In this document: positions 1-64,000 of the stretch, in pieces
Layout of the letters: each line of letters starts with the position of its first letter
Numbering within the stretch: the stretch's first letter is position 1
Assembly: GCF_000143415.4 (NCBI RefSeq)
Contig: NW_003314287.1
Coordinates: 1,385,514-1,449,513, forward strand
Source of the DNA: Selaginella moellendorffii
Lineage: Eukaryota > Plantae > Lycopodiophyta
Length of the DNA stretch: 64,000 nucleotides
Direction: 5' to 3'
Notes under the pieces: generated by a model
Databases searched by the model: none
What the model was told of the DNA's origin: nothing
Seen by the model: only the letters and a program-made list of their open reading frames with translations
Program-made: the position numbers and the translations under genes

Positions 1-185
1 CCTCTTGTTCTTTGCTAGCTTCACTTTGCTATGGTTTTTATATCTATCCAATATGAAAGAGCAGGAAGATTAGAAACCAGGGAGAGAAAATTGTCTCCTC
101 TAGATCGTACATTTGTTTGATCTTTGCGTAAAGATGATCTTTTGTTTCATCGTTCTCGATGTTATTTCGCACACCAACTTCTGGT

Positions 186-1190
186 CTAGTTGTTATCATC
201 GCCAGGATTTGTCGCGTGCTGCTGGAAGAATCGCGCATCCACGATGAGCCTCGCGATCTCCCACTGCGTCTCGTTGCGCTTCTGCTGCAGCTCCTTGAGA
301 ACCTCGAGTCGCTTCTCTTCCAGCATCTGCCGCCGCTGCTCCATCCTCTCCAGCGCGTCGATCATCATCTGCGCCACTTCTCTCATCTGGTGCTGCTGAT
401 GATGATGCTGCGGCTCCACTGGCGAGGAAGACGAGCCTGGAGCCACCACACGCTTGCGTTTCTTCTTGCTTGCTTCTTTGCCGTGGTGATGATCTTGATG
501 AGACCACTGCTGTTGTTGCTGATCCTGCCCCGGAATTCCAAAACGTGGTGGTGGTGGTGGCGGCGGCGGCGGCAGCGTCGGTGGCGAGCAGAACGACGAC
601 CGCATCATCAGCTCCTCCTGGATCCCGTTGAGACCGACCAGAGCATCCTCCGAGCCTCCAATCCCGTCGTCAAACTCCGGGTGGTGATCCACGAACTGAT
701 CCGGCGGCGCTGGGACTTTGTCCGCGAGAGGAGCCGCCGCCGTCACCACTTTCGTATCAGCGCCGCCACCGCCAGCGGCTGTCTTCACCGTGATCCTCTC
801 GATGCGGTTGTACCACTTCCACTTGACAGGGGTGCCGAGCCGGCGCTTCTCACGGACCGTCTTGAAAGTTTTCTTGAGCGAGTCTATCTTGTTCTTGCAG
901 CGGTTGTAGTTGTAGACGGGCTTCCCAGCTGCACACTGAGCGTTGAGGCCGTCCACCACCTCCTGCCACTCCTTGGCCCGCAGCGTCCCCCTCTGGAGTG
1001 CCAAGTACCTCTCCGTGTAGAGATCCAGCAACACCAACGTTGCTCGGTCGTCCCACTCCTTCCACGCCTCCACCTGCGTTGCCGCTGCTCCTGTTGCTGT
1101 TACCGCCACCCCCGCGGTTGCCGCATGCGACCCACCGCAGAATGCACCGTTGCCGTCCCGCAGCACCCCGCCGCCGCCTGCGTCCGCCAT
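186..1190 (-). CDS. Trihelix (Myb/SANT-like) transcription factor, intronless, ~334 aa
   Basis: ATG at 1190 (MADAGGG). Trihelix signature WDDRATLVLLDLY...LRAKEWQEVV...YNRCKNKIDSLKKTFK...WKWYNRIERI and C-terminal coiled coil (ERMEQRRQMLEEKRLE). This is the 3' part of ORF 186..2030. Confidence 0.85.
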   Translation of the reverse strand: MADAGGGGVLRDGNGAFCGGSHAATAGVAVTATGAAATQVEAWKEWDDRATLVLLDLYTERYLALQRGTLRAKEWQEVVDGLNAQCAAGKPVYNYNRCKNKIDSLKKTFKTVREKRRLGTPVKWKWYNRIERITVKTAAGGGGADTKVVTAAAPLADKVPAPPDQFVDHHPEFDDGIGGSEDALVGLNGIQEELMMRSSFCSPPTLPPPPPPPPPRFGIPGQDQQQQQWSHQDHHHGKEASKKKRKRVVAPGSSSSPVEPQHHHQQHQMREVAQMMIDALERMEQRRQMLEEKRLEVLKELQQKRNETQWEIARLIVDARFFQQHATNPGDDNN

Positions 1191-1411
1191 AGCCACAAAC
1201 GCCCACCCGCTTCCGTACACCGCACCCCCTCTCGTACACCTCCTCCTCTTGTAATATTCCGCATTGTCACCTATAGCCTGTGATATATCACTGTCCTGAA
1301 ACAGTCCAGTCCAGTTGAGCTCCTGTTTGATGTTCGTGAGAAGAGAAAGTGTTCGATGGTCATGAAAAATGAAAAGAAAGAAAACGTTACCGTGGATAAG
1401 AACGAGGTACG

Positions 1412-2623
1412 TCAATGAACCGAGCGTCTGCGAACTATGTCGCCTACAACAGCTTGTTGCAAGCTCTGGCCAGTGGCCGATGTTGCTGTCAGGATTTCCA
1501 AAGGTTCTCGCATTGTAAAAACAACTTCTTTCGTTTTCCCGAAGTACACCTGGAAAAATCGCTAGTTGGGAGGATGCATCGGTGAGAAATATCTGTGATA
1601 CCTGGTCCAAGCCGTTTCTCAGTTTGCTTTCCATATCCTCGATCATTCTACCCATGTTTCCAAGGTGGCCTTCTGTCGAGGGAAAATCAGCCTCCATCTG
1701 TGCACATTCAATTTCAATTTCAATCATCATCTCTCTGGCAAGTGAGTCTTTGCAAACCTGTCGAACGATAGAGCCAGATAGACCAAAAGACATAGATGGA
1801 TCGTCTTTCGTTGTGAAAGAAAGCATCACTGTGCTTGTAAGACAGTAGTGGGCTTCTCCTTCCTCTTCAGACACCTCCAAAAAGGTAAAAAAAAAAAAAA
1901 AAAACAGAGCTGTTAAGGCAACGAAAAGATGGAGAACAACTACCTCAATAATGTGAATAGCATCCCACAGCCCGTGATCTAAGAGTCCTCGACGTCCTTC
2001 TCCCTTTCGCGAGCCATCTGAGACAAACAAGTATTAAAAGGAAGTGACAATAAACAAGATTATCGACCTTTCTTCACAAGAAAACAAGCCGCAAAGCCAC
2101 CATTTTCCTCGGTTTCCCACATATACACTGATGAAGTGCCACCTTCATAGTACCTACGAGAAAGAATTTGGAAGACCACTTTTCCAGAAAGAAAACACGA
2201 TCAACTCACTGGTCACGATAGATCGCAAAAACTTCGTTTGCTTCCACTTCCAGCTCACGGAGCTTCTCCGAGGGCATTGCTCCATCTTCGAGAGGAGGAT
2301 CGTATTTGTTAGACCAAGGAGACCTGTAAAACACCATCTAGAACATAAAAAGCCCGAGAAGTATAGCACCTGTAAGAATCCCCGTCTCGATTATAGTCGC
2401 ACAAGAGATACTGTCGCCCAGATTCATCATCCCACGCTTCCTAGACGACGATCACAGAAGATAGAGTCGCAAAGATTTCGCCTTTGGAGCAAACCTGGAG
2501 TGGCTGATCGACTTTGGAGAGAAGATCGGCGGAATGGTCCGGCAGGAGGACGAGCAGCGACGCCAGCGCCATTTCCACCTCCGCCGGCGGCATTCGTCGT
2601 ATAAGATCCATCGCCGCGTCCAT
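1412..2623 (-). CDS. CPB: F-actin capping protein beta subunit, multi-exon
   Basis: Exons [13 protein letters not shown]...[23 protein letters not shown]...[42 protein letters not shown]...; stop TGA at 1414-1412. Confidence 0.92.
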
Positions 2624-2737
2624 ACCTCCCTCCCTCGCGCTCTTCAATAAACCCTAAGCGCTTTTTCCAACAGTTCAAATTAGTACCGCCATTTTCACTC
2701 CACAATGTAGGGTTCTTATCTTTTATTTGCATTTGCG

Positions 2738-5700
2738 ATGCTTGCGCTCCTCTTCTTCTTCTCGATCGCGTGGGCGCCAGCCGAATCCAGGGGTGGAGCT
2801 GGAGCGGCTTGCACAGACTCCAGGTCCTCTTCGTTTCCCTTCTGTGATGTATCGCTTCCCGTGCCGGATCGAGTGGCGGATCTGGTCGGGCGCATGAATC
2901 TCTCCGAGAAGATTGCGCAAATTGTGAGCAATGCGTCGGGGATTCCTCGGCTGGGAATTCCAGGCTACCAGTGGTGGGAAGAAGCTCTCCATGGCGTTGC
3001 GGAGAGCCCAGGAGTCAAATTCGCCGCCCCTGTTCCTTCGGCGACGAGCTTCCCTCAGGTTATTCTCACTGTGGCCTCGTTTAATTCCTCGTTATGGAAC
3101 AAAATCGCCCAGGTACGATAAAAGGATTCTGGCTTGAATGTTGGTTGTTTTCCATGGAGTTTTTCTTGCTCGCGATTGAGTGATTGATTGATTCTGTTTC
3201 TTCTTTCTCGCGTGTAGATTTTTACTTTCTTGCTCGCGATTGATTGATTGATTTTGTTTCTTCTTCCTCGCGTGGAGATGTTTACGTTCTTGCTCGGGAT
3301 TGATTCATTGGTTTTGTTTCTTCTTTCTCGCTTAGAGATGTCTAGTTTCTTGCTCGCGATTGATTCATTGATTTTGTTTCTTCTTCCTCGCGTGGAGATT
3401 TTTACGGTCTTGCTCGCGATTGATTCATTGGTTTTGTTTCTTCTTTCTCGCGTGGAGATTCTTACTCGATTAAGTATTCATGCAGCTCTTTGTTTTCTAG
3501 TGACATGGTTGATGATTCGAATGCCGTTACTCGTTTCTATCTCGAGGTTTGCTTGTGAGCGTTTTGTTTGTTCGGTTTGTTTTGCATGTAAGCTTGACGT
3601 TTAGTTTCTTGGCAGGCTATATCGATCGAGGCCATCGCAATGTACAATGCCGGAAGGTCAGGTCTCACGTTTTGGAGTCCAAATATAAACATCTTCCGGG
3701 ATCCAAGATGGGGAAGAGGCCAGGAGACCCCTGGAGAAGATCCGTTACTCTCGAGCAAGTACGCTGCTTACTTTGTGCGGGGCTTGCAAGAGGGTGACTA
3801 CGATGAAGGCACAGCGATAAGTACCATGCAAAGAAGGCCTACGAGGCTGAAGGTTTCATCATGCTGCAAGCATTTCACGGCATACGACATGGAAAAATCT
3901 GAAGGTACAGATTGTTTTCACTTTAATGCACAGGTAAAATGAACTGCTTGAAGTTAATTCTTTCCACCTTTGTTCCGAGTTAATGCGTTTTAAAACAGGT
4001 AACTGTTCAGGATTTGCAAGATACGTTTGATCCACCTTTCAGAAGCTGCATCGTTGATGGCCAAGCTAGCGGACTCATGTGCTCTTACAACAGAGTGAAC
4101 GGAGTTCCAAGCTGTGCGGACTATACATTTCTTACAGAAACAGTCAGGAATTCCTGGGGATTTGAAGGGTATGTGATCATGTAACTGACTAATGTATTTT
4201 TCATGTCTTTTTTCTTCCGTCAGATACATTGTTTCAGACTGTGATGCAGTTGCACTTCTTTATGAATATATAAACTACACAACCACAGCAGAAGATGCTG
4301 TCGCCGATGTGCTATCAGCGGGTAACGAATAAAAGTCTTAAACTCTTTGTCGGCATACCTTCGTCCTACATTGTTCCAGGAATGGATTTGAATTGCGGAA
4401 CGTTTCTTCTCAGACACACTGCTGCTGCCATTGAACAAGGAAAGGTGACAGAAGCGGCAGTAGATCGAGCTCTGTCGAATGTTATGACAGTGCGCATGAG
4501 GCTTGGTCTCTTTGACGGAAATAGTGGTGAAACGTATAACTCGATTGGACCTGACGCTGTTTGCACCCGAGAACATCGGCAGTTATCTCTCGAAGCTGCT
4601 GAGCAAGGAATCGTGCTACTAAAAAATTCAGGAAACGTGCTACCATTTCCGAGAAATGATTTGATGACTATAGCCGTGATAGGTCCAAGCGGAAACGCAA
4701 CTGAGACGATGCTGGGGAATTATGCTGGTACGCGACTTAAACTTTACATATTGCTTTTCTACAAGCTTTGTCATTTCAGGTGTTCCGTGTCAGTACATCA
4801 CACCTTTCCAAGGACTTCAGGAATACACCAAGGGCGTCGTTTTTGAGCCTGGCTGTAAAGACATTATGTGCAACGACACTACGCTCTTCTTGGCCGCTGT
4901 GAGAGCCGCAGAAAACTCTGATGCTGTCGTTATCGTCGTTGGACTAGACAAGGACCAAGAAAGAGAAGGCCTTGATAGAACGAGCTTGCTCCTCCCGGGA
5001 TATCAACAGGATTTGGTGCTAGAAGTTTCCAAGGTTGCAAAGGGACCTGTTATTCTCGTGGTTATGTCTGGCGGGCCTATAGACGTAACCTTCGCAAAAG
5101 GGAATTGCAAGATATCAAGCGTCTTATGGGTGGGATATCCCGGTGAGGCGGGAGGCAAAGCGATAGCACGAGTGATATTTGGAGATCACAATCCAGGTAC
5201 GGCTCCTTATATTCTTAAGCGAGTTTCCATGGAACTCTTTTTTGAATTATAATTTTTTTTTGTAGCTGGAAGGCTTCCTATGACTTGGTATCCTCAGGCT
5301 TTCGCAGAACATGTTTCAATACTCAACATGCATTTGCGTCCAAACACTTCAACAGGATTTCCCGGCAGAACTTATCGCTTCTACACCGGAGAAAACGTCT
5401 ATGAATTTGGCCACGGCTTGAGCTACACCAACTTCACCTACACAAACTTTTCCGCGCCGAGTAACATCACCGCTCGTAACACTGTGGCAATTCGAACACC
5501 TCTTCGTGAAGACGGAGCCCGACACTTTCCTATAGACTACACTGGGTGCGAGGCTCTGGCTTTTAAAGTGGTAGCCTACATCAGCAACACAGGGACACGA
5601 GATAGCGACCATATCTCGCTCCTGTACGCCATCCCGCCAGCTGCGAGTAGCAGCCTATCGCCTCCCAGGAAGCAGCTAATTTCTTTCAAGAGGCAGCATT

Positions 5701-5858
5701 TAATAGCAGGACGGTGTGCGAAAGTGGAGTTTGATGTCGATACCTGCAAGGACCTCGGCCTGACGAACGAGGCGGGGACGAAAGTTCTTGTCCACGGTGA
5801 TTACAAGTTAAGCCTGGGAGATATTGAGCACGTAATCAGCCTGACTCTCCTCAGCTAA
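2738..5858 (+). CDS. GH3 beta-D-xylosidase/alpha-arabinofuranosidase (BXL family), multi-exon
   Basis: Signal peptide; [51 protein letters not shown] nucleophile motif; C-terminal Fn3-like region. Confidence 0.95.
3164..3472. repeat. 60-bp tandem minisatellite (~5 copies) in BXL intron 1
   Basis: Unit CTTGCTCGCGATTGATTCATTGxTTTTGTTTCTTCTTxCTCGCGTGGAGAT... repeats in register on consecutive 60-nt lines. Confidence 0.95.
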
Positions 5859-6080
5859 GGTAAGTTTCTATTTTAGCTATAACCAATCGAAGCTTCGGCT
5901 GATAAGCAGGTGGCATTTATGATAATGATCCAGAGAGTGCTCTGTCACAGTTTCGGTGCCTTAAATTTCTCAGGAACCCCGTGAGATAAGGCTCTTTTTA
6001 TCACACTTCCATAAACATTCTTTCAGGTAGCGAACGAGCTCAGTGTTCTTGGATCCTTCGGTCTCGATTAAGAAAGGAAA

Positions 6081-7532
6081 ATGCCGATCGAGAGGAGCAG
6101 CAGCGACAGCAAAGCTCATGTAGTTCTCTTCACTTTCCAAGGGAAGGGACATATCAATCCCTTCATGAATCTGGCGAAGCAGCTCGCCAAGCTTGGGGTC
6201 TCGGTGACACTGCTCTTCCCTTCGAAGTCGGTTCTCGCTATGGTCACTTCATCGGCTATTGAAGGCCTGGACATAAAGTTGGCAACTCTTCCCACTCCGG
6301 GCCTCCAGCTACCAGCGACGATCACCATGCCGGGCATTCGCAAGTCTCAGACCAACAGCGTTCACTTTGGCACTTTCGAGGGCCCTCTCCGGGATTTCCT
6401 TCGGGAAATGCTAGAAGATCCTTCTACAGTTTCACCATCGGCAGTAGTAGTCGATCTTCTCCTTCCTTGGACGACATCAGTGATAGACGAGCTCCGGATT
6501 CCCAGATATGTCCTCTACACAGCCGCGGCATCACACTTGGCTATCGGTTTGCACCTCAACGCGAACAAGGAAGGTAAAAGCTTGGAGACACTGGCTATGG
6601 AGGCCGAGAAGGAAGGTGTCATCAGAGTCCCCGGACTTCCACCGCTAAAGTGGAACGAGGTTTCCAAAGAGCACAAGGATAAGAGTGACACCTTCTTCGC
6701 CGGGGGAGAAAGCTACAGGCGGTTTCTACTGGGCTGCAAAGGGATTCTTCTCAACACTTGCTACGAGCTCGAAGGAAAGGTGATCGACGCAGTGCGAGCC
6801 GTGTATCCGGAGATCAAGCTGTTTCCGGTTGGGCCTCTCATTCCAGAACATCTGCTCGATCAGTCTCAGATCAAAGCAAACGCTGATAAGTTCCGCAAGT
6901 CGACGTTCCTCCAGAGTTCCCGCGATCTTCAGTGCGAGGCGTGGCTCAACAAGCAGGAAAAATCGTCAGTGCTCTACATCAGCTTCGGGAGCTGGATCGG
7001 GATCGTGGAGAAGCAGATGTCCGAGCTAGCTTTGGCTCTCGAGTCGAGCAAAAAGGCCTTTTTATGGGTGCTCCCAGTCCCCGACCCCGGGGCCGATACC
7101 GAGAAGTTCCTGGCGTGTGTTCTTCCGAAGGGATTCCAGGAGAGGACCAGCGAGCGTGGGCTGATCATTCCGGAATGGGCGCCGCAGCATCTCATCCTCT
7201 CGCATCCAGCTGTGGGAGGATTCCTGACACACTGCGGCTGGAATTCGGTGACCGAGAGCATATCAGTAGCGGGGGTACCGCTCTTGTGCTGGCCATTCGT
7301 CGCGGATCAGCCAGCGATTTGCCGGTTCGTGGTGGACGGCCTCCGGATCGGCGTGGACATCCGCGAGAACAGGGAGGGGATCGCCGAGAGCGGGGAAATC
7401 GAGCGCGCTGTGCGCCAGGTGATGGAGAGCGATGATCTTCGCGAGAGAGCTCGATCGCTCAAGAACAAGGTGAGAGAGAGCTTGGATCACAGGGCCTTCC
7501 AGGTGTTTGTGGAAAGTTTGAAGAAAGAGTAG
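6081..7532 (+). CDS. Family 1 UDP-glycosyltransferase, intronless, 483 aa
   Basis: N-terminal GHINPF catalytic His; PSPG box WAPQHLILSHPAVGGFLTHCGWNS...ADQ. Confidence 0.95.
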   Translation: MPIERSSSDSKAHVVLFTFQGKGHINPFMNLAKQLAKLGVSVTLLFPSKSVLAMVTSSAIEGLDIKLATLPTPGLQLPATITMPGIRKSQTNSVHFGTFEGPLRDFLREMLEDPSTVSPSAVVVDLLLPWTTSVIDELRIPRYVLYTAAASHLAIGLHLNANKEGKSLETLAMEAEKEGVIRVPGLPPLKWNEVSKEHKDKSDTFFAGGESYRRFLLGCKGILLNTCYELEGKVIDAVRAVYPEIKLFPVGPLIPEHLLDQSQIKANADKFRKSTFLQSSRDLQCEAWLNKQEKSSVLYISFGSWIGIVEKQMSELALALESSKKAFLWVLPVPDPGADTEKFLACVLPKGFQERTSERGLIIPEWAPQHLILSHPAVGGFLTHCGWNSVTESISVAGVPLLCWPFVADQPAICRFVVDGLRIGVDIRENREGIAESGEIERAVRQVMESDDLRERARSLKNKVRESLDHRAFQVFVESLKKE

Positions 7533-8019
7533 CAAGCATTTAAAATTTAAAGTTTGAATTTAAACTAGAGGTCTCTTACCCTAAATATTCGCGCCAGTTT
7601 TGGCGAGATTCGAACCCCAAATCCAAAATTTCCACGCGGACGGCGCGCTCCACCTTACACTTCCGTACCCGTCAACGCAATCTCATGCTTTTGGCTATGG
7701 ACGCGCCTCACAGTGTGTGTTTTTAGGGCTCGGCCAGCGCCTAGGGTTTGTGCTCGATCGGGGAAGGGGACGATGCGTACAGCGACAGCAGCGGGGGTGT
7801 CACGAGTAGCGGCGCTCGGATTATCGGCAATCGGCGGCGCCGCGGGGGCAGCGAGGAGCTCGACGAGGAGATTTGGCGGCGATTGGCTCTGGTGGTGGCG
7901 CCCGGAATGGTGGTCTGGGGGTTCTCCGCGATCGTTGTAGGGGTTCGTTAGGGTCCAAGCAAGCCAGCAACCGCTCCGCTCCCACACCTTCCAATTGATG
8001 CTGTGATTTCCACTCCGCC

Positions 8020-10340
8020 ATGCATGGCTCTGGATCGCCCCTCGGCAGCGGTCCTGGGCGATTCGTGGAGTGGGAGGAGACGTTTGTTTCCAATGACCGT
8101 GGGAGCAGGGTCGTGCACTACTATCTAAAGGATCGCCAGGGGCAGGCGACCCTGGCGGTGGTGGGCACCGAGCGCAGCGTCCGGCATATGGTGTATGTGG
8201 TGTGCGACGATTTTCTCCCGCTTGCTGGGCTGGACAAGAGCACCACCGCGGCTTTCAAGTGGCGTGCTCGTCGCGAAGTTGTGGACTGGCTCTCCTCTTT
8301 GCTATCGAAGTCTCGTACGTCCTCTCCTTGTCGCTCGAATTCTCACGTCTCAGGTAGCGCTTTCGTCTTTTGCTTCCTTTGTTGGTTGTTCTCTAACACG
8401 ATTGCATTGTCCAGTTGAGACTGCTGCCACGGAAGACAGTCCAGATGGTGGGAAGCGTCTTCATGTAAGTTACACTGCTTTGATTGCTGGGCTTTGCTCA
8501 TATAGTTGTTTTACAGGACTCGAAGAAGTCCGTGACGAACGTTTTCTGGGTGGGATCGAGCTGGACTTGTCGCAAGCGCTTGAAGCATTACAAGTCCTTT
8601 CGAAGGAACGGAATTACAATAGCAGTGGGTGTTATTCTGATATACTTTCTGCGTTTCTTTTTGACAAGGGTGCTTGCTTGTACGTAGGTGAAAAGCTTTG
8701 TTTTTGTGATGTCCGAGGAGAACGAGCACCATATTGCGTACATAGAGGACATGTACGAGGATAAAAAGCTGAGGAAGAAGCTCCGTGTTCGATGGTTTCA
8801 TAAGACCAGCGAGCTGGCTTGCAAAATCCCAGCCCCGCCACCTCATCCGCGAGAGGTGTTTTTTACTCAGTTTCCGCAAGTAATTAGTGTTGAATGTGTA
8901 GATGGCCTTGCTACAGTTCTGGCACCCGAGCACTTCGAGAAATGCCCGCTGTTTCTTCCCGATTCCCGGGAGCTCATTCACGTTTGTTCGAGGCAGTTTG
9001 ACAACGACGGGATTAAACCGTTAAACATCTGCGGTGTGGAAGGCTACTGGGAACAAAAGGCTCTCGCAGCGCTTGGTGTTTCGTCCTCTCGGGGATCGCC
9101 GGACTTGGCTAGTGATGACGACGAAGACGAAGAGAATCGTGGTGGCCGGGGGCCGCGGTTGACAAGGTACCGTAGGAGAAGAGTTGATAAAGGGCACAGT
9201 AATAGTTCGACTCCGACGACTGATGGAGAAGGGAATGGGTTGTCAGACGTGGATCCGACGAGAGCGAGCTTCGAAGTTGGCGACAAGGTTGAGATACTCT
9301 GCCAGGACAGTGGTTTGAGGGGGTGCTGGTTCATAGGTGTGATCGTCGGTAAGACGTCCAGGCGCGTGAGAGTTCGCTACGATGATCTCCAAGACGACGA
9401 TGGCAAGGAAAATCTCGAGGTAATCCAGTTTGGTTTTTGAGCAGTAGTTTTACGCTGTTGGTTTTGTTGCTTGTTTCAGGAATGGGTGTCGACGTCTAAA
9501 GTAGCACAGTTGGACAAGCTGAACATCCGGGCTCACAGCAGGCCTGCTCTCAGGCCTTGTCCCGCGACTGGCCCGGAAGCTGTGGCTTGCTCGTTTGGCA
9601 CCCCAGTTGATGTCTGGTGGAATGACGGATGGTGGGAAGGAGTCGTGATCGGCCGGGTAACAGCAAATGAAGTTCGTGTCTACTTTCCTGGTGAGAGTTT
9701 TCTTTGTTTCCATTTCGTTTAGCTGCGGGCTGACTTCGTATCGTTTTCGTTTCTAGACGAAGGTGACGCAGAGGTTTTCAAGACATCCGATCTTCGTGTC
9801 TCGAGGGACTGGGTAAACAGCCAGTGGTGCAACGTGAAGGCCGATCCGGAGGCCGTGTCGGCCCTGGGAATCGTGTGCGGCAGCAGGGGCCCGCTGACGG
9901 TGTCGCAGAGTTGTAGATATCAGAATAGATATGAGGAAGGAAACATAGACCGGATGATAAGCATAGTGGAAGCAGCCGAGGAGCTACGGGAAGAGGAAGA
10001 TAATGCTGACAAGTTTTTGACCAGGTGCTCGTCCGACGATTCCAGCCGCAAGAGAAAGGCCGGAGGAGGCAGCGGAGAAGAGGAAGAAGCCTGCGGTGGC
10101 GATGGTGGCGGTGGCAGCGGCGGTCTCAAGTGCAAGCACTCGAAGGAAGCTAGCGTGGAGGAGAGTGACTGCGAGCTAGACATGGAGCAGGAAGGATGGA
10201 ACAACGTAAACAAGAAGCCGAGGATCGCTAGCAGCGCCGCCGCTACCAACGCTTCCATTCGCAGCCCCTCGCTCAAGAGTTCTTCCGCGATGTTTGGAAG
10301 TCCACTGCCGCCAGTGGCGAGCCTGGTATTGTCGAGGTGA
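8020..10340 (+). CDS. BAH + Agenet/Tudor domain chromatin protein, multi-exon
   Basis: FVEWEETFVSNDRGSRVVHYYLK N-terminus; BAH region IAYIEDMYED...VRWFH; Agenet domains VEILCQDSGLRGCWF and VDVWWNDGWWEGVV. Confidence 0.9.
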
Positions 10341-10887
10341 GTGAGTGTAGTAGTAGTGTGGAGCGATCGATTTTTAGTAGCAAGATCAAGCAGGGAAGAA
10401 GAAATGGCCGGCTTTTTTGTGGCAAAGGCTGGGAAGAGCTTCGTTTTCAATGAAGCGTTTTTTTCCTTCATAGATTCTACTCGTTCGTGATTATAGTTTC
10501 TGGGAATCATTGCCGTCGGTTGACTGTGCACTGGATGTGGACACGTGACATTAATTAAAACTTCTAAAACATTAGGATGGTCGCGAATTTTCTTCCGGAG
10601 AGAGATATTCCAGAGCGCTCACGAGAATCATGCTGGAGCAGCGTCTCGATCGATCGGAGCTCCATGGAGTGAATGCGTCCATCCCGCTCGATCAGGTATG
10701 GAGGAGCTAGGCAGGATCCAGTGGAAGCAGCCGTGGCGGCGGCGGTGGCGGCGAGATCTCGCCTCTCTCGTATCTGGGTTGTGCCACGGCGGCGCTAGAG
10801 CTCACGGGGGATTGATGGAGGAGGAGGAGGCCAATCGAATCCGGCAGGAAGGAGACGAGGCGATGGTAATTTAATCCATGGCTGAGA

Positions 10888-12852
10888 ATGGGAGGGATTA
10901 TCGGAGTCCCGGTGATCGAGTGCGTCTACTTGGCTGGCTGTGCGCACTGGGCTTGGAAGCGCTGCATTCGATCCGGAGAAGACGATAGTCGAGGTAATTC
11001 TTTGCGATCCAGGGTGATTGATTTTCTTTCTTTGGCACTGTTATTTTCGAGAGTGATCTTTCATTCGTGATTGATTTTCCTTCTTTCTTTGCGTGAGCTT
11101 TCATACTGTTCTTTCGAGAGTGATCTTTCATTCTTCTTTCTTTGCGATGGAGTGACTGATTTTTCTTCTTTCTTTGCGTGAGATTTCATAATGTTCGTTC
11201 GAGTTTCGAGAGTGATCTTTCATTCTTCGTTGAGTGATTGATTTTTCTGCTTTCTTTGCGTGAGATTTCGTACTTCTTTCGAGAGTGATCTTTCATCTTT
11301 TGTTATAACTTCCAGGCTGGGCCGAGGCTGAGTTTGAGGATTTCAAGCCAGTTCCACACATGTGTCGTCTCGTTCTCGCGGTTTACGAGAAAGACCTCGC
11401 GAATCCACGCTGGGCTCCTCCGGGTGGCTATGGAATCAAGCTCCAGGACGTGGTAAAGAGAGTGAGCTACAAGGACACGCGCGGCAAAGCGCCACCTTAT
11501 CTCATCTACTTGGATCGCGAGAACTGCGACATTGTCATGGCGATCCGGGGCTTGAATCTCGTCAAGGAGAGCGACTACGCGGTGCTGCTGGACAACAAGC
11601 TGGGAAAGCAGATGTTCGAGGGTGGCTACGTCCACCATGGATTGCTCAAGTCGGCGGCCTGGGTTCTCAACAAGGAGGTGAAGCTTCTCAAGCAGCTCGT
11701 TGTGGAGAATCCTTCGTTCACGCTCACTTGCACGGGGCACTCGCTGGGATCCGGGGTTGCGGCTCTTCTCACGGTTTTGATCGTCAAGAACAGGAACTTG
11801 GTGGGAAACATTGCGAAGGAGAAGATCAGGTGCTATGCGATCGCTCCTGCGAGATGCATGTCGTTGAATCTGGCTGTGAGGTACGCCGACGTGATCAACT
11901 CCGTGATTCTCCAGGTAAAGGATTGAAACTTCTCTAAGTTTGTCTCTTGAAAGAAGATATACAAGTTCCATGCAGGATGATTTTCTTCCCAGGACTGCGA
12001 CGCCTCTAGAGGACATGTTCAAGTCCCTCTTCTGGTGAGAGCAATTTAATTCCATGTTCTCGTTTCTAAGTTCTTTCTTCGTTTTTTTTACAAGCTTGCC
12101 GTGCTTGCTTTGCATCATTTGCGTTCGAGACACCTTCCTCTCGGAGGCCAAGATGCTCAAAGATCCCCGAAGGCTCTACACTCCCGGAAGAATCTATCAC
12201 ATAGTGGAGCGCAAAGTTTGCAGGTAGTTTTCCTCTCTTTTTCGTCTCTCGTGGTGTACTTTCTCATCTGGATCATACCAGGTGTGGAACATATCCTCCA
12301 GTTGTGAAGACCGCGGTTCCCGTGGACGGGAGATTCGAGCGCATAGTTCTGTCCAGCAGCGCTACATCAGATCACTCCATCGTGTGGATCCACAGAGAAG
12401 GCGCCAAGGCCTTGGAAGTACGTGAAACTCTCTATTCTTTTCTTCCAAGTAAAGCTCTTGTTTGTTCGATACAGCTGATGGAAGAAACAGCGACAATGCA
12501 ATCTCCAACGCCCAACAAGATGGTCCGGCAGCACTCGATACAGGAAGAACACATGGAACAATACAAGGCCGCCATGGAACGAGCAAAAACGCTCAACATC
12601 CCCCACGCTCACGACTCTCCCTCGCAGTCCTACGGCACTTTCGACCACGTCTCCGTGGGAGACACCGACGAGAGCGACGCTGAGAACCAGGCCGAGATCT
12701 CAAGCTCGCACTCGCCATCGCCAGACGAGGAAGACGAGGAAGAAGAAGACTCAGCCGCAGTGAGCGAGGAGGAGAGCCTGGACAAGTGGAAGAAGTTCTT
12801 GCGAGAACTATTTCCAAAGGATCGATACGAGAGACTGCTAAGCACAGGCTGA
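10888..12852 (+). CDS. Class 3 lipase / mono-diacylglycerol lipase-like, multi-exon
   Basis: PVIECVYLAGCAHWAWKRC start; GYVHHGLLKSA; GHSLG serine motif; DDFLPRT; DHSIVWI. Confidence 0.92.
11012..11297. repeat. Degenerate tandem repeat (~4 units, 55-75 bp) in lipase intron 1
   Basis: Recurrent GTGATTGATTTT...TTCTTTGCGTGAG...TTTCGAGAGTGATCTTTCAT. Confidence 0.85.
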
Positions 12853-13251
12853 AAGTTTTACTACCGCAGTTCTTACTTTGATACTCTTCGCGATGGTCCT
12901 ACGTTTTTGTTGTACATTGTCACAGGACCACAACTATTTTGGAAGAACAAGCTTCCATAGCTTTCTTCTCGATCTATATCCTTCTTCCATAGCGTGATCG
13001 CAAGTCTATGATAATACTTATCCTTCTTCCTTAGTGTGATCGCAAGGATGGTTGCTATGATCATATATAACATGATCGCAAGGCTATGGTTCCTATAACT
13101 TATTCCTTTCGATAAGTGATGTATAACACAACAATATAGATACAAAACATTGTGAGTTCGTTTTGTTATTCCACTGGCTACTTCTTCTTCGTCATTGTCA
13201 CTTGTGTGAATCGTCCTTCCTTCTTCCACCATAGCCAGCTCTCTCACTCGC

Positions 13252-14703
13252 TCAAGCCGTGGCAGCCACCGCCTCCTTCTCGCGCTTGGCACGCTCCAAA
13301 ATCCTCCTCTCCAGCTCCGGCCGGAAGTGCCGGATCAATCCTTGCACCGGCCACGCCGCTGCATCCCCGAGCGCACAGATGGTGTGCCCCTCAATCTGCT
13401 TGGTCACCTCCTGGAGCATATCAATCTCCTCCAGGTACGCGTTCCCGACTTTCATCCTCTCCATGAGCGTCCACAGCCACCCCGTCCCCTCCCGACACGG
13501 TGTGCACTGGCCGCAGCTCTCGTGCTTGTAGAAATACGAGAGCCTGGCGATGGCGTCCACCACGTCCGTCGACTTGTCCATGACGATCACCGCCGCGGTC
13601 CCCAGCCCCGACTGGACCGCCTTGAGCGCGTCAAAGTCCATGAGCACGTCGTCGCAGATCTTCTTCGGCAGCAGCGGCACCGAGGATCCCCCGGGGATGA
13701 TCGCCAGCAAGTTGTCCCAGCCGCCTCTCACTCCCCCGCAGTGCCGCTCGATCAGCTCCTTGAGCGGGATGCTCATCTCCTCCTCCACCGTGCATGGCTT
13801 GTTTACGTGCCCCGACACGCAGAAGAGCTTCGTCCCCGAGTTGTTCTTCCGGCCAAAGCTCGCGAACCACTCGGGCCCCCGGCGGAGGATGGTCGGCGAC
13901 ACCGCCACCGTCTCGACGTTGGTGACGGTGGTCGGGCAGCCGTAGAGCCCGACGTTGGCTGGAAACGGCGGCTTGAGCCTCGGCTTCCCTTGCTTCCCCT
14001 CGAGGCTCTCGAGCAGCGCGGTCTCCTCGCCGCAGATGTAAGCTCCGGCTCCAAAGTGGACGTGGATGTCGAAGTCATAGCCGGATCCACAAGCGTTCTT
14101 GCCAATGTAGCCAGCGGCGTAGGCCTCCTTCACCGCGCGCTCCAAGTTCTTCCTCTCGTTCACGTACTCTCCACGGATGTAGATATACGCGGCTCTCGCT
14201 CGCATTCCAACGCCGGCGATCAAGCAGCCCTCGACGAGCTTGTGTGGATCGTGCCGCATGATCTCCCTGTCCTTGCAAGTCCCCGGCTCGCTTTCGTCGG
14301 CGTTCACCACCAAGTAGGACGGGCGTCCATCCGAGACCTTTGGCATGAAGGACCACTTGAGCCCGGATGGAAAGCCCGCCCCTCCTCGGCCTCTCAATCC
14401 AGACTTCTTCATCTCGTTCACGATCCAGTCGGGGCCCTTGAGCACCAGGTCCTTTGTGCGGTGCCAATCGCCCCTGGCCATGGCGCCCTTGAGGAAAGGG
14501 TCGTGGATCCCGTAGAGATTGGTGAAGATCCTGTCCTCGTCCTTGAGTCCGCCGAAGCTCGTCCTCTCTGTGGCCGGGGGCGGCGGCGGGGCTGGCTGTG
14601 GCGTCGCGGATTTGCTCGCGGCCTGGACGCTCATGAATCGGGAGCTCCCCGGGGAGAAGAGCCTGGCGCTGATGGTGGCGCGCAGAGATCTGGACGGCCT
14701 CAT
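13252..14703 (-). CDS. NDUFV1: NADH:ubiquinone oxidoreductase 51-kDa flavoprotein subunit, mitochondrial, intronless, ~483 aa
   Basis: ATG at 14703 with Arg/Ser-rich presequence; [51 protein letters not shown] Fe-S motif. Confidence 0.97.
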
Positions 14704-14850
14704 GGTGATCCCTGCGGAGCTTACCAGCGTGGTTGCGACCGCGAAGCTAGAGTTCCTCGCCCTTCTGTGAAGAAGCCCTACCACATAAAATATTTTGCCC
14801 AAAAATTAGGGTTCTTGGGATGCCCCCAGAAATTAGGGTTTTTGAGAGTC

Positions 14851-15936
14851 ATGGACGCCAAGCTTGGGGAGGCGCTCCAGCAAGGTAAATGCCCGAATTC
14901 GCTGTAAGCTCGATTCGATTTTGCGATTGGCAGCTCACGATCTGGCGGCGGACATGGTGAAGCAAATGGCGAACGAGCCTTCCGTGGGGCTTTACTTTGT
15001 CCAGCAGCACGTCCACAAGGCTGTGCCGGCGATTGTTTCTCTCAAGGTACTGTCCTGGCGACGAATTCTCTGCGAACTGTGCGAGCTTTTGCCAGGATCA
15101 AGTAGGCGATTGCGCTCACGACTCGGGGCTCAGCACTGAGGATGCCAAGGACGCGCTCGCTACTGTCAAGAATTTCAAAGGAGTCGGGCCTCCGGTGATT
15201 GAGAGAATGATCAAACGTCTCAACTCTTCGATCCAAGCCCTCCAATCATCCAGGTTTGAGTTCTTACTTTTTGCAAAAACAGCGATCTGTTTGAGAGAAA
15301 AGTGGCTTTTTGGTCGCTGAGAAGAGAGTTGTGTTTTGCAGGAGCAAGGAATCGAGCTACTCGGTCTCGGAGATGGCCAAAAACGCAAAAAAGCTCGTCT
15401 CCTCCCCGTTCAAGTCCGAGGAGTCCCCAACAAGCAAGCCCTCCGACTCGTCCACAAACTACGCGAGAAACTTATGGGACTCGGCCGTGGATCGAGCCAG
15501 CAGCTTCACTCGGAAACCTTCTTCTCCAATTCCAGCCTCGTCCTCTCCAACACCAGACACGCCGCCATCCCCTCCAGCTGAAGCTCCGGCAGCTTCTTCT
15601 CCATCTCCTTACGGCTACGTTCGCTTGGTTTTGGAGTCGGCCTCTCAGCGAGTAGGCAGCATTGGATGGAGCGACTCTAGCAGCAGCAAAGAGGACAGGG
15701 ACAAAACCACAGGATCCACGGAAGAACTCAAACTTTCCAGCGACAACTCGAGCAACAAACCCGTTCGAGCAGTGCTGGACACGATTTCTACGAGTAAAAC
15801 TCAGGAGGCCGAAGAATCAGAAGCGCCAGCAGGGGAAGGAGAGATTCCTGGGAACTCGACAGAGATTCAGGAGGGGTTTGACAGGTTCCAGGCGGAGAGC
15901 GCGGCTAAACTGGCGGCTTGGCTGGATAAGCCATGA
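14851..15936 (+). CDS. BORCS8/MEF2BNB-like protein, multi-exon
   Basis: MDAKLGEALQQ|...MANEPSVGLYFVQQHVHKAVP motif typical of BORC subunit 8; Ser/Pro-rich tail ending FQAESAAKLAAWL. Confidence 0.75.
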
Positions 15937-16340
15937 GAGAGAGAGAGAGAGCCAAGTTTCTTAAGCTCCGGCTATGGCGGTTTACACGTGGCTGCATGCA
16001 CGGGTGCATGGTCGCCATCCAAAAGCGCGGAGACAAATTCTGGAAGCCCATTTGGGAGAGAGGGGTCCGACGGAGCCAAGAAAAAAAAAAGAGAGGAAAG
16101 CTTCTCCACAGCGTCGCCGTCACTAGAGCGTCATGATCTTCGTGGAGTGGTGGCCAGCGTAAAAACTATTCTTCTTCTCCAGAGGTAAGTGGTTTTCCTT
16201 TGTTTCCTTAATCTCTCGAGCTTGGATTTGATCAGAGGATTGCTTCCAGATGATTTGCTGATAAGAAGAGAGCAAAGCAAAAGGAGAAGTAGTAGCTCGA
16301 AGAAGAACGAAGAAGAAGGGTGATTGATTTGGATAAGGAA

Positions 16341-16484
16341 ATGATACTCGTGGCGCTGCTGGTTCACTTGATCGGCGACTACTTCGCGACGGTGGTGAGG
16401 CTCTTGAGTGAATTGGTGAGAGAGGCTCCGCTGCCGAGCAGGATCAGGATCCTCATCCTCCGGAGGCTTCGCTCGGTGTCATAG
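16341..16484 (+). CDS. 47-aa small protein MILVALLVHLIGDYFATVVRLLSELVREAPLPSRIRILILRRLRSVS
   Basis: ATG 16341 to TAG 16484, below the ORF-track cutoff. Coding-like codon usage; a possible 5'UTR intron starts at AG|GTAAGT ~16185. Confidence 0.7.
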   Translation: MILVALLVHLIGDYFATVVRLLSELVREAPLPSRIRILILRRLRSVS

Positions 16485-16684
16485 ATCGAGCAAAGCGAGC
16501 TTTTTTACCTGGAAAATGGGGGATTGAATCGAAAAATTCTTCTTTGCTCGATCGATCTTCTCTCGGTTCTATTCCAAAGTAAGAAAGAGCTCTCTCTGGA
16601 TAAGTATGAAGGTCTTTAGAGTCGCGACGCTCATCTTTAATTTCCTTTGTTCTTCCTAAAACCCTAAAACCCCGAGACGGGGGA

Positions 16685-18013
16685 ATGGTCGCGCTCTCCA
16701 GATCCGAGCTCGATTACATCGAAGGAGGCGTCAAGCACGACTTGCGATCGGATGGCCGCGGGCGCTACCACTTCCGCAATCTCTCCATCCAAGTGGGAAT
16801 CATCCCCCAGGTAAGAAAGAAATCACTCCCCATTTTCTTCCTTAGCGTGAGAGTGATCTTCTTTGTCCTCTCTTTGTGTGTCTGTTGCTCTATCTCTATC
16901 GCCTTGCCACGATGGAAGCTTGCGCTAGTTCCCTCTCTTTAGTTTATCGATCGAAATTACACTGGTTTGATCAGGCCAATGGCTCGGCTCGCGTTCGTCT
17001 TGGAGGCACGGACGTGATTGTTAGCGTCAAGGTGATGGATGGAAAAATAGAGAAGAGAATTTTTTTTTCTTAGTTTTGCTCCTTGTTCTTAGGCAGAGCT
17101 TGGATCGCCTCGCAGCGGTCGACCAAACTATGGCAGCATTGAAGTTATGGTGGAGTGCTCGGCTACCGCTGGACCCGAGTTTGAGGTGATCGGAAGGTTC
17201 CACTACTCTCTTTTTCTAAGTTTCTTTCTCGAGCAGGGACGAGGAGGAGAGGATCTAAACATGGAGCTTTCGCGAGCTTTGCAACGCTGCTTCGTTGGTG
17301 GACCAAGCGGTGCTGGTAATCCATCCATCTTCCAAGCTTCCAAGCCTTGAAACTTTCCTACTTTTCTTCTTTCTCATCTCGGCAGGAGCGGCGATCGATC
17401 TGAGCACGCTGGGAATTGTCGCGTCCAAGTTTTGCTGGGAGCTCTTCGTCGACTGCCTAGTTGTAAATTCGGATGGGAATCTTCTCGACGCTCTGTCCAT
17501 CGGTGTCAAGGCAAGTGATGGAAGATCTGCAAGTGTTGTAACTCTGTTCCTCTAGGCCGCCTTGAGCAACACTGGCATTCCAAGCGTCAAAGTTACCGGA
17601 AACACAGCCTCGGAGGACGATGCGGACCTGGAAGTTGGGGACAATCCAGACGAGTTTGCTCGGCTCGACGCTTCCAAAGTGCCACTGATCATAACTCTCA
17701 CCAAGGTGCGGTTCGTCTCTTCGATTTCCTTCCTCCTCTGGCGCCACTGAAACTGTGAACTTTCTCGAAGATTGGCCGGCACTACATTGTGGACGCAACT
17801 CCGGAGGAAGAGATGGGAATGTCGTCGGCTGTGTCGGTGGCTGTGAACAGCAAAGGTTTGATTCTCGGCTTGACGAAACGAGGTGACGGAGGTTTGGATC
17901 CCAGCGTTGTCACGGACATGATCTCGGTGGCCAAGCACATTGCACGGGACTTGATAGTTTTGGTTGACACGGAGATTGCTGCGGCCGAGCTAAGGGCCGC
18001 TGAGAACCAGTGA
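16685..18013 (+). CDS. RRP42: Exosome complex component RRP42 (RNase PH family), multi-exon
   Basis: MVALSRSELDYIEGGVKHDLRSDGRGR, QANGSARVRLGGTDVIVSVK, CWELFVDCLVVNSDGNLLDA, VDATPEEE. Confidence 0.93.
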
Positions 18014-18165
18014 AGGAACCGAATTCTTTTATCTCTTCGTCTGTATATTTTAGTGTTTGGATTTCACGAGTGAGAGCCCCTAACACATTAGACGTGAAAA
18101 CACAGCGATCCAAAATAACAGCTGCTTACAAAATGGCCAAACTTTCTCTTTGTCGTCGAACACGC

Positions 18166-20586
18166 TCACGTTCCCTTGATCTTCCTCGAGGAAGGTGGTT
18201 TTCGGAAAAGGTCGTCCAATCCCTGGATAAGAAAACTATGAGCGCTGTTTGCAGCAAAATTTGTCAATCCCTGGATAAGAAAACTATGAGCGCTGTTTGC
18301 AGCAAAATTTGTCACTACCTTCGTTGTTACAAGTGCAATCACAAAAAGAAGCCCGAGGTATGAGCCAAAAGCCAGCATAACTACCAGATCGAATGTCACG
18401 CTCGCGACCTGGAAAATGCTGAGAACGAACTTTGTTGAGTCGTAAAACGTGAAGGATGAGTCCATTGTCTCGTGTTGGATTTTCACGTCCTCGATGCGAT
18501 CCGCAAGTTCCTGCTTGCAAAATACACGTTAGCGATGCAAAAGGAATGATGAAACAGAGCGTACCTTGTGAAATGCAGCAATGATTGGAGAGTTTCTGGA
18601 CAAAAATGGGGCCATTCTAGGCGTTCGCGAGAGTAAGTTCAACCATCCTTGAACGTATGGACGGCTGACTGCTAGATTACTCCCGTCGGCAAAGACTGTT
18701 ATATGCTTGTCTTGTTGATCGTATATGTATCTCTGCAAAAGTGTGCTCGACTAAATACAAGAGAAAAAAGAACCAAAGAAAATGTGACACATACAGCTAA
18801 AGATTCTGCAACGAGCTTGGTGCTCAGGATCACTTGCGTGATGTTAGCCCTGTACAACAATTTGAGACGGCTGTGCTCACACAAAGTTTCTGTAAAATAA
18901 GTACCTCGTGTCCACAATACTCCCCGCATTTTCTAGAAGCTCTGAAGGAGTTTCAAGCTCCGACAACGTGGCAGCCGTTATTCTCTGCCTGGAAAATTGC
19001 TCGTGCTCCCAAGTGACCTGACAAATGGAAAACAAATTCAGATTAATCCAAAAGATGCAGCTAGAAAAGAATTTCTCACCCGTGAGCTTGAAATGTTGAT
19101 CTTTTTGTGCTTAACCTCGACCGTTAGTCCCAACTCTGTCGCTACTTCAGAAAGTCCCTGCAAAAACAAGAATAATGAAACGAATTCCGACAAAAGCACT
19201 TATCAAATAAACCTCGTGTATTTGTCTGATATAAGCGTTTTCTGGTGGTTTAGAAACATGCAACCACAATTTTTCCCCAGATATAGAGCCAAGAGAATTG
19301 AGGCATATCGCATAGTCGATGCTCTCCCTAAGCCGTTGGTCAAAGCTCTTTAACCACTGTGAAAAAAGACCAAAACAATCGAAAACAAAGTTGTATGAAC
19401 TCAAGCGTACCTTAGAAGTACCCTCGTAATCGTAAGGCCCTCCAGCAGTCAAGCCAAAGAGAAGGTTGTACCGACCCCTCGTTTTCGGATTGGCATACAG
19501 ACGAGAAAATAGCCGAGCAATCTCCAGGAGTGCGACAGCGCCACTTCCGTTGCTATCAGTCCCAGCAGGAATCCCCTGTGCATCCATCACGAATTCAGAG
19601 GTCAACGAAGAGTCTATTGCGATGAGAAAAAACAGAAACTCAACTGGAGCCGCCCCAAAGGTATCATACCATGCTACTATAGCTATAGTTTGGACAACAG
19701 AACTATCACCCTCGCTTCTCAGTCCAGGTAGCCATGCCTGTCAAGTTGTAGAAACGTAAAAACCAGAAGACAACTATTTCGAAAATATTCTCGCTACCTG
19801 GATGTTGACGAGCGATGGAGGTGGAATTTTTCTGGGCTCAGGACCGGAAACAACTAGCTTAAACCTTTTATAGAATCCCAGTCAGGAAGGTTGTCAAACA
19901 GTCACAGAAAAAATCACTTACCCTCCAGTGGTGGCAGTGGCAGGCTTCCCCGCTAGATCGTTCGCTATAACTTCATCCAACAAAGCTTTGAGACTTGGGG
20001 TCTCGTAGACAAAGTAAACAGGATACTGTCAAAGAAAAAAAAACTTAAGCCCCGACCTTGTCATAGAAAACATCGGCAAACTTACAGGAACGTTGTTCTT
20101 GATGATCCAATTCTCAAGGTCACGCTCGACCTGGAGATTTTCATCCGCATCTTCGTCTTTGTTATCGTCGCCATGGCCTTTCTCCGGGAGCAAGAGCAAG
20201 AGTCCACCCAAGATTCGCTTTCCTTGAAGATACTCTGGAGCATTGGCACAGGTAAGTTTGCAACAAATCCGATAGAAAACCAAAAGGCTAGACCTCGAAA
20301 AGAGAACATCCATCTTACCATTGAGGAGCGTAATGTTGACCTTTGCAATGGGAAGAATCACGACAGACCTGGTAATGTCGGATCCAGGCACAGACAGTCC
20401 GGAGCTAGCGTGGTGATTCAAGCTCGCGCGCCGCGACCCCATTGGAATCCCTCGCAAATCGTACTGTATCGCGCGATAGACATCGAAGACGGAGGCCGCG
20501 TCGCACAGATCGATGTAAGCCGCGACGAGGAAGAGCAGCGCCAGGAGCGTGTGCCCGGACACACACACCAGCTGCATTCTTTCCAT
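18166..20586 (-). CDS. Nicalin (M28 peptidase-like ER membrane protein), multi-exon
   Basis: Signal peptide; VFDVYRAIQYDL; AWYDTFGAAP; GTDSNGSGAVALLEIARLFS; GGPYDYEGT; C-terminal TM helix. Confidence 0.9.
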
Positions 20587-20704
20587 GGATCGTACAGCGA
20601 TCGCTAGCTCACCTGTGAGAGTGGAGCTCGCCTCTCTGGCGCTAAAACCCTAAAACGCAGAAAGGAGATTTGCCCTAGACCGAAGAACGAAGAACGAAGA
20701 GAGA

Positions 20705-21213
20705 ATGATAATCCAGGTGCGCTGCGATTGTGGCGCCCAATGCAAGCAGTGGGCGATCATCGAGCTGCAGGGCTCGATCGAGCTCCAGAACCCCGAGCAG
20801 CAGCTCCAGGGCCTGGAGATTGGATCGCTTTGCCGGGCAAGCGAGGTATGTGTGAAAGTCGATCAAAATCTTGCTCACATTGGAAATCTCTCGATCGATT
20901 CAGGACAAGTTCTCCTTCACTGTGGGTTATCACGAGCTCGAAGGCCGCAAAATCACGCTTAAGAAGCCATTGCTTGTCCTCCGAAGCTCCAAATCTCAAA
21001 ATCCCCGAGTAGATGAAGCGCCATCCTCACCGGATTTGGAAGTGGTGGGCGTTGTACGGCACAAGATCTTGTTTAAAACCCGGCCAAAGGCGCTCATCTC
21101 AAGTAAGAACTCCTTTGTTCTTGGTACTATCTGGTTTTTTATATTTTTAAAGTCCCTGAAAACCCTATATTCCAGAGCCGGAGGTGAAAAGTAAAAAGCC
21201 ACGCCAGGAGTAA
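20705..21213 (+). CDS. CTF8: Chromosome transmission fidelity protein 8, 3 exons
   Basis: WAIIELQG, GLEIGSL, FTVGYHELEGRKITLKKPLLVL, VVRHKILFKTRPKALI; stop at 21211-21213. Confidence 0.9.
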
Positions 21214-21217
21214 ATCG

Positions 21218-21340
21218 CCGCCACGTTGGACGTGAAGGATTGCCACGTAGGGTCCGCGAATTGGGGGATGCGCGACACGCGTTCTTGCGACACTTCACGC
21301 CAACCGCGGACACGCGTCGCAAAAATCGCTACGTTTCGCG
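21218..21340. promoter_or_regulatory. Cluster of ACGT (ABRE/G-box-like) and ACGCGT (CE3-like) motifs
   Basis: CCACGT x2, GACGTG, ACACGCGT x2 and TACGT within ~120 bp, 200-320 bp upstream of the ATG at 21543. Confidence 0.55.
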
Positions 21341-21542
21341 ATGGTTTAAAACCCAAAGCTGCCTCTCCACTGGGGAACTATCTACACACTAGAGAGCTAC
21401 GAATCTATCAGAGGTTTGGGATACATTTTTTTCTTCTCTAGCTCTAGGAAGGATCTCTCATCTTCGTCCTCCTCTGGAATTTCTTCCACCTCTCTTTCGA
21501 TCTTACGTTTTCTCGTAGAGATCTAGTCGAGTTTTCGCTAGA

Positions 21543-21993
21543 ATGGCGAGGAAAGTAGCGCCCGCAGCTAAGAAGCACAAGAGCACGACCGGGGCAGTGG
21601 TGAAGAACAAGGTAACGAGCCCAATGGTGAAGTTCGTGGACATGAGAGCCGCGAGTGGCGAGAGAATGGCGATTGCTCGAGCGAAAATGGCCGAGAAGTT
21701 CAAGCATATGAAGGCGTCGATTCAAGTATCTATGGTGCGGTTCCGGCATCCCGTCAATCCGATTCACAGGGTTGCCGCTCGGGAAGCTGCTCAAGAGACT
21801 AAAGCAGCAGCAACAGGTACCGTAATCTCGTAATCTCTACATGTTTTGTTTGTTCTTGGGCTTAACACTTCTCTCCTTTGATTTTCCAGAGAGGAGAAAG
21901 CAAGCTGTGGCTGCTGCCAAGAACAACTCTTCAAGGAAAAGGGCGCTGATCCGTGAGAAGCGAGCACGAAATTTGAAGACGACTATGGCATAA
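21543..21993 (+). CDS. Small basic Ala/Lys-rich helical protein, LEA_1 (group 4 LEA)-like, 2 exons
   Basis: Spliced ORF MARKVAPAAKK...MAIARAKMAEK...AAREAAQETKAAATERRKQAVAAAKNNSSRKR...TTMA*. Family call rests on composition and the upstream ABRE cluster. Confidence 0.5.
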
Positions 21994-22214
21994 GCGCCCG
22001 TATAAGAAATCACTGATTGAGTACAATGTACAGTACAAGCATATGGGTTTCGCAGTTTTGTCATAAATCTGTTTTCTTATACTAGGTATTACCAGCTTTG
22101 TGTAGTTTCTTCGACTAAAAGCAAAAGAATCGTTTTTACAGAAAGAACTTTCAGACTATGATTTGTAGCTCTGTGGTGATCAAATAAATGTAACATATAT
22201 CATCTTTCCACTTG

Positions 22215-22900
22215 TTCCAGTCAAATCAATGCACACACGCAATCTTTGTTCGATTTCCTTGCGAAAGGTCATGGACTACTAGACTTCCAAACAGTTATAC
22301 CAAAAATGCAGATAAAAGGATTCTAGATAAAATTCCTAGTTTTTACAAGAGAGTATGCAGTCGACTACAGGATTTGCATTCAACAAGCTCTGAAAGGTTG
22401 AGAAGTTCCCCGATGAAATCATCTCCGAACTCGTGGATGATGTTATAAGCTCCCTACAGCCTGAAAACGAGATGCGTCGATCTTTCTTCAGAATTCTGCT
22501 GGCAAGTTTTCTAGATTCTTTCATTATTTTGGAGAATTTGTCGGGGTCGAACTATCTGCGAAGAAATGCGTTTCTTGCACGGGTTTGCAATACTTTTTAC
22601 GTGATGCTTTGTCTCTATGTTACATCTGTGAAGGTAACTATATGTAAGTTTCAACTTTGCCAGAAAGCTTTCTGTAAATTATGAGCACTCCATGTTGAAA
22701 CAAAACTCTTATTTGATCAGCCAAGAGAGAAGGTTTATCTGGGCTTTCCTCAAACCTGTGAAAGACTGCCGCCAAGGGGAGGTCATATACGGAAGAATTG
22801 ACTTGCGTCCAGTCAATCGTGTGGCTGCCGGTCAGAGAGACGTGTGTATAGAGGTCGGCCCCAGCTACAAGGAGCATGTATCAGTTCGAAGTTTCCGAAC
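22215..22900 (+). pseudogene. Decayed direct duplicate of the Dabb gene 3' part and the DUF538 gene
   Basis: CTHAIFVRFP..., GATGAAATCATCTC, CAGCCTGAAAACGAGATG match 25620-26290; GTCCAGTCAA..GTGTGGCTGCCGGTCAG matches 26930-26965; many indels and stops. Confidence 0.8.
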
Positions 22901-23513
22901 AGGTGCCAATGCTCCCAAATGTTTCAAGATGATAGAACGTAGAAATAAAAGGCTGGCTACACACGACCCAGACAAAGGGAACGATTTGAAGCTAAATAAT
23001 GCGAGAAGAGAGAGGAAACATTACCAGTCGTGATGTGTACCTACAATCTCTTGAATTTCCTCCTGTCCAACAATGAGATCGAGGTTAATGTGCGTGAAAC
23101 CTTATCTTCCATTGTTTTCATACCTCTTCCACCTTGAGCCTCAAAAATGTCACCCCTTACACAGCGTCTTCTGCTTCCTGTCCTAGACAGGAGTGAATCT
23201 CAACCTTAAGTAGCTCGTATTTCTTTTGGCACTTTTACATAAATTGGCATACTCCTCGGACGTGAAGAACACAACGCCAAAGGAGATCGGAGCCAGGCAG
23301 AAGAAGAAAGGAGAAGAGAAATCAATTCATTGGCAAGAAATGAGGGCTTACTAGCTTTGAATGTGTAGCAACTGCTTGTAGTCTTCCGCAGTGGTAGTCG
23401 TTGATCCGGGGATGCCACCGCTGCTTGGATCCTGATGCTTTGGAGAGAGATTTCTGGCTTACTGAAATATCTTGTCTTTGAGATTCGATTCTATACAAAC
23501 TATTTGTTTCGTT

Positions 23514-24615
23514 TTATTTTTTCTTCGTCGTGGAGAGTTTCCTCGATTTGGAATGTCGCTGCTGTGACGATTCCCCGCGCGCTGCCTGTGGCCAGTGCCG
23601 CTTGCGCTGGTTTATAAACCAGTTGTTTATCTGCTTTGGTTCCAGCCCGGTGGATTGCGCCAGATTAGACTTTTCGTCCCCCTGTCCAGCACAACGAAGC
23701 AATATGTCAAAGAAAATAAGCAATGGAATGGAAAGGACACATTGAAAGAAACTCACATTGGGATATGGATGATCCTGGTGCTGTGACCACCAGTCCAGCA
23801 GCTGTTGCCTCGCTTCCTTGGGGATTTTTTTCTTCCTTTTCTTCTTGAAGCAGACTCTCTTCATCAGCGTCTTCATCATGAGCTCCTTGTTGCCCGCCAG
23901 TGGATCCAAATCGGTGTCCACCTCTCCAAGATCGGCCTTCTCCATGACCTCGTTCTCGGCTGCCAAAACCAAAGAAAAAACCCAAGAACGAGCGTTAGTT
24001 CCACTCAAAAACTGAGGAAAAAGAGGCGTTCAGCTGAAGTAAAGCCGTACAACCGCCGGGGTCTTTCGTACACAGGCTGTCTATCCTGCAGTAGCAGCAG
24101 CAGCGCTGCTGCTGCTGCTGCTACTGATGAAGATCACGAACGAGTTTCACGCACAGGCAGCACGAGAGAATGGGAAGAAGCGATGACCTGGGTCCCCAAA
24201 TCCGTCGAAGCTGCAACCTGAGATCGAACTATAGCAAAGAAACAAAAAGAAAAACTTTTTTTTGCTCTCACCTTCTGTGCTCGACACGGCTCGTTGTACT
24301 GCAGCTGTCCTGAGATGATCTCGCTATCTGACAGTGAAACGTTGCTGCCGCACCCCGTCGTGTTCCAGTGGAGATGTTCTTGGTGCAGCCCGATGATGTT
24401 GATGCGGGCGGCGACGGCGGTGACGATGTTGTGAATCCCGGCGCGGCCTGCTCTAACATTTCAGCGAGCAGTTCGTGTTCCAGTGGAGATGTTGCCATTG
24501 GCGTGAATGGCGGCGGTGGTGACGGTATAAGTCCCACCGCTGCCTGCTCTAAACCTTGGATGCGCCATTTGTCCACGAAACCTTGCGATTCGCTCATGTT
24601 TGCGAACTCAGCCAT
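23514..24615 (-). pseudogene. Inverted KNOX duplicate: MEINOX disrupted, ELK-remnant/homeodomain exons intact (pseudogene or homeodomain-only gene)
   Basis: Reverse-complement match to 32884-35125. Exon 1 is frameshifted and the KNOX2 exon is deleted. [13 protein letters not shown]...PYPN|[30 protein letters not shown] is intact. Confidence 0.85.
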
Positions 24616-25315
24616 ATGATCTTGGGAAACTTGGAGTGGAAGGGTAGCGCGCGGTGAGAAAGCGATGATCTTAGACACATCACCAGTCTTACCTTTGCCC
24701 TCCTCGCACTGCCGTAGGGACTTATCATAGGAAAAGAATGCGGACTGGAAAAACTGTGAGATAAAAAACTTTCTGCAGTATTTCAGAAGAACTATCGAGA
24801 CCGAAAAGGCTCTCTTGATGATTCGCTGAAGAAAAGAACCTAGAGGAGAGAAGTTGTGCTACTGCAAAGACGGTTCAGAAAGACAAGCATCGGTTCTGCA
24901 GAGTGATTCAGAGCTGCAAAACCAACTAGCACACTTGCAGGACGCGGCCCAAGGTATCAAAATCTTAGCCCACGAATTTATCAGCTGCTGCTCGGCGTTT
25001 GCCAAATAAAAAGAGAAGGATCAATCGCTTGGCCTCCCCCTTGAAGGCTTATATGCAGTGATTGACTCAGCAGTCAAGTCCTCCACAAATTGCTCTCCTC
25101 TCGATTCTTCTCGAGGTTTTTCTTTTGCTCCAAAACCCATAATCCAATGGACAGTGACACCGCCACGTCACTCAACATTAAGGATTTGCCAAAATAGAAA
25201 AATTAAATAAGGTTGGGAAGGGTCGTATACTACAAGCTTACACCACCTCTTAAAGTCATGCCTAGGGAATTAGGGCAAGCGATTTTCTGTAAAAACTTAG
25301 GTCATGCAAAGAGAA

Positions 25316-26455
25316 ATGGAGGGCTCTGACCCCGACTCGCAAATCGTTGCTCCGGAAGGAATGAGGTGTAGTTTTACATTTCGCTAGAACATAGAAAGAG
25401 TTTCCACTTTGATTTGTAGCGTCGTGGTGGAGCATCCGGTGATTTTCAAGATGCCTCGCCTCCAAAATGACAAGGAGCGCGAGGAAGTTATCCTTGGGTG
25501 TCTCTACGAGCTCAAGGGAAAGTTCCCAGATCTGATAACACTCTCTACAGGTTTCCGTGAAAACAATGTAATGTATATCATGTTTCCACTCTTTCCAGGC
25601 CGACTGCTCAAAGAAATCGATGGATGCACTCACGCAATCTTCGTTCGATTTCCTTCTCGAAAGGCTCTCATCGACTACTACACCTCCGAGCAGCTTATGG
25701 AAGTTATACAGAAGATGCTACCATCCCTTTCGGTGAGCTCGTAAAATTCCAGAGATTTCTTACCTTTTACTGTGACTAATTCAGGGGGAGTATACAGTGG
25801 ACTACAGTGGGTTTGCATTCAACGATCTCGTAAAGGTTTTTAAATCCCGAGGAATTTTTTTTTCCTTGCGAATTTTTTTATAATGTCTCTTGCTCTACAG
25901 GAACACGAAAACAGTGTTGTCCATATAACATTCTGGAAGTTCGCCGATGAAATCACCTCTGAAGCTGTGGAGGATGTTATGAGCTCTCTCTACAGCCTGA
26001 AAAACGAGATGCCGTCGATCGTTCTACAGATTTCTGCTGGCAAGTTTTCTAGAATTTTTTTTCTATGACTAATTTTTTGGAGAATTTTTCAGGTTCGAAC
26101 AACTATCTGCGGGACAAGGCCTTTTCTCATGCGTTTGTTGCACGACTTGCCTCAGGTTTCCAAATTCCTTAGAAGGTTTTTAGAATGCTCACTGAAAAAC
26201 TATTTCGTTTCTGCAGAAAATACCGTGGAAGGGTTCTATTCTCACCCTGCGTACGTGAAGGTAAGTTCATGCAAGTTTCAACTTAGCTTAAAAGATTTCT
26301 GTGTAGATTATGGAGGAGAAGATCCAGCCTCATTGCAAGCGAATTCTTTCGGCCGATTTTACTCCATACTCTCCACCCTTGGCAGGGTAAAACCAAAATT
26401 TTTAACTCAGTTTTTTCCCGTGATTCTAGTTTTTTCTTCCAGGCCTCGACTTTGA
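25316..26455 (+). CDS. Stress-responsive A/B barrel (tandem Dabb) protein, multi-exon, predicted C-terminal PTS1 (PRL>)
   Basis: VVEHPVIFKM, CTHAIFVRFPSRKALIDYY, VHITFWKF, FSHAFVARL, FYSHPAYVK; final micro-exon G-CCT-CGA-CTT-TGA. Confidence 0.8.
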
Positions 26456-26619
26456 CGAATCCAACATTTTGGAGTTCGATTTGCATTTACTTGCTGTAAT
26501 CGACTCAGCTAGTGCATGCTACTTGTCCTCCATGCAAAGACACAGTTCCCTTCTATAAAATCTTATGGATTCCCAAGAGAAGGAAAAGAGAGAAGATCAT
26601 CGATCAATCTATCGCTGCC

Positions 26620-27100
26620 ATGGCTTCTTTCTCCTTGTTCCTCTCGCTTCTCTTTGGGCTTTCTTCTCTAGCGGCAGCCTTTCACAGGTTTGAGGATTCG
26701 GGCGCCTCGGCCATCGATTCCGCCAGAATGATGCTCCGGAAATACAATCTTCCGGAAGAGCTCTTCCCAGTTTCTCTCGTCACACACTTTTCTTTCGACA
26801 AGGAGGATCGCGCCTTCCACATGAGATTCGAGACATCGTGCTATGTCAAGGTGAGCGACGAGTACCTGTGGTACGGCGAGGAGGTCAACGGAAGGGTCAT
26901 GTACGGACGGATGGAAGACTTGACCGGCGTCCAGTCAAAGGTCCTCCTCGTGTGGCTGCCGGTCAGGGAGCTCCGTGGACGACGCGGAGAGCGGCTACGT
27001 GTACTTGGACGTGGGCCCCATCTACAAGAAGCTGTCCGCGTCAGCATTCCAGTCTCCGCTCCCATGTCATAACGACGACGCGGGCGCACTCGTCTCGTGA
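26620..27100 (+). CDS. DUF538 secreted protein with apparent frameshift near 26974
   Basis: Signal peptide; LRKYNLPEELFP, SCYVK, LTGVQSKVLLVWLPV. Homology to the 51245 paralog continues in a different frame (VDDAESGYVYLDVGPIYKKLSASAFQSPLPC). Confidence 0.8.
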
Positions 27101-27329
27101 GATTTAAAGCTGTTGTGAAATAAATACCATCGTGGCCGTTGGTTTTGAAACACAATCATTTCATAGCATGGCTATGTGGTGTGATCGATCACCTTGATCA
27201 TTCTCTGTACTAAGTCTTGTAGGGTTTCTCGGATCCGGTGGGATTTCTATCAAAATGCGGGCTCTGTGCGATCCCGGCGATGGCTGCATTGGATTCTTGG
27301 TGTAGATTTGGCATTCGTCGCTGGATTGG

Positions 27330-28290
27330 ATGATCCGCGGCGGCAAAGGTAATCACACAAGCCTTCCCGATGTGAATCCGATGGATATTTCACGAAGAAT
27401 TAACGAGTTCTTGCGAGAGAATGGAGTTTCAGGCCTCGGCCTGATTCACGCAAGCTGTCTCCAAACGTCCAGAGAGCGCTATGCAACACAGGGATCAATC
27501 TTCACCATTTTGTCTCGGGTAAGAACACAATTCTTGGAAGCCTGGCTCGTGCGTTGCTGAATCTTTGCTTGATGCAGTGACGAGCATCACTGGGACAGGG
27601 TCGCGCAAAGCTCTCCGAAGGAATCGAAGAGTTTGGCTGGCTCGAGAAGAAAGAACTACCATGGTCGACCATTTATCCGCGGCGCCTTGACAACTTTGAG
27701 GAGCGAGATGGTACCGTCAACCGAGGAGAACTTCTACAGGTGCATCGTCAGCAGTACCGTGGTAACCTTCAACCTTCGAGAGGCCCTTAACAATGGTGTC
27801 AGCTGCGGTGATCTCAGGCTGACACACTTCGCCAGTGGCACGATGAAACTTTACATTCCCACCGACGAACAGCCTTGGTATTTCATCAGCACTGCCGACT
27901 ATCGAGAGTATGGACCACAAGTCTGGGATGACCTGCGCAACTTTCTGAGCAGCAATTGGGTACCATTGTCTTTCAGAGGAGTGATTTTCGAAGGAAGCCA
28001 TGCTCGGAGCTCTTTCATGACATCCTCTCGCGGGAGAAATGTTGCTACCGAGGAATGCAGCAAGCTCTTGAAAGTTCCCCGTTGAAAGTGGAACGTCTGC
28101 GAACTGTCTGATGGCTAGAGCGGTTTCATAGCTGGAAATCACCGCCGAGCGACATTAGAAACAGTTCTACTGGAGATGAAAGAGAAGCTTACATGTTTGC
28201 AGACTTTAGGAGATCACTAAGCTCAAGAACGATTTCGAGAAAGAACGCGGTATCAACGTTGGATTATCACACTCTGGAAGGCCCTTGTAA
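27330..28290 (+). pseudogene. Degenerate NYN-domain (limkain/EDA32-like) endonuclease gene
   Basis: LPDVNPMDISRRINEFLRENGVSG resembles the NYN N-region. ALTTLRSEMVPSTEENFYRCI and YGPQVWDDLRNFLSS resemble the plant NYN-family C-terminal region. Broken by stops and frameshifts. Confidence 0.5.
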
Positions 28291-28436
28291 GACGATTTCC
28301 AGAACTCCGCTCCACCAAGATGTATCCAAACTAAAACTAAGTAAGATACTGTATGGTACCAACTTTTTCTTTCGTAAAAATATTTCAATCGCCAGACTTT
28401 TTTAGGGCTTGGGCATTAGACTAGGGTTTTTGCGCG

Positions 28437-30172
28437 ATGGAAGCGCGATGGCGGGACATCGATTTTCTCCTCCAGCGCCCTGGGAAGCTCGTCAGTGACG
28501 GATTCGAGCCGGGTCCAGAGGTATGCAGCGCTGCGCGCAGTGTGTGCTTGGTGATAGGCAGCTCTCTTTCTCTGCAGCTCAGGGAATTCCTTCGCGACTT
28601 CAAAATTCTGGTGATAGGCGCCGGCGGCCTCGGCTGCGAGATGCTCAAGGATCTTGCGCTCTCCGGCTTTGGAAATATCGACGTGATCGACATGGATACG
28701 ATCGATGTCTCCAATCTCAACCGGCAATTTCTATTCAGGTGTGTGACAAAAACCATGCCAAACGAGAGTGAGCTTATATGTTCTTTCTTTGGTTTCGGGC
28801 AGAATGCACGATGTGGGAAAGCCAAAGGCTCAAGTTGCCGCCGAGAAGATTATGCAGCGTATCAAAGGTGTCACCGTGACTCCACACTACGGTCGGATTG
28901 AGGACAAAGACATTGAGTTCTACCGAGAGTTTCAGCTTATAGTTCTTGGTTTGGATTCACTGGAAGCTCGGAGCTACATCAACTCCATTGCCTGCAGCTT
29001 TTTGGGTAAAACTTCGTGTTTATTGTTTCAGGTCGTGACTTTTATTTCTACTTTTCGCACAGAGTACAACGAAGATGGCGAGCTCGACATGTCAACTATC
29101 AAACCAATGGTTGATGGTGGAACGGAGGGCTTCAAGGGCCATGCCCGAGTGATACTGCCGGGATTCACGCCGTGTTTCCATTGTACTCTCTGGCTATTTC
29201 CGCCACAGGTCACTTATCCGCTCTGTACACTAGCTGAGACCCCTCGGTCTCCAGCTCATTGCATCGAGTACGTTCACCTCATACAATGGGGTCAGGTATG
29301 AGTCACGTTTTTGGCTCATAGATTTTTCATGTTCTTATTGACAGGATCGAGAAGGCGAGTCTTTTAATCCTGACAACCCGGAACATATGACGTGGATGTA
29401 CGAGCAGGTGCTCATCTTCTACTTTTCTCTGTCATTGCCTTACTTGTTCTTTATCTTAGGCATTGAAACGCGCTGAGCAGTTTAACATCAGCGGTGTGAC
29501 TTACTCGCTGACACAGGTGCTGCGTGTCACTTTAAACTTTGTCCGGTTTTAATAGTATTCTTGACAGGGCGTTGTTAAGAACATCATACCTGCAATCGCT
29601 TCGACTAATGCCATTGTTTCGGCCATTTGCTCCCTTGAAGCGCTCAAACTGGCAACGATGTGCAGTAAAGGCCTTGACAACTATATGATGTACGTCATGT
29701 GGGCTTTTCTTTCTTTGTTTCAATGCTACCATCGTGTAGGTACTCTGGAACTCAGGGTGTTTACACCCACACGGTCTCCTATGAGAAGGATTCAAGCTGT
29801 ATGGTTTGCAGTCCGGGAGTCCCTGTTGAAGTTGATGGTTCTATTACTCTGCAGGAGGTAGTCTATCTAGAAAAGCATGCAGACAAGTTATTTGACTTTT
29901 TTCTTTCTTCTCTTGTGCAGTTCATTGACATGCTGCTCCTGGACGCGAGGTTTAAGGATAAGCTATCCAAGCCCAGTGTTTCCTTCCAAGGAACCAATCT
30001 CTACATGCAGGCGCCACCGGTGCTGGAAGAGATGACACGACCAAACTTGCAGTCGTCGCTTCTCTCCTTAATGGGGTCAAAAGGCGTACTGAACGTTAAT
30101 GACCGAAAGCTGGCAGGCGTCCTCCGCGTCCAGGTTGCCTTCAGAAACGTTGCGACGCCCATGGCGGTGTGA
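28437..30172 (+). CDS. ECR1: NEDD8/RUB-activating enzyme E1 catalytic subunit, multi-exon
   Basis: [52 protein letters not shown] catalytic Cys, [28 protein letters not shown]. Confidence 0.96.
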
Positions 30173-30749
30173 GGCCGGCCGGATTAGCATGTAAAGAGGT
30201 AAACCCGGTGGTAAACAAGCTGGGAGGCTCTGTTTTTTTTTGCTTTTTTGCGTTTTCTCTCTATAGATTTCCAGTGCTTCAAGCTGACCGCGTGCAGTGC
30301 ATTGATCGATTAAAAAGCGGCACGAAACGAGAGCAGCAGCCAGTGCCGTGGAGTCCGTATCCTCTAAACACTCCCAGGGGAGGAGAAAAGAAGTGTAGAC
30401 TGTTTAGAGTCTGGAGGCACGTGAACTCTTGTTGGGAATGGAGAAAGCGAGAAGCGAGCAGCTCCCATTGGTCGTCTGGAGGTACATTTTTATTCACGCC
30501 TGTCTTAAGTGACTAACTGGCGTTGATCGCTTTCTTTATGTGTTTTTGCTGGCTTCTCAGGTAACAGGAGAGTCAATGTGTAATAAGTTCAGCCGACGAG
30601 CTCGCCCGCTCGCTCCACCTTCCTGAAGGGATTCTTCGCAGTCCTCTGGATGGACGAGAATGGAGACGCATCGCGAGTCGCGAGAGAACCAAGCGCGGTG
30701 GTGGAAAGTCCAAAAACTTCGGTACGGTTTCCATGTGCATTTCCTGCGG

Positions 30750-30759
30750 TAGCAGCAGC

Positions 30760-30799
<40 letters not shown>

Positions 30800-30872
30800 G
30801 AACAGTAAGCAGCTGTTTTTGGTTTTGGAGAAAAAAAGGCAGGTTCAGCAGTAGCAGCGGCAGCGGCAGCAG
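30750..30872. repeat. (AGC)n imperfect microsatellite
   Basis: AGCAGCAGC runs at 30751-30800 and 30847-30872. Confidence 0.9.
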
Positions 30873-32204
30873 TCAAAGTGCTCGTTGGGAAGTGTCAAAT
30901 CGCTTGCTACAGGGAAGGAAGGCTTCTTTCCTTTTTCTTTTCACTTTTTCTTTCCCAGTGCCCATCTCTGGGGGAAAGCTTGATCACCAAATTCCAATGA
31001 GATATACAATAGGAATTGGAAGAAGAAAGAAAGGTATCTGTGCTGGAGGGCCACATCTTATTGCTCCATAGCTGTATTTTATAAAAGTCCACCACCATTT
31101 ATACGAAATGTGCCATGGAACTTTCTCATTGATAGATCATGGAATCACGGCCCCCCTGATTTTTAATCACACACCGTTCTCTTTATTGCAACATTCCTCG
31201 CTAGGTTATATCTGCTTTTCAAAGGGTTTTCAAATACTTGAAGTATTTTCTGTTTTGATGTGGTCGAGAAATTGGATGATGCAATGAAAATTGGCTTCCG
31301 TTGCACCCACTTTCGTGTGCCCTGCGTTCCAATCGCTTTCGTGTGCGGAAGAAAAAGGAAACAAAAGTATTAAACAATTGGAAATATCTAGCGAGAACGC
31401 AAGAGGCCAAACGCATTGCATTTTTTCTTTTTGTTGGCACCCACCGTATTGATGAAATTGCAGGAGGGCTAAAACCATGGGATGGGATCAAACGAAAACT
31501 ACCACTATCTCTATCTCATACATCCACAGAAAGGGGCCAGCACAGAGAAATGTTAGAAAAATAGGATACACTTCTTAAGCTCCTGGCCAACTTGCGCTCG
31601 GGCAACATGGCTGACCAAATGTTGAACAACAATGCCGTATACGGAAAACAAAAAGGAAAAAGAAAAGTTTAAATTAAGAAAAAAGATGGCGCTTTCAAAG
31701 TACAGTAAGTATAAGAAAATCTTCATTGAAATCGGGGTAAAACCATCAAGCACCCAAATGCCCCCTTGTGGCAAACCATGGGTTTGAACTGGGCCCCTTC
31801 CGTACGGGTCTAGGTGGTGGAAGAGAAGAGGGGCCCAAAAAAACGTCAACGTAAGCGAATGTTGGCTGACGCAAGCGGGGGCCGTCCGTACGCTTGGGTC
31901 CGTGTTTTACCGCAGGTGAAAGCTTAAAAGGAACAAGCGCGGCGTGGCGGCGTCGCTGTCCGTCGGATTAAGCCCCCAAGGTAAATATAGGGAGAAAGAA
32001 GTTACCACGTAAATTTTCTCGGAATAAAACATTAATTGAAGCGGAGGTGGAGATTGTGTCAGCAATGCCCGGGCTTTTCCTTAAGCCGTCAACTTTGGCA
32101 AAATCTCTCCCGAAGCAGACAGACAAGCAAAAGACTCTATAAAAAACGAAGCTGGATTAGCGTGTTTAAAGCATTTTTCTTTCTAGACTCTCTCTCTTTC
32201 CCGA

Positions 32205-32209
<5 letters not shown>

Positions 32210-32236
<27 letters not shown>
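32210..32236. repeat. (CT)n/(GA)n microsatellite upstream of KNOX
   Basis: About 13 CT dinucleotides. Confidence 0.9.
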
Positions 32237-32883
32237 AGAGACACGCGAGCGGCGAGCGAGACCCTCTCTCTCTTGGATCATTGGATGGATGGAGCAGAAG
32301 CGCAAGCCCAGCAAGCACAAAACACCGGGCGAAGAATCGCAAGGGGAGGAACAGGAATTTGTGGAGGACGAGACTGCCGAGATTTTCTAGTCCAGCACTG
32401 CTTATAAGTTCTTCTTTGATCAAGGGGGACGCCAAGATATCGATCCCGTTTCATACGCGGAGCCGCAGCTGATAAATTCATGGGCTATGATTTTCATAAC
32501 TTGGGTCCGCGTGTGGTCCGCGTCTACTGCAAGCGTGCTACTTGGGTTTGCAGCTCTGGATCGACGCGGTGGTGAATCGCGAAGTCTTTGATCCGTAGCA
32601 CCTAGAGTCTTACAAAAGGTAGAGAGGCTCTTTTCTTCAGCAGCAGCGGAGAATCGAGCCATCCCCGGAGCCATTCGTTTCCGGTGTGTGTTGCGGTCAC
32701 TGCAGAAGCTTTGCTCACACAATTCCAGTCGAGGGTCGCATTCTTTTCCTGATAAGTCTCCACAGAAAGTTACACACTGGGAGGAGGGCAAAGGATAAGA
32801 CCGGTTACGTGCCTAAGATCATCGCTTCTCTCCCCTAAGATCACCACAGTTTTACTTCCAAGTTTCTCTAGTTTTCCAAGATC

Positions 32884-35125
32884 ATGGCTGGGGGTTACGC
32901 GCCAACGAAATTCGCAAACATGGAGGAATGGCTCGTCGAAGGTTTGATAGAGCAGGCAGCGGAGGGACTCACAACCTCGCCGCCGCCACCGCCGCCGCCA
33001 TTAGCACCAACATCATCCATGGCGGCACCAAGAACGGAACACGAGGACATGGATCCGCGCGGCAGCAAGGTTTCACTGTCAGATAGCGAGATCATGTCGG
33101 CCATATCAGGACATCCGCAGTACAAGGAGCTCCTTCGAGCACACATGAATTGCTACAAGGTGAGAGCAGAAAAAAAAAAGATTTGTTTTCGTTTTCTTGC
33201 TGTAGTTCGAGAGGGTTTTATGCGAAAATGTAGTTCTCGCCTCTCTCTCAGGTTGGAGCTTCCGCGGATTTGGCGGCCCAGATGGACGAGCTCGTTCGGA
33301 AACGTGAATTCGAGAGTGCCGTCAAGACGAGCATTGGAGTTGATCCAGAGCTGGATCAATTCATGGTAACTTACTCACTCGCAGCTCCAAAGTCTTACAG
33401 TGTTCTACCAGGTTGCTTACTGCAATGTCCTCAACGCCTATGAGATCGAGCTGCGGAGAACTTTCAAAGAGGCCATCGAGTTTTGCAAGAAGCAAGAGCA
33501 CCAGCTCAGTGTCATCGCAGTTAGCAACATCGACGTGCTCTCTTCTGGTAAAGCTCGCAAACACTCTTACAACGCTGCTTGTCCGGTGGCTTGCGTTCTT
33601 GGGTACCTTTTTCGCACTAAGTTTCTTTATACTTGCTGCATGATTTAGTCCATTCCTTCTTCCCATTTTTTTTACGTTGATCGTGCTGCCTGTGAGTGAA
33701 ACTCGTTCATGATCGTCATCACTAGTAGCAGCAGCAGCAGCAGCAGCTTAGCAGGGAAAGATAAAAATAAGAATCCAGAATCATGAGGAATGGAAAAAGG
33801 AAAGCAAGACACATGAGGCAAATTGGTCCGGGGGGTATGGAATAATTCAGCTGATGGTGATAGTGCGAGGGACTCTGATAGTGAGGTGACCTTTGCATTT
33901 AGGAGGTGCCACAGAGGTCTTGTTTTCGCAGTCGTCTTGTTTGGAGCTGGTGGTAAATAGGCAGGGAAACGCAGGTTCCTTGCAATGCAAAGGTTTTTAA
34001 TCCAGATGAGCAGATCTTTACAGAGACGGGTGGTACCTTTTAAATCCTCCTCAGGCTTTGGTGCTATCCAGCTCTATGCATCTCTATAGATTGGATTGGA
34101 TTGGATTGTAACACGCTCTCGTTGGATCAAACGGGGATCGCAAATCCGATAGCGAAAGATCATCATAATCGCCAGCAGCGGCAGCAGCAGGAGCAGTGGT
34201 AGCAGCAACAGCGACAGTTTTGGAAGAAAGAGAGGAAGGGAGAAAAGAAGAGAGAAGGTTTTCGATATCTTTCTCCCTTTCTGCGGGTGATCTTCCGGCC
34301 GATAGGAAGTTTTCACGTGAAGATGGAGCTGCCTGTTCACGTCACCACCATTTTGTGAATGCTGGCTGGGCTGGGCGCTGGCATTCCGCGGGCTAGATTC
34401 GGAACATATCTAATGCGTAGGTGGTCGGATAGAGATGGGAGCATTGATCGCAGGAGTACGGAAGACTCGCGGCGGTTGTACGGCTGTTTTCAGCTGAACG
34501 AATCCTTCTTCTCCGCACTGTTTTGAGTGGCACTAACGCTTGTTCTTGGGTATTTTGCTTTGGTTTTGGCAGCCGAGAACGAGGATGCGAGTGAAACATA
34601 CGAGGATTTCATGGAGGAGGCCGAGAGCGGCGGGATTGGAGAGGTGGACACCGATTTGGATCCACTGGCGGGCGACAAGGAGCTCAAGAAGGTCCTGATG
34701 AAGAGGTATGGAGGTTACATCAAGGGCCTGACGCAGGAATATCTCAAGAAGAAGAAAAAGGGGAAGCTCCCCAAGGAATCGAGGCAGCAGCTGCTGGACT
34801 GGTGGTCACAGCACCAGGATCATCCGTATCCCAATGTGAGTACCTTTGTGTTCTTTCTTGTTGGCATTCTGTGTCTCTTTCTCGTTATGGCTAGTGGGCG
34901 TGCCATGGCTTTGTTCCTTCTTTGTGTCCTTTTCATCGCTTTTTTCTTTGACATTTGCTTCGTTGTGCTGGACAGGAGAACCAAAAGTCGAATCTCGCGC
35001 AATCCACCGGGCTGGACCCAAAGCAGATCAACAACTGGTTTATAAACCAGCGAAAGCGGCACTGGAATCCGCAGGCAGTGCGTGGGGAATCGTCACAGCA
35101 GCGAGACGCCAAATCCAGCAGCTAA
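32884..35125 (+). CDS. Class I KNOX (KNOTTED1-like) homeobox gene, 5 exons with ~1 kb third intron
   Basis: KNOX1 ([22 protein letters not shown]), KNOX2 ([17 protein letters not shown]), ELK ([16 protein letters not shown]), TALE homeodomain ([11 protein letters not shown]...PYP...[15 protein letters not shown]). Confidence 0.95.
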
Positions 35126-35574
35126 TAATGTAAAAACTCTCATGACCAAGAAAGAAAACCAAAACAAAGAACGAGCGAGAACTTAGTGTGTAGAATCGAA
35201 TCTAAAAGACACGATATTTCTCCCACGCAAAGATCTCCCGAGTAAAAGCTACGATCGCTTCAAAGTTTATATCAAAGATACGATAGCATTAGGTAGGTCT
35301 TTATGGCGAGCCTCACTTCGACTGGCCTTCCCGGCAGCATTCCTCCGCGAGGTAAGCCACAGATTTCTCTCCAAGGCTACATTTTTGGATTCGATCCTCA
35401 TCCCCGGACAATCGATGTTACCACGGCGGACGACTACAAGCACTTGCGCGAGTAAGTCCTCCTCATTCATTGCCAATGGATTGGTTTTCTCTTCTTTTCT
35501 GCCTAGCTCCGATCTCCTTGGGCGTTGTGTTCTTCACGTCCGATCAGCTTTCCCACCACATCTCCTCCCTTGTA

Positions 35575-35900
35575 GAAATAAAAGGTTGGCTACACAGAAG
35601 CTCAAAAATGAGAGAGTCGTGATTTGCCGCACAATCTCCTGGATTCCCTCCTGTCAAACAAAGAGATCGAGGTTAATGTGCATGAAATCTTGTCTTCCAC
35701 TGTTTTGATACCTCTTCCACCTTGAGCCTCAAAAATGTCACCTCTGAATTTCTCTTGGCTATTTTGTGCACAGCGCCTTCTGCTTCCTTGAGAGAAGGAA
35801 AGAGAGAATAACGAGTTTCTCTTTCCTGGCACTTACATGAATTGGCACACTCCTCGGATCGTCTCCGTCCAATCTGGAGGACTTGGTGGTGAGCTTCATC
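35575..35900 (-). pseudogene. Repeated coding remnant, possibly thioredoxin-like; further copies at ~22945-23258 and ~61755-61880
   Basis: KEAEGAVHKIAKRNSEVTFLRLKVEEV loosely resembles thioredoxin helix2-beta3 (ELAKK..DVVFLKVDVDE). No WCxPC motif. The DNA repetition is directly visible. Confidence 0.35.
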
Positions 35901-36086
35901 CATCACAAGGAACTAAGACGCCACATACGCGTGAACAAGTTCTAGGCAGATGGTGGTCTCATAGTTAATAAGAGTTGTTTACACTTGTACTCAATTAAGA
36001 AGCACCAAATGGAGGAAGTATATTGTACATTGAGTATATCATAAAACATTGTTGGTTATATATATGGCGCGAAACTTAATACAATT

Positions 36087-36306
36087 ATGGTTGAGATGTA
36101 TATTTTATTAATTGCTTGCCTGTTATGGCTAGTAGCCGATGCCACCACAAATTCTACTGCTGGGAGGGTCGTGTTTACTACGCTCTCTCATGTTTTGTGG
36201 TGAATTTGTAGCTCTTCACCGGAAGTGTGGTCCAACTTTTTACCCCTGTTTACCTTTCAGTAGCATATGTTGCTCATTTTGTACTTTGCTTTTTTGTGCT
36301 TGGTGA
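36087..36306 (+). CDS. Knottin (ICK, conotoxin-like) precursor gene; splice donor reads GG instead of GT
   Basis: TATA at ~36057. Exon 1 MVEMYILLIACLLWLVADATTNSTA is a signal peptide. Acceptor TTGTAG at 36211, then exon 2 LHRKCGPTFYPCLPFSSICCSFCTLLFCAW*. Confidence 0.7.
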
Positions 36307-36726
36307 ATTGGTTATTGTGATTTATATTTTGATTTCTTTTCTAGCTTAAATATTTCTCATCACCTAGTTTTGGAGCCCCTGACCTGGACGTCGGCCACCT
36401 TCTGGCCCAGCTCTCCCGTTTTCTCTGCTTTCGTTTTATATTTCTAAAACTTTGTCTGTGTACAATCGCAGGGCTTCGAGAAGCTATCTGATCACAGGGA
36501 CTGCACATTTGAGGCGCTCACTGTGCAGTTTAACATGCACAGTGTCCTGATCTCTGGACTCTCCAGACATTGCTCGGCATTTAGGTGCATTTTCACTACC
36601 AGCAGGTGCTGTGGGTCCATTGCAGCCGGATTTCAACAAGTTGTTCAACCTGAACTGTCCTATGCTGACCGCATCTCGTAACGAGGGTGATTTGTCAGGT
36701 CGTTTTGATTTATAAAATTTTCTCCT

Positions 36727-37796
36727 TCAATTCTCGTACAAGAATTTAACAACTATACCATTGAAAGCTTTAGGATTGTCAACTTGAGGAGCGTGCGCTG
36801 CTCCAGGGATGATCTCCAGTTTGGAATCACTCAGATGCCTGTTGGCAAATCGCACATATCAAAACCAGCACAATCTAAAAGCTCATCTTACCTCTGCAAA
36901 CGGTGAGCAAGGTCCACAGTAAAGATTTGATCATTCTCCCCCCACAGAATGAGCACGTCCTGACAACAAAAATTGGGTGAATGTTTTTTCTTCTCTTTCG
37001 CTTCCAACCTGAACGAGTTGAGGAACCACTGGTGGGTTTTCGACCGATCCAATCGCCATGCCATCCAGCAGCTCAAGCCGGTGCTCCCGATTGTAGCAGA
37101 GAACCTGTCCACACAAAATCTCATGAGAACTTCCCCGACCGAGCCAGTGTTTGTTACCTCTTCTATGATATCTTCCACCAGGCAGTCTGGAACAAGAGCC
37201 AGCTTCTTCTGAGTTGCAAACTCCATAGTCTTGCGAGCAACTTGAACGCTTCTCGGCATCAAGACATCGGCCGGATGAGCGACGCCACCTCCAAATCTCT
37301 CCAACATTCGCTGCGAGTCACCGTGATCCATCGCAACCCCGGAGCTCGCCAGCACCACTCTAGCGATCCTCTCTGGGTACAGATGCGCCATCCAGAACGC
37401 CACCATTCCTCCGTAGCTCGTCCCGAGAGCGTGAACCCTGTCCAGAACTTGGAGCTCGTCCAGCATCAGCTTCATACACTGGGCTTGGAAAATCTCGCTT
37501 CTTTCGCCCGACTCGGTCGTAGATTCCCCAAAGAAGAGTAAGTTCGGGACGTAGACGTTGAACTTCTCCGTGAAAGCCAGCAGCTGGTTTTCCCACTCGA
37601 GGAGTGCGTTGAAAACAAAGCCATGGAGCAAGAGTAGTGCAGGCCTCCCCTCTTTTGCTGCTGAAGGAACCCAGCAATCCAAGGTAGTGTTGCCAGCTTC
37701 TATCTTCACTTGCTTTTGCTGCAGCCCACACCTCCTCATGAGTTTTCTTCCCTGCTGGAGCCTGAATTTGATGAGATTGATTCCCAAACAACCCAT
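36727..37796 (-). CDS. Alpha/beta-hydrolase (Abhydrolase_1/6), 4 exons
   Basis: LLLLHGF, YVPNLLFFGES, GTSYGG nucleophile, ILWGENDQIF, GAAHAPQVD. Confidence 0.9.
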
Positions 37797-37988
37797 CTCT
37801 TGCTCGAGTCTTCGAACAGTCCCAAATCTCAAATATATACCCTTTCCTGCCGGCCGCAGAGTCTTCGCACGTCTCTAAGTGACCAATGCAAAGAAAAAGT
37901 AATTCCAACACAACTACCTATAGTACTTACAAACCGCGTGAAAATATAGCTGTTGTATTATTTCACACTTTAGTCACAGTTGTGAATT

Positions 37989-39862
37989 TTAATCACTATC
38001 GTCGTTAATAAATCTTCGACCAGCCTGTATCACCAAGAGATAGATTAGTTTGTGCTAGAAAGACAATCAATTTACCTCCGCCATTGACCTCTTCCGGTTC
38101 ATTTGCTGCGTTCGCATCTTATCTGCCACGGACATGTGTTGTTTCTGTAAAAGAACATCACCATCATAGAAGAAAAACAAGATAAACGAACTTACTTTCT
38201 GTTTAGCGCCTTGCGTACGCTCTTTTGCACCCCGAGGAACAAAATCAAAGATCTCGTGCAGAAGGCCGTTCTCCTGTTGAGAAGCATTTCAGAAAAAAAA
38301 AGAAGGACAAACAAAAAAGCGTGGTTTTACGTACCTGCATATGCTTTTGGAAACCCTCCGCAAGGAATCGTCGAAAAGCATTTAGCTATAAAGAAACAAT
38401 AAACCACCAAAAAAAAAGAACTGAAATACCATTACCTGAACAGTTTGGGTCCACGTATTGACCTTGAGAGCATCACCATGTTTGAACTTTATAGATGTCT
38501 CGGGGCACACGCCTTCTTCAATCGTTGCCAGCATTTCCCTGAAGGTGCTCCTTTGTTCGGACCTTTCTTTCTTTGTCTGACCCTGCTGCCTGCTAGAATC
38601 GATCGCAAGCGCTTTCATTTGCTCCACAACTTGCATTTCAGTCATTCCCATGCTGTCGAGATCATTCCCGATCTCGCAGAGAAGAGCAACAGCCTCTCCG
38701 GTAGCCTTGCGGACTCCCAAATCTTGAACGTCCAATAACGAAGAAAGAACCGAGCCGTTCCTGTAAAATAATCGACTCGTAAAAACCAAATAGAAATAAA
38801 CACGAACGAGGATAGCTGAAGCGCGATCTTGTCCGAACTCAACGTTGTAAGAAGCAACGTCCAAGCGGAAATAGCCGCCGCCTTTACTTGCGGCGTTGGT
38901 TTATTTGTGCCAAGTGTCTGTAGAAGCCAAAGTTAGTCCACCAGTACGTGTGCTTTTAACGTGTGCTACCTGATCTGCGTGAACGGTTCCTTTGTGAGAA
39001 AGGATCTGCCAGAAAGTTTCCATTGCGGTTTCCGTCGACGCGACGTCCACGCCTCCAATAAATGCCAAAATCGCAAGCGCTTCAATGGCCTGGACAAGAT
39101 CAAGTTGCTCAGGACACAATCATCAATGCAAAGGACATCAGTACCGAAACTCTTGCTGCTGGCGTGGAGCCGAGTTTCGAAAGCCTTGCGAGGTGGGGAA
39201 GTGACTCCTTAAAGACGTGCTCCGACACCTCCCCGGCCCCAGCGGTTATGGAAAGCATCCCTACGAAGACGATGAAACAAATCAGACACTCATGTGTCAC
39301 AATAAAATAGAAGTACCTAGAGCACGACTCGCAAGAACAATCTCAGCAGATGATCCACGCCTCACGGAGGACAGGAACTGATGTGCGAGCGTCGCGTACC
39401 TAGAATTGTTTTTGTACGACGTTAGAGAAGGAAGTATCACAAGAAAAAGACCCGCGCACGTACTTATTTTCAACATAGTCCGTCATGACTCTTGTACTAA
39501 ATGAGTTGAGCAGCCCCTTCAAGCCTGCCTCTCGGGTGCTTGATCTAAAAGTGCATACTTAGTCCAAGTGAGAACAGGAGCAAAAAAGAAAAACAATGAG
39601 TACCTCTTCTCGTATAAAGAATCGACATAATCATCTAAAACACTGTCCTCGTCCACCTCCTTCTCCGCCTCCTGAGCCATCGTCGGCTCCGAAGACCCCG
39701 ATGCTCCCATCGACGAGGTGCTACTAAACGTATCGTCATCCGAGTCGTCCACGAACTTTACACCACCCTTGCGATTCCTGCCTGCAAAATCGAGAGAAAA
39801 AAGAAAACCAGCGTAAGAGAAAACACACACCCAACACGAAAAGACCACTCACTCTTCCCCAT
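37989..39862 (-). CDS. Interferon-related developmental regulator (IFRD/SAT32-like), multi-exon
   Basis: LDDYVDSLYEKR, VRKATGEAVALLCE, KKERSEQRSTFREML, GFQKHMQENGLL, RTQQMNRKR. Confidence 0.88.
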
Positions 39863-39930
39863 CTCGTCGTCTTGATCGCCAGAAATCCCTAAGAACCTAT
39901 AACGTAGAAGAAAGAAAGAAAAATTCCTCT

Positions 39931-40158
39931 CTAAGCGCACAAACGAGCATGAAAGACGCGACTCAATCTGTGCTGTCTACGCCGTTGTCTCCTGTCCCCA
40001 GAAGAATTGGTGGGCGGCGCAGAGGCCGGGGGGGAGTGGAAGGCGGCGGTGCCAGTAGCACCACAGATGGAGGTGGGCACACACCTTTGGGACCTCCTCA
40101 CAGCTCGCGATGTCTTCCTCAGCCCTCGATTTCCACACACTACCTCTATCTCCTCCAT
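39931..40158 (-). other. 75-codon upstream ORF in the IFRD 5' leader
   Basis: ATG 40158, stop 39931, ending 68 nt before the IFRD ATG on the same strand. Confidence 0.6.
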
Positions 40159-40219
40159 CGCCCTCTTCCGCTCGCTCTCTCTGCTCGCGCCCTAAAATGA
40201 AAACACTTTTTGGATTGCC

Positions 40220-40665
40220 CTAAAGGTATTGATATAGTGATGACACGTGGACGGCCGGAGATCCGGTCGAGATTCGCATATGTCTTTTCTTATATCCTGC
40301 AAACAAAAGAGATGAAAGAACTTTTAAGATCATGAGTAGCCTGGTCGAAGATTGCCGTGGGAATTGCGATGGCAGCCACAGCATTTGGAAAGTCGACGAG
40401 ATCCTCTTCTCTTGCCTTTCTTCCTTTGCGAGAGCAGATTTGGCAATCAAGAAAGGAGGAAGAAACTTGAGCTTAAAACCAGCGTGAAAGCTTTTAATTG
40501 CCTGATCTCGCGTGTATCCAACTTTGAGAGGTACTCGATGACTGCTTGCTTGAAGCACAACGTCTCGTCGAAGTAGCGCTGTTGTCTATGTTCATCCACG
40601 ACGCTGTGATTCATTCGAGAACTAGTCAGTCGGAGAAACGAGGCCCCACAGGCCCAATCTTGAGC
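40220..40665 (-). pseudogene. Degenerate tandem duplicate of the formamidase 3' end
   Basis: Matches 40760-41160, including introns (GGAGAAACGAGGC, GAGAGGTACTCGATG, CAGCATTTGGAAAGTCGACG), with deletions. Confidence 0.85.
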
Positions 40666-40679
40666 AACTAGACTGCAAG

Positions 40680-42288
40680 TTATATAGTTACCATAACCAG
40701 GGAGCCTATATTAGATTCGCACTCTCTCAGAATCATCTTTTCTTCTTTGGTTTTATATCCTGAAAACAAAAGAGATGAAAGATTAGAAGCCATAGGAATG
40801 GACTCATAAGATCATGACTAGCCTGATCGAAGATTGCTGTGGGAATTGCGATGGTAGCCACAGCATTTGGAAAGTCGACGATGCTCGAGATCCTGCTCTC
40901 GCAAGGGCAGCATGACAGAAGGAGGTAGATCTGGCAGTCGAGAACGAAGGAAGAAAGTTGAGCTTAAAACCAGTGTGGAGCTGTTACTTGCCTGCTCTCT
41001 TGTGTATCCAAACTTCGAGAGGTACTCGATGGCATTGAGGACTGCTCGCTTGAAAGACAAGGTCGTGTCGAGGTAGTGCTGTCGTCCGTGTTCATCCACG
41101 CTGATTCCTTCGAAAACCAGCCAGTCGGAGAAACGAGGCTCGATAGGCCCGATCTCGAAGAATGGTTGCGCGTGTAGATTCGTTGGGCTCATGTAGTCTT
41201 TCATTCCACCACGCAAAATCTCGCATCTTTTGTAAACAAGCAAAGAACTTTAAGCTCGTCTCTAAGATCAAGCGCGGAATGGTACCTTAACGTGAGAAAT
41301 CCGTTCATCTCGATCCCTCCACAGAAAGCAATCTCGCCGTCACCCTGGGAGAAGTGCATGTCTCCCATGCTGAGATTAGCACCCTCCACGAACACGGGGA
41401 AGTAGACTTTGCATCCCCTGGAGAGGTTTTTAATGTCGAGGTTTCCACCGTTTTCTCGGCCGGGGACTGTTCTTGCGGCTTCGGAGGCAATTCTTTCCCA
41501 ATCCGGGCTGCCTTCTTCGATCTGTGACGAAGTTTTCATCGACAAAAAATCAATGAAATAGAGGACAAAAGTGTGGTACCGTGCCAAGTAGAACATTTCG
41601 TTTTGTTGGAAGTGCTGCTACTAGTGGTGAAGAAGAAGTGTCGACCAGAGCTTTCTCTCGAGCGTTCCAAGCTTCCAAAAGTTCTTTAGATGGAGCTGTG
41701 CCAATTAGTCCAGGATGTACCATTCCTGGGAAACGAACGCCTGCAAAAGAAAAAGAAGGATGAGAGAATAGAAGAATTCATCGTTCTTGCCTGGGATGTG
41801 TCTCGACGATGCAAAGATCCCTTCGAAATCCCAGATCGCCTTGGTCGCATTTGGAAAGCGATCGCTTAGAAATCCAAACCCAGGTAAGATCGCAGTGAAG
41901 CCCCATTCCTGCCCAGAAATCGGCCCCAGATCGCATATCTCCACCATCAAGATGTCGCCGGGCATCGCTGGAGCGCCCGATTCATCCACAACGCGCACAG
42001 GACCGCTCAGATAGTGCCCCTAGCATCCATCCAATCCAAGAAAGAATGCGAAATATGAGCTAGTCTTACCCCTGATAGATCCAGAGCCTCTATATCCGCC
42101 ACAGAATCGTCGTTGCGGATCGCTCCACCCGCGCAATCCATCATCTCCACAGTGAAGATCTCGTTCTCCTGGACCTCGGCAATGTGAGGGATGTCCGGAT
42201 GCCAGCGATTGTGGAGCGGGGGCTGCTGCTCGTGCGCCTTCCTGGAGAAATCAACATCGCAAACGCGGCGTGGAGTTCTCGGCGCCAT
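40680..42288 (-). CDS. Formamidase (FmdA/AmdA family), multi-exon
   Basis: PLHNRWHPDIP, HYLSGP, WGFTAI, PGRENGGNLDIKNLSRG, GDMHFSQGDGE, CCPCESRISSIVDFPNA. Confidence 0.95.
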
Positions 42289-42387
42289 AGCGATAGCTCT
42301 CAATTCAAAACAAGAGAAAAAAGATACAGGATATTCTATAGAACCCTAGAGAAATATTCTCTTCTCGGGGAAATTAGGGTTCTTCGC

Positions 42388-42681
42388 TCAGAAGCAGCAA
42401 TCGCAATCGAATGGGCAGAGCGCGGTGCCACCGGCGTCCTTCTTGTTGCACCCCAGCTCCTCTTCGGTGTAGACACTGAATCCCTCCTGCGTTTTCTTCC
42501 TCTTTTCTTCCTGATTCTTCGCGGCATTCTTCTTCTTCTTCTTTACCCTTTTCCTGGCCTTGGGCTGCTGTTCTTGCTCAACCGCTGGCTTCTTCCTCTT
42601 CTTGGCGCTCGATTTCTCTGCGAAAATGGCGTCGATCTCGTTCTCCGCCTTCGCGGTGGAAGCCGCTCTCTTCTCCTCCAT
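42388..42681 (-). CDS. DUF1764 small basic protein, 97 aa, intronless
   Basis: NEIDAIF...KKRK, KTQEGFSVYTEEELG...GGTALCPFDCDCCF. Confidence 0.9.
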   Translation of the reverse strand: MEEKRAASTAKAENEIDAIFAEKSSAKKRKKPAVEQEQQPKARKRVKKKKKNAAKNQEEKRKKTQEGFSVYTEEELGCNKKDAGGTALCPFDCDCCF

Positions 42682-42742
42682 AGAAGCCCTAATCTAAACC
42701 CCTAACCCCACGAAAATATCTATCCTTTCTAGGGCTCCGCCA

Positions 42743-45700
42743 ATGCTGGCCGCTACGAGTGGCGAGGAGCCCGGGCTCCTCGCGACCAAGAGCTGGATGC
42801 TACATTCTGGAGTGCTTGATAGGAGCTGGAGGATTTCTCCTCCTCCTCGAAGGCTCTCCTGTCGCTGCTATTTCAATCCCAACGCTACCAGGAATGTGGC
42901 ATTCCAATCGCGAGGTATGGTATTTCTTCTTTCGCTCTTTTTCTTCGGAAGTGTGCATTCCTGGTTTCCATCGGATTTTCTTTTGTTTCCATCAGATTTT
43001 CTTTCTTTGTGAACAAAGGATGTTCGGTTTTTATCTTGCTTTTCTTGGTAGTCGTGTTTATCATGCCAAAGAGGAGGAATTCTTAGACTTCTGTGATTTT
43101 CTTTGCTTGTGATGCTGATGTAGAGCTTCCTTTGGCAGATTCACAACAAAGCCGATATGGTATTCTAGAAGGAGCCGGGCACAGCAAAGACGACGCGGTC
43201 CAGCGAACAATGCGAAAGTTTTACGAGGGAAGGAATGGACCGCCTCTTCGCATTCTTCCGATTGGAGGCCTCGGAGAGATTGGAATGAACTGCATGCTCG
43301 TCGGGCACTATGATCGCTATATCATGATCGATGCTGGACTTATGTTTCCCGAGTAAGCAGTCTCGACACCTTTTGTTACTCCTGTTTCTGCTTGTTGAAT
43401 GCGTTTGGTGCTTTACTTACAGGCATGCTGTCTTCCTGCAAGCAGTTATGAGGATTTCGGGGTGGTGAAAGTTCTTCCCGACACGACGTTCATTTCTCGC
43501 TGGAAGCACAAGATTGAAGCTGTGATTATTACGCATGGGCACGAGGATCACATCGGTGCATTGCCTTGGGTAATATAACCATTTGGTTTGCTGTTTCTCT
43601 TTCTATTTCCTTTTCTTTTGGTTGCTGACTTGTTACATCTCAGGTTATTCCCGCTCTTGATCCTCAGACACGCATTTACTCTACAAGTTTCACACTCGAG
43701 GTGAGCAACTAACACGTTACTACTGCAAAGCTTCAGTCTTGCACATTTGATGTGTAGCTTATCAAAAGGAGATTGAAAGACTACAACTTCCCATTTGAGC
43801 ATCGATGCCATACATTTACGATGCGAAATCCCTTTCAAGCGGGTCCTTTCAAGGCCGAAGCTATTCGTGTGACTCACTCGATACCGGATTGTTGTGGCTT
43901 GATACTTCGTTGTCAAGATGGAACCATCTTTCATTCCGGAGACTGGAAGGTCTGTTCTGGCTGTCTTGATCACACTTCACTAAAGGATTGTTTCTATTCG
44001 CAGATCGATGAAAATCCGCTTGATGGTAAGATATTTGATCGGAATACACTTGAGGAACTAGGCAAGGAAGGAGTCACTCTGGTAATTGCTGAGTTGAAAT
44101 TTTGGCAGCATTTATGAAATGTATGTCCAGATGATGAGCGACTCTACGAACGTCTTGTCGCCAGGGCGGACAATAAGCGAGACAGATGTTCGAAAGTCGT
44201 TGATGCAGTATGTCACGGAGGCAAAATCTCGGGTTATATCAACACAATTTGCTTCCAACATTCATCGACTTGGGAGTATGAAAGCTGCTGCAGATGCTTC
44301 TGGACGTAAACTAGTGAGTTATAATTAGCTGTTGTTTTTTGTTTCTAGAACTTAACATTACACAGGTTTTCATTGGAACTGCCTTAAAAACGTATATTGA
44401 TGCAGCATGGAAGGATGGACAGGCACCATTTGATCCTTCGATTCTGGTAAGGGTGCATCTGTGTAAAATCTAATTTGGTTGTGTGGCTGTTTACCAGGTA
44501 AAAGCTGAAGATATGGGCGCGTATTCACCAAAAGATCTTCTTATAGTCACGACAGGATCTCAGGTTCGCTTAATATGTTATAGATTCTAAGTTTGAAGGA
44601 CTGTTTGCAGGGCGAGACACGGTCGGCTCTAAATCTTGCATCATTTGGAAGCAGCCGCAGTTTAAAGTTGTCCAAAGATGACGTTATCCTGTATTCGGCA
44701 AAGGTATGTTCGTGAGCTTAAACTTCTGTAATTGTTACATGAACGTTTTGCAGATGATACCTGGCAATGAAACGAGAGTGATGAAGATGCTGAACAGGAT
44801 ATCTGAAACTGGTCCGCATATCATCACTGGAAAAGACAAGCTTCTACATACTTCCGGACATGCCTATCGCGATGAATTGGTACGCACTAATCACTTTAAA
44901 GTGGATTTTTAAAGGTCGGATTGTGCATGACAGCAAGAACTGCTAAGACTCATTCGGCCGCAGCATTTTCTGCCGGTCCATGGTGAGTATACTTTCTTAA
45001 AAGAGCACGAGCAGCTTGGCAGGGCTTCCGGTATTCAGCACACAAAAGTATGTTATAACCTTACTTTTGAAGCTCTCTGCTAAGATTTAAGCTGGCAGGT
45101 TATAAGAAATGGTGAGATGCTCGGAGTCTCGCCTTTACGGAACAGACGGGTCCTCTCTAGTGGGTTTGCTGCCCTTGGAAAGGAGGATTTACAGGTAAGA
45201 GGGATTCTCACCTCGATTCATGCTCACGTCTCAAATTTTGTGAAACAGCTGATGTATAATGATGGGGAAAAAGCATTTGGAACTGCATCAGATCTTCGCG
45301 TGGACGAAAGAAAACACATAGCCTTCGATGGAATTATAATAGTAAGGTACGAAGTTTGTTGTCCTTGAGCTGTCGAACCTTGTTGACTCGTTTGTTTTAG
45401 TATTGAGGTGATACGTGATGCCCTTCTTGAAGACGATGATAATTATGCATCTCGGCTAGATGGTTCGGAATATGGACTACGCGCTCGTATCAGGATCACC
45501 ACTCGGTGTCTTTGGCTGGATCAGGGAAAACTTACGGAAGCACTTCACAGGGCAGCTAATGCAGCCGTTGGAAGCTGCAAGCAAGATGCTGATCTTCAGA
45601 CTGTGGAGCGAACAGTTGCCACAGTGCTCCGGAAGGTAGCACAAAAGTACAACAACAAAAGGCCAGAGGTCGTCGCTATAGCTACAGAGAGAGCCGTTGC

Positions 45701-46589
45701 TCCAAAAGACAAGCTCATCCAGAAGAGGCTGGTCGTGGATGCTGCGGCTCAACTTAAGGTGCTGGTGAGGACAAATGCTGTAAATACCAGAGTCTACGAG
45801 AAAGAGAAGAGGCAGCAGCAGCACGCGGAAAAGGACAACGAGCGACGGCTGTCGGTGCTCACACCAGAATTTAACAAGTTCATGGGTATAGAATCTGTTT
45901 TTAACTTGCTTAGTTTTCTGATGCTGTCCGGATTCTGCAGAGAAAATTGATAAAACTGAAGACGCCGAACCCGTCATCAAACTTCCGAAGGTGGAGGAAA
46001 CAGAAACAGAAGAAGAACGAGTGAGAAAGGCAATCGCTGAGAAGGTGTTGAGAGAAATGAAAAACGCGAGGACCCAAAAGGCGGCTAGGATAGAAGAAGA
46101 GAAGAAGCTACAGCTCGTAGTAACAGTTGACGATGCTGATAAAACACCAGCACCAGCACCAGCACCAGCCACCAAAGTGGAAGAAAGAAAACAAGAGAAG
46201 AACGAAGTACTTTCCATAGCCGAGAAGGAAGCAGACTTGGCAGCCGCAGGGAAAAGCAGATGGAAACCGGAGGCCACCCAGGTGTTGATCCGGCTACGAA
46301 CAGGCATGGACGACAAATTCAGAGAAGCTAAACTCAAGACCCCTCTCTGGAAGGAGATAGCATCCAAGCTTGCTGAGCATGGCTACGAGCACACCCACGG
46401 CCAATGCAAGGCAATGTGGTCGACTCTGGTGAAACGCTACAGGGTACGTTTCTAATGTTCCATTTTCTTTCGAGTAGGCTAAGCTTGTGAGAATTGCAGA
46501 ACATAATCGAGGATGATGGAAGCTCCAACAAAAACTGGCCATTCTTCGATGGAATGCACGCGTATCTGAGCGATGATCCAGACTCGTAA
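42743..46589 (+). CDS. RNJ: Chloroplast ribonuclease J with C-terminal GT-1 trihelix domain, multi-exon
   Basis: Transit peptide; [43 protein letters not shown]; C-terminal [11 protein letters not shown]...LWKEIA...QCKAMWSTL. Confidence 0.96.
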
Positions 46590-46971
46590 ATTACAAAGCT
46601 TGAGGTGAATGGATGTGTCGCTCAAATATTTACATATTTATCTATATATAAGAAGTAGAGGCTCGCAGCCATCCGATCGCAAGCCCGCATCATGGTCATG
46701 GATGCTAAATGGGAGATTGGTGGTACAGGAACTATTGATATCAAAATCATACTGTTTTCATTGCAAGTCATGGTCGAGCTTAACCGAGAAGATTATGATT
46801 GCTGGAAATGATTGGAGGAGGGCAAACGACCCACAGCGTCACCACTGCCTTGGCCTCGAGATCACCCATCGTGCTTGAGATGATCCGCTAAGATCGAGGT
46901 GAGTCAATCTAGACAATCTATCTTTCGAGTTTGTCTTCGCAATAAAAAAGATGGGACGACACAGCAAGACT

Positions 46972-48639
46972 TTAGTAGCTTTCAAGCTCCGCCTGTATGG
47001 CCCGCTTCTCCTCTTCGTCGGTTTCAGAGTAATCGTACTCGTCCCAGCCCCTCTCTTCTTCCAGCTTCTTGTTGCACTCCTCGGCCTTCTTGAGAAACTC
47101 CTCGTAGTCCTCCTCGGACTCTCCCTCGGACATTTTCTCCTGCAGGTCCGAGAAGAGGTCCCCTACGGTGTGCGCGTTTCCATCCACCAGCGTCAGGAAG
47201 CCGTGGATGATGTTCACTTCTCGCTGTGCCAGCCGTGCCCTGTGAAAGATCCGTTTGAGGTGTTGTTGCAGACGGTGGCGCGTCGTGAACTCGGGCTTTG
47301 ACACCAACGACGCAGCAACGTTGCAGTTCTTCACCACTGATCTCCATCGCCTTAGTAGCAAATCTACCTCACGAAGAGGAGCAGTCCCTGTTTGATGTTT
47401 ACACCAGGAAAAAGAATCGCAACTAAGAAAGTTTGATGGGAAATAAGTACCTGGCGGTGGAAGAAACTCATTGTACTCGGGCCCCGGCTCCTTGTGTACA
47501 CGACGAAGCCTCTCGTATGAACTAAACATTTTTGAGAGAGCAAGCGCCACGGCGTGACTCACATCTGCGAAAAGAAAGAACAAACTTTTCTCTAGTTACA
47601 AAACGAAGTTTCTGTCTGATTCTTACTTAGCGACCCCTCCCATTTGGTAGTTGGGATGCGGCAAGTGTGAGTGCAATATAACAGCTCCTCGTTTGTCAAG
47701 CCGTCGTCCTCCCGTCCAAAGACTAGCTGCAGGGAAGAGCCATGTCAAAACACTGTATGAAAGTTCTAGTGTATACCGCAATGGCTTGACCCTTTGCTGG
47801 AATGCAGAGCTTAGGATACGGCACTTCGTTTACAACTCTGTCACGTCCGTCACGCCGGGTGAAGCCGATGGCCTACACGAAACCAAGTTCGTTCCTGGTG
47901 GGTCATTAGAAATGGAGAAGAAGAAAACAACACACTGGAGCACTCGACTCACCATAAGGCATTCGCCAACAGCCTCTGGGATAGTCTTGACAACGTTGAC
48001 ATCTTCCAGCAGGGACTTCGCGACAGGATTGACAGCCATTTGACGAGCTTCGTCCGAGAAGTAATCACACTCTGGACTCACCTGGCCAAAGAAAACGAAA
48101 ACCATGAAGAAAAATCTCAAGTCTAGCAGCAGCGAACACACGTACCAGCCATACTTGTCTACACTCTGTTAGAGACCAAAGTGAGAAGAGAACAGAAGAA
48201 AAAATAAAAAATTCTTTTTGCAAGCTCTCTCACCGAAATTCGAAGCAATGCGGCACACCGATCCCACATTCCCAGCTGACTGTGATCCAACGAGCACAAC
48301 CCTCACTCGATCGAGAGCTCCGAGCCCAGTGAGCCAATGCACGTCCTCCGTCTTGACTTGATCCTCCAATTCCTCCTGGGGATACGCCAAATGCCGCCAT
48401 CGCCCGTGCTCCTTCGTGTTCCTATAGAACGGCTTCCTGTTCTCGTCCTTGTACCACACCAGCCGCGGATCACGAAGGCTGTACTTCTCCTGGATTCCAA
48501 TGAGACCTGGTGCGCCCTTGGCGATGGATTCGCGCTTGAGCGCCTGGCGCGCGGCTCTGGCGCCCTGCGACCGCCGCTGCTTCAATCGCACGTAGGAGAC
48601 GAGGCGACGGGCGGATAGCGAGGCGGGCGAGATCGCCAT
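46972..48639 (-). CDS. SpoU/TrmH-family (TrmJ/LasT-like) tRNA/rRNA methyltransferase, organellar-type, multi-exon
   Basis: RVRVVLVGSQSAGNVGSVCRIASNF; VSHAVALALS; IFHRARLAQREVNIIHGFL. Confidence 0.85.
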
Positions 48640-48764
48640 CGCCAAAACCCTAAGCCCTGAACCCCCATTCTATCTTTCGAAAAATTACCATATCTCTCGC
48701 CCAGTGGATGAGCCCTAAAGCCGCCGTCTAGGGTTCTTCGCGAGAAAGGAGTTGTGGGGGCGCC

Positions 48765-49576
<812 letters not shown>

Positions 49577-49886
49577 GCGAGTCGCGAAAGAAAAATCACA
49601 CCAGGAACAGGCAAGAACACCGTCGGTCAGTGTAAACTATGAGCTTGGTTCTGTGCTCTACGTATTCTCTTTTCCAGGGAGTTTCATTCAATTCCAAAGC
49701 GAAATCTTTTTATTCCATGTCTCCAAAGTTTCTTCTTTTTGTCTCCTTGATCTCTCGCGAGAAGAAAGTTTCCAGCGATTGAAAGGAAGAAATAACTGAT
49801 TTTTCCTCTTCACTTGTAGTCCCCCTTGGCGCCCCTAGCACGAAAAAATGGAAGATCTGTCAGCTATGAAGTTTGGAGGATTTTTC

Positions 49887-50153
49887 TTACAAGAATTCAC
49901 GCCGCGGTCGTCCGGCTTTCACATCCTGCGCGTGCTGCTCAAAGGAGATCAATCATGCTCTCGAGATTTCTCTTGGGCGACTTACAAATTCACTGACGAT
50001 GAAACGATAGGCGAGAAAGGGGACGATCAGCCCCCAAATCACAGCCGTCTTGGTGGTCTGCTTGTTAAACCGGAAGTGCTCCGCCTGGTTCTCCCTCATG
50101 TAGAGCCACTCCTCGAGGTGCTTGTTGGGCTTGAACTCCATCCCGCCCACCAT
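49887..50153 (-). CDS. NDUFB4: Complex I subunit B15 (NDUFB4)-like, 2 exons
   Basis: MVGGMEFKPNKHLEEWLYMREN..HFRF...WGLIVPFLAY...EF|HAQDVKAGRPRREFL*. Confidence 0.85.
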
Positions 50154-50233
50154 CGCTCTAGCTCTAGATCTAAAACAAGTTTTAGGGTTCTTGAGAAAGA
50201 CGAAGAGAAAAGAATTTAGGGTTCTTGAGAACG

Positions 50234-50911
50234 CTATCCTCCCATTTGTAACTTAAGCTCGGGATCGTTGCTAAATCCCGCGACAGCGCCAGAGGCGGAT
50301 GCCCGGAACTTAAACACAATCGCGCCAGTTCCCTTCTTGCAATTCTTCGCTGGCGCTACGATCTTCTCAATCGGCCCAAACAATCCCAGAGCCTCGCGGA
50401 GCTTGGCCTCGTCGTATCCGGCGCTGCAATTCCAGCTCGCGCACACTGTTCTCTCGCAGGCCTCGCCGCTCACGCCGCTGGCGACCTTGATCCGGGCGAG
50501 CTCATCGAGAGAGATCGCGGCGGCCTTGGCCACGGACGAGGATGCCCCCGATGGTTTGCTAGTGGGCTTCTTGATGACGAGATTGAGGCCCGAGACCTGG
50601 GATTTCTTCTTCTTGCGCTTGGGCGGGGGTTGGATCTGCGGGCCTTTGAGGATGCTGGAATACAACTCACAGTCATAGCGCTCGCGCTTGCTGTCGTCAC
50701 AGAGTACCTTATAGGCGTCCTGGAGGGCCTGGAAATCCCTAGCCGCGGTCGCCTGATCGTCCAGGCGCTTGTCCGGGTGGCAGCGCAGCGATTGCGCCCG
50801 GTAGGCGCTGCGGATCTGTGCCGAGGATGCGTAGGCGCCGCCGTCCAAGCCTCCCTGGAGACCTAGAACCGTGTAGAGATCCTTGCGCTCTTGCTGCCCC
50901 CCTTTCTTCAT
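50234..50911 (-). CDS. DnaJ protein with degenerate C-terminal RRM (DNAJC17/Cwf23-like)
   Basis: DLYTVLGL...IRSAYR...HPDK...FQALQDAYKVL; C-terminal LREALGLFGPIEKI RRM-like region. Confidence 0.85.
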   Translation of the reverse strand: MKKGGQQERKDLYTVLGLQGGLDGGAYASSAQIRSAYRAQSLRCHPDKRLDDQATAARDFQALQDAYKVLCDDSKRERYDCELYSSILKGPQIQPPPKRKKKKSQVSGLNLVIKKPTSKPSGASSSVAKAAAISLDELARIKVASGVSGEACERTVCASWNCSAGYDEAKLREALGLFGPIEKIVAPAKNCKKGTGAIVFKFRASASGAVAGFSNDPELKLQMGG

Positions 50912-51028
50912 CTTTCCCGAGAGCCCAGCCCTAATTGTGTGATTCGTCGAGTATATTCTATATTTAATCCAACGGCTGGTAGATTTTATATGAAGAGAAA
51001 TGGAAAATCAAAGTAAAGAACGTTCGAA

Positions 51029-51100
51029 TGTGGCTGCTGGGATTCGAGCCCAGGTCTCCACGGCCACAACGTGGAATTCTCACCACTAAACTACAGCCAC
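51029..51100 (-). tRNA. trnH-GUG: tRNA-His (GUG)
   Basis: GTGGCTGTAGTTTAGTGGTGAGAATTCCACGTTGTGGCCGTGGAGACCTGGGCTCGAATCCCAGCAGCCACA folds as a cloverleaf with anticodon GTG. Confidence 0.95.
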
Positions 51101-51244
51101 ATGAACCTTGACCAGTGGTCAAAAGTCGTTGCCTCTTTTTGACCATTTGGTTGACCGTAATATTCTCATTAAATTAGCCCTTCAATTTACTTTAAACCTT
51201 TAAAAACATTTTTTATTTAATCTTTCACAAATTTATATTTCTAC

Positions 51245-51775
51245 CTATCTAATGAAGGAGGAACTGGCTTCGTCCGAGCATGGCGGTGGCTCCTGGAAGG
51301 ACTGGGCGGAGAGGCGGCTGTACGTGAGCCCAATCTCAAGGTAGACAAACCCAGTCTCTGGATCATCGACATGGAGCCCTTTCACGGCCAGCCACACGAG
51401 CAATTCCCTCGCCTGGACGCCCGAGAGATCCTCGATCCTGCTGGACCTCACCTTTCCCTTGATCTCCTCGCCATACCACAGCAGCTCCTCCTCGAGCTTC
51501 GCATAGCACGACCGGCTCAGCCGCATCTCGAACGATCCATCCTCCTCGTCCAGCGAGAAATCGGTCACCAGCGGCAGAGGGAACATCCCCTGGGGGAGAT
51601 TGTAGCTGTCGAGCATCTTCGAGACGCGGCGGGGGGCATCGCGATCGCCCTTTGATCGATCCGAACCGTGCTTACCATGACGAGCATCCTCGTGATCGTC
51701 CTGGCGGTAGCCACTGGCGGCAGCCAATCCAAAGAAGGCCGAGAACAAGAGGGCGATGGCAACCTTCCTAGACAT
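51245..51775 (-). CDS. DUF538 secreted protein, intact, intronless
   Basis: Signal peptide; LDSYNLPQGMFP, SCYAK, LSGVQARELLVWLAV, FQEPPPC. Confidence 0.9.
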   Translation of the reverse strand: MSRKVAIALLFSAFFGLAAASGYRQDDHEDARHGKHGSDRSKGDRDAPRRVSKMLDSYNLPQGMFPLPLVTDFSLDEEDGSFEMRLSRSCYAKLEEELLWYGEEIKGKVRSSRIEDLSGVQARELLVWLAVKGLHVDDPETGFVYLEIGLTYSRLSAQSFQEPPPCSDEASSSFIR

Positions 51776-52074
51776 TCTTGGATACAAATCGAGAAGAGAG
51801 AACGATCAAGAGAGACTGTGAGACGCTCACTTCTCGTCCCATCTTATATAGTTGCTCTGGGAGCGCCAGGTTGCATGCATGCCTCTCCTCTAACAGAAGA
51901 CTGGGATATACCCTTCGGAGACTCTGCTAGATTCGCGAAGATTTTTAACTAACGTCTTTTGGTTTGTCTCAAAATTCTATAGGAAATACAGAAACAAATA
52001 GGTGAGGCTTGATGCTTACAGCCAAACACCATTTGGAATTGGAAAAAAAAAATGTAATAGAAAAGCGCGATCCC

Positions 52075-52640
52075 TTCACTGGCAAGAGCTGGAGCTGTAG
52101 CGATGCTCGCTTACCCGCGATTTGCCCCGCATTATCAGCCACGTCATCACCCCCTACGAGGATAACACCATGCTGCTTCGGCGCGCTTGTATAATTCCGC
52201 CACCTCTTAAATATTGAAGAGAAATGCGTGAGCTTGGGAATGTAGTCCCCATCCCTGGTTGGGAATCCACGACTTGGATATTCTTAAGAAAAGTAGGAAC
52301 CAAATAAAAACGCGACGTGTTTTTTCTATTTTGCCTTGTTCTTCACCGTTTTGTTCCATCCCCCCCATTTCATCATGCAGTGCCAAAGGTTGTAGCTGCC
52401 AAGCCCCCAATGGTCGGCTCCTCCTCGTCATTCTGATATCGCCAGACCATGGCCATCTTTTCCTCCCTATTATTTCTCGTTAAGCAAAGCCAATCACGCT
52501 CAATCTGCAACCTTGAGAAGCAAGCAGCTCATAAAAAAAAACGATTTAACAATTTGATGAGAATTTTCACCAAAAAGAACAACAAAGATTAAATTACTCT
52601 GGAATGCAACTCACCAAGCACAAGTGAACAAGGTGCAAAA
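52075..52640. repeat. Dispersed repeat unit, also at ~61240-61725 and ~62050-62705 (partly inverted)
   Basis: GCAAGAGCTGGAG..GATTTGCCCC.CATTATCAGCCAC..CCCCTACGAGGAT at 52082 and 61250; AAATATTGAAGAGAAATGCG at 52209 and 62170; CAATCTGC..AGCAAGCAGCTC in all three. Confidence 0.85.
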
Positions 52641-52690
52641 TTTGCAACATCCTTTAGTGAAAGGTAAACACGGAAAAAAGGCTCCATAAG
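52611..52690 (-). pseudogene. 5'-truncated knottin copy (..YGAFFPCLPFTKGCCKFCTLFTCAW*)
   Basis: Reverse complement aligns with 36226-36306. The first Cys and signal exon are missing where the AT-rich island begins. Confidence 0.8.
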
Positions 52691-54099
52691 CTTTTAATTA
52701 ACATCAAGCTAGATAGGTATAATTTCTTTCTTTCTTGCTTCAATTGTAATCTGTTATAAACCTTGCCTCAAAGGACCTGTTATAAGCTTTGGCTTAAAAG
52801 GAAGTGGTTCTTGATGCTCCTTGTTTTTCATTAGCAATTAGCATATCATCTTTTACTTCCCTTAATCTGTCGTACAATTCATGGGGATTCCATACTGACA
52901 TCACTTTGGCCAAGATTATGTTAAGGCTCTATTCCTGAAAGTAAAATTGACATTTTTAGTTTTTTATCTGGAAATCTAAATGGTGTGTTGACTGAATGAT
53001 GCATTTTCTTTAAACAAATATCTATCACATCAGCAAAGCTTATATGAAATATTTTAACTTGTTTTATATATGTATGTATTTACTATTTTAGATTTTGTAC
53101 CACTCAATATTGCCATAGCAAATTAAGTGGTGTGTTGACTGAATAATGTATTTTCCTTTAAAAAGTATATACTTGGTTTAGATATGTATGTATGTGCTAT
53201 TTTTAGATTTTGTACTGCTCACTATTGCAAAGCTAAGTAATATGTTGACAGAATTATGTATTTTCTGAAAACAATATGTGACATTAGCAAAACTTCTGTA
53301 TATCGCTGAAATTCTTCCTCATTACTAGCATTCTCAATATTTGGTTCAATTTATCCTTTAGGATGAAATTATTTAACCTTTTTTACATTCCTAAGTTAAG
53401 GAGTATATTTGGTCAATTGTTATGCATTGTTTTACCATCTAGATCTTTACATTCTTGAGGGGCCTCAATGCATACTCTTTTCGCTCCCAAACACTTTGGT
53501 TTGACCAATATTCTTCACCTTCTTTCTCAACATTTAGTGAGGGAGTGTACCAAGACTAGTCATTAAACTTTGTAGCAAGCATGTAAAGTGTTTTAGGGTA
53601 TAAAGTCTTCAGCTTGTTATAAGAAATTAAATTTGAACTAAATTTTGTTTACAAGGATGTTTAGTCCATGTTTTTGTGAATGGAAGTTAAGTGCTGTAAC
53701 TCTCTTAGGAACTCTATTCTCTTGACACCCTACCTTTTTTGAGCTCAACTAAACCACTAAATGTCAATATAAATATATAGTGTGATTCTTTTATCTAACA
53801 AATAGAGTCGGACATAATACATTTCTAATATGAATTATGAACGGTTAAATTTAAACTTTTTAACCAAGTATTAATTAAACCAAAGACACTTAACCATAAT
53901 AACCCATTGGAAAAAGAAAGTGCACTTTATTCATGGATTCTCCTTCCATATTTGAACCGCTATAGATTATATCTCAAATTGTTCTCTTCAATTCCCTACA
54001 TTTATAAGCACAAAATAGTGATATAGAAATGTCATTGAATTTTTAACATTGAATTAAAGGAATATATAAAGAAATAAATAATTTTAGTACATATAAGAT

Positions 54100-55380
54100 A
54101 AAATATAACACTATCTATCTTACAAATTTCAATTTATTTTAAATTTAAATTATATTTCTCATAATTCACTCCTAAAGGCCATTAAAATCTGTATTTAAAC
54201 AATAAATATTATTGATTTTTTTTAAATTCATATAAAATATATTTAGTAATACATTTTTCTCATAAAGTTATAGCAATTAGATATGGCATACATTTATCTG
54301 TATTTAAACAATAAATATTATTGATTTTTTTTAAATTCATATAAAATATATAAAGTAATACATTTTTCTCATAAAGTTATAGCAATTAGATATGGCATAC
54401 ATCCTTAGTGTCGTAACACAATATTTATATTTTAATTCTCTTTTATCAAATTTGAAATTTGATCCTCTTTATATGTGCACTATATTTTCATACAAATGGT
54501 AAGACTTACATAATATAATATATGTACAACAATATAAAAGTCATAATAAAATTATATAATAATTTATGTTTATAATATTTTGCATTTTTCTAGAGGATTT
54601 CCTAATAAAATTTATTTTAGTTTAGAATACCCAAAAGATTTAACTGACAAAGGCATTTTACTTTTTAATACTATATAAACCCAAATGCTTAACTCCAAAA
54701 CCCTTAAGCACTTATCCTCAAAATTTAATTCAGCAAACCAAAAAGTATTATGTCCATAAGATATAGACCACATAAGTTCATACTTTTTTATAATTTCGAG
54801 ATCTAATTAAATTTTTTGATGTTGTTCTAAACATAATATGCGGACATCAAGTTATTACAATTTATTATATGTGTACCTTGAATAAGTACATATGATATGG
54901 CCAACATTGTAAAGGATAATTAATACTAATATTAGAAATATTATTATGGGCCATCTCTTGAGATATCTGAATTTAAGAGTTGATCTAACATAATTTTAAG
55001 ATAAATACAAGAATTGATAAGTGTTCATTACCAAGTATTATATAAGAATATTAATTAAATGTAATTTTTAAAATTTCACGAAAATTCATTCTGACATATA
55101 ATTATTAAAAAGTAGTATAAAAGTTACTTCTCTTCTAGCAAAACTTTGATGATTTTATTTCAATTACAAATTTATGAACATGATTCATAATAATACTAAA
55201 GGAAAATCAGATTATAATTAAACATATCAATGGTTGTTGTATGCAAGATACAGTAAATTATTTTCATTTTCAATTTTAGATATGATGGTCATTTACTTAT
55301 AGTAGATGATAAAAACAAATACTATTGAAACAATAGTATTTTTAATCAAAATAGTTTAATTTATTGGATTAAGAATTTTT
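54100..55380 (+). pseudogene. Decayed paralog of the 56081 lectin-domain ORF
   Basis: TATATTTTCATACAAATGGTAAGACTTACA (54481) vs TATATTTTCTTACAAATGCTAAGGGTTACA (56405); GATGGTCATTTACTTATAGTAGAT at both 55284 and 56846. Contains a ~109-bp tandem duplication at 54188-54402. Confidence 0.8.
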
Positions 55381-56080
55381 TTTAATATTTAGTTCTAAAT
55401 ATCTCTTTTTATTCCATATTTTGGATGTCTCCATATTCTAGTTGTATTCCATATTGATTTGTTCTTATTTTCCTAGTTATATCTTACCTATAATTTTTTT
55501 TTATAATATTTTATATTAAATTTTAAATTTCTTTCAGAAACGTATAGTTAGAATATATATTTATCATGCTTTAATACAATTAGTGGTTAAATATTATTTA
55601 TTCATTGCCTAAATCTTATGCTGATTGATATAATAAAAATAATATTTTTGAGGATCTAACATGAAATGTCTTACTCTCATAGTGTCACTAGGAATATTAA
55701 ATTGATTATCCTTTTATTATAGTTGTTTGGAGTCCTTGCTTAGCACCAATATGGAGTAGGTTTCTCTTTCTTACATATTACTAAAGCTATATAGCATTAA
55801 TTATATCTATGAAATTCTTAAAAGTGAAAAAATAAAGATTTTTTAATTTAAAATATCAAATACTAAAGTATATAAAATACAAAGAAAAATTGATTTTAGA
55901 CAATATCATAGATGATAAAAAAAAGTACTAAATTTAAATTCAAAAGCATAAAATTCGATAACTTTATAGAAAAGGTGATGTTTAAACAGAAGTTTCAAAG
56001 TTGATAAAAGCTATATAATAAAAGTTTTTATAAATCTATAAAATAAATTCCCTTATAAATTCAACTAGCTACCTAATAAA

Positions 56081-57013
56081 ATGCTTTATAAATTTCTATG
56101 GTTAATGTTAATTAGTTTCAATTGTTATGCTCAACCTCCTGAAACAAGATGGTATGGGGATATTGGTCATTTTAGTAACAGAGATATACTTAGGATTTTA
56201 AATTCTATAGAACAATTAATTCAATCAATTAATAGTACAGATCAGATAATAGTTCATAATCATGGACTTGTAATATATCAAGTAATTCATGTTGCTTATC
56301 AAAATGTAGTACTAAGACTTTCTATACATCCTGCTGGTATAAGAAATTATATTAATTGCAATCCACTTCCATCTAATTTTCCATTTAATCCTTTATATGT
56401 TCGATATATTTTCTTACAAATGCTAAGGGTTACAGAATATTATGCTTGTACAACTGCACCAAGAATGATAATAACAGTATATAGATATTTTGCTCTAGAA
56501 TATTTTGGTTTAGGAGTTCCTGCAAGAAGTCCTAATGAGATTTATCCAACAATAGACTATCCTAAAGATTTACCTGATGAAAGCAGTTCACTAACTAATA
56601 TTTATACTATAATTGATAAAGATATATCACAATGTTGGCCATATCGTACACAATTGATAAATGGACCTTTAAAATTTCTTGGTACACATATAATAAATGG
56701 TAATAGTTTGATATCTGCAAATAACAAGTTTAGAGCAATTTTAAAAAATTGTAATTTAAAAGTGAAAAATATAGAAAACTATAAAACTATATGGTCTACA
56801 ATGTCCTATCGTGATAATACTTTTTGTTATCTCCACCTTCAAGTTGATGGTCATTTACTTATAGTAGATTATAAAAATAATATTATATGGAAAAATAACA
56901 TATTTTATAAAAATTATATTATTTATGCAGTTTTAAAAATTGAAGATATAGGATATTTAACAGTAACTTCTCAATTTAATGGATCTAAAAAACTAATATG
57001 GATAAATAAATAA
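56081..57013 (+). CDS. Secreted 310-aa protein: unknown N-terminal domain + C-terminal bulb-type (GNA/B) lectin domain, intronless, AT-rich
   Basis: Signal peptide MLYKFLWLMLISFNCYA; B-lectin pattern GNSLISANNKF..NCNL..TIWST..LHLQVDGHLLIVD..IIW..LKIEDIGYL..IW; TATA-like TTATAAAT at ~56053. Confidence 0.75.
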   Translation: MLYKFLWLMLISFNCYAQPPETRWYGDIGHFSNRDILRILNSIEQLIQSINSTDQIIVHNHGLVIYQVIHVAYQNVVLRLSIHPAGIRNYINCNPLPSNFPFNPLYVRYIFLQMLRVTEYYACTTAPRMIITVYRYFALEYFGLGVPARSPNEIYPTIDYPKDLPDESSSLTNIYTIIDKDISQCWPYRTQLINGPLKFLGTHIINGNSLISANNKFRAILKNCNLKVKNIENYKTIWSTMSYRDNTFCYLHLQVDGHLLIVDYKNNIIWKNNIFYKNYIIYAVLKIEDIGYLTVTSQFNGSKKLIWINK

Positions 57014-60000
57014 AATAGAATCTATTTTCTATTTCTAAACTTTAAAACTAAATAAGCCCATTTTTGGTCATGTCTTACTTTTTGCTTTAATCACCTTTGA
57101 ATTTTATATCAAATTAGGTGATGTGATATAATTAATAACTAATCAATTCTAATTAGGGGAATATTCATTTTTATTAAATAATATCTACCAAAGAAATACT
57201 AAGAATGAATTGAGCTACTAAAGCTAATAAAAATTAAGTCTTTGATGATGTTTTATTGTGATAAAAAAGTGTACTTTACCCATATCTATAAGAGATACAT
57301 GTATATTTAAAATATAAGAAAACATGCTGGCTGCTTTTGAGATTTTCATCAGCTGTGATAGAGCACATCTAGATAATGTAAAGAAAAATAACTTAAAAAA
57401 CCATAAGAATCACAAAAAAAAATTTAAAAATTAATCCGATGAGTCATTACATCTCAAGCTATTAAAGACAATGTGAAAGAATAAATAAAGAGAAAAAACT
57501 TATCTTGATTTCTCATAATGGAATCACCATGCCTCCAATCTACTTTATGGATTTCATATCCTACCTAAAGAGTGCTCTGTGAAATCTAGTAGCTTCATCC
57601 TAAAACTTAAATTGCAGTTATCTTAATCAAATACTATCAGACAAGAATAAAACAATATTTGTGTTGATAGAAAATGAAAACTGTAATCAGAAGCAAATCT
57701 AACTATGAATGTGAAGTTTTATCGGAGTTTATAATATATATCCTAGTTTGTAGAAATATGAATTTCTTTGAGATTTTAAAAGTTAAATGTAAATATAATG
57801 TAGCATACTATAGTCAACAAAAAGATAGTCCATGGAGAACTTCATAGTTATAGCTTTTGCTTATAATAAATATAATGTTTCAAATTGCCACTTGTTATAG
57901 ACCAATTAAATTGATATAACATTTGATGTTTATGATCATAAAAATTTCACACATAAAGCTCTTTTAAATAGAAATTTCTCCATTTTGAAAAGGATTTGAT
58001 ATCTAAAATTCTACTTCAAGAGGTCTCTAAAGCAATGTATATATATCAGGGTATATCCATTTGAAAATCCTCAATAGAGCACTTAATATGATTTTCTATT
58101 CTATATACATAGCTATTCTTAAAAGAGAAATAAATAACCTGAGAGTCCACTTGTTAGAAAGATAGTTTCAACTTGAGCTTTGAGATATTTCACAACTACC
58201 TCTTCACTAGAACATCTAGATCATAAACTATTGCAAAAGTAGGAAGTTAAGCAAACAAAAGGAATTGTGCTTGTTAAGCTTATGAGCAAGACAATTCCAT
58301 GTTTATAGTCCCTTTTTGTCCATACTCCCTCAATATGCAGCCAAAATTTAGGAATGTAATGATGGTGAAATTACTTGTTTAGATATTGAAATCTTGTATG
58401 ACTTTTATCAAAATATGGTTCAGAAGTTATTCTAAATTAAGTTAATTTAAAGTTTAGACAAATGAACATTCTTAAGATCAATATCAAAGAGAAAAGAAAG
58501 ATTCATATAGAGGAAGAGAATAGCTAAAAGAATGTTTAGATGGTTCAAAAACCTTATTGCTAACAAAGTTACCATATCTATTGCAAAAAAGATACCTTAT
58601 AGCAATCATCACCTTTTAACACTAGCCATGGAGAAGAAAATGGTAGCTTCTCCCAAATTAGCTACCATAAAGGCTTCTTCTTTCCTTGTGAGTGCACTAA
58701 AGCAACTATCACTTGTAAGCTCCCTACCCTGAAGGGGATAATTTAAAATTGAGATGCCCAGCATAAGTCAATGCAAGTCAACATAGTCAATTATAAGTCT
58801 TTAAAAGGAAATTTAAGTTGAAAAAATGAAGCTTTTAAAAATAATTAGTATACATTGAGTCACATAGAAGTTCATGAAAATGTGTCATTTTTAAAATTAT
58901 ATTATTTTACAATTCATTAAAAGAGCTTAAATATGAATCAACAAAAACAAGCTGAAATATTTTAACAACTAGTGTATGTTAGTTAAATAAATATATATTT
59001 ATATATTATTCCTTTATTTGAAAGAGTTCTCTAGAGTTCTTGAGAAGATGGAATTCTTTCAAATGAAGAGATAGTAAGAAAAAAAGAAAAAAAAAACAAT
59101 AGTACAAAGAAATGTGAAAATATAAATTTTATTTCATTACTACAATCTATTTTTTGTATCTTTTTTATAAATACACAAAAATCTAGAATTCTAAAAGCTC
59201 TTTTCTTTAAAAGTAGGCTAAAATTATAAAATCCCATATCAAATATTAACAATTAAAAAATTATGTATTATCAGTGTTATAATAATTTTCTGTGCATTGC
59301 ATATAGTAACACTTGGTTTGCTTACTAATATGTTATTCCTATTTATTATTCCAACTAATCAAAAAACATGTTTGTTATTTATAAACACAAGATTAATCTT
59401 ATTAAATATCAACCATTAGATGGTAAAATAAACTAGAATATACTAGGAAGTACTTAGGAAAGTTTATAAAATAAAAACATATTTATAAATTATAAATACA
59501 AGATTAATCTCAATGAATAACAACTGTTGGATAGTAGAATATCCAAGCATATTCTCCACTTCCTCAAACCAATAAATAAACTATATTCTTAAAACTAAAA
59601 TTTAATATATAAATTGCTAAGAAAAGTTATAGTTGTTAGTTGTTATAATATTTTTGTTGCCCTTAAGCTCCTTGAAAATTTGAAAAGTTTAGTAGAAGAA
59701 CGGCTTAAAAATAAATCACTACTATTTATATTTACACCCCACCCCCACCCCCTAACATCTTATATCAATCTCTATCTCCGTCTCTAAATTTTATCAAATA
59801 TTTTACCTTCACCTCAATATAACAATCCTGTCTTTACTAGGGACATTAGTGAAGTCGAATTAAAACTCTCCATATATGAATTTTTTTACATTGTTATTAG
59901 AGTAAGTGGAGTCCCACATGTTTTTCCAAGATCTTACTCTTGATATAATGGGATTATTTGAAAGTACATAATGCTATTATATTCAATGTTTAATATGGTT

Positions 60001-62681
60001 TTTTCTTTAGCAAGATAAGTGTCTCCATGGGTCTATAAACTTTCTTTGAGCATTGTAACAACTGCCCAACAATAAATTTCAAAAATATACACATATGGAT
60101 GTATAATAGACATATAGCCACTATCACTTTATAGTGAGGAACAACATCCTTTTACAAAACATTGTATTAATTAATGTTAAATACAGGATTTTTATGTCAT
60201 TATATAGTGGAATGTAAAATCTAGAACTGTTTTATTATTCTATAATATTATCCTTTAAGGAAATGAAAATATATATATATAATAAAATGATATTAGTTGT
60301 AGATAGCATAACTAAACAACCCCAATTGGATGTATAAACTTATAACATGTATAACAAAAGTTAGTTTTAAGTTATTTTGTGTATCATGGATTCTGTTTGA
60401 AAATATAATATGTTTTATGAAATTTCAAAACTTTTTTTTCTAGGTTATGATATGAACTTACTCCTGCAAAAACACATATGATAGGCTTTGTGTGAGGTAT
60501 ATATTTCCTTTTGATATGATAGTTCTATTAACATTATGCCCAACATTGTAGATAAGTAAATCCATAACACATTTCTTGGGTATTGATTTTAAACTCCACT
60601 GCTGATGCAAGTATTGCTTGAGGCTTTTTATAAGCATTTAAATTTTCTATTCTATTTTAATCATTCAACTATATTTTTTACCATTTAGAGGAATTTCACA
60701 ACTTTAATCTCAACATGTTCTGTGATTCCTTTAGCTAACTAATAAATTCAAATCTGAAACTTTTCTAATACCAAATATAAATTTTTGAATTTAAACTTCT
60801 ACTTTAGCCACTGTAATATGGCTCACCTTTTAAGAATTTTCCTTTCACAAGCCTACTGATACAATAAAAGGTAGAGACTTTCCACCAAATCTAAAACTTA
60901 CTCATCTTTATCTCCATTATCACTACAATTGCATAGTTGCCTTTTGGTCTAGTGTAGGTGGTTTCCTTCCTAAAGAGCTTTAACTCCAAAGTGCAATATA
61001 TCTTCCATACCTTTAGAACTTTCACAAATATTGTCCAAGTACATTTTCCATCCTTTCACCCCTTGCAATAAGAGTGCAAATTAGTGCCTCAAGCATATTG
61101 AAGATACCAACACTTGCAATCAAACAGCAAAGGTGGTAAGTGTACATACATGATAAAATGACCAAGTCGAGTACAGAAGATGCCATAAAACTACTCAATC
61201 TCCAAGTTGTGATAATTGGCCAAAAAACTATGAGTGATTCCTTCACAAGCAAGAGCTGGAGTTGTAATGCTGCCCAATCACCTGCCTGGCGTGATTTGCC
61301 CCACATTATCAGCCACCCCCTACGAGGATATCACCATGCCGACTCCCACCTTGAAGCGGGCACACTCATAGAAAGTACGATCTTGCCGCCCTTAAAAGCA
61401 TGAGCTTGGGCAGTGTACCTGGGCTTTCCTTGTTCAAAGCAGAGCAGGCTAGAATCTCTTGTTTCAAAAATTTCCTCTCTTTACAAGAGATGCTAGCCTG
61501 CTCTGCTTTGAACAAGCCCAGGTAAACAAAGAAGCTACAGTCATGAAACAAAGAAAGGGAAATGTTGTTTTGTTCCTGTCTAATTCTTTCTTGTAAAGTC
61601 AATCAGGCTACTGATCTGCAATCTGCAGCAAGCACCGAGCAAGCAGCTCTCTGCTGGCAGAAAACCTCAGAGAGTTGCAAAGAGATTTGAGTGGTCACAT
61701 TAAGAGAATTTCACCCAAAAAGAATTAGATTACGGTTCACCAGCTCCTCCCTTGTGTTGGCTACACAATCAATGGATTCCCTCTTCAAACAAATATAAGA
61801 AATCTTTCGATACCTCCTCACCTCTGGATTTGTCTTGGCTATCTTTGCGTCTTTCTCCTGGCATGATGAATTGGCCGAATGTATGCCAAACCTAGGCGAA
61901 AGATCTCAATCAGCAATTAGGATGTATTTACACGACTTGTAGTTGTCAACATTGATCGGTGCCACCTTTGCTTGGATCATCTCGGATCAAATATGCTCTT
62001 ACCGCAACACTGCTAGGATAATCTAAGATTGGTCTAATCCTTTCACCAGTAAGAGTTGGACTGATAATGTGGGGCAAATTTCAGGCGGGCGACCGAGCAC
62101 CACTACAGCTCACATCATCACCCCTGCTCCCACCTTGTGCTCTCAACAAAAACAATTTCGCACCTCTAAAATATTGAAGAGAAATGCGCAAAAGTCTTCT
62201 TTGTAGGAACCAAACAAACTTCAATAACTCCGTCAGTTTTTCTGACCGTATTCATGATCATGTCCTCTACTGTTTCACTCATCTCCATTCATGTTCATGT
62301 GAAGTCTAGCTCAATCCTGGCCATTCCATATCAATGTCATGCTGTACCAGGAAGGCAGACCATACGCCATGGCTGTGAAAATCATCCTCAAAACGAAAAC
62401 GGCAGTCGAAACAAGAGTCTAATTAAGCCTTAGAGAAAGGGGAATGTTGTCTTTCTTTCTTTCTTGTTATACAATCGCACTACTGATCTGCAATCTGCCG
62501 CAAGAACCGAGCAAGCAGCTCTCAGCTGGCCGGAAACCTCACAGAATCGCAAAGAGGAGTGCTCGCGTTATAGTTCTCTCAAAATAAACAGCAAAAGTGC
62601 ACAAGATGAAGATGACTGTTTCTCGTACGTAATTACGAGGAGAAAGAAAGAAAAGAAAAAAGAGTACTCTTGGAATATTAA

Positions 62682-62870
62682 TCAGGAAGCACAAGTGAAC
62701 AAGGCGGCGATTGCCGGTGTACACCTGGAAATAGGCTGGGCCACATTGCCGGGTACACCTGGAAATAAGGAGTTGAATGGGTGTAGCTTACCAGCAATAT
62801 AACCTGATCTACCGCAATCAACCACTAGCCACAGCAGGCTAGCAATTAGTAAGAAATACATGCTCCTCAT
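62682..62870 (-). pseudogene. Third knottin-family copy with intact signal exon and GT donor but the cysteine core deleted
   Basis: MRSMYFLLIASLLWLVVDCGRSGYIAG|gtaagc...ccag|VHRQ, then directly LFTCAS*. TATA box at ~62902-62910. Confidence 0.75.
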
Positions 62871-63024
62871 CTCAACCACACCTTGGGTGAATTGTTCAAT
62901 GTTTTATATAGAAGCCGAGTCATAGAGAAAGCTGTTGCCGTTTTAGTATATCCAGAGAATCTTTTGGCTTGATGCCAAAATGAATATGCCAGCCATACAA
63001 AGTGTGCACCATACTAGAGTTTTG

Positions 63025-64000
63025 CTAGCTTTTGTTTATGTTCTCGAGAGCTTTTGCCTCTCTAAGAACTTCCAGCGCTTCCTGCTGCCTTCCAGCTCGC
63101 TTGAGCTCCACAGCACGGACTTTTAGCTTTCGCACTCGATCTTGCAGCTCTTGCGATGGCGAGGAGCTGCTTTGCTTCTGTTGCTGCTGTTGCTGCTGAG
63201 GAGATCGAGAGGACGGCAGCTTCATCTCCTCATCCTGCCAGCCAAGACCTGAGAGAGCTGCCAGAAGCTGTGGATCCAAAAGATCTTCCACTCCGTCCAT
63301 AGCGCTCGCTTGCAAACCCGGAACTCGAGATGGAGGGTCCATCTCTTCCAGCTGCTTCTCCAGAGCCTTTGCTTTCTCAAACTCGGCCTCGGCCTCGTCC
63401 ATCTTGCCTTCTTTCCTCAGTGCCAAGGCTCTTCTTTTGTGAGCAAGAGATTCTTGCTGTATCTTCATCCTGTCCTTCGAGCGAGGTGCCTGACCTGTGG
63501 CTGGAGGAGAGATCCGGCTGCTATCTTTCGGTGGTGCTGCTCCACTTGGACGTGGAACTGGAACCTCCTCCACAGCCACTGCTTGCCTGTGGTTCTCCAA
63601 AAGTTTGGCTTGTCGGAGCTCCTCCTTGGCAGCAGCTACATTTCCAGATCTCTTGAACTGTAAAGCTCGTCTTTTGTGCTCCAGAATCTCCTGCTCGATG
63701 CTCGATGAAGGCACGTTCAAGTTCAAGTTCGTGCTTGGCACTGGAGGCTGTACTGCTGCTAGAACTGCCGGGGGCTCTATAGTCTTCTTCTCGGGAACTG
63801 ATGGTACGAATATATCGCCAGTGAGGAGGTCTTGGTGTTGGTTCACGGGAGCGACTGGCGGTGTGTGTGTAGCTCTCGAGAATAACGGAGGAACAATGTC
63901 TACCAGAAGGCCGATTTCTCCGTATTCGCCTTCGAAAGAACTCTCTCTCCGTGTTGCTTCTTCTTTCTTATCGTTCGCTTTTGTAGATACGTCCTCTTTG
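63025..64000 (-). CDS. 3' part of a FYVE4-like / DM14-repeat endosomal protein (continues beyond window)
   Basis: Repeated HKRRALxxKRxG..AxEELxxAKxLE helical motifs; VEDLLDPQLLAAL. Confidence 0.75.
   Translation of the reverse strand, partial: KEDVSTKANDKKEEATRRESSFEGEYGEIGLLVDIVPPLFSRATHTPPVAPVNQHQDLLTGDIFVPSVPEKKTIEPPAVLAAVQPPVPSTNLNLNVPSSSIEQEILEHKRRALQFKRSGNVAAAKEELRQAKLLENHRQAVAVEEVPVPRPSGAAPPKDSSRISPPATGQAPRSKDRMKIQQESLAHKRRALALRKEGKMDEAEAEFEKAKALEKQLEEMDPPSRVPGLQASAMDGVEDLLDPQLLAALSGLGWQDEEMKLPSSRSPQQQQQQQKQSSSSPSQELQDRVRKLKVRAVELKRAGRQQEALEVLREAKALENINKS

Follow-up and report, generated by a model that had tools for sequence, protein, structure and literature searches.

The spacer between a KNOX gene and an alpha/beta-hydrolase gene of Selaginella moellendorffii holds a real, unannotated two-exon gene (locus A) for a six-cysteine peptide that was presumably secreted. 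Most likely, locus A is a polymorphic pseudogene, or at most a gene that is dispensable and whose constraint has been relaxed. Because both of its alleles and the two copies found nearby (copies B and C) are lesioned, and neither RNA nor a relative was found, it can most likely be understood as a lineage-specific gene that is dying, and not as a working toxin. Overall, we consider it probable that these sequences represent a lineage-specific family of secreted cysteine-rich peptides in decay, with locus A persisting as a polymorphic pseudogene. The analysis covered a stretch of 64,000 nt (the window), which belongs to scaffold GL377591.1 (GCA_000143415.2) and is 100% identical to it over 5 kb at the hydrolase locus.

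Locus A lies in a 1.6-kb spacer bounded by the KNOX gene (plus strand, coding end near 35125) and the hydrolase gene (minus strand, 36727-37796), between which the annotation calls no gene. A first-pass annotation, made from the letters alone, had outlined a TATA box, a start codon, a signal exon with a GG at the donor position, an AG acceptor and a second exon, and all of these were found as described (Table 1). The TATA-like run next to the gene is conserved in the second haplotype, and a further TATA-like element upstream aligned with TATATAAAACATTG of copy C in three-way alignments; both may serve as promoter elements. Exon 1 translates as MVEMYILLIACLLWLVADATTNSTA (25 codons) plus one base. 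By inspection, this leader has the features of a signal peptide: a 12-residue hydrophobic core, YILLIACLLWLV, with small residues at -3/-1 (A-D-A), followed by TTNSTA. Exon 2 encodes a 26-residue peptide (36226-36303) that carries no charged residue. The arrangement C-x6-C-x6-CC-x2-C-x4-C claimed for this peptide was present at 36226-36297, and both the order of the cysteines (C-C-CC-C-C) and the loop lengths fall within the knottin range.

Table 1. Features of locus A in the window haplotype and of its copies (positions in the window).
Feature	Position	Strand	Description
TATA-like element	36036-36050	+	Aligns with an element of copy C; putative promoter role
TATA-like run	36056-36066	+	TTATATATATG; promoter-proximal; putative promoter role
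Locus A exon 1	36087-36162	+	ATG at 36087; signal-peptide-like leader; phase-1 end
Locus A intron	36163-36211	+	49 nt; donor GG (GGAGGG) at 36163-36164; acceptor TTTGTAG, AG at 36210-36211
Locus A exon 2	36212-36306	+	..LHRK, then CGPTFYPCLPFSSICCSFCTLLFCAW, stop
Alternative unspliced 55-aa ORF	36139-36306	+	Exon 2 behind a weakly hydrophobic N-terminus
Copy B, exon-2 relic	52611-52694	-	K-A-Y-GAFFP-CLPFTKGCCKFCTLFTCAW-stop; 76% identical to locus A exon 2
Copy C exon 1	62790-62870	-	MRSMYFLLIASLLWLVVDCGRSGYIAG; phase-1 end, then GTAAG
Copy C intron homologue and scrambled exon 2	62682-62789	-	33-nt intron homologue; 34-nt tandem duplication

The two-exon model was examined against the second haplotype, GL377599.1, which was reached via the allelic hydrolase protein. 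The GL377599.1 allele is ~94% identical across the gene. Its donor is canonical (GCTG|GTAAGG) at the same phase-1 position where the window has GG, the alleles differing there at 36164 and 36166, and its intron is likewise 49 nt long with the same TTTGTAG acceptor. The three introns of the neighbouring hydrolase gene measure 50-53 nt. With a GT donor, a preserved phase and an intron length that matches those of the surroundings, the second haplotype validates the two-exon model, and a spliceable GT-AG intron between the signal and cysteine-rich exons is present in that haplotype and absent from the window haplotype. This bears out the caution attached to the original gene model, namely that this copy might be a pseudogene or an allele a single step away from intact. 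The GG donor was also seen in a contig of run X1, which probably derives from the source data of the assembly. Six nucleotides past the donor position, at 36169, a weak in-frame GT (GTCGTG) occurs that could rescue splicing in the window haplotype, adding two residues.

Neither of the two locus A alleles examined provides an uninterrupted precursor frame, and their lesions are separate. The window haplotype lacks the donor GT and three residues of the n-region: exon 1 of the second haplotype is longer by 9 nt (MVEMRSMY..., as in copy C), and the M-R-S is missing from the window. Both the second-haplotype leader and that of copy C contain an arginine in the n-region. The second haplotype, in turn, carries a deletion of one nucleotide ahead of the last Cys codon, at the counterpart of 36285. 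Its frame shifts after ..CCSFCT, where a Cys appears one residue later, followed by a 66-residue unrelated, largely hydrophobic tail; the shifted reading comprises 91 codons, in which five cysteines are kept and the sixth is displaced. This deletion was seen in the assembly only and could be an assembly error. Copy B ends in ..CTLFTCAW-stop, which identifies the exon-2 frame of the window haplotype as the ancestral one.

Both copies of locus A elsewhere in the window are incomplete. Copy B, the exon-2 relic, has Tyr in place of the first Cys and a first loop shorter by one residue, and keeps five of the six cysteines. An in-frame stop is located three codons upstream, and no exon 1 could be recognised. 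Copy C is the paralog at 62790 to which the first-pass annotation had pointed as having an intact donor. Copy C does retain a TATA-like element, a start, an exon 1 and a GT donor, and its leader (MRSMYFLLIASLLWLVVD...) resembles that of locus A (73% identity over exon 1), whereas beyond exon 1 only the ends of exon 2 are shared and the six-Cys frame is lost. The central Cys region of its exon 2 is gone, leaving the HR(Q)CGP.. start and the ..LFTCA(S)-stop end, so that four of the frame cysteines are missing and two are kept. The two haplotypes of copy C differ by 1 nt, as a result of which the exon-2 remnant is read in different frames. An independent DNA run (X4) yielded a contig with a variant collinear with locus A, in which exon 1 is shorter by ~70 nt and exon 2 carries two amino-acid changes. 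We found no exon-2 copies beyond A and B and no exon-1 copies beyond A and C within the window. Lesions were present in all six sequences examined (both haplotypes of locus A, copy B, both haplotypes of copy C and the X4 variant).

The surroundings of these copies are arranged differently in the two assembled haplotypes. About 230 nt upstream of locus A, a segment of ~320 nt (35539-35858) is inverted, with 83% identity. Collinearity ends at 52512, 100 nt from copy B; there, GL377599.1 joins ~9.7 kb that are absent from the window and contain no further copies, after which it runs from 64000 to 61413 in the opposite orientation. The break at 52512 is either a large inversion or a flip introduced by assembly. 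A further 2.5-kb stretch found only in the second haplotype is situated at 61413/61417. Between copies B and C lies an AT-rich island (~53000-61500, GC 0.21-0.35) in which no gene is called; it includes a 310-aa ORF (56081-57013) with a weak B_lectin match, a protein that is not on record. On the other side of locus A, a KNOX homeobox fragment was detected at 23517-24029 (minus strand) besides the annotated KNOX gene at 32.9-35.1 kb (34527-35042, plus strand). A local partial duplication is suggested by short matches, in both orientations, between 35400-35860 and 22939-23414.

We assessed how far the locus rises above chance. The generic C-C-CC-C-C pattern matched once in the window, compared to 0.07 matches expected per 64 kb from order-2 Markov shuffles. 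A chance occurrence would thus be seen in ~7% of windows of this size, and hundreds of chance matches to the motif would be expected genome-wide, leaving ample room for chance as far as the motif alone is concerned. What lifts the motif of locus A above chance is that a signal exon adjoins it in phase, that two copies resemble the locus in the exons only, and that an allele with a canonical donor exists. Relative to shuffled sequences, the similarity of locus A to copy C in exon 1 reached z = 12 and that to copy B in exon 2 reached z = 13.8, while the upstream, intron and downstream sequences of the copies were no more alike than shuffles (z from -1.3 to 0). In addition, copies A and C agree in their start codon, in the position of the phase-1 donor and in the acceptor.

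These observations bear on the view that there is no gene here at all, merely chance ORFs in a T-rich intergenic spacer, with the similarity among copies left over from a non-coding RNA or an ancient dispersed repeat. The frequency of the motif and the lack of annotation, RNA and homologues in the searches made agree with that view, which the confinement of similarity to the two proposed exons, the shared gene landmarks, the GT-AG intron of locally typical length in the second haplotype and the synonymous excess between copies A and B (below) make distinctly improbable. Its two specific forms were rejected. For a dispersed repeat, the similarity is too closely limited to the exons, and the contig depths in run X4 (~49-320) correspond to one to few loci rather than a high-copy repeat, within the limits of contig depths. 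For a non-coding RNA or miRNA hairpin, there was no match in Rfam, and neither strand of either exon was unusually stable (fold z from -1.2 to +1.2).

A different possibility is that the functional unit is a single-exon protein, either the unspliced 55-aa ORF that overlaps locus A or a read-through ORF of 62 aa in copy C (62685-62870, minus strand). Both are uninterrupted in the window haplotype. The copy C ORF begins with a good signal peptide and has only three cysteines; it is open because the 33-nt intron homologue, a multiple of three, stays in frame, and at this length the intron homologue is probably too short to splice (local introns measure 49-53 nt). In the second haplotype, the 1-nt difference costs copy C this frame. 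Two ATGs precede the start of the 55-aa ORF, whose N-terminus corresponds to the intron of the conserved model and which is absent from the X4 variant; the frameshift of the second haplotype falls in the very exon-2 frame that this ORF uses. Neither ORF is on record as a protein. We regard the 55-aa ORF as unlikely and single-exon function in either form as highly improbable.

Selection on the two-exon gene was estimated from the copies and the alleles. Exon 2 of copies A and B differs by seven synonymous and 13 nonsynonymous changes (omega ~0.33). We conclude from comparison of the sequences that the family was probably protein-coding and under purifying selection over a long period in the past. 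Between the two haplotypes of locus A, exon 1 shows no mismatches in 76 positions apart from the 9-nt indel, the intron four in 49, exon 2 seven in 94 (7.4%) plus the 1-nt deletion, and the flanks 21 in 578 (3.6%). The difference in allelic divergence between exons 1 and 2 was significant (Fisher p = 0.017). Before the frameshift, the alleles differ in exon 2 by six nonsynonymous changes and no synonymous ones, which are too few for significance; from site counts, the probability of finding no synonymous change among six is ~0.23 under neutrality. This allelic pattern fits relaxed constraint and would also fit diversifying selection.

The latter option belongs to the principal alternative to decay, that of a live, fast-evolving gene for a secreted knottin-like peptide in defence or signalling, of which at least one allele or close paralog elsewhere is expressed and processed. 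In favour of such a gene, the anatomy of the second-haplotype allele is canonical, and an invariant signal exon in front of a second exon with nonsynonymous changes only is a pattern that diversifying selection also leaves, conotoxins and plant defensin-like (DEFL) genes being examples. Five of the six Cys codons are shared by copies A and B despite 24% divergence, the cryptic donor at 36169 is in frame, and intact paralogs may exist elsewhere in the genome. Against it stand the lesion in every sequence examined, the non-significance of the allelic pattern, and the outcome of the expression, homologue and structure searches described below. On balance, we consider a live gene doubtful, though the most plausible of the alternatives to a family in decay.

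Evidence of expression was sought in assembled contigs of a few sequencing runs, and no run on record as RNA held the locus A stretch; small, tissue-specific transcripts are easily missed in such data. Contigs of two runs that we guessed to be RNA covered only 35850-36033, upstream of locus A. The pieces concerned are 35850-35949 (93% identity, in runs of two studies) and 35977-36033 (~95%, in one run), both situated a short way past the end of the KNOX gene and bordered by dissimilar sequence in the contigs. They resemble a small repeat or else part of a paralogous transcript, either an exon or a UTR.

No homologues were found among 1.8-5.8 billion proteins, including predictions from assembled sequencing runs. 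A word-indexed search of proteins yielded no candidate, whether the query was the 55-aa ORF or an alignment that combined locus A (with X at the break) with copies C and B. An exhaustive profile search of 1.84 billion representatives returned two matches, both to unrelated FIPCLP/YPCLP repeat proteins, which were discarded. Likewise, our literature search retrieved no description of Selaginella knottins or of such a family in S. moellendorffii. Within the sequences and collections examined, there was thus no intact or expressed homologue, and the six-Cys frame was not conserved, which are the outcomes that the first-pass annotation had named as speaking against its reading.

The knottin assignment was tested with profiles and structure prediction. 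Nothing in Pfam scored above its cut-off, and none of the described knottin families there (conotoxin, Toxin_12, cyclotide, albumin-1, squash inhibitor) gave a profile match; the scores obtained were 15.1 bits for Agouti (PF05039; E 0.025, cut-off 27) and 11.4 bits for Siva. The nearest clusters in the ESM Atlas included Toxin_12, omega-atracotoxin and cyclotide. These language-model neighbours, with sub-threshold scores of 0.75-0.85, are leads only, and as such speak for a live knottin-like gene. The structure prediction proposed in the first-pass annotation was run with AlphaFold2 on a two-sequence alignment and gave a low-confidence single helix (mean pLDDT 52.6, pTM 0.20), with no strands and no knot, a model too weak to weigh on either side. 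The order and spacing of the cysteines fit a knottin; beyond that, the knottin and defensive readings of locus A are unproven.

Two more specific elements of the first-pass annotation fared no better. The proposed basic processing site, HRK, is replaced by HGT in the second haplotype and by K-A-Y in copy B. A conotoxin-type precursor, with a superfamily signal, a pro-region and a conserved basic site, was contradicted by this variability and by the lack of a match to the conotoxin model. The broader suggestion of an undescribed defensive knottin family gained no support from sequences that all bear lesions and have yielded no RNA contig, homologue or HMM match.

For the family in decay, which we prefer, the ancestral precursor would have consisted of an N-terminal ER signal encoded by exon 1, a phase-1 intron of ~49 nt in the gene, and a hydrophobic six-Cys mini-domain with knottin-like spacing encoded by exon 2. 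The pre-peptide would have entered the ER co-translationally, and the signal would have been cleaved after A-D-A. Oxidative folding would then have given a mini-protein with three disulfides, destined for secretion to the apoplast, the usual path for plant cysteine-rich peptides of defence and signalling. Secretion, the disulfide fold and any biological role of the family are all inferred, whereas the anatomy of the gene, the lesions of its alleles, the confinement of conservation to the exons and the negative outcome of the homologue and RNA-contig searches were observed. As for the decay, the window haplotype has lost its donor GT and three signal residues, the second haplotype is frameshifted, and copies B and C are relics.

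As the evidence stands, locus A provides a model of an unannotated small-peptide gene that can be verified from the second haplotype, and a case in which each haplotype carries a different disabling lesion; both should help in annotating small cysteine-rich genes and pseudogenes in S. moellendorffii. A more far-reaching proposal is that S. moellendorffii possesses a lineage-specific family of hydrophobic, three-disulfide, knottin-like peptides that evolve in the style of conotoxins, with intact expressed members elsewhere and the cluster in the window as their graveyard. We think this unlikely. If true, it would imply that the design of knottin precursors arose independently in a lycophyte. 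Live members, if they exist, would be the first secreted peptides of knottin-like type to be described from any lycophyte. They would place the emergence of a layout in which a conserved signal precedes a hypervariable Cys-rich tail in early vascular plants, and would extend the range of known mini-proteins by a scaffold that is uncharged and very hydrophobic.

Among known systems, we compared locus A to the plant knottin-type peptides Mj-AMP/PAFP-S, the amaranth alpha-amylase inhibitor and legume albumin-1b. Like locus A, these are made from small precursors with a signal peptide, and have six cysteines with a CC doublet in third and fourth position and mature parts of ~26-37 residues. They show no detectable sequence relationship to the locus A peptide, whose last two loops (x2 and x4) are shorter than in the plant families. 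In contrast to plant knottins, the locus A mature peptide is uncharged, which is unusual among soluble knottins, and no copy examined is intact.

Locus A resembles O-superfamily conotoxins and the ICK toxins of spiders (framework VI/VII) in pattern alone. The Cys spacing of locus A is within their range, the layout of signal, short spacer and Cys-rich C-terminus is shared, and the invariant signal exon combined with a mature part that varies between alleles is a conotoxin-like trait. Unlike these toxins, locus A has no Pfam toxin match and no conserved basic site, and it belongs to a plant and is interrupted by a phase-1 intron. The C-terminal domain of Agouti/AgRP (PF05039), the sole scoring resemblance noted, has its first five cysteines spaced as in locus A. 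Agouti domains, which are found in vertebrates, contain ten cysteines, as opposed to six in this plant peptide; with a score below the cut-off, we rejected homology and attribute the resemblance to a coincidence of spacing.

Plant DEFL/CRP clusters consist of two-exon genes with an intron just after the signal peptide; they form local duplicates, escape annotation, are subject to rapid turnover and comprise many pseudogenes. The locus A peptide, from a lycophyte, differs from the DEFL peptides in its six cysteines with a CC doublet, an arrangement other than the defensin CSalpha-beta, and has no sequence match to them. In its genomic habit, the family follows the DEFL pattern: its intron comes after the signal exon, its copies are local, and its members are unannotated and decayed.

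Follow-up and report, generated by a model that had tools for sequence, protein, structure and literature searches.

A 64,000-nt stretch of the Selaginella moellendorffii genome (the window; assembly GCA_000143415.2, scaffold GL377591.1) raises the question of how part of a small cysteine-rich peptide gene, here called copy B, came to lie at the low-coordinate end of an AT-rich island. The initial annotation described it as the second copy of a knottin, cut by the island, and ascribed its destruction to the insertion of the island or to an associated deletion. Our analysis leads to a somewhat different answer. With a probability of about 78%, copy B is a non-functional, 5′-truncated relic of a two-exon gene for a secreted Cys-rich peptide, and the family to which it belongs is decaying; the loss of its 5′ part would pre-date the split between the two haplotypes of the plant.

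The core of copy B (minus strand, 52679-52611) translates to FFPCLPFTKGCCKFCTLFTCAW followed by a stop, and the core of copy A (plus strand, 36238-36306) to FYPCLPFSSICCSFCTLLFCAW followed by a stop; these are the only two full cores in the window. The previously described alignment of copy B to the copy at 36 kb is real, with 53 of 69 nucleotides identical. All five Cys, the Trp and the stop are retained, and the 16 differences cluster in three loops (SSI/TKG, S/K, LF/FT), so that the claim of a conserved Cys pattern and stop with variable loops holds, and extends to the Trp. In 20,000 simulations with 16 random substitutions each, all five Cys survived in 2% of trials, and the five Cys, the Trp and the stop survived, with no new stop, in 0.12%; the A/B pattern therefore exceeds chance. 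The Cys frame also gives the highest amino-acid identity, 16/23 versus 12/22 in each other frame. The DNA homology between the two copies extends ~60 nt beyond the stop, indicating a duplicated piece of DNA rather than convergence. The dN/dS check proposed alongside these claims returned 0.40, below 1 but not significantly so, from only five synonymous and 11 non-synonymous changes. Since the changes are few and are spread over the codon positions as 4, 6 and 6, without an excess at third positions, the ratio alone decides nothing.

Copy C was found by searching the signal-peptide exon of copy A, which is ATG-initiated and hydrophobic (MVEMYILLIACLLWLVAD..), against the window (Table 1). The signal-peptide exons of A and C are 72% identical over 18 amino acids (tblastn E 7e-5; DNA E 8e-6). 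A hydrophobic N-terminal exon and the position of a phase-1 donor are common to both copies and to their alleles in the other haplotype (A-alt and C-alt), hydrophobicity being the basis for the signal-peptide call. The donor sequence GCTG/GTAAG occurs at the same place in A-alt, C and C-alt, and in A, C and the other-haplotype alleles exon 2 opens with (L/V)HR(K/Q)CGP.. in the Cys frame after the acceptor. The plan of the family comprises a signal-peptide-like exon, a short phase-1 intron (33-67 nt in the family), and an exon with C-x6-C-x6-CC-x2-C-x4-C that ends in A-W-stop; the full six-Cys spacing comes from copy A, in its window allele, copy C being without Cys II-V. A signal-peptide-like exon stands in frame with the Cys-rich exon in A, A-alt, C and C-alt, and not in B. 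Together, the A/B comparison and the joining of a signal-peptide exon in exactly the Cys frame, in copy C and in the second haplotype, argue that the Cys frame is the coding frame and that the family was formerly kept in it by selection. The initial annotation had likewise taken it to be the selected frame. The gene plan of A and C backs this frame more strongly than the comparison of A with B.

In the shared 3′ segment, identity is 80% between B and A, 79% between B and C, and 67% between A and C. The three copies are old paralogues, ~20-33% diverged, of a local, unannotated and probably lineage-restricted family; the NCBI annotation calls no gene at A, B or C in either haplotype. The sequence examined for family members comprised ~110 kb across the two haplotypes, and intact members may exist beyond it.

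Table 1. Positions of the three copies and of neighbouring features. Positions are those of the window unless a stretch of the second haplotype (L004) is named.
Feature	Position	Strand	Remarks
Copy A (window allele)	36087..36306	+	signal-peptide exon from ATG 36087; six-Cys exon to stop 36304-36306; unannotated
DUF538 and DnaJ proteins	51.2-50.2 kb		encoded here
DUF538 gene	51245..51775	-	first gene common to the other haplotype past breakpoint 52512
Copy B 3′ flank	52548..52610	-	homologous to 3′ flanks of A and C, ~71-80% identity
Copy B	52611..52697	-	open Cys-frame stretch LKAYGAFFPCLPFTKGCCKFCTLFTCAW and stop 52613-52611
Copy B upstream edge	52698..52712	-	TAA, TGA; possible exon-2 acceptor relic (TCTAG/CT)
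Low-GC block	52513..60887	.	8.4 kb, only in window haplotype; copy B at low-coordinate end; 114-nt and 109-nt tandem repeats, AT-rich core (15-30% GC), 310-aa lectin-like ORF
Copy C	62870-62682; L004 4890-5088	-	unannotated; beside FYVE gene
Copy C signal-peptide exon	from ATG 62870	-	MRSMYFLLIASLLWLVVD..
Copy C phase-1 donor	62791	-	GTAAGC
Copy C CGPA motif	62745-62734	-	
Copy C end	stop 62684-62682	-	..LFTCAS-stop
Copy C downstream flank	61236..62704	-	colinear with, and old paralogue of, 52633-52069 (B 3′ end into DUF538 upstream)
Gene order common to GL377591.1 and GL377599.1			DUF538, DnaJ, NAC, SpoU, RNase J, DUF1764, FmdA, IFRD, hydrolase, KNOX

Copy B carries several lesions. On the minus strand, 52697-52611 read ..YGAFFPCLPFTKGCCKFCTLFTCAW and a stop, an open stretch of the form LKAYGAFFPC..CAW-stop with five Cys. 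Specifically, Tyr (TAT, 52688-52686) occupies the position of Cys I, and the interval from Cys I to Cys II is one codon short. An in-frame TAA (52700-52698) lies directly upstream, with a TGA two codons further. The open Cys-frame stretch contains no ATG, and no signal-peptide-like ORF is present on the same strand within 4.3 kb upstream. These features bear out the earlier statement that copy B is destroyed. Over 52690 to ~52712, homology to A and C is progressively lost. Copy B has the marks of an unprocessed pseudogene fragment, namely partial homology (~52712 to 52548), a disabled frame, and a genomic rather than poly-A flank. Given the lesions, and given that no 5′ half was found, we regard it as a piece of exon 2 that lacks a 5′ part and keeps its native 3′ flank. 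Alone, it would be unable to make a secreted peptide, being without promoter, start codon and signal peptide, having stops upstream and having lost Cys I. Judged from its sequence, copy B is dead, and taken by itself it is an ordinary pseudogene piece.

The other copies are damaged as well. In the window allele of copy A, the conserved phase-1 donor at 36163 is GG instead of GT; acceptors are located at 36211 and 36225, and only the cryptic pair of donor 36168 and acceptor 36225 would preserve the frame. The allele in the other haplotype (L005 16350-16566) has intact splice sites and a 1-nt deletion before Cys VI, which shifts the frame, so that reading continues for ~70 codons without CAW-stop. 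Identity between the two A alleles is locally ~86-91%, compared with ~97% in the flanks. All four substitutions in the mature exon (4/4) change the amino acid, and the signal-peptide exons differ by a 9-nt in-frame indel and by two 3′-end substitutions at the donor (GGG AGG versus GGT AAG). In copy C, the Cys II-V core is missing in both haplotypes and is replaced by a tandem duplication of a ~34-nt segment including the acceptor. Furthermore, a 1-nt indel between the two C alleles changes the frame. A and C lie 16 and 10 kb away and have each acquired lesions of their own, in one or both haplotypes, so the decay of the family can be explained without the island. The window allele of copy A may still work through the in-frame cryptic pair, and the family is perhaps not wholly extinct. 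A broader version of this idea, that a lycophyte-restricted, knottin-like family is still partly alive, with A expressed through the cryptic splice pair and B serving as an alternative last exon to C, strikes us as very unlikely.

Scaffold GL377599.1 was reached through a near-identical DUF538 protein. As it shares the gene order of GL377591.1 at ~97% identity, we take it to be the second haplotype of the sequenced plant. Its identity to the window is 97% over 41242-52512, aligned to the opposite strand of the retrieved locus, and 95-98% over 60888-64000, aligned to the same strand; the FYVE/copy C and DUF538 blocks therefore lie in opposite relative orientation in the two scaffolds. The breakpoints fall at 52512/52513 and 60887/60888 in the window, and at 444/445 and 15888/15889 on L004. 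This difference could be a real structural variant, in which the FYVE-PPR block has been rearranged relative to DUF538 in an inversion-like manner, or an assembly error or mis-join. The low-GC block between the two window breakpoints is missing from both junctions of the other haplotype and, apart from copy B, has no match in the ~110 kb examined. Copy B itself is not found in the other haplotype. The initial annotation had suggested looking for an empty-site haplotype with a complete gene; an island-free haplotype does exist, but it is without copy B and rearranged, and is probably not an empty site. Two further observations concern this haplotype. At the place of copy B, a ferric-reductase-like fragment (FAD_binding_8/NAD_binding_6, 166 aa; L003 9536-9937, minus strand) abuts DUF538. 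In addition, a 2.5-kb GC-rich segment (50-67%; L004 1069-3621) is present there and is absent from the window at ~61413-61417.

Base composition places copy B within the block. GC content drops from ~50% to 30-38% at ~52500, falls below 30% from ~53000, and below 20% (15-18%) from 54000. The edge of the block at 52512/52513, on which composition and haplotype comparison agree, is ~100 nt 3′ of the copy B stop, and copy B is therefore inside the block, in its first 200 bp, and is not cut at its margin. The description of the 5′ half as ending where the island starts did not hold up, since homology is lost at ~52690-52712, where GC content is 32-38%, and the edge of the block is on the 3′ side. 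The paralogy between copy B and copy C runs across this edge. Specifically, 52633-52069 starts in the last codons of B, takes in its 3′ flank and reaches into the shared upstream region of DUF538; it is colinear with the sequence after copy C (62704-61236). The two loci have in common an identical 12-mer (52530-52519 and 62521-62510), which falls narrowly within the block, and a flank element (52508-52432 and 62498-62418), which falls narrowly beyond its edge. With the paralogous unit spanning the breakpoint, it can be argued that copy B is native to this site and was lost from the second haplotype in the rearrangement. Within this old segmental duplication, 36 nt (62154-62188 and 52193-52228) are 92% identical.

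The block has contents of its own. An intact, unannotated ORF of 310 aa (56081-57013, plus strand) lies inside the 20% GC island, and its C-terminus gives a weak match to B_lectin (GNA-type; E 3e-4), below the Pfam cutoff. Tandem repeats are found at 53057-53265 and 54187-54402. A pair of 93-nt direct repeats (53766-53858 and 60706-60798), 6.9 kb apart and 72% identical, might be decayed LTRs. The possibility that the island is a decayed duplicate of DUF538-DnaJ was rejected: tblastn returned no match at E <5, and the score in a purine/pyrimidine alphabet was below those of shuffles. Capture of copy B by a transposon was likewise rejected, as no terminal repeats bracket B, the ~110 kb contain no other copy of the block, and its ends, inspected by eye, show no obvious Helitron-type termini.

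Copy B would descend from a gene of two exons that encoded a small, secreted, cysteine-rich peptide, and it keeps only the mature-peptide exon and the 3′ flank. The family would once have been under selection in the Cys frame and would now be decaying, every copy and allele examined carrying a lesion. For the 5′ loss we favour a rearrangement that pre-dates the separation of the haplotypes, in the form of a deletion or of a partial duplication starting from the intron/exon-2 border; the island may have been involved.

Between an island-tied deletion or insertion and a partial duplication, the balance is about equal. That a complete gene stood next to DUF538, and that the insertion of the AT-rich island or an accompanying deletion removed its signal-peptide exon and intron, is a tentative proposal on the doubtful side. 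The truncated 5′ end of copy B does face the AT-rich block, no exon 1 homology is left, and the colinearity of its flank with that of copy C suggests an old resident of the site. However, the block boundary is 3′ of copy B, and ~300 bp of 31-38% GC separate copy B from the core of <30% GC. No pre-insertion state is seen, as the island-free haplotype is rearranged and without copy B, and no 5′ half exists beyond the island, where the one match of blastn and tblastn is copy C, with a 3′ end of its own. The change of Cys I to Tyr and the lost codon are unrelated to the island, and A and C are damaged without any island. The part of the initial annotation that named the island as the cause is thus unsupported, although copy B is indeed destroyed: the boundary is on the wrong side, the other copies decayed too, and no remnant of exon 1 was detected. 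In the last respect, 52.7-61.3 kb contain nothing of exon 1 and the intron of A or C, even in a purine/pyrimidine alphabet, in which a 5′ half blurred by C>T decay would still be visible; local alignments in this alphabet scored below shuffles. The alternative, equally possible and equally doubtful in our judgement, is that copy B was born truncated, when a segmental duplication with its start at the intron/exon-2 border took along only exon 2 and the downstream flank. Homology begins approximately at the acceptor and takes in at least 620 bp of the flank that copy B has in common with C. In addition, the 75 nt immediately upstream of B (52777-52703) resemble a flank element found after both C (62508-62422) and B (52508-52432), a pattern that the joint of a tandem duplication would produce; the alignment scores 45, whereas the best of 200 shuffles reaches 41. 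This upstream match is, however, weak, with a BLAST E of only 0.015-0.04 although the search space was tiny, and consists partly of an (AAG)n run, and no upstream unit with exon 2 is present at 52780-53000.

Two other explanations depart further from the relic reading. Copy B might be the last exon of a split gene, driven by the promoter of copy C and spliced from the C donor over ~10.1 kb, across the island, to an AG at 52692-52691; we consider this highly improbable, and equally so its product, a signal peptide joined to a five-Cys peptide ending in CAW. Phase and frame would fit, since exon 2 from 52690 reads A-YGAFFPC..CAW-stop without a further stop, and the AG is preceded, at a distance of 15-20 nt, by a TTGAT that resembles a branch point. 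Yet the family introns are far shorter, copy C has acceptors of its own and an exon-2 remnant directly after the donor, an odd number of Cys speaks against a folded knot, the other haplotype is entirely without B, and no protein of this kind occurs in public collections. Least credible of all is that the similarity is non-coding, reflecting a conserved non-coding element, an RNA gene or a transposon fragment in which the Cys pattern arose by chance. The absence of a dN/dS significantly below 1, the lack of extra change at third positions, and a +1 frame that is also open in both copies can be cited in its favour. Against it stand the joint survival of five Cys, Trp and stop (P ~0.001) and the signal-peptide exons in the right phase in A and C. 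The element has no Rfam matches, the only candidate, snoZ6 at E 0.98, being well below threshold and outside the element, and it folds no better than shuffles on either strand (z -0.95 to +0.44). A transposon fragment is further contradicted by a count of only three copies and by the absence of terminal repeats.

The identity of the family as knottins is a separate matter. The label derives from Cys spacing only, a spacing that copy B does not have. In the inhibitor cystine knot (ICK) the knot is formed by disulfides I-IV, II-V and III-VI, and the general consensus spacing includes 6, 6, 0, 2, 4. The six-Cys framework C-C-CC-C-C, with loop lengths in the ICK range, is seen in the window allele of copy A only; copy B departs from it with five Cys, Tyr for Cys I and a first loop one codon short. 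Searches of A and B against Pfam-A gave no match at E up to 10, and PDB chains gave no sequence match at E up to 10. A word search with the 56-aa in-frame stretch returned nothing, and no protein of 31-98 aa shared words with the exon. A two-sequence HMMER profile run against 1.84 billion proteins (representatives) retrieved only two spurious repeat proteins with 'FIPCLP'/'YPCLP' motifs, in a search that misses relatives scoring below ~41 bits, so that only fairly close relatives are detectable; A and C were searched as single exons. An AlphaFold2 model of 31 residues, built from two sequences and hence with little power, reached a best pLDDT of 73, with 43-52 for the other four; this model found no match in the PDB with Foldseek, and no Z of 2 or more in a wide search with VIA-align. 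The parts of the literature available to our search mention no Selaginella knottin family.

The fragment exposes an unannotated, apparently orphan family of cysteine-rich peptides in an early vascular plant. Annotation systematically overlooks peptide families of this sort, which are candidate defence or signalling peptides. Birth-and-death decay is seen here in progress, with lesions that differ between the two haplotypes of a single individual. The fragment also marks a structural difference between haplotypes, inversion-like and with an 8.4-kb AT-rich block, that bears on the origin of AT-rich islands in Selaginella.

Among known systems, the plant knottins (pea albumin 1b/leginsulin and the Mirabilis Mj-AMP type) resemble the family in their small precursor with a signal peptide and in loops that vary while Cys are fixed, and copy A shares with them six Cys, an adjacent III-IV pair and the spacing 6, 6, 0, 2, 4. 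Unlike them, the family is without Pfam or PDB matches, its predicted models are inconsistent and match no fold, its mature peptide is very hydrophobic and uncharged, and copy B has only five Cys. Lineage-specific families of plant cysteine-rich peptides, which evolve by birth and death and are missed by annotation, also consist of short two-exon genes, absent from the annotation and locally clustered with pseudogenes, in which the signal peptide is conserved and the mature loops change fast; in contrast to these, the family here has no intact canonical copy in ~110 kb of two haplotypes and no relatives among 1.84 billion proteins. As for gene fragments and partial segmental duplicates at breakpoints, copy B differs in being truncated at its 5′ end while the mapped haplotype breakpoint lies on its 3′ side, but resembles them in keeping an exon and its 3′ flank, without 5′ exons, ~100 bp from a haplotype breakpoint.
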